Part shown: positions 1 through 4,314 of the stretch, piece by piece
How positions within the stretch are numbered: position 1 is the first letter of the stretch
Layout of the letters: each line of letters begins with the position of its first letter
Virus record (IMG/VR): IMGVR_UViG_2671180460_000009
From: a virus
Taxonomy: Duplodnaviria; Heunggongvirae; Uroviricota; Caudoviricetes
Strand: one strand, 5' to 3'
DNA: 4,314 bases
Translations under genes and position numbers: made by a program
The notes under the pieces: generated by a model
The model's database searches: none
What the model was told of the DNA's origin: nothing
What the model saw: only the letters and a program-made list of their open reading frames with translations

Positions 1-315
1 CATCTGAGTGACGGTTCTTTATGGGATCGCCAGGCTTTTCCGGACACCACAATCCTTGAGATCCGTCCCCGGAAAAGACTGAAACATGCAGGTGATGGTG
101 GCAACAGTGGCGGTCTGCTCAGTTTCACATCGGCACATACCGACGCCTGGCGTCAGCAGGGCTACGAGGACACGATGTTGACGATGGAGCATATCCGGAA
201 ACCGCTGGCGGCGCGTCAGGTACTGTCCCGGTCAGAAACGGTGTTGCAGAAAAGTCTGGAGAAAACGGAAGAGGCAGATTCGGCACTGAGAAACGCGATG
301 GCCCGGATTAAATAA
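1..315 (+). CDS. 3' end of an upstream protein-coding gene (5' end outside window); possibly the island GTPase (YfjP/YkfA/YeeP family), but identity not established
   Basis: Frame 1 is open from position 1 to TAA at 313..315 (105 codons, checked codon by codon); GC-rich, coding-like composition; followed by an intrinsic terminator. The GTPase guess is only by synteny with K-12 CP4 islands, where a GTPase precedes the DUF932 gene. Confidence 0.6.
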   Translation, partial: HLSDGSLWDRQAFPDTTILEIRPRKRLKHAGDGGNSGGLLSFTSAHTDAWRQQGYEDTMLTMEHIRKPLAARQVLSRSETVLQKSLEKTEEADSALRNAMARIK

Positions 316-330
316 AGACGCTCCGGAGAA

Positions 331-358
331 ACGCCACCGCCTGTGGTGGTGTTTTTCT
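331..358 (+). terminator. Rho-independent terminator of the upstream gene
   Basis: ACGCCACC (331..338) pairs with GGTGGTGT (345..352) as an 8 bp stem with one G-U wobble, 6 nt loop GCCTGT, followed by a T-run (352..356), 16 nt after the TAA stop. Confidence 0.55.
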
Positions 359-359
359 G

Positions 360-443
360 GCTGGTGTTATTGAAAATATTTTCAGATATATATTACCTGG
401 ACGATGGTTAAGATTAATTTATTTAATTTTGGAGAGAAAACTC
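360..443 (+). promoter_or_regulatory. Putative promoter and ribosome-binding region for the first cargo gene
   Basis: AT-rich intergenic DNA; TTGAAA (370..375) is a possible -35, with several TATA-like hexamers downstream but none at ideal spacing; Shine-Dalgarno GGAGAG at 431..436, 7 nt before ATG 444. Promoter hexamers are by eye only. Confidence 0.3.
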
Positions 444-902
444 ATGAAACTGTTAAACATTCTTTTATCTGTTGTTTTAACTGTAAGTGCAACCGTCGCA
501 CAAGCAGAATCGGCATTGTGGAAGCGTAACAGTGTTGCCGGAACTGATATGTTCAGTATTGGTAATGTTTCTATTAACTGCACGACTAATCCAGAAGACA
601 ACAATTTGCTACCGCACTATGTGTGGATTTACGGTCATACCCCCACCCCGCTAAATCAGTACGATTCTGATATCATTTTTATCATCAACGGTAAAGAGTA
701 TCCGGTCCCACCTGTCGACGGAACACGAATGAATGAGAACGAATGGGTACACTTTATCGATGCTATCGGTGAAGCCACGAAGTTCGACGTTTTAGTAAAC
801 GGTAAGAAAGTTGACAGCTATACCACAAATATCAAAAATGTGAAAAAGATTTTGGGTAACAAATTCTACGGCAGCTGCTGGAGCACCTGGTTCCAGGAAT
901 AA
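444..902 (+). CDS. Exported hypothetical protein, 152 aa, cleavable Sec signal peptide, two cysteines
   Basis: ATG 444 preceded by GGAGAG; N-terminus MKLLNILLSVVLTVSATVAQA|E has a basic residue, hydrophobic core and AQA signal peptidase I site; Cys46 and Cys145 in the mature part; AT-rich codon usage. The ORF-track start at 429 is a TTG with no better RBS. No family recognised. Confidence 0.8.
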   Translation: MKLLNILLSVVLTVSATVAQAESALWKRNSVAGTDMFSIGNVSINCTTNPEDNNLLPHYVWIYGHTPTPLNQYDSDIIFIINGKEYPVPPVDGTRMNENEWVHFIDAIGEATKFDVLVNGKKVDSYTTNIKNVKKILGNKFYGSCWSTWFQE

Positions 903-1027
903 TTGATAACGTGGTGTAAAACACCTCAGTTTAATTTAATACAGTGAGTGAAAATGAATATCATAAAAATATTTTCTGCTTCAGATGTCACATATTTTAT
1001 TAACTGAATGATTAACAGGAGAATCAG

Positions 1028-1567
1028 ATGAACTGGCATTATGAAAAAAATGGTGTACGTTATGATAACGTAACAGAGGAAGATATTATTGAACGTATCC
1101 GCCGTGGTGAACTGAATGCATCAACACTGGTGTGGCAATAGGGCATGCTGGAATGGCAGCCAGTTTCAGCCACATCACTGGCGGAAATACTGAAACAAAG
1201 TGAAGTTCCTCCGGCCCTTCCGGGTCACCGCATTCCCGGAGGCGTTGTCTGGACGCTGGCATTTGCCCCTTTGATTGGATACATACTTGAGATGTGGACT
1301 GCCGGGCTGAACGGTATGTCATTTGAACGGGCTTATGATGCAGTCAGCGAAGGCCAGTACTGGTTTATCTCTCTGATTCTGAATATTGCTCTGGGATATC
1401 TGGATGAACGAAAACTCCGTAAATCTGGCGTGGATACCACAGCATTTGGCTGGCTGGCATGGTTGATCCCGGTTTATCTGTGGCGTCGGGCAAAAATCCT
1501 CGGGCAAAAACCTGCTTATTTCTGGGTCTGGTTGGTTATGCTGATACTGGTGTTATTTACGGTCTGA
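1028..1567 (+). pseudogene. DUF4339 (GYF-like) domain fused to a 3-4 helix membrane region, interrupted by an in-frame amber codon at 1139..1141
   Basis: ATG 1028 has a strong AGGAG at 1017..1021 (6 nt spacing) and encodes MNWHYEKNGVRYDNVTEEDIIERIRRGELNASTLVWQ, then TAG, then the same frame continues as GMLEWQPVSA... into the 1145..1567 ORF. The W-Y-x-NG ... TLVW-x-x-GM-x-W pattern matches DUF4339 as I remember it, and the stop falls inside that motif. Downstream hydrophobic runs (VVWTLAFAPLIGYILEMWTAGL, YWFISLILNIALGYL, AFGWLAWLIPVYLW, AYFWVWLVMLILVLFTV) look like TM helices. ATG 1145 has no convincing RBS. Confidence 0.65.
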
Positions 1568-1836
1568 TATTCTTTATCGCAGAGTTTACTAAATAATCAG
1601 GTTATTAGTGTTCTTAACAGGTAAATGATGTTCATCATGGAACGGATATATTTTATTTGATTCAGGAGACAGTCAGAAACATAGTATAAATATATCGCCA
1701 TGTTGAAGGTCATATCTTCAGGTATTTGTTTAATAAACAAGTCGGGAGTTAATCCTGACCTCTCGAGTGGATTATAAGTATTGCAGAAACAGTTTTTATA
1801 CTTTTATTTAATATCAGAAACAATGGAGTATTTATC

Positions 1837-2250
1837 ATGAAAAATATCATCACTATTTTAATGATTGCAGTTATCAGTTTCTTTACTGCTAATGTATCAG
1901 CAAACAATGCCGTTCCTTTACCAACCAACCTGACTGATGTTACTGACGGTACAGAATTCTGGTGTCAGGGTACTGATACTATCGACGGAGGTTGTGAATA
2001 CCTGGGCACATCCAAAGACATGCAATACGGTCTGGTACACGCCATGGGGGGTACAGCGTGCTGGGATGGTTTATACGGCGTAATTAATTTCTATACCGGT
2101 AAAGCCCAGACCATCAAATACAACAACAATCAAAGTTGTGAAGGCAACATCACCGCCAGTTTCGTTACCCTGAAAAACGGTAAACCGGGCGTTAAACTTT
2201 ACGACAATACGATTCATAAGGTTGTCGGGCTTGACGAAATCAAATTTTAA
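1837..2250 (+). CDS. Exported hypothetical protein, 137 aa, cleavable Sec signal peptide, four cysteines
   Basis: ATG 1837 with GGAG at 1825..1828 (8 nt spacing); N-terminus MKNIITILMIAVISFFTANVSA|NN is a typical signal peptide with a VSA cleavage site; Cys43, Cys53, Cys75, Cys101 in the mature part; AT-rich codon usage; strong terminator 50 nt downstream. No family recognised. Confidence 0.8.
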   Translation: MKNIITILMIAVISFFTANVSANNAVPLPTNLTDVTDGTEFWCQGTDTIDGGCEYLGTSKDMQYGLVHAMGGTACWDGLYGVINFYTGKAQTIKYNNNQSCEGNITASFVTLKNGKPGVKLYDNTIHKVVGLDEIKF

Positions 2251-2300
2251 TGTATGAATTATAGTATCTTATCTGCGCGTTATTAATATCAAATGTAAAT

Positions 2301-2336
2301 AAAGCCCCGGCCATTATGGCAGGGGCTTTATTTTTA
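2301..2336 (+). terminator. Strong Rho-independent terminator after the second exported-protein gene, possibly bidirectional
   Basis: AAAGCCCCGGCC (2301..2312) pairs with GGCAGGGGCTTT (2318..2329) as a 12 bp stem with one internal mismatch, 5 nt loop ATTAT, followed by ATTTTTA (2330..2336); an A-rich tract lies upstream (2291..2303), so it could also terminate minus-strand transcripts. Confidence 0.75.
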
Positions 2337-2629
2337 CTGAAAATACATGACGGGCTGTACATTACTTTTATTTTCCGAAGACCCTTTCTCACGCAAACAG
2401 ACAGTTGCTGTCATAACAGCTTACCGCAATGTGTTTATCCAGGAATGCATTTCCGGCGGATTATCCGCAACGCGGAAGGTCAGCGACGCTGGCGCTGCCG
2501 GAATTCTGAACCCGATGTAGGCAAATAACTTAATGCGTGGCTCACCAGTGAAGGGCTTCCCGGACAATAAACCTCATTCATTTCACCCATCAGGCCGCGT
2601 CTTCTCCGGGAGACGCGGCTTTTTCATTT
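2337..2629 (+). ncRNA. Candidate small RNA or regulatory leader bracketed by two terminators (hypothetical)
   Basis: About 260 bp with no ORF carrying a credible RBS; the only + strand ORFs here (70 aa at 2316..2528, which starts inside the terminator stem, and 57 aa at 2347..2520) lack a Shine-Dalgarno. The stretch is bounded by the terminator at 2301..2336 and ends in a second perfect terminator hairpin at 2594..2629. No RNA family recognised. Confidence 0.25.
2594..2629 (+). terminator. Rho-independent terminator or attenuator hairpin 40 bp upstream of the DUF932 gene
   Basis: GCCGCGTCT (2594..2602) pairs perfectly with AGACGCGGC (2611..2619), 9 bp GC-rich stem, 8 nt loop, followed by TTTTT (2620..2624) and CATTTA. 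Confidence 0.6.
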
Positions 2630-2669
2630 ATTACACCAGTAAATCTTAACCACCGATAAGGAGCAAATT

Positions 2670-3488
2670 ATGCGACTAGCCAGTCGTTTTGGTTATGCGA
2701 ACCAGATACGCCGTGACCGTCCGCTGACACACGAAGAACTGATGCACTATGTGCCGGGGATTTTCGGGGAAGATAAACACACGTCCCGAAGCCAGAACTA
2801 TACGTACATCCCCACCATCACCGTACTGGAAAGCCTGCAGCGGGAGGGCTTTCAGCCCTTCTTCGCCTGTCAGACCCGCGTACGTGACCCGGGCCGCCGG
2901 GAATACACCAAACACATGTTGCGTCTGCGGCGGGCCGGAGAGATAAACGGACAACATGTCCCTGAAATTATTCTGCTCAACTCCCATGACGGTACCTCCA
3001 GCTACCAGATGCTGCCGGGTTACTTCAGGTTCATCTGCCAGAACGGCTGCGTCTGTGGTCAGTCTCTGGGGGAAGTGCGTGTTCCACACCGGGGAAATGT
3101 AGTGGAGAAAGTTATCGAAGGGGCTTACGAGGTGGTGGGCGTGTTTGACCGGATAGAGGAGAAGCGTGATGCCATGCAGTCGCTGGACCTGCCGCCACCG
3201 GCACGCCAGGCGCTGGCACAGGCGGCACTGACTTACCGTTATGGTGACGAACATCAGCCCGTCACCACCGCCGACATTCTGACGCCACGACGCCGGGAGG
3301 ATTACGGTAAGGACCTGTGGAGTACTTATCAGACCATCCAGGAGAATATGCTGAAAGGCGGGATTTCCGGTCGCAGTGCAAAAGGAAAACGTATCCACAC
3401 CCGTGCCATTCACAGCATCGACACCGATATTAAGCTCAACCGCGCATTGTGGGTAATGGCAGAAACGCTGCTGGAGAGCCTGCGCTGA
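2670..3488 (+). CDS. DUF932 / UPF0380 family protein (YafZ/YfjQ-like)
   Basis: ATG 2670 with AAGGAG at 2658..2663 (6 nt spacing); 272 aa; the translation (MRLASRFG ... ILLNSHDGTSSYQM ... VIEGAYEV ... TPRRREDYGKDLW ... ENMLKGG) resembles the E. coli K-12 prophage UPF0380 proteins YafZ/YfjQ as I recall them; GC-rich backbone composition. Confidence 0.9.
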   Translation: MRLASRFGYANQIRRDRPLTHEELMHYVPGIFGEDKHTSRSQNYTYIPTITVLESLQREGFQPFFACQTRVRDPGRREYTKHMLRLRRAGEINGQHVPEIILLNSHDGTSSYQMLPGYFRFICQNGCVCGQSLGEVRVPHRGNVVEKVIEGAYEVVGVFDRIEEKRDAMQSLDLPPPARQALAQAALTYRYGDEHQPVTTADILTPRRREDYGKDLWSTYQTIQENMLKGGISGRSAKGKRIHTRAIHSIDTDIKLNRALWVMAETLLESLR

Positions 3489-3542
3489 TTCAGCCATTAC
3501 CCTGAAAACCACGCATTTATTTGTCCTTTAAGGAGTCATTTC

Positions 3543-4028
3543 ATGAAAACCATTTCACATAATTCCACCACATCTTCTGTTTCCGTAACCGCTGCATCAG
3601 GGAATGACCAGCCTCAGTTGGTTGCCACCATAGTCCCTGATGAACAGCGCATCAGCTTCTGGCCGCAGCATTTTGGCCTCATTCCACAGTGGGTGACCCT
3701 GGAGCCCAGTGTTTTCGGCTGGATGGACCGTCTGTGCGAAGACTACTGCGGTGGTATCTGGAATCTGTACACTCTGAACAACGGCGGGGCATTTATGGCC
3801 CCCGAACCGGATGACGATGATGACGAAACCTGGATACTGTTCAATGCCATGAACGGCAACCGCGCTGAAATGAGCCCGGAAGCCGCTGGCATTGCTGCCT
3901 GTCTGATGACGTACAGTCATCACGCCTGCCGTACGGAGTGTTATGCCATGACGGTCCATTATTACCGGTTGCGGGATTACGCCCTGCAGCATCCGGAATA
4001 CAGTGCCATTATGCGTATCATCGACTGA
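3543..4028 (+). CDS. Antirestriction protein, ArdB/KlcA family (YfjX/YafX-like)
   Basis: ATG 3543 with AGGAG at 3531..3535 (7 nt spacing); 161 aa; translation closely resembles the K-12 prophage antirestriction proteins YfjX/YafX from memory, including WPQHFGLIPQW, GGIWNLYTLNNGGAFMAPEPDDDDDE and HHACRTECYAMTVHYYRLRDYA. Confidence 0.9.
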   Translation: MKTISHNSTTSSVSVTAASGNDQPQLVATIVPDEQRISFWPQHFGLIPQWVTLEPSVFGWMDRLCEDYCGGIWNLYTLNNGGAFMAPEPDDDDDETWILFNAMNGNRAEMSPEAAGIAACLMTYSHHACRTECYAMTVHYYRLRDYALQHPEYSAIMRIID

Positions 4029-4042
4029 GCAGGAGCGGACCC

Positions 4043-4314
4043 ATGCAACAGCTTTCCTTTCTGCCCGGAGAGATGACGCCCGGCGAGCGCAGCCTCATTC
4101 TGCGGGCCCTGAAAACCCTGGACCGCCATCTTCATGAACCCGGCGTGGCCTTCACCTCCACGCATGCGGCACGGGAATGGCTGATTCTGAACATGGCGGG
4201 ACTGGAGCGTGAAGAATTCCGGGTGCTGTATCTGAATAACCAGAATCAGCTGATTGCCGGTGAAACCCTCTTCACCGGCACCATCAACCGCACGGAAGTC
4301 CATCCCCGGGAAGT
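4043..4314 (+). CDS. RadC-like JAB-domain protein (UPF0758; YeeS/YfjY/YkfG-like), 5' portion, continues beyond window
   Basis: ATG 4043 with AGGAG at 4031..4035 (7 nt spacing), 14 nt after the upstream stop, which suggests translational coupling; translation MQQLSFLPGEMTPGERSLILRALKTLDRHLHEPGVAFTSTHAAREWLILNMAGLEREEFRVLYLNNQNQLIAGETLFTGTINRTEVHPREV matches the N-terminal part of the prophage RadC-like proteins; frame stays open to the window end. Confidence 0.9.
   Translation, partial: MQQLSFLPGEMTPGERSLILRALKTLDRHLHEPGVAFTSTHAAREWLILNMAGLEREEFRVLYLNNQNQLIAGETLFTGTINRTEVHPRE

Follow-up and report, generated by a model that had tools for sequence, protein, structure and literature searches.

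A small reading frame on the plus strand of the window, by which we mean the whole 4,314-nucleotide stretch of DNA that was analysed, encodes what looks like an exported protein with only two cysteines, and this raises the question of which family such a protein belongs to, in what genetic setting it is found and what it might do once it has left the cytoplasm. A preliminary description had read the frame as an exported protein and had likened it to toxin subunits, lectins and pilins; here we ask how these claims fare against database, structure-prediction and neighbourhood analyses.

The gene and its family

The 152-aa frame that the preliminary description placed at 444-902 is borne out by its ATG and TAA, by the Shine-Dalgarno sequence ahead of it and by the identical 459-bp CDS that PGAP calls in strain E2 (Table 1). 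The window starts inside a gene for a patatin-like phospholipase, the end of which occupies positions 1-315 (+) with the stop codon at 313-315. The hairpin that lies just beyond has a 7-bp stem with five G-C pairs and the tail TTTTTCTGGC; it resembles a terminator, which would separate the target gene from the upstream operon, so that the target looks like a transcription unit of its own. A scan for the sigma-70 consensus between 352 and 443 revealed no promoter, Rfam recognised no RNA family in the window, and PADLOC returned no defence-system match for the target and none for the patatin-like fragment.

Table 1. Features of the target gene and its surroundings in the window.
Feature	Position	Strand	Remark
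Terminator-like hairpin and T-run	335..351	+	just past the stop codon of the patatin-like phospholipase gene
Shine-Dalgarno sequence GGAGAG	431..436	+	7 nt 5' of the ATG; read from the sequence
Complete CDS, 152-aa YfjT-family protein, stop included	444..902	+	ATG start, TAA stop
Signal peptide, residues 1-21 (MKLLNILLSVVLTVSATVAQA)	444..506	+	predicted signal peptidase I site after AQA
Mature periplasmic domain, residues 22-152	507..899	+	AlphaFold2 model
Trp26 codon TGG	519..521	+	98% conserved in the family
Cys46 codon TGC, strand 42-47	579..581	+	invariant in 106/106 relatives
Cys145 codon TGC, end of C-terminal helix	876..878	+	97% conserved
Co-cargo: DUF4339 (GYF_2 domain and membrane segments), pseudogene here	1028..1567	+	in-frame TAG 1139-1141
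Co-cargo: exported 137-aa four-Cys protein, 'cluster 9' family	1837..2250	+	HMM E 1.6e-11

Judged by homology, the product of the target gene is a divergent member of the YfjT/YkfB family (Pfam PF27224, a model that bears the name YfjT). BLASTP aligns it with YfjT of E. coli K-12 (b2637, from the cryptic prophage CP4-57) over 142 aa at 31% identity (E 4e-22), both proteins match phrog_3429, and PGAP names it "YfjT/YkfB family phage-associated protein" in two newer records, most RefSeq records having it as "hypothetical protein". The match to PF27224 is an indirect one, made through a 99%-identical cluster and through relatives: in a database of 5.8 billion proteins, the clusters that are 99% (representative P0001), 89% and 74% identical to the target carry precomputed matches to that model. 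The YfjT alignment, the PF27224 clusters and the PGAP name contradict the earlier statement that the protein has no recognisable family. NCBIfam release 20 contains no match for the target, and a Pfam scan of it yielded one sub-threshold hit, to the ConA-like model Laminin_G_3 (E 0.041, 14.5 bits vs a cut-off of 27.6 bits).

The family as a whole is diverse and consists largely of proteins of similar size. When 1.84 billion representatives were searched exhaustively with a HMMER profile at E <= 1e-3, 197 clusters emerged, mostly of stand-alone proteins of ~150 aa, and a word-indexed profile search with the broad family alignment A2 gathered 16 proteins; the fusion partners of the longer members showed no informative Pfam domains except one DUF2939. 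Among the 106 diverse members that we aligned for conservation (mean column identity 20%), Cys46 is the sole invariant residue, followed by Trp26, Cys145, Gly33 (96%) and Trp101 (94%), and the target has all five of these core residues. In other words, the databases already list the target in a family that is uncharacterised, and a gene of this kind is nothing unusual on an E. coli island.

Island slot, exported partners and decay

Of 5426 complete E. coli genomes, 77 contain the target gene, in every case on the chromosome; the whole arrangement of the window likewise occurs in 77 of the 5426, and parts of its backbone in 4870. In strain E2, the island adjoins tRNA-Ser and the ter (tellurite resistance) genes, and its genes follow one another in the order GTPase, dynamin-like, RdcB-like, patatin-like and target, then DUF4339, a 137-aa hypothetical protein, a frameshifted DUF905, DUF932, antirestriction, RadC, DUF987 and YeeU/CbtA, which is the backbone typical of CP4-type islands. 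In E. coli 55989 and AHB19, the slot between the patatin-like and DUF932 genes is filled by other small signal-peptide proteins, which include the product of a different YfjT-family gene (43% identical) and, in 55989, a 136-aa protein 35% identical to the product of the window's 137-aa ORF. Since alternative sets of such proteins occupy the slot, it behaves as a hotspot for exported cargo, and the rarity of the whole arrangement together with the different proteins found at this place makes the target variable cargo. The target region is AT-rich, with a GC content of 39-43% vs 51-61% for the backbone genes.

The slot of AHB19 (locus coordinates 3444-5483) encodes signal-peptide proteins of 155, 209 and 150 aa, and that of 55989 (locus coordinates 3451-4560) signal-peptide proteins of 227 and 136 aa. 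The conserved block of genes for a GTPase, a dynamin-like, an RdcB-like and a patatin-like protein (L001 6462-11916), in which the patatin-like gene comes last, is found on many E. coli CP4-type islands, and it looks like a paralogous version of the chromosomal RdcA/RdcB (YjdA/YjcZ) pair to which a lipase has been added. A short ORF at ~2347-2520 (+) occupies the position of the frameshifted DUF905 of E2 and is probably another decayed backbone gene.

The family also extends to other replicons. By tblastn, 37 plasmid records contain a family member, 29 of them being conjugative, and the match to annotated ykfB on plasmids has an E-value of 8e-12; the same kind of search against 50,697 phage genomes gave nothing at E 1e-5. 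A further 34 family loci are found in IMG/VR. Two distant members that have the two cysteines, a signal peptide and PF27224 are encoded on phage-like contigs of 10.9 and 173 kb, both of which show a match to Phage_TTP_14 (tail-tube), and the larger, a Logan contig, one to phiKZ_gp29PR as well. On these contigs, the family members come directly after four small ORFs with hydrophobic N-termini, among dozens of small ORFs without a Pfam match.

The neighbourhood of the family is strikingly regular. We sampled 70 species-representative loci from Enterobacterales, Aeromonas, Oceanisphaera and Zobellella, with members 27-43% identical to the target, clustered the neighbouring ORFs and counted neighbours at the 66 loci where the family member was called as an ORF. 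At 51 of the 66, an exported protein or lipoprotein is encoded immediately upstream on the same strand, namely a YfjS/YafY-type lipoprotein (26 loci), a member of a ~157-aa four-Cys family (17) or a member of one of three other families (8), and at two more loci DUF4339 stands between the exported partner and the family member. A YfjR-like regulator (HTH and WYL domains by Pfam) is found two to three genes upstream in 46 loci, the typical family member being the last gene after YfjR, an optional small membrane protein and the exported partner. The window contains no YfjR-like gene, and its candidate partner is situated 935 bp downstream of the target, past a pseudogene; about 13 of the 66 other loci are without the typical context too, so that this context is no criterion of membership.

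The candidate in question is the 137-aa ORF at the far end of the cargo region, which has no Pfam or NCBIfam match and corresponds to phrog_8968 (E 1.8e-37). It belongs to the four-Cys family (HMM E 1.6e-11), all 18 members of which were recovered by an iterative jackhmmer search, and this family directly precedes YfjT-family genes in 17 other Enterobacterales loci. The ORF is possibly the partner of the target, and by its homologies the window appears to contain both halves of a recurring pair, in reversed order and with DUF4339 between them. The partner families (YfjS type, four-Cys type and c34) align at a C-x-G-G-aromatic motif; the hhalign probabilities of 1-17% that they share a common ancestry are not significant. 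As for DUF4339, intact copies are found in Mixta tenebrionis (84% identical) and Yersinia similis (76%), in both as the direct upstream neighbour of a YfjT-family gene. About 50 bp past the stop of the 137-aa ORF, at 2301-2336 (+), a strong inverted repeat, AAAGCCCC...GGGGCTTT followed by ATTTTT, is probably the terminator of that ORF, and was missed by the consensus scan because its loop is longer than 8 nt.

It is worth asking whether such cargo is still of use to its present host. The 77 E. coli copies comprise 37 genomes at >=99% identity and 40 genomes at 90-95%. In the former group, the gene is intact in the window and in strain E2. In the 93% allele, TAG replaces the Trp26 codon TGG in all six copies sampled, five chromosomal and one on a plasmid (E. 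coli O157:H7 7636, AST46, Bongo, ETEC1747, EcE.CRE.COL and plasmid pB39_V), five of the six have a 1-bp deletion besides, and the PGAP/RefSeq annotation of the broken allele is reduced to a 174-bp, 57-aa remnant; an intact variant in which Gln takes the place of Trp26 is likewise on record in the protein database (P0002). Between the window and the AST46 allele, dN/dS amounts to 0.62 for the target, 0.27 for the 137-aa ORF and 0.05 for DUF4339. These values point to relaxed constraint on the target within E. coli and to strong purifying selection on DUF4339 otherwise, the stop codon of the latter in the window being CAG (Gln) in E2 and AST46. The cargo is clearly dispensable for E. coli and partly decaying.

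One may accordingly suppose that the target itself, although an intact ORF in this strain, has ceased to be of use to E. coli and is turning into a pseudogene. This reading draws on the stop and the deletions of the 93% alleles, on the raised dN/dS of an intact compared with a broken allele, on the damage to the neighbouring DUF4339 in the window and on the small number of genomes that have the gene at all. However, the window allele keeps W26, G33, C46, W101 and C145 together with a good Shine-Dalgarno sequence and signal peptide, the allele at >=99% identity is carried by 37 genomes, and a raised dN/dS is to be expected if the other lineage alone drifts. On balance, we regard decay as an unlikely account of the window's own copy.

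Export, the cysteine pair and the predicted fold

The Sec signal peptide with an AQA cleavage site and the mature domain of about 131 aa, both of which had been proposed in the preliminary description, agree well with the N-terminus of the protein. It has one basic residue (K2), a 16-residue hydrophobic core (residues 3-18) and the motif A-Q-A, the cut being predicted between residues 21 and 22 and followed by ES, and the mature protein would have 131 aa, a mass of 14.9 kDa and a pI of 5.3. The N-terminus is hydrophobic in 91 of the 99 full-length representatives of the family as well, and in the AlphaFold model of the target, residues 1-20 form a detached helix of low confidence. A Sec signal peptide is therefore strongly supported as a prediction.

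The cysteines at positions 46 and 145 are the only ones of the protein. Both are kept in 104 of 106 diverse relatives, the two exceptions having aberrant C-termini; the extra cysteines of the family lie nearly all within the first 25 residues, that is in the signal peptide, and two tandem-domain relatives possess exactly two cysteines per domain at a spacing of 88-95 residues. To judge from the alignment, the conservation of the pair is far above chance. Of the earlier suggestion that Cys46 and Cys145 could form one disulfide, the pair itself thus stands, being made of the sole cysteines and retained across the family, while the intradomain bond is one that we infer, on strong indirect evidence, from the presence of a conserved pair in an exported protein.

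AlphaFold2 modelled the protein with a pLDDT of 78.7 when given 15 sequences and of 90.2 (pTM 0.81) with the 106-sequence alignment, the mature domain reaching mostly 91-97. In the model, six beta-strands are followed by a helix (95-108), two further strands and two helices (130-137 and 139-145), the last of which ends at Cys145, and this strongly supports a 131-aa alpha/beta mature domain. Foldseek against the PDB with this model gave a best E-value of 0.3 and a TM-score of ~0.25, and sequence profile searches of the PDB with alignments A1 and A2 gave noise only (a cGMP-kinase fragment at E 0.024 and eL22 at E 0.007), so that the predicted fold has no convincing solved relative in the PDB. 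The nearest solved near-full-length superpositions are those with Bartonella IalB (3dtd) and the periplasmic flagellar motor component 8z5n_A, which are like the model in being small periplasmic proteins of a sheet plus helix and of which 86 and 102-104 residues superpose at 3.3-3.8 A.

Proposed function and relation to known systems

The best explanation overall, and one that we consider reasonably probable, is that the target is exported YfjT-family cargo which serves as a periplasmic binding module and acts together with a partner. After export, the precursor would be cleaved at Ala21, DsbA would join Cys46 in strand 3 to Cys145 in the C-terminal helix, whereby the tail would be stapled onto the sheet, and the folded 15-kDa domain would remain in the periplasm as a non-enzymatic binding module; a non-enzymatic role is favoured by the nature of the conserved residues (Trp, Gly, Pro, Phe and Cys), which do not make up a catalytic set. 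The module would act with or on an exported partner, possibly the four-Cys protein of 1837-2250, and action with a partner seems the most likely course, since a gene for another exported protein nearly always precedes that of the family member. Together, the two may alter the envelope in a way that benefits the mobile element. That this change would exclude incoming phages or other elements is a guess, and we look on it as rather doubtful.

The published record on the K-12 relatives is thin. The 2024 y-ome survey (PMC11551758) still counts both ykfB and yfjT among the uncharacterised genes. Overproduction of the inner-membrane lipoprotein YafY activates Cpx (PMC6538781), and in the Keio ykfB deletion strain, resistance to the membrane-active peptide Smp43 is raised at least 2-fold (PMC8125054); the resistance of the deletion and the activation of Cpx by the partner paralog YafY may be taken as a hint that the envelope is involved. 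For YfjR, the sole reported target is its own operon (PMC8249747), and no binding was seen by ChIP-exo (PMC8464067).

Two other periplasmic roles deserve mention. The target could be an immunity or inhibitor protein directed against a periplasm-acting toxin or enzyme, be it the co-encoded exported partner, an incoming effector or lysozyme, and we think this quite unlikely. An association with the flagellum or motility appears highly improbable. A FliA promoter inside yafY drives the transcription of ykfB, the deletion of which leaves motility unaffected (PMC4183435), and a scan for FliA promoters upstream of the target was negative, with a best score of 9 of 16. Least credible of all is a receptor- or glycan-binding subunit of the AB5 B-subunit, lectin or pilin-like kind, of which the protein had first seemed reminiscent and to which it is superficially alike in size, export and single cysteine pair, with the sub-threshold Laminin_G_3 hit as a further point for the lectin; the AlphaFold2 and Foldseek check that accompanied this idea was run against the PDB, brought up no B-subunit or pilin and only insignificant lectin matches, and effectively refutes it. 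More specifically, the target shows neither fold nor sequence likeness to the solved B-subunits (LT-B, SubB, PltB), and no A-subunit gene is adjacent, the neighbours being the patatin-like phospholipase past the terminator, the DUF4339 pseudogene and the four-Cys exported protein. As regards fimbrial or type IV pilins, the signal peptide is of the ordinary signal peptidase I type, and no genes for pilus or chaperone-usher assembly were found in strain E2 over the 12 kb that flank the gene at each end. A ConA-like lectin is set aside by a score below the Pfam gathering threshold and by a model with three helices and no jelly-roll matches above noise.

Returning to the binding module that acts with a partner, its importance for the window itself is small, as the gene is a catalogued accessory gene that is broken in the sampled copies of the second E. 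coli allele group. The wider family poses a small open question, with two paralogs in the K-12 y-ome and a confident model that lacks a solved relative. Its consistent pairing, on mobile elements, with a second exported protein under an HTH and WYL regulator points to an envelope module that lends itself to testing, and the association with partners, along with the conserved cysteine pair and its putative disulfide, offers starting points for work on CP4-type islands, prophage morons and the y-ome. It is tempting to go further and to picture the YfjT family as a structurally new periplasmic domain which, with interchangeable exported partners (YfjS/YafY lipoproteins, the four-Cys family and others), forms an unrecognised two-protein envelope module that CP4-type islands, conjugative plasmids and jumbo-like phages use to exclude competitors or to remodel the host envelope. 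We hold this larger picture to be unlikely; if it were true, the window would contain such a module in split form (444-902 and 1837-2250).

Phages and prophages are known to encode envelope superinfection-exclusion proteins such as T4 Sp, T5 Llp and Cor. Like these, the target is a small exported protein and an accessory gene product of a mobile element; the analogy is functional only, and no likeness in sequence or structure to them was found for the YfjT family. Closer are the two-gene YfjS/YafY-YfjT/YkfB modules of CP4 islands, in that the window has a second exported protein whose family fills the YfjS position in 17 loci. In contrast to these modules, the order is reversed in the window and the DUF4339 pseudogene separates the genes, and unlike the YfjS/YafY lipoproteins, the presumed partner is a soluble four-Cys protein.

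Compared with YfjT and YkfB themselves, the target represents a divergent branch that these searches found only in E. coli. Its mature part starts with S-A-L-W instead of the usual P-N-x-W (74-76% conserved), its C-terminal tail, GSCWSTWFQE, is longer, and its gene is preceded by a dynamin / RdcB / patatin block and a terminator rather than by a YfjR regulator and a YfjS-type lipoprotein. Nevertheless, the likeness to YfjT (CP4-57) and YkfB (CP4-6) extends over the full length of the protein (152 vs 155 aa) and includes the Sec signal peptide, the N-C-T-x-N-P motif around the first cysteine, the C-terminal position of the second, and W26, G33, H58, D74, Y86, P89, G93, N99, W101 and F104, which all have in common; and, like theirs, its gene belongs to a CP4-type island, where it is placed between GTPase/DUF932 genes and antirestriction/RadC genes.

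Follow-up and report, generated by a model that had tools for sequence, protein, structure and literature searches.

A C-to-T change to amber in a GYF_2 (DUF4339) membrane-protein gene: probably a young and rare nonsense allele of an Escherichia coli accessory island

The stretch of DNA considered here, a window of 4,314 nucleotides, carries on its plus strand, as all features described below, a gene (1028..1567) that is interrupted by an in-frame amber codon. The most probable explanation, whose probability can be put at roughly 0.8, is that position 1139 records a genuine, vertically inherited C-to-T transition which converted the glutamine codon CAG of residue 38 into TAG. With equal confidence the allele can be regarded, from its sequence, as a null or a strong hypomorph, which is to say a nascent pseudogene. 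It is an ordinary segregating nonsense allele and falls into a standard category, that of nonsense polymorphisms which affect accessory genes. The transition at 1139 would have given rise to a recent, low-frequency variant that has lost its function or is strongly hypomorphic, and this variant appears to segregate in natural E. coli beside lesions that arose in it independently.

The one-frame translation of 1028-1567 reads MNWHYEKNGVRYDNVTEEDIIERIRRGELNASTLVWQ, a stop, GMLEWQ...LFTV and a second stop. This single frame holds ATG 1028, the amber TAG at 1139-1141, a GGC at 1142-1144, a further ATG at 1145-1147 and TGA at 1565-1567, such that 37 codons (1028..1138) are followed by TAG, GGC and then the ATG, Met40 of the full-length protein, that opens a 140-codon open reading frame (ORF) at 1145..1567. 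The gene as a whole comprises 179 codons plus a stop, is the orthologue of the gene for WP_001104026.1 and equals the coding sequence (CDS) of FORC_069 except for T1139. The continuous frame, together with the intact 540-nt CDS of FORC_069, bears out the original prediction that an in-frame amber at 1139..1141 divides one gene; the remaining genes of the window terminate in TAA or TGA, the usual stops, and give no ground for a reassigned stop codon in E. coli. The first ATG is preceded, at a spacing of 6 nt, by the Shine-Dalgarno (SD) sequence AGGAG (1017..1021), whose duplex with the 3' end of 16S rRNA is worth -7.4 kcal/mol, in keeping with the strong ribosome-binding site (RBS) first proposed for it, and the six accepted starts of the window range from -5.9 to -8.7 kcal/mol. 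Ahead of ATG 1145 the best anti-SD duplex reaches only -3.5 kcal/mol, abuts the ATG and sits at the 45th percentile, about the median, among the 89 ATGs of the window. A duplex scan ahead of this ATG for an independent RBS of the 140-codon ORF found none, and the earlier remark that ATG 1145, 3 nt past the stop, lacks an obvious RBS is thus upheld. Further 5' of the gene a weak promoter-like site, TTAATA-17-TATCAT (936..964), is a match to consensus only, in a region where the number of such sites is not above shuffled expectation.

Fundamental to the interpretation of the amber codon is the comparison with intact copies of the gene. A 701-nt query taken from the region matched 78 of 5426 complete E. 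coli genomes, every one of which (78/78) annotates a single 540-nt CDS as 'DUF4339 domain-containing protein'. With a 53-nt query centred on codon 38, 79 copies were recovered in the 78 genomes, each with exactly one mismatch, and the TAG-bearing 53-mer was found at 100% in none of these 79 copies. The codon itself was read directly in seven intact E. coli copies (L001-L005, L026/L027) and is CAG each time. If T1139 is replaced by C, the window gene equals that of FORC_069 across all 537 coding nucleotides, and the base in codon 38 is the only difference between the two sequences from 876 to 1746 (871 nt) and over 201 aligned columns. The proteins WP_001104026.1 (FORC_069, ACN001) and WP_001104022.1 (GN02350) represent the same gene at the same island position; the former, in FORC_069, shares 539 of 540 nt with the window, which differs from it in having TAG for CAG and could yield the 179-aa product only via read-through. 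The premature stop therefore lies in a frame that is continuous in the orthologues and, as judged by the sense codon that these carry, it is derived. Both the nonsense mutation and the kind of single base change that had been suggested for it, such as CAG to TAG, are what the alignment returned.

Might the amber instead be an error of sequencing or assembly, the true base at 1139 being C? This would fit with the single base that separates the window from the intact allele, and with the fact that the TAG is in no complete RefSeq genome. Against it, the identical TAG occurs in at least 15 loci fetched from NCBI and Logan, which come from different projects and years, one of them on a contig of 2.9 Mb and another on a contig of 313 kb. 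Twelve fetched loci match the window gene at 540 of 540 positions, TAG included; the TAG-identical loci include GCA_009901405.1, GCA_009900825.1, GCA_009901465.1 and GCA_011318555.1, and, among those derived from the SRA, SRR25437168, SRR24464931 and SRR9091951. The allele of the window is carried by GCA_049157965.1 as well. Moreover, on a second genetic background (termed B, that of the window being A) the TAG lies 12 nt from a B-specific SNP, in the same k-mers and reads, and this linkage in single reads rules out an assembly chimera. With the same allele in at least 12 fetched loci of different projects, the sequencing error that the original prediction had entertained can be discarded, and the likelihood of a true C at 1139 is vanishingly small.

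Over the 2.6 to 4.3 kb that each TAG-identical locus shares with the window, 1-8 bases are different, which places the window in a small clade with slight divergence after the mutation arose. In a product look-up across a large assembly collection the 140-aa ORF was found in 63 index blocks and 46 contigs and the 37-aa ORF in 59 index blocks and 44 contigs, and the intact parent proteins are present on at least 996 contigs (A-type) and on 831 contigs (B-type), the TAG alleles making up about 1-3% of the carriers of each background. The exact TAG pattern gave no match in GTDB representative genomes, JGI metagenome contigs and IMG/VR, from which the carrier strains are absent, and the CAG pattern was likewise without match in IMG/VR, so that these scans carry no information on the frequency of the allele. 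The stop is real, derived, recent and rare, and of the possibilities raised at the outset it is the fresh nonsense pseudogene that describes it best.

What is lost can be judged from the intact protein. The orthologue matches the Pfam family GYF_2 (PF14237, formerly DUF4339) over residues 3-48 with 45.7 bits, and the 37-aa piece by itself still scores 29.1 bits against profile positions 1-35 of 50, the gathering cut-off being 25.8 bits. In an AF2 model of the intact protein (mean pLDDT 85.9) the N-terminus forms strands at 3-7 and 10-15, a helix at 17-25 and a strand at 34-37, followed by a short linker. Foldseek matched this model to solved GYF domains in the PDB with probability 1.0, although at modest E values of 0.0085-0.05, the TM score normalised to the target being 0.53-0.67 and the top matches covering 55-68 aligned columns; ranks 1, 2 and 6 are chains of TOC-TIC/TIC complexes and ranks 3-5 are the GYF domains of GIGYF2, GltJ and GIGYF1. 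Membership of GYF_2/DUF4339 is thus observed at the level of both sequence and fold. The N-terminal 48 residues resemble the GYF domains of Myxococcus xanthus GltJ (7z3c) and human GIGYF1/2 (7rup, 7ruq), from which the present protein differs in carrying a small helical membrane module behind its GYF domain, the latter being cut after strand 3 in the window allele. The codons 1-37 (1028..1138) retain strand, strand, helix and strand, as supported by Pfam, model and alignment. From the position of the stop in the AF2 model and the alignment, the amber is predicted to sever the GYF fold past its third strand, with loss of the invariant W43.

In an alignment of 23 family sequences W36 and W43 are invariant and the GM at 39-40 is largely conserved, so that the stop falls between the two invariant tryptophans of T-L-V-W-x-x-G-M-x-x-W, inside the DUF4339 motif as had been claimed. 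That description can be refined, in that only the neighbours of position 38 are conserved and residue 38 itself is not: it is Q, P, A, K, V, T, N or S, a sense residue in 23 of 23 aligned sequences.

Past the stop the 140-codon ORF encodes the remainder of the GYF domain, a PPALPG linker and the predicted membrane module, and it is homologous to the C-terminal part of the 179-aa orthologues; together with the GYF_2 score of the 37-aa piece, this shows that the two ORFs are not neighbours by accident. The linker (codons 61-66, 1208..1225), in which P61, P62 and L64 are invariant, leads from the GYF domain to the first membrane helix, and the module itself (codons 72-178, 1241..1561) is predicted as helices at 72-94, 99-107, 112-132, 137-158 and 163-178, with pLDDT mostly 87-94 and hydrophobicity highest around residues 78-82 and 166-170. 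Pfam returned nothing for the 140-aa piece, and the membrane module was likewise without a model in Pfam or NCBIfam and without a counterpart in the PDB, where Foldseek matched the GYF part alone. The NCBIfam search gave just a far-sub-threshold match to GltJ over the GYF region (16.3 bits against a cut-off of 450 bits), PADLOC had no match for the GYF protein, and a full-text literature search on DUF4339 returned nothing related. The module, a domain without a name, is widespread: 662 representatives were recovered at E <= 1e-3, in which it is joined to one or two GYF_2 domains or to a zinc ribbon, or makes up the whole of a protein of 106-124 aa. Homologues that span the full length (178-204 aa) are found in Citrobacter, Yersinia, Salmonella, Buttiauxella, Serratia, Hafnia and the betaproteobacterium Saezia, and dN/dS between intact E. 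coli alleles is 0.05-0.39, a value that reflects purifying selection on the intact gene. By these sequence measures the full-length architecture is ancestral and constrained.

The gene has been damaged in other ways as well. For instance, the start codon ATG is AGG in two loci (L008, L013), and an A7 homopolymer within codons 6-8 (1045..1051) acts as a slippage site, with A6 (L010, L012, L029-L031) or A9 (L028) in other assemblies giving frameshift alleles. L012 resembles a noisy long-read assembly, and part of the slippage variants may be artefacts. Alleles with a C-terminal frameshift are known from E. coli (P0038, with 47 contigs, and P0015), a Shigella allele (P0072) is disrupted by IS1, and frameshifted homologues exist in Klebsiella (P0076, 157 contigs) and Salmonella (P0075). 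The window itself also holds a DUF905 remnant, which the FORC_069 annotation calls frameshifted. This gene decays repeatedly, and such decay is the ordinary erosion of accessory-island genes.

A quite different reading would have the UAG decoded, by an amber-suppressor tRNA, programmed read-through or recoding, with the full-length protein as the main product. Near-cognate reading of UAG by tRNA-Gln restores glutamine and would here give the wild-type residue. Downstream restarts after amber codons are likewise familiar, as with the restart fragments of lacI. Amber alleles of important genes, moreover, exist in some E. coli strains, as with codon 33 of rpoS in K-12 stocks, which similarly is an early TAG that segregates between strains (PMC2700278). 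Both the lacI and the rpoS amber alleles have, as here, an in-frame start shortly downstream and hence a possible N-terminally truncated product; they differ in that their restart product or phenotype was shown by experiment, the present case being known from sequence. Decoding as the main outcome is countered by the stop not being conserved, since apart from the two TAG alleles every orthologue has a sense codon at this variable residue, and by the tRNA content of the region, where scans found no tRNA gene in the window and tRNA-Ser(GGA) alone in the flanks. Programmed recoding or suppression was rejected on the same two grounds, the non-conserved stop and the want of a suppressor tRNA in window and flanks, and this reading must be considered extremely improbable.

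A nonsense allele with a nearby start codon can also be viewed as a split gene, in which reinitiation at ATG 1145 would yield a used 140-aa membrane module, either as a neomorph or in de-regulated form. The geometry is suitable for termination-reinitiation, with a gap of 3 nt between stop and start (TAG GGC ATG) and an AGGAG SD on the upstream ORF. In E. coli reporters, SD-less second cistrons with the AUG at -4 to +3 nt from the stop were translated solely by reinitiation, 3-8-fold below SD-containing controls and still at about the level of sub-optimal natural mRNAs, the exception being a directly juxtaposed UAAAUG (PMC3592434). Given this precedent and the position of ATG 1145 only 3 nt past the stop, it is plausible that weak SD-less reinitiation furnishes the 140-aa fragment at a lowered level. 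The reading also draws on the family, since standalone modules of 106-124 aa and versions with a zinc ribbon in place of GYF exist, and on the 140-aa ORF having been spared by every N-terminal lesion found. The natural module-alone members of the family tell against plain loss of function, and a free membrane module is by analogy biologically not absurd, as the module does occur by itself.

The sparing of the 140-aa ORF is, however, an artefact of ascertainment, because the N-terminal-lesion alleles were found by exact searches with the 140-aa or 37-aa products and so were selected through that ORF. C-terminal frameshift alleles occur too (P0038, P0015 and the homologues P0075/P0076 above), no SD has evolved ahead of ATG 1145, M40 belongs to the conserved GM motif and is no dedicated start, and the allele remains at about 1-3% per background and is missing from the 78 complete genomes. 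A natural two-gene arrangement was also considered and rejected, the second ORF being without its own RBS and the split occurring only in two alleles that are each one base from an intact one. Relatives that possess the same two ORFs with an independent RBS, which would have spoken for such an arrangement, did not emerge, for the split relatives carry either the same allele or the B allele, none of them with an RBS. A functional split gene is therefore unlikely, if the least improbable of the alternatives. The 140-aa ORF is intact, with 0 substitutions, in every TAG carrier; this is what a very young pseudogene predicts and is also compatible with continued use.

The gene resides in a CP4-44-like integrative island, located at serW in the closest TAG-bearing relatives, with the order GTPase, Ag43, dynamin-like, YjcZ, patatin, YfjT, GYF-membrane gene, DUF932, antirestriction, RadC and CbeA/CbtA; the window terminates in the RadC gene and holds no integration site. 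With E. coli islands of the CP4-44, CP4-57 and CP4-6 type, as represented by the gene content of K-12, the island has in common flanking genes for a YeeP-like GTPase, Ag43, YfjT/YkfB, DUF905 and DUF932, further genes for antirestriction, RadC, DUF987, CbeA/CbtA and DUF4942, and insertion at a tRNA gene. Unlike these it has the dynamin-like/YjcZ/patatin trio together with the GYF-membrane gene, sits at serW or serX, and is found in 78 of 5426 complete genomes only. The A allele adjoins tRNA-Ser(GGA), infA, aat and cydC, that is serW, and the sister island of the B allele adjoins ghrA-ycdX-ycdY-ycdZ-csgG, which is presumably the serX neighbourhood from the gene order of K-12.

The same stop is present on both backgrounds, which is mildly unexpected if decay is purely neutral. 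The B allele, found via the 37-aa peptide in three loci (L016, L018, L019), is 14 of 540 nt away from the window and keeps TAG at codon 38; GCA_000937415.1, GCA_964041595.1 and SRR21109072 are among the carriers of this type. With T changed to C it is the intact gene of GN02350, and the B TAG island differs from the GN02350 island at three positions in about 4.8 kb, the TAG among them. Each TAG allele is thus one base from an extant intact allele, the parents being separated by a dS of about 0.10. The sites closest to the stop that tell A from B are 1127 and 1210, both of which are in the B state in the B-TAG allele. As the sequences stand, the shared stop could be explained either by the mutation having recurred or by gene conversion over a patch of at most 82 bp.

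Recurrence at codon 38, through a mutational hot spot or through positive selection that favours an inactivated or decapitated protein, is suggested by the same C-to-T on alleles 14/540 nt apart in separate serW- and serX-linked islands, each otherwise equal to its intact counterpart. The gene offers 29 GC-to-AT nonsense sites and 79 nonsense changes altogether, so that chance coincidence would be 1/29 (or 1/79), and further independent N-terminal lesions are known. Set against this, a conversion patch between co-resident sister islands, bounded by the markers 1127 and 1210, accounts equally well for the pattern; both island types are held together by strain A10, and a conversion-like patch of 6 SNPs in 48 bp (3140-3187), which sets the window apart from its closest relatives, is present in the same lineage. 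The B background was, in addition, found by an exact 37-aa peptide search that is sensitive to this site alone, and both TAG alleles are rare. Nor does the local sequence favour a hot spot, as there is no CCWGG (Dcm) site anywhere in the gene, which rules out Dcm deamination, and no repeat of at least 7 nt, whether direct or inverted, spans the codon 38 site, which rules out templated mutagenesis by quasi-palindrome or direct repeat. Recurrence driven in this manner is consequently improbable. A third candidate TAG background, an O145-like 140-aa product (P0229), was rejected, since a frameshift in the A7 tract probably accounts for it: its C-terminus is shared by a 170-aa product in which the QQ is intact, and the longest contig is of 338,690 bp in both.

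Less probable again is the combined proposal that the codon 38 amber recurs in the serW and serX islands and that reinitiation frees a GYF-less membrane module which alters the behaviour of the island. If this were true, the decapitated product would mimic the natural standalone members of the membrane-module family.

For the nascent pseudogene, which remains the preferred interpretation, the loss of product follows from the truncated GYF fold and the lack of an SD before ATG 1145. A 37-aa GYF fragment would be made that is probably unable to complete its fold, and the 140-aa membrane fragment would appear at most in reduced amount, through SD-less termination-reinitiation at ATG 1145; near-cognate read-through of UAG may add traces of the full-length protein. 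From established knowledge, the 137-aa gene at 1837-2250 could conceivably suffer some Rho-dependent polarity, as a 423-nt stretch would be exposed if untranslated and a search from 1567 to 1837 gave no terminator-like site.

The finding is of use mainly to annotation, in which the pair of 37-aa and 140-aa ORFs, here and in about 44 public contigs, is best treated as a single DUF4339/GYF_2 gene disrupted by a nonsense codon and not as two genes. That two backgrounds share the stop is the sole mildly surprising element, and a minor curiosity. The allele provides a small documented case of the erosion of an accessory-island gene in natural E. coli, in which nonsense mutation, loss of the start codon, slippage in a homopolymer and apparent conversion of short patches between sister islands are the types of change seen.

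Besides the amber codon at codon 38 (1139-1141), other types of damage towards the N-terminal end of the same gene are seen in other assemblies. In two loci, L008 and L013, the start codon at the equivalent of window 1028-1030 has changed from ATG to AGG and codon 38 is CAG; this loss of the start is a third way, independent of the others, in which the N-terminal part of the gene has been damaged. Length changes are also seen in a homopolymer of seven A residues that spans codons 6-8 (1045-1051), which is reduced to A6 or extended to A9 in loci L010, L012 and L028-L031. Either change puts the gene out of frame, with the 140-aa ORF (1145-1567) again left over, and some of these variants may be homopolymer errors of long-read sequencing. 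A mirror image of the lesion in the window gene is found in homologues from Salmonella (P0075) and Klebsiella pneumoniae (P0076, 157 contigs), where a frameshift lies directly past the 'VPP' of the linker, such that the resulting 99-aa products keep the GYF domain and lose the membrane module.

The allele of the window and its sister allele, which also carries TAG, reside in sister islands in two different chromosomal neighbourhoods. The island of the window type adjoins a tRNA-Ser(GGA) gene (L007 12911-12998 and L011 8376-8463) beside infA-aat-cydCD, that is, serW, and the sister type adjoins ghrA-ycdX-ycdY-ycdZ-csgG (16760-20114 in L032 and L033), which we take to be the serX region of K-12; strain A10 harbours both. 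The closest TAG-bearing relatives of the window (L006, L007, L011 and L015) are near-identical to it apart from six SNPs within 48 bp of the DUF932 gene (3140-3187), a cluster that looks like a short gene-conversion patch with a paralogous CP4-like island as its source. A similar cluster, of four SNPs at 741-875, separates the window from the E. coli strains FORC_069 and ACN001, in which the gene is intact.

A second decayed gene within the window is the remnant of a DUF905-family gene (2347-2528), annotated as frameshifted in the orthologous region of FORC_069. Just 5' of the window (L006 4818-9171) there is a tight, overlapping trio that encodes a dynamin-like GTPase, a YjcZ/RdcB-family protein and a patatin-like phospholipase, the terminal part of the patatin gene occupying window 1-315. 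For this trio PADLOC returned weak matches only, to LeoBC (5e-5), ZorA (2e-5) and a phospholipase effector (1e-4). Terminator-like GC-rich hairpins followed by a T-run were identified by eye after the patatin gene (316-360), after the 137-aa gene (2300-2336) and before the DUF932 gene (2590-2625); the hairpin at ~2300-2336 was not picked up by an automatic scan that covered 850-2400, probably because its loop exceeds 8 nt.

Directly C-terminal of the GYF domain lies an invariant PPxL motif, which in the window reads PPALPGHR (1208-1231, codons 61-68). Eukaryotic GYF domains bind proline-rich ligands of the PPGHR type, which PPALPGHR resembles, and it is pure speculation that the motif could serve as an intramolecular ligand of its own GYF domain. 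The helical membrane module that follows (1241-1561, codons 72-178) is not covered by any Pfam or NCBIfam model, and no structure in the PDB matches it. With 662 cluster representatives at E <= 1e-3, partnered across the family with one or two GYF_2 domains, with a zinc ribbon or with none, this C-terminal module is a widespread domain without a name.

Follow-up and report, generated by a model that had tools for sequence, protein, structure and literature searches.

A small exported, four-cysteine protein of Escherichia coli integrative islands belongs to a family shared with jumbo phages and may act as a periplasmic binder

A 4,314-nucleotide stretch of DNA catalogued as a Caudoviricetes virus (IMG/VR record IMGVR_UViG_2671180460_000009; hereafter the window, meaning this whole stretch) encodes a 137-residue protein that is known only as a hypothetical protein but begins like a secreted one. 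We asked whether this reading frame is a genuine gene, on what kind of element it travels, and what its exported product, the target of this work, might do. By sequence comparison, the window itself is E. coli DNA. The 801 bases around the target gene are matched at 90-100% identity in 78 of 5426 complete E. coli genomes, in every case on the chromosome. The identical protein is encoded on 995 contigs of a public collection, all of them giving it the label 'hypothetical protein', and a further copy (98.5% protein identity) lies on a 260-kb plasmid record.

The reading frame is present on the plus strand, with its ATG the first possible start past an in-frame stop (Table 1). Its Salmonella enterica orthologue (locus L009) is 88% identical in protein sequence, and comparison of the E. 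coli and Salmonella coding sequences gave a dS of 0.65 and a dN of 0.063, a ratio (dN/dS) of 0.098 that indicates strong purifying selection in this frame. Together with full-length phage homologues that align from Met1, this ratio argues that the open reading frame is more than a product of chance. That the target is a genuine exported member of a mobile-element family found in phages and islands is, in our judgement, very likely.

The N-terminus of the target contains Lys2, a hydrophobic core of 16 residues and V-S-A at positions -3 to -1. Residues 1-20 hold the only hydrophobic segment in the protein, and inspection of the N-terminus found no lipobox cysteine. All full-length members of the family likewise start with M-K/R, followed by a hydrophobic core and an AxA-like site. 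The predicted signal peptide with VSA cleavage, proposed earlier from the letters of the window (hereafter the sequence-only reading), is borne out at the level of sequence. Cleavage after Ala22 would leave an acidic mature protein of 115 residues and 12.5 kDa, with a computed pI of 4.9 and NNAVPL as its expected first residues. The four cysteines that the same reading had placed at residues 43, 53, 75 and 101 of a roughly 115-residue mature domain are found at those positions, with the spacing Cx9C, x21, C, x25, C, and are conserved in relatives: C43, C75 and C101 are invariant in the family alignment, and C53 occurs in at least 90% of sequences. From these features a periplasmic location is predicted, and two disulfide bonds probably form. 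The most likely pairing is C43-C53 and C75-C101, a guess made from the positions of the cysteines relative to the predicted strands.

Table 1. Features of the target gene and its surroundings, in window coordinates
Feature	Position	Strand	Basis or remark
Variable cargo cassette: YfjT-like gene, GYF_2 membrane-protein gene, target, start of DUF905 pseudogene	433..2448	+	blastn against O157 island L008; GC content
Upstream neighbour: GYF_2 (DUF4339) domain and C-terminal hydrophobic, presumably membrane-spanning region	1028..1567	+	Pfam GYF_2, E 8.6e-7
Weak candidate sigma-70 promoter, TTGATT-17-CATAGT	1657..1685	+	8/12 matches; below consensus-scan threshold; unproven
Hairpin GTCGGGA-GTTAA-TCCTGAC, role not assigned	1741..1759	+	stem kept in Salmonella
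Shine-Dalgarno sequence GGAG, 8 nt 5' of ATG	1825..1828	+	read from sequence; TGGAGTATTTATCATG identical in Salmonella
Target coding sequence, 137-aa precursor	1837..2250	+	RefSeq WP_000789536.1, labelled 'hypothetical protein'; dN/dS 0.098; phrog_8968, E 1.8e-37
Signal peptide, residues 1-22, predicted signal peptidase I cut VSA|NN	1837..1902	+	hydropathy; -3/-1 residues; equivalent N-terminus in relatives
Mature 115-aa predicted all-beta domain with conserved C43, C53, C75 and C101	1903..2247	+	AlphaFold2 model; family alignment
Intrinsic terminator: hairpin, then T-run	2297..2333	+	-23.8 kcal/mol; z = -4.75 against shuffles

The sequence-only reading had further described the gene as an independent transcription unit with its own ribosome-binding site, a strong terminator and probably its own promoter. 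The ribosome-binding site is confirmed, in a region identical in Salmonella, and the terminator is indeed strong. At the position of the terminator, Rfam returned terminator-type matches only, all of them sub-threshold, and the Salmonella orthologue has a hairpin and T-run at the equivalent place with a different stem sequence. The promoter is the part of the claim that was not confirmed: a consensus scan found no plus-strand sigma-70 site 5' of the target, and the best candidate in the 269-bp upstream gap (1568-1836, 30.5% GC) is the weak one listed in Table 1. Salmonella has a promoter-like TTGATT-17-CACAAT in the same layout and position as this E. coli candidate, whose -10 element (1680-1685) would put a transcription start near 1692. 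No terminator was detected after the gene upstream of the target, so co-transcription of the two is possible. The gap also contains a hairpin with no T-run behind it; in a by-eye alignment of two sequences, E. coli and Salmonella, its stem is preserved through two double (compensatory) changes.

In the PHROGs collection, the target matches phrog_8968 almost end to end (residues 1-135 on profile positions 1-134 of 135). A tblastn search of phage genomes returned 53 records, all of them jumbo phages of about 240 kb that infect Erwinia, Salmonella, Escherichia or Proteus. The full-length phage homologues have the same length as the target and are 38-43% identical to it, with about 39% identity to proteins of Salmonella and E. 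coli phages compared with 42-43% to those of Erwinia phages. The named relatives, SPN3US_0182 (also ACQ60_gp084) and gp203 of Erwinia phage Asesino, are all uncharacterised. The phage genera concerned, Seoulvirus and Erskinevirus, belong to the family Chimalliviridae, whose members among the jumbo phages of Enterobacterales are nucleus-forming.

The phrog_8968-type family is very small. Among 1.84 billion cluster representatives, an exhaustive search with phmmer returned no more than 16 clusters at E <= 1e-3, and a word-indexed search of 5.8 billion proteins returned E. coli and Salmonella copies and frameshifted fragments only. Four matches that had looked divergent in a first search (P0006-P0009) were rejected as distant relatives, being frameshifted copies. 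The target protein had no match in Pfam (E <= 1), NCBIfam or the PDB sequences; the family profile had none in the PDB sequences, and the other family members had none in Pfam at E <= 5. An IMG/VR scan with the window protein found nothing, and the sole match in a scan of GTDB representatives was spurious, an acyl-CoA dehydrogenase sharing the word DGTEFWCQ. No paper on the family came up when the literature was searched by accession, phage gene number and topic.

In the jumbo phages, the gene is one of several consecutive genes for small exported proteins, conserved in synteny and located 5' of SMC-like and acetyltransferase genes. Of the proteins of this array, hhalign identifies SPN3US_0181 as a paralogue (probability 96%, E 1.2e-9), and SPN3US_0183 aligns with all four cysteines; SPN3US_0180 is exported yet not detectably related, and we do not count it as a member. 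Members on metagenomic phage contigs are found in the same array with the same synteny. The synteny is also that of a 222-kb Enterobacter 'plasmid' record with a member, which looks like a jumbo-phage genome. A second gene of the array has an island counterpart too: two genes 5' of the target orthologue, the Salmonella island encodes a 150-residue exported protein that hhalign places in the family (E 2e-12) and that shares 49% identity with SPN3US_0181. Since two genes that are adjacent in the phages both have counterparts in islands, the pattern suggests that blocks of genes have been exchanged en bloc between jumbo phages and islands. As far as sequence comparison reaches, the family is confined to mobile elements of Enterobacterales, namely CP4-type islands and jumbo-phage arrays of the SPN3US/Erskinevirus type.

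Structure prediction and a search for orthologues and their genomic neighbours were both checks that the sequence-only reading had suggested. The second of these found family members in Salmonella and Edwardsiella islands and in the jumbo-phage arrays; the first gave an all-beta model with no confident placing in an unrelated known family. From a 10-sequence alignment, AlphaFold2 predicted the mature domain with a pLDDT of 84.2 and a pTM of 0.78, no segment falling below 50. Seven beta strands make up the model, with no substantial helix, and they seem to form two meander sheets of four strands each, a fold with no solved relative. Foldseek against the PDB returned nothing below E 0.097, and against BFVD it returned only uncharacterised relatives and paralogues from Erwinia jumbo phages (E 1e-9 to 3e-8, top TM scores 0.78-0.80). 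No enzyme-like match was found by sequence or fold. The other invariant positions of the family are presumed structural residues and form no obvious catalytic set, which fits a binding module better than an enzyme; we infer that the target acts by binding rather than by catalysis.

Judged by gene content, the target is cargo of a CP4-type integrative island with a backbone of the CP4-57/CP4-44 class: it lies between variable cargo and conserved backbone, and the island stands beside a tRNA gene. In NZ_CM171611.1, the island adjoins tRNA-Ser and ghrA and runs through a helicase and methyltransferase pair, a GTPase, Ag43, dynamin-family, RdcB-family and patatin-like genes, a 152-aa hypothetical protein, DUF4339, WP_000789536.1 (the target), a DUF905 pseudogene, DUF932, an antirestriction gene, RadC, DUF987, CbeA and CbtA. 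In the window, Pfam likewise identifies DUF932, Antirestrict and RadC 3' of the target. The same surroundings recur in other genera. In Salmonella, the island gene has the GYF_2 gene on its 5' side and DUF905 and DUF932 on its 3' side; the Edwardsiella tarda member, with 31% identity, lies in a like island, 5' of antirestriction, RadC, CbeA and CbtA genes.

The extent of the cassette can be read from the O157 island L008, which is without the cassette genes. In blastn, it matches positions 1-432 and 2449-3594 of the window and has about 30 bp between the two matches, so that approximately 433-2448 forms a discrete 2-kb cassette. GC content is 0.32-0.45 in the cassette compared with 0.55-0.61 in the flanks, and the whole block from 316 to 2600 is carried by 77 E. 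coli genomes. The slot is polymorphic, being either empty or occupied by cassette A or cassette B. Cassette B has two genes, the second of which encodes WP_000846713.1, a paralogue with 35% identity to the target (E 6e-21); this gene lies between the patatin-like and DUF932 genes, as the target does, and its 3' untranslated stretch is partly common with the window. At least 1884 of 5426 complete E. coli genomes have this cassette, which is found in APEC O1 and in the type strain ATCC 11775. An exported open reading frame within the window's own cassette (444-902) has no detectable relationship to the family and is a YfjT homologue instead; K-12 YfjT was rejected as a member as well. Neither the target nor the remaining proteins of the cassette matched a PADLOC-DB 2.0 model at E <= 1, and the adjacent dynamin, RdcB and patatin proteins gave weak partial matches only.

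The explanation that we favour, with a probability of roughly one in three as a whole, is that the target is an exported periplasmic binder with an exclusion-like role. The precursor would be exported by the Sec pathway and cut after VSA22, and the mature protein would fold in the periplasm as a compact all-beta domain of about 12.5 kDa, with its two disulfides made by DsbA. There it would serve as a non-enzymatic binding module in phage-host conflict. Its ligand would be a component of the envelope, or one of an incoming phage that acts in the periplasm, and binding would block infection. The benefit to a phage would be superinfection exclusion, and that to an island would be protection of its host. 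Envelope-directed proteins of lytic phages and mobile elements are typically superinfection-exclusion factors, such as T4 Spackle, Imm, T5 Llp and Cor. Exclusion factors are also the one class that would benefit a lytic phage and a host-protecting island alike, and an exclusion-like role is therefore the one favoured here. Taken by itself, the proposed envelope-level anti-phage or exclusion role is argued by analogy and remains tentative. The sequence-only reading had called the protein a candidate secreted effector or binding protein; its first element is supported, with the target an exported family member and a signal peptide in all full-length relatives, and binding is a property that we infer.

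Several further observations touch on this role. The island also carries the helicase and methyltransferase pair and the dynamin/RdcB/patatin cluster, which we counted in favour of an anti-phage function. Counted against it were the lack of PADLOC support and the 'hypothetical' label on every relative, the dN/dS of about 0.1 between E. coli and Salmonella, which carries no arms-race signature, and the fact that the target is no closer to phages of its own hosts than to Erwinia phages. The conserved GYF_2 neighbour, for its part, hints at a partner-dependent rather than a stand-alone role.

That hint leads to an alternative that we regard as unlikely, in which the target is the periplasmic partner of the GYF_2 (DUF4339) membrane protein and the two form a two-component envelope module, for example a sensor/effector pair. 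The E. coli and Salmonella islands alike have the GYF_2 gene directly 5' of the target, and it is intact (179 aa) in locus L001 and in the Salmonella locus. DNA similarity of 74% is continuous from the GYF_2 gene through the target, and with no terminator detected between them the two genes may share a transcript. Family members nevertheless occur without a GYF_2 gene in the jumbo phages, in Edwardsiella and in E. coli cassette B, and in the window the GYF_2 gene is broken by a premature stop (TAG at 1139-1141) while the target is intact. Nor is the GYF_2 protein shared with SPN3US-like phages; the one marginal match (E 5e-3, 43% coverage) came from another Erwinia jumbo phage.

The sequence-only reading had also remarked that an FYTGK segment faintly recalls the TKG motif of periplasmic lysozyme inhibitors, a resemblance that does not survive closer comparison. 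PliC/MliC proteins carry the motifs SGSGAxY and YxxxTKG. In the target, the corresponding segment, NFYTGKAQ, has the order T-G-K and not T-K-G, and there is no SGSG stretch. Neither Pfam MliC (PF09864) nor Ivy (PF08816) matches the target, the Ivy-type CxxxxC loop (CKPHDC) is absent, no lysozyme inhibitor appears among the structural matches, and the model is not the eight-stranded beta-barrel of PliC/MliC. On HMM, motif and fold grounds, we therefore rejected the target as a recognisable lysozyme inhibitor.

A fainter resemblance to Ivy is found in neighbouring genes of other islands, outside the window. Immediately 5' of the family member, both the Edwardsiella island and E. coli cassette B encode an exported protein with sub-threshold similarity to Ivy. 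The Edwardsiella protein scores E 1.4e-3 against Pfam Ivy (19.2 bits, compared with a cut-off of 21), and the E. coli protein alone has no Pfam match. A profile built from the two sequences has Ivy chains as its top PDB matches (4ps6 and 1uuz, E 0.04-0.05), over the region of the CxxxxC inhibitory loop, where the neighbours have CKANTC or CENGSC in place of CKPHDC. Homologues of these neighbours have no Ivy annotation and brought in no Pfam-Ivy proteins.

These neighbours bear on a broader possibility, one that we consider decidedly unlikely, namely that the target works in the periplasm to inhibit peptidoglycan hydrolases (lysozyme or lytic transglycosylase) and so shields the sacculus. The enzyme inhibited could be a host-derived lysozyme or the cell-wall-piercing enzyme of an incoming phage, and in the phage-borne case this explanation overlaps with the exclusion-like binder that we favour. 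The target is small, exported, cysteine-stabilised and beta, as such an inhibitor might be; weakly Ivy-like exported proteins stand beside family members in two other island variants; and in SPN3US a transglycosylase is encoded about 8 kb from the array.

Two further alternatives start from the predicted fold and from the phage array. Very unlikely, in our estimate, is that the target is a subunit of an oligomeric, beta-propeller-like lectin, in which two-blade units would assemble into a closed propeller, as homo-oligomers or as hetero-oligomers of the tandem phage paralogues, with an envelope glycan such as LPS core, ECA, peptidoglycan or periplasmic glucans as ligand. Set beside the blades of PD40/WD40-type propellers (TolB and the S9 peptidase propellers), the target has two blades only and no sequence repeat signature, and the scores are too low to infer homology. 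Highly improbable is a role specific to the phage, in lysis timing or envelope remodelling, with the island copies as passengers of no benefit to the host: the array synteny is conserved across genera, consistent with a part in the phage life cycle, and exported phage proteins do include antiholins and spanins, but the island copies are under the strong purifying selection described above and are kept in several genera, over a third of E. coli genomes have the paralogous form, neither spanins nor T4 RI resemble the soluble all-beta fold, and no lysis genes adjoin the array.

The favoured reading, a periplasmic binder with an exclusion-like role, can be extended to a wider conjecture, which we hold to be doubtful: jumbo phages of the Seoulvirus/Erskinevirus clade would keep an array of periplasmic two-sheet beta-proteins as an exclusion or host-manipulation system that acts at the envelope and has so far escaped notice, CP4-type islands would have captured single members of it as envelope defence against these phages, and the fold would count as a new periplasmic binding domain able to stand alone. 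If the favoured role is right, jumbo phages of the Chimalliviridae type would for the first time be assigned a function that acts in the periplasm; periplasm, signal peptide, secreted and superinfection are words that do not occur in the main text of a 2026 review on the biology of jumbo phages. The role would also account for an accessory gene of E. coli islands that is very common yet unannotated, that of the paralogous form counted above, and could matter in practice for the host range of SPN3US-like Salmonella and E. coli phages and for how well therapy with them works. Should the inference fail, a small orphan family would still be defined by its signal peptide, four cysteines and an all-beta fold without a solved relative, and the exchange of genes between jumbo phages and integrative islands would still be clear. 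The link between jumbo phages and CP4 islands, together with the prevalence of the paralogue, makes the family a reasonable experimental target.

How the target compares with known systems depends on how far from the family one looks. Its closest counterparts, the phage members of phrog_8968, share with it the signal peptide, four cysteines, length and predicted fold (BFVD TM about 0.8); they differ in lying in a tandem array, whereas the target is a single island gene with its own terminator. The island paralogue WP_000846713.1 belongs to a different subfamily, with Cx7C rather than Cx9C as its first cysteine pair, and is about 25 times commoner than the target; it is preceded by the weakly Ivy-like exported protein, the target by YfjT-like and GYF_2 genes. 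PliC/MliC and Ivy are, like the target, small periplasmic disulfide proteins, but the target is without any HMM, motif or structural match to them. T4 Spackle and T5 Llp are small, exported and phage-encoded, and by analogy with them action in the periplasm against an incoming phage is proposed for the target. Spackle is helical and Llp is a lipoprotein. The target is a soluble, predicted all-beta protein without a lipobox and has no sequence or fold relationship to either; what it has in common with this class is that it is encoded on a mobile element, with homologues in jumbo phages, and predicted to be exported. It is best described as a member of an undescribed family of a known kind: the small exported accessory proteins of mobile elements.

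In E. coli, a single island site is found in three states: empty, as in O157 (L008, about 3119-3148); occupied by the three-gene cassette of the window (433-2448), which was found in 77-78 genomes; or occupied by a two-gene cassette (L012, 9001-10110), carried by at least 1884 of the 5426 genomes. The two-gene version encodes a weakly Ivy-like exported protein together with a paralogue of the four-cysteine protein that is 35% identical to it. Features of this site and of related loci are collected in the table below.

Features around the four-cysteine protein gene and in related loci
Feature	Locus	Position	Strand	Remarks
Genes for dynamin-family, RdcB-family and patatin-like proteins	L001 (E. 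coli island)	14363-18716		upstream of the window
Exported 152-aa protein gene	window	444-902		first in the cassette
GYF_2 (DUF4339) membrane-protein gene	window	1028-1567		premature TAG, codon 38, at 1139-1141
7-bp hairpin	window	1741-1759		upstream of the four-cysteine gene; stem maintained in Salmonella
Promoter-like site TTAATA-17-TATAAT	window	2286-2258	minus	10/12 matches
DUF905 gene remnant	window	2347-2528		3′ of the four-cysteine gene's terminator; annotated as frameshifted in RefSeq
Second strong terminator-like hairpin	window	2592-2621		before the DUF932 gene
Exported protein directly upstream of a family member	L007 (Edwardsiella tarda island)	5060-5947		
Exported protein directly upstream of a family member	L010 (Klebsiella/E. 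coli locus)	5564-6247		

The cassette is immediately preceded in the E. coli island by the dynamin, RdcB and patatin-like trio, and the end of the patatin-like gene occupies positions 1-315 of the window. PADLOC returned only weak and partial matches to this trio (LeoBC, phospholipase effector), so it is no more than a possible defence system.

Within the cassette, the product of the first gene is homologous to YfjT of the E. coli K-12 element CP4-57 (31% identity, E 4e-22), a protein that is itself uncharacterised. This product shows no relationship to the four-cysteine family. The GYF_2 gene that follows is intact in NZ_CM171611.1 and in Salmonella, where it encodes 179 aa; relative to both, the stop codon in the window reflects a C-to-T change. 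Translation could restart at the ATG at 1145, in which case only the hydrophobic C-terminal part of the protein would be made. The DUF905 gene downstream is likewise intact in the Salmonella island (79 aa).

Between the window and Salmonella, the stem of the hairpin upstream of the four-cysteine gene differs by two double (compensatory) changes, and no T-run follows it. This hairpin could be a 5′-UTR element, if the candidate promoter at 1657-1685 is real. The minus-strand promoter-like site lies between the stop codon of the four-cysteine gene and its terminator, and is directed antisense into the gene; comparison by eye with Salmonella revealed no apparent conservation of this site.

Members of the family also occur in jumbo phages. 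The 222-kb Enterobacter ludwigii sequence NZ_CP134650.1 (L011) was deposited as a plasmid, and carries the array of small exported proteins, a ~2.5-kb gene where the SMC-like gene would lie, and genes for an acetyltransferase and an SLT transglycosylase. This gene order matches that of SPN3US-like jumbo phages; the "plasmid" is probably the genome of a jumbo phage that the culture carried. Near the arrays, jumbo phages encode YdgH/BhsA-like (DUF1471) proteins (L015, a jumbo-phage locus, 1-692; L011, 546-755). These are members of a different family of small periplasmic proteins from enterobacteria, and their presence suggests that envelope proteins have moved repeatedly between array-bearing phages and their hosts.

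In the Edwardsiella island, the C-terminal part of the exported protein upstream of the family member has four cysteines that line up with those of the family, in an alignment that is not significant (hhalign E 0.022). Both this protein and its counterpart at the Klebsiella/E. coli locus weakly resemble Ivy, an inhibitor of lysozyme and lytic transglycosylases, around its disulfide loop; unlike Ivy, they carry loops that lack the inhibitory histidine (CKANTC, CENGSC).

Follow-up and report, generated by a model that had tools for sequence, protein, structure and literature searches.

The interval that separates the cargo genes from the DUF932 gene in the 4314-nt stretch of DNA analysed here (the window) is probably made up of three parts, a bidirectional-looking terminator, a dead copy of a DUF905 gene and a terminator-like hairpin, with the module that follows fed by read-through. 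For the most part this is ordinary, a publicly annotated pseudogene together with terminators. What appears mildly new, as judged by comparison of sequences, is a conserved and unannotated family of terminators that precede DUF932 and antirestriction genes.

The annotation of homologous complete genomes assigns the window to a CP4-type genomic island of E. coli. Identical or nearly identical DNA in these genomes is annotated, in this order, with a dynamin-family protein, RdcB, a patatin-like phospholipase and three small cargo genes, followed by ‘DUF905 family protein (frameshifted)’ and then by DUF932, an antirestriction protein, RadC, DUF987 and CbeA/CbtA. The cargo gene upstream of the interval (1837..2250, + strand, from the ORF list) encodes 137 aa with an N-terminal signal-like sequence; its product is annotated as ‘hypothetical protein’ in FORC_069 and SCPM-O-B-9427 and has no match in Pfam. 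On the other side of the interval lies the DUF932 gene (2670..3488, + strand), the first gene of a DUF932-antirestriction-RadC-DUF987-CbeA/CbtA module according to the annotation of homologous loci. Its Shine-Dalgarno (SD) sequence AAGGAG is found at 2658-2663 on the + strand, and the antirestriction protein gene follows at 3543-4028. The identities of these two genes, named in an earlier note on this DNA, were confirmed by Pfam (PF06067, E = 6e-52, and PF03230, E = 1e-35, respectively).

The two halves of the window differ in composition and in ancestry. The cargo part is AT-rich, with a GC content of ∼32-45% from ∼300 to 2400, and the GC content is 49-61% from ∼2400 onward. Positions 1-2631 are nearly identical to FORC_069 (100% identical over 2251-2631), while 3′ of 2632 the identity to FORC_069 is ∼93% and the closest sequence is that of ZH193 (96%). 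Comparison with these two genomes thus places a mosaic (recombination) junction at 2631..2632. The islands are, on such comparisons, mosaics with conserved and variable modules. The segment 2337-2669 is present at 12,172 places in complete E. coli genomes.

The DUF905 sequence

The interval 2337-2657 had been described in the earlier note as non-coding, with no convincingly translatable ORF, and this description has to be given up. Two overlapping ORFs, 2347-2520 and 2316-2528, are the N- and C-terminal halves of a DUF905 protein (PF06006; the YkfF/YpjI/YubL family, also UPF0401). The frame-corrected translation of 75 aa matches PF06006 with E = 1.1e-13 (51.4 bits, profile positions 4-68 out of 70); the C-terminal ORF by itself scores 24.6 bits, the curated cut-off for this profile being 22.3 bits. 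The reading path on the + strand begins at ATG 2347, runs in frame 1 to ∼2441 and in frame 3 from 2442, and comes to the ancestral DUF905 stop codon, TAA, at 2568-2570.

Intact DUF905 genes of 77 aa are found in the equivalent position, ∼100 nt 5′ of DUF932, in ATCC 25922, AR_0017, ZH193, DSM 103246, UC4315 and Z1323CEC0009. The alignment with intact copies, which carry GGATGACCCG at 2441/2442, shows that the window copy has a 10-nt deletion with its junction at 2441..2442 on the + strand (columns 131-140 of the DNA alignment; also seen in the protein alignment, which includes the intact homologues and K-12 YkfF). The placement of the deletion is ambiguous by 3 nt due to a GGA microrepeat. The deletion cuts into the conserved DD(P/Q)G motif, part of which is lost, and puts the following codons out of frame. 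In the shifted frame, translation and alignment show a TAA nonsense codon at 2526..2528 (+ strand), where other copies have GTG or CAG. The copy in SCPM-O-B-9427 (94%) has the 10-nt deletion and no TAA at 2526-2528, which makes the nonsense codon the later lesion; the copy would thus have been inactivated first by the deletion and then by the TAA.

Since 2347..2570 matches the family profile while its frame, uninterrupted over ∼77-79 codons in working members, is broken by both the deletion and the TAA, we regard this region as a DUF905 family pseudogene, an assignment that translations, the Pfam profile and alignments make nearly certain. It has already been flagged as such by public annotation: the PGAP/RefSeq label ‘DUF905 family protein, frameshifted’ stands on the same DNA in FORC_069 and on the 94% identical copy in SCPM-O-B-9427. 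Its location is the usual one for the family, directly upstream of a DUF932 or antirestriction gene in CP4-type islands of E. coli and other genera. DUF905 genes have decayed independently elsewhere, by a different deletion in the Ag43-linked copies (loci L005, L007 and L012) and by 5′ truncation in locus L013 and in locus L014 (O157 Xuzhou21/Sakai).

Programmed frameshifting that would rescue the DUF905 product was considered and rejected. The deletion is absent from the intact copies, no slippery heptamer of the type X XXY YYZ is visible in the sequence at the 2441/2442 junction, and the later stop codon at 2526-2528 rules the mechanism out. The papers found to name DUF905, ykfF or yubL give neither a function nor an RNA element, and NCBIfam holds no model for the family. 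The practical value of the assignment is corrective: a stretch that looked like an orphan non-coding region is a decayed gene and not a small RNA (sRNA) candidate to be carried forward.

The two hairpins

Hairpin 1 (2297..2335), detected by folding and by sub-threshold Rfam terminator shapes, has the layout AAAUAAAGCCCC-G-GCCA/UUA/UGGC-A-GGGGCUUUAUUU, with an A-run on its 5′ side and a T-run on its 3′ side. The fold of 2297-2333 has a free energy of −23.8 kcal/mol on the + strand (z −5.5) and −24.3 kcal/mol on the − strand (z −5.7), and none of 200 shuffled sequences was as stable on either strand. The terminator part of the Rfam Thr_leader model picks up the hairpin on both strands, below threshold. 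Because the predicted stability is similar on the two strands, hairpin 1 looks like a strong bidirectional terminator, in agreement with the earlier note. It would end the transcript of the upstream cargo gene (1837..2250) as well as any convergent transcription.

Hairpin 2, found by a terminator scan, by folding and by covariation, occupies together with its U-tract positions 2592..2632 on the + strand, between DUF905 and DUF932. It begins 21 nt past the ancestral DUF905 stop codon; the sequence in between (2571..2591, + strand) is rich in C and A and poor in G, and the corresponding stop-to-hairpin spacers in other genera are likewise C/A-rich and are not alignable. The stem has 13 bp (2592-2604 paired with 2609-2621), eight of them G-C pairs, and closes on a UCCG loop; the tail that follows it is UUUUUCAUUUAUU. 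Within this stem lie nine contiguous Watson-Crick pairs (2594-2602 with 2611-2619), which is the ‘perfect 9 bp’ GC-stem terminator with a T-run of the earlier note; its spacing to AAGGAG and to ATG 2670 is also as was claimed.

On the + strand hairpin 2 folds with −24.5 kcal/mol (z = −5.7), and 0 of 200 shuffled sequences were as good. On the − strand the free energy is only −17.3 kcal/mol, a difference that stems from the G.U pairs of the stem, and the U-run is absent. We therefore treat hairpin 2 as a + strand element. It has the features of an intrinsic terminator: a GC-rich stem within the range of 5-14 bp, a short loop, a stability greater than expected by chance and, on the transcribed strand alone, a U-tract directly after the stem.

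Homologous hairpins precede DUF932 in Klebsiella, Citrobacter, Lelliottia, Serratia, Trabulsiella and an enterobacterial MAG. Many stem positions differ between them (compare the arms GGCCACACTTCC/GGAAGTGTGGCC with GGCCGCGTCTTC/GGAGACGCGGCT), and a T-run follows the stem in all the homologous as well as the analogous hairpins. The earlier note had proposed a covariation analysis in homologous islands, and its outcome was positive. In an alignment of 13 sequences from several genera, Escherichia included, a small set with members related to one another, 97% of the hairpin 2 cells pair and four pairs (14 cells) are changed on both sides; none of 500 shuffles matched the observed covariation score or the percentage paired. 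As a control, the pairing partner was slid by 1-3 columns, and pairing fell to 44-59%. RNAalifold, applied to 15 whole spacers (again a small and related set), predicted the terminator stem alone, with 13 pairs and compensatory change in 7 of the 13.

The frequent G.U pairs, and the fact that changes go through G.U, point to selection acting on the + strand transcript. Given the compensatory changes and the G.U pairs on the + strand, hairpin 2 looks like an intrinsic terminator at the RNA level; we hold it to be very probably a functional RNA-level element of the terminator type, as far as sequence evidence can tell. A literature search with the hairpin 2 sequence as DNA, RNA and reverse complement returned no paper.

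The sequence of 99 nt that links the stop codon with the start of DUF932 was found at 11,335 places in 4307 of 5426 complete E. coli genomes, nearly all of them at least 90% identical and without an annotated feature beneath. This number is in line with that of the island copies (12,172 places, see above), so that the hairpin and leader belong to the islands and are not a free repeat. Mean pairwise identities were 0.94 (DUF932), 0.86 (spacer) and 0.80 (DUF905). The statement that the spacer is more conserved than coding sequence is therefore only partly true, the spacer lying between the two genes, and part of the near-invariance of hairpin 2 within E. coli may be due to its linkage with the strongly conserved DUF932 block.

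A similar layout recurs in other islands. The scan based on the DUF905 alignment, with one genome per species, gave 66 loci. Almost all loci in which DUF905 precedes DUF932 or an antirestriction (YafX-like) gene have a GC-rich hairpin in a spacer of ∼100 nt, with the T-run 20-45 nt before the next start. The arrangement DUF905-hairpin-antirestriction, with hairpin sequences unrelated to hairpin 2, occurs in K-12 at ykfF-yafX and ypjI-lfgA and at >25 loci of other genera; the arrangement GTPase-hairpin-DUF932, also with unrelated hairpins, occurs in K-12 at yfjP-yfjQ and ykfA-yafZ. Since unrelated hairpins hold analogous positions in K-12, CP4-type islands give the impression of modules strung together, with terminator-type hairpins set between them. 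Such a terminator family would mark off the modules, a GTPase or DUF905 gene, then the hairpin, then a DUF932 or antirestriction gene, with no room for a promoter in between.

Expression of the DUF932 module

The last paired base of hairpin 2 (2621) is separated from the DUF932 ATG (2670) by 48 nt, a stretch that includes a strong SD. On the + strand of 2250-2672 no sigma-70 site reached 9 of 12 consensus matches, the best sites having 7-8 of 12; a consensus scan of this kind can miss weak, activator-dependent or alternative-sigma promoters. Because no sigma-70 promoter fits in the 48 nt, the DUF932 module is probably fed by read-through. We suggest that hairpin 2 stops most of the transcripts arriving from the side of the variable cargo and DUF905, and that a minority reading through a leaky terminator would supply the DUF932-antirestriction-RadC-toxin/antitoxin module at a low level. 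Where the cargo meets the conserved module, hairpin 2 would then serve as a constitutive attenuator or insulator, and RNAs of the pseudogene would be untranslated by-products ending at hairpin 2 rather than a selected sRNA. While the composition of the interval is the firmer part of this explanation, we put the chances of the leaky intercistronic terminator with its read-through at about even.

The E. coli Term-seq supplements of eLife 2021 contain nothing for ykfF, yafX, ypjI, yfjX, yfjP, yfjQ, ykfA or yafZ, and nothing is listed for the corresponding position of Sakai in the small-gene (RIBOseq) supplements. In a study of K-12 the ykfF sense transcript was not detected and an antisense RNA was reported (PMC5389530). 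CP4-type islands are poorly expressed in the laboratory.

A first alternative, which we consider unlikely though the most serious of those weighed here, is that hairpin 2 is a full stop and that the DUF932 operon is driven by a separate promoter, weak, factor-dependent or of leaderless type, which overlaps the T-tract and leader (2621-2668). No variation is seen among the E. coli copies in the T-tract or in the TTTTCATTTAT that comes after it, and a site with 7 of 12 matches, TTTTCA-15-AATCTT, does exist there; it is the best one after the hairpin and would start transcription ∼4 nt before the SD. The recombination junction located exactly at 2631/2632 also suggests a module boundary. Silencing and atypical promoters are common among island genes of this genus, a circumstance that counts in favor of the same alternative. 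A promoter placed wholly 3′ of the stem, however, would have its start at or inside the SD, given the 48-nt gap and an SD that begins at 2658. E. coli has two unrelated versions of the leader from the T-tract to the SD, and other genera have yet others, which leaves no conserved −10 element; what is kept across genera, in the alignment of spacers, is ATAAGGAG at the SD. No site reaches 9 of 12 matches. A promoter overlapping the T-tract, or one inside DUF905, may still be present.

The earlier note had also suggested that the operon could be controlled by termination and antitermination in its leader. Termination is plausible, as hairpin 2 is conserved and no promoter was found after it; antitermination found no counterpart in the alignment, where only the terminator stem emerged. 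In its full form, with hairpin 2 being overcome by an antiterminator fold, by a protein or by processive antitermination, for example on entry into a new host, the idea seems to us rather unlikely. It would account for the retention of a hairpin directly 5′ of DUF932 and antirestriction genes whatever the preceding gene and for the missing promoter downstream of hairpin 2, and it would suit antirestriction functions that, to go by the family annotation, are needed only transiently. Against it, the 15 spacers show no conserved alternative structure or antiterminator in RNAalifold, and the hairpins stand anywhere from 21 to ∼55 nt beyond the stop codon, a spread that speaks against ribosome-coupled control. 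The RfaH ops element is absent from the window, where only chance-level matches with two mismatches were seen, all on the − strand, and no regulator gene is evident within the window.

A more far-reaching version of conditional control would make the hairpin and leader (∼100 nt), together with the analogues before antirestriction genes, a dedicated and unannotated control element of CP4 islands: a conditional terminator that would silence the module when the island is resident and that would give way, by read-through or by processing to a stable RNA, upon transfer or de-silencing. We regard this proposal as improbable.

Another alternative, and one to which we give little credence, is an sRNA with its 3′ end at hairpin 2, be it an isrC-like RNA of the island or one derived from the 3′-UTR of DUF905; the earlier note had listed an independent small transcript among its candidates. 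The terminator hairpin would provide a defined 3′ end, the element is very widespread, and the 3′ 140-190 nt of DUF905 persist along with the hairpin in the 5′-truncated copies (L013 and L014/Sakai). The body of such an RNA would nevertheless be a decaying coding sequence with protein-gene-like variation and independent deletions, and the sequence between stop codon and hairpin is not conserved between genera. No promoter with at least 9 of 12 matches was found on the + strand before the interval. Only five consecutive U stand 3′ of the stem, fewer than is typical for Hfq-dependent sRNAs. The search for relatives was negative as well: in a blastn comparison (word size 7) of isrC with the window the best match was 11 nt long (E = 0.34) and fell outside the interval, and the best Rfam hit, Thr_leader with 28.3 bits against a threshold of 55, covered the stem of hairpin 1 only, with nothing in 2337-2657 proper. 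The hairpin sequence is in no paper retrieved by the literature search mentioned above, and neither the EcOnc nor the Hfq-CRAC data have an sRNA at 1.450-1.453 Mb of Sakai, the equivalent site. The likeness to isrC was rejected, and the independent sRNA is not supported.

An element acting at the DNA level, with the inverted repeat as a protein-binding site, a recombination hotspot or an oriT-like hairpin, might be imagined from the recombination junction directly after the repeat and from the mosaic of conserved and variable modules in the islands, but it is very improbable. The G.U (G.T) wobbles of the stem turn into C.A mismatches on the opposite strand, and the changes go through G.U; each variant of the hairpin has a T-run after it, the unrelated ones at analogous positions among them; and homologous recombination by itself would be expected to leave a junction where a conserved block ends.

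If the reading as a leaky terminator is true, it would explain how the widespread DUF932-antirestriction-RadC-CbtA/CbeA module is shielded from variable cargo and held at low expression.

Comparison with known systems

Two island-borne RNAs invite comparison. IsrC (K-12 b4435), encoded in CP4-44, an element related to CP4-type islands, is an RNA with a terminal terminator hairpin. The earlier note had placed it in a comparable region; on the K-12 map isrC is flanked by the GTPase pseudogene yeeP and by flu, on the upstream side of the cargo, in contrast to the interval studied here, which extends from a cargo gene to DUF932. Esr41 (EcOnc14) is an Hfq-dependent sRNA in EHEC SpLE1/OI-43, and SpLE1 also carries a copy of hairpin 2, before ECs_1401. 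The Esr41 gene is located at Sakai 1,422,407, between z1181 and z1182, ∼29 kb from the hairpin at ∼1,451,875-1,451,905. The suggestion that Esr41 or another SpLE1 sRNA occupies the same site was rejected, since every SpLE1 sRNA listed has another map position, and the Hfq-CRAC list for EHEC Sakai contains no island sRNA at 1.450-1.453 Mb.

The K-12 paralogues are closer in kind. The DUF905 pseudogene ypjI of CP4-57 shares with the window copy the family (PF06006), the kind of island and the annotation as a pseudogene, and it has the same layout, with a terminator-like hairpin and U-run 50-60 nt on and the start of the next gene within ∼25 nt. The intact K-12 paralogue is ykfF of CP4-6, whose structure (PDB 2HJJ) matches the intact homologue with E = 8e-16. 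The differences are also clear. The K-12 CP4 islands have no similarity to the window at the DNA level (blastn of 2251-2669 against three islands gave chance matches), YkfF is only 43% identical in protein sequence to the intact E. coli homologue used, and the lesions of ypjI are not those of the window DUF905. The gene downstream of ykfF and ypjI is the antirestriction gene yafX or lfgA, whereas it is DUF932 in the window, and the hairpin downstream of DUF905 in K-12, ACGCCAGC-CATCGCC-GCTGGCGT, is unrelated to hairpin 2.

For the mode of action that we propose, a functional analogue may be the rplL-rpoB attenuator of the rplKAJL-rpoBC operon, an intrinsic terminator within an operon that attenuates the distal genes. 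Unlike that attenuator, hairpin 2 follows a gene that is dead in this copy and sits at the border of mosaic modules in a mobile island. Like it, hairpin 2 has a GC-rich stem and a U-tract between co-oriented genes with no promoter after it, and by analogy the distal genes would depend on read-through.

Hairpins between island modules

In two E. coli K-12 islands the spacer between the GTPase and DUF932 genes, yfjP-yfjQ of CP4-57 (L017:3572-3668, + strand) and ykfA-yafZ of CP4-6 (L016:8004-8100, − strand), contains a GC-rich hairpin with a U-rich tail, situated 35-40 nt ahead of the DUF932 start. GC-rich hairpins with U-rich tails are likewise present in the ykfF-yafX (L016:5205-5310, − strand) and ypjI-lfgA (L017:10812-10925, + strand) spacers. 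The modules of CP4-type islands thus seem to be generally set apart by terminator-type hairpins, without space for promoters. Four genome contig matches (L018, L021, L075 and L082) carry near-identical E. coli-type DUF905-hairpin-DUF932 sequence on very short contigs from assemblies assigned to Actinoallomurus, Arthrobacter and Streptomyces, where it most likely represents contaminating enterobacterial DNA.

Mosaic junction and gene decay

A mosaic junction lies at 2631/2632 of the window, directly 3′ of the terminator T-tract of the second hairpin. The island copy of E. coli strain FORC_069 differs from window 1-2631 at only 14 positions; past the T-tract identity to it falls at once to ∼93%, and the nearest relative of the downstream DUF932 block is strain ZH193 (96%). 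The leader from the T-tract to the Shine-Dalgarno sequence (2658-2663) occurs as two unrelated variants among E. coli copies.

Within the DUF4339-domain gene (1028-1567) a single C-to-T change at 1139 turns CAG into TAG and breaks the gene into ORFs of 37 and 140 aa, while the FORC_069 copy is unbroken (179 aa). The split gene thereby adds a second mark of decay to the window's island copy.

Antisense promoter-like sites

Two − strand promoter-like sites within 2258-2292, TTAATA-17-TATAAT (10/12) and TTGATA-18-GATACT (9/12), face left, into the 137-aa cargo gene (1837-2250, + strand) from its 3′ end, and antisense transcription may start from them. For ykfF, which belongs to the related island CP4-6, a K-12 study reported an antisense RNA (PMC5389530).

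Spacer ahead of the second hairpin

In the pseudogene copy, untranslated RNA from 2520 on might increase Rho-dependent polarity. The spacer that leads from the DUF905 stop codon to the hairpin (window 2571-2591; homologous spacers L045-L072) is unconserved in sequence between genera and C/A-rich and G-poor in all of them, a make-up resembling that of Rho-utilisation sites.
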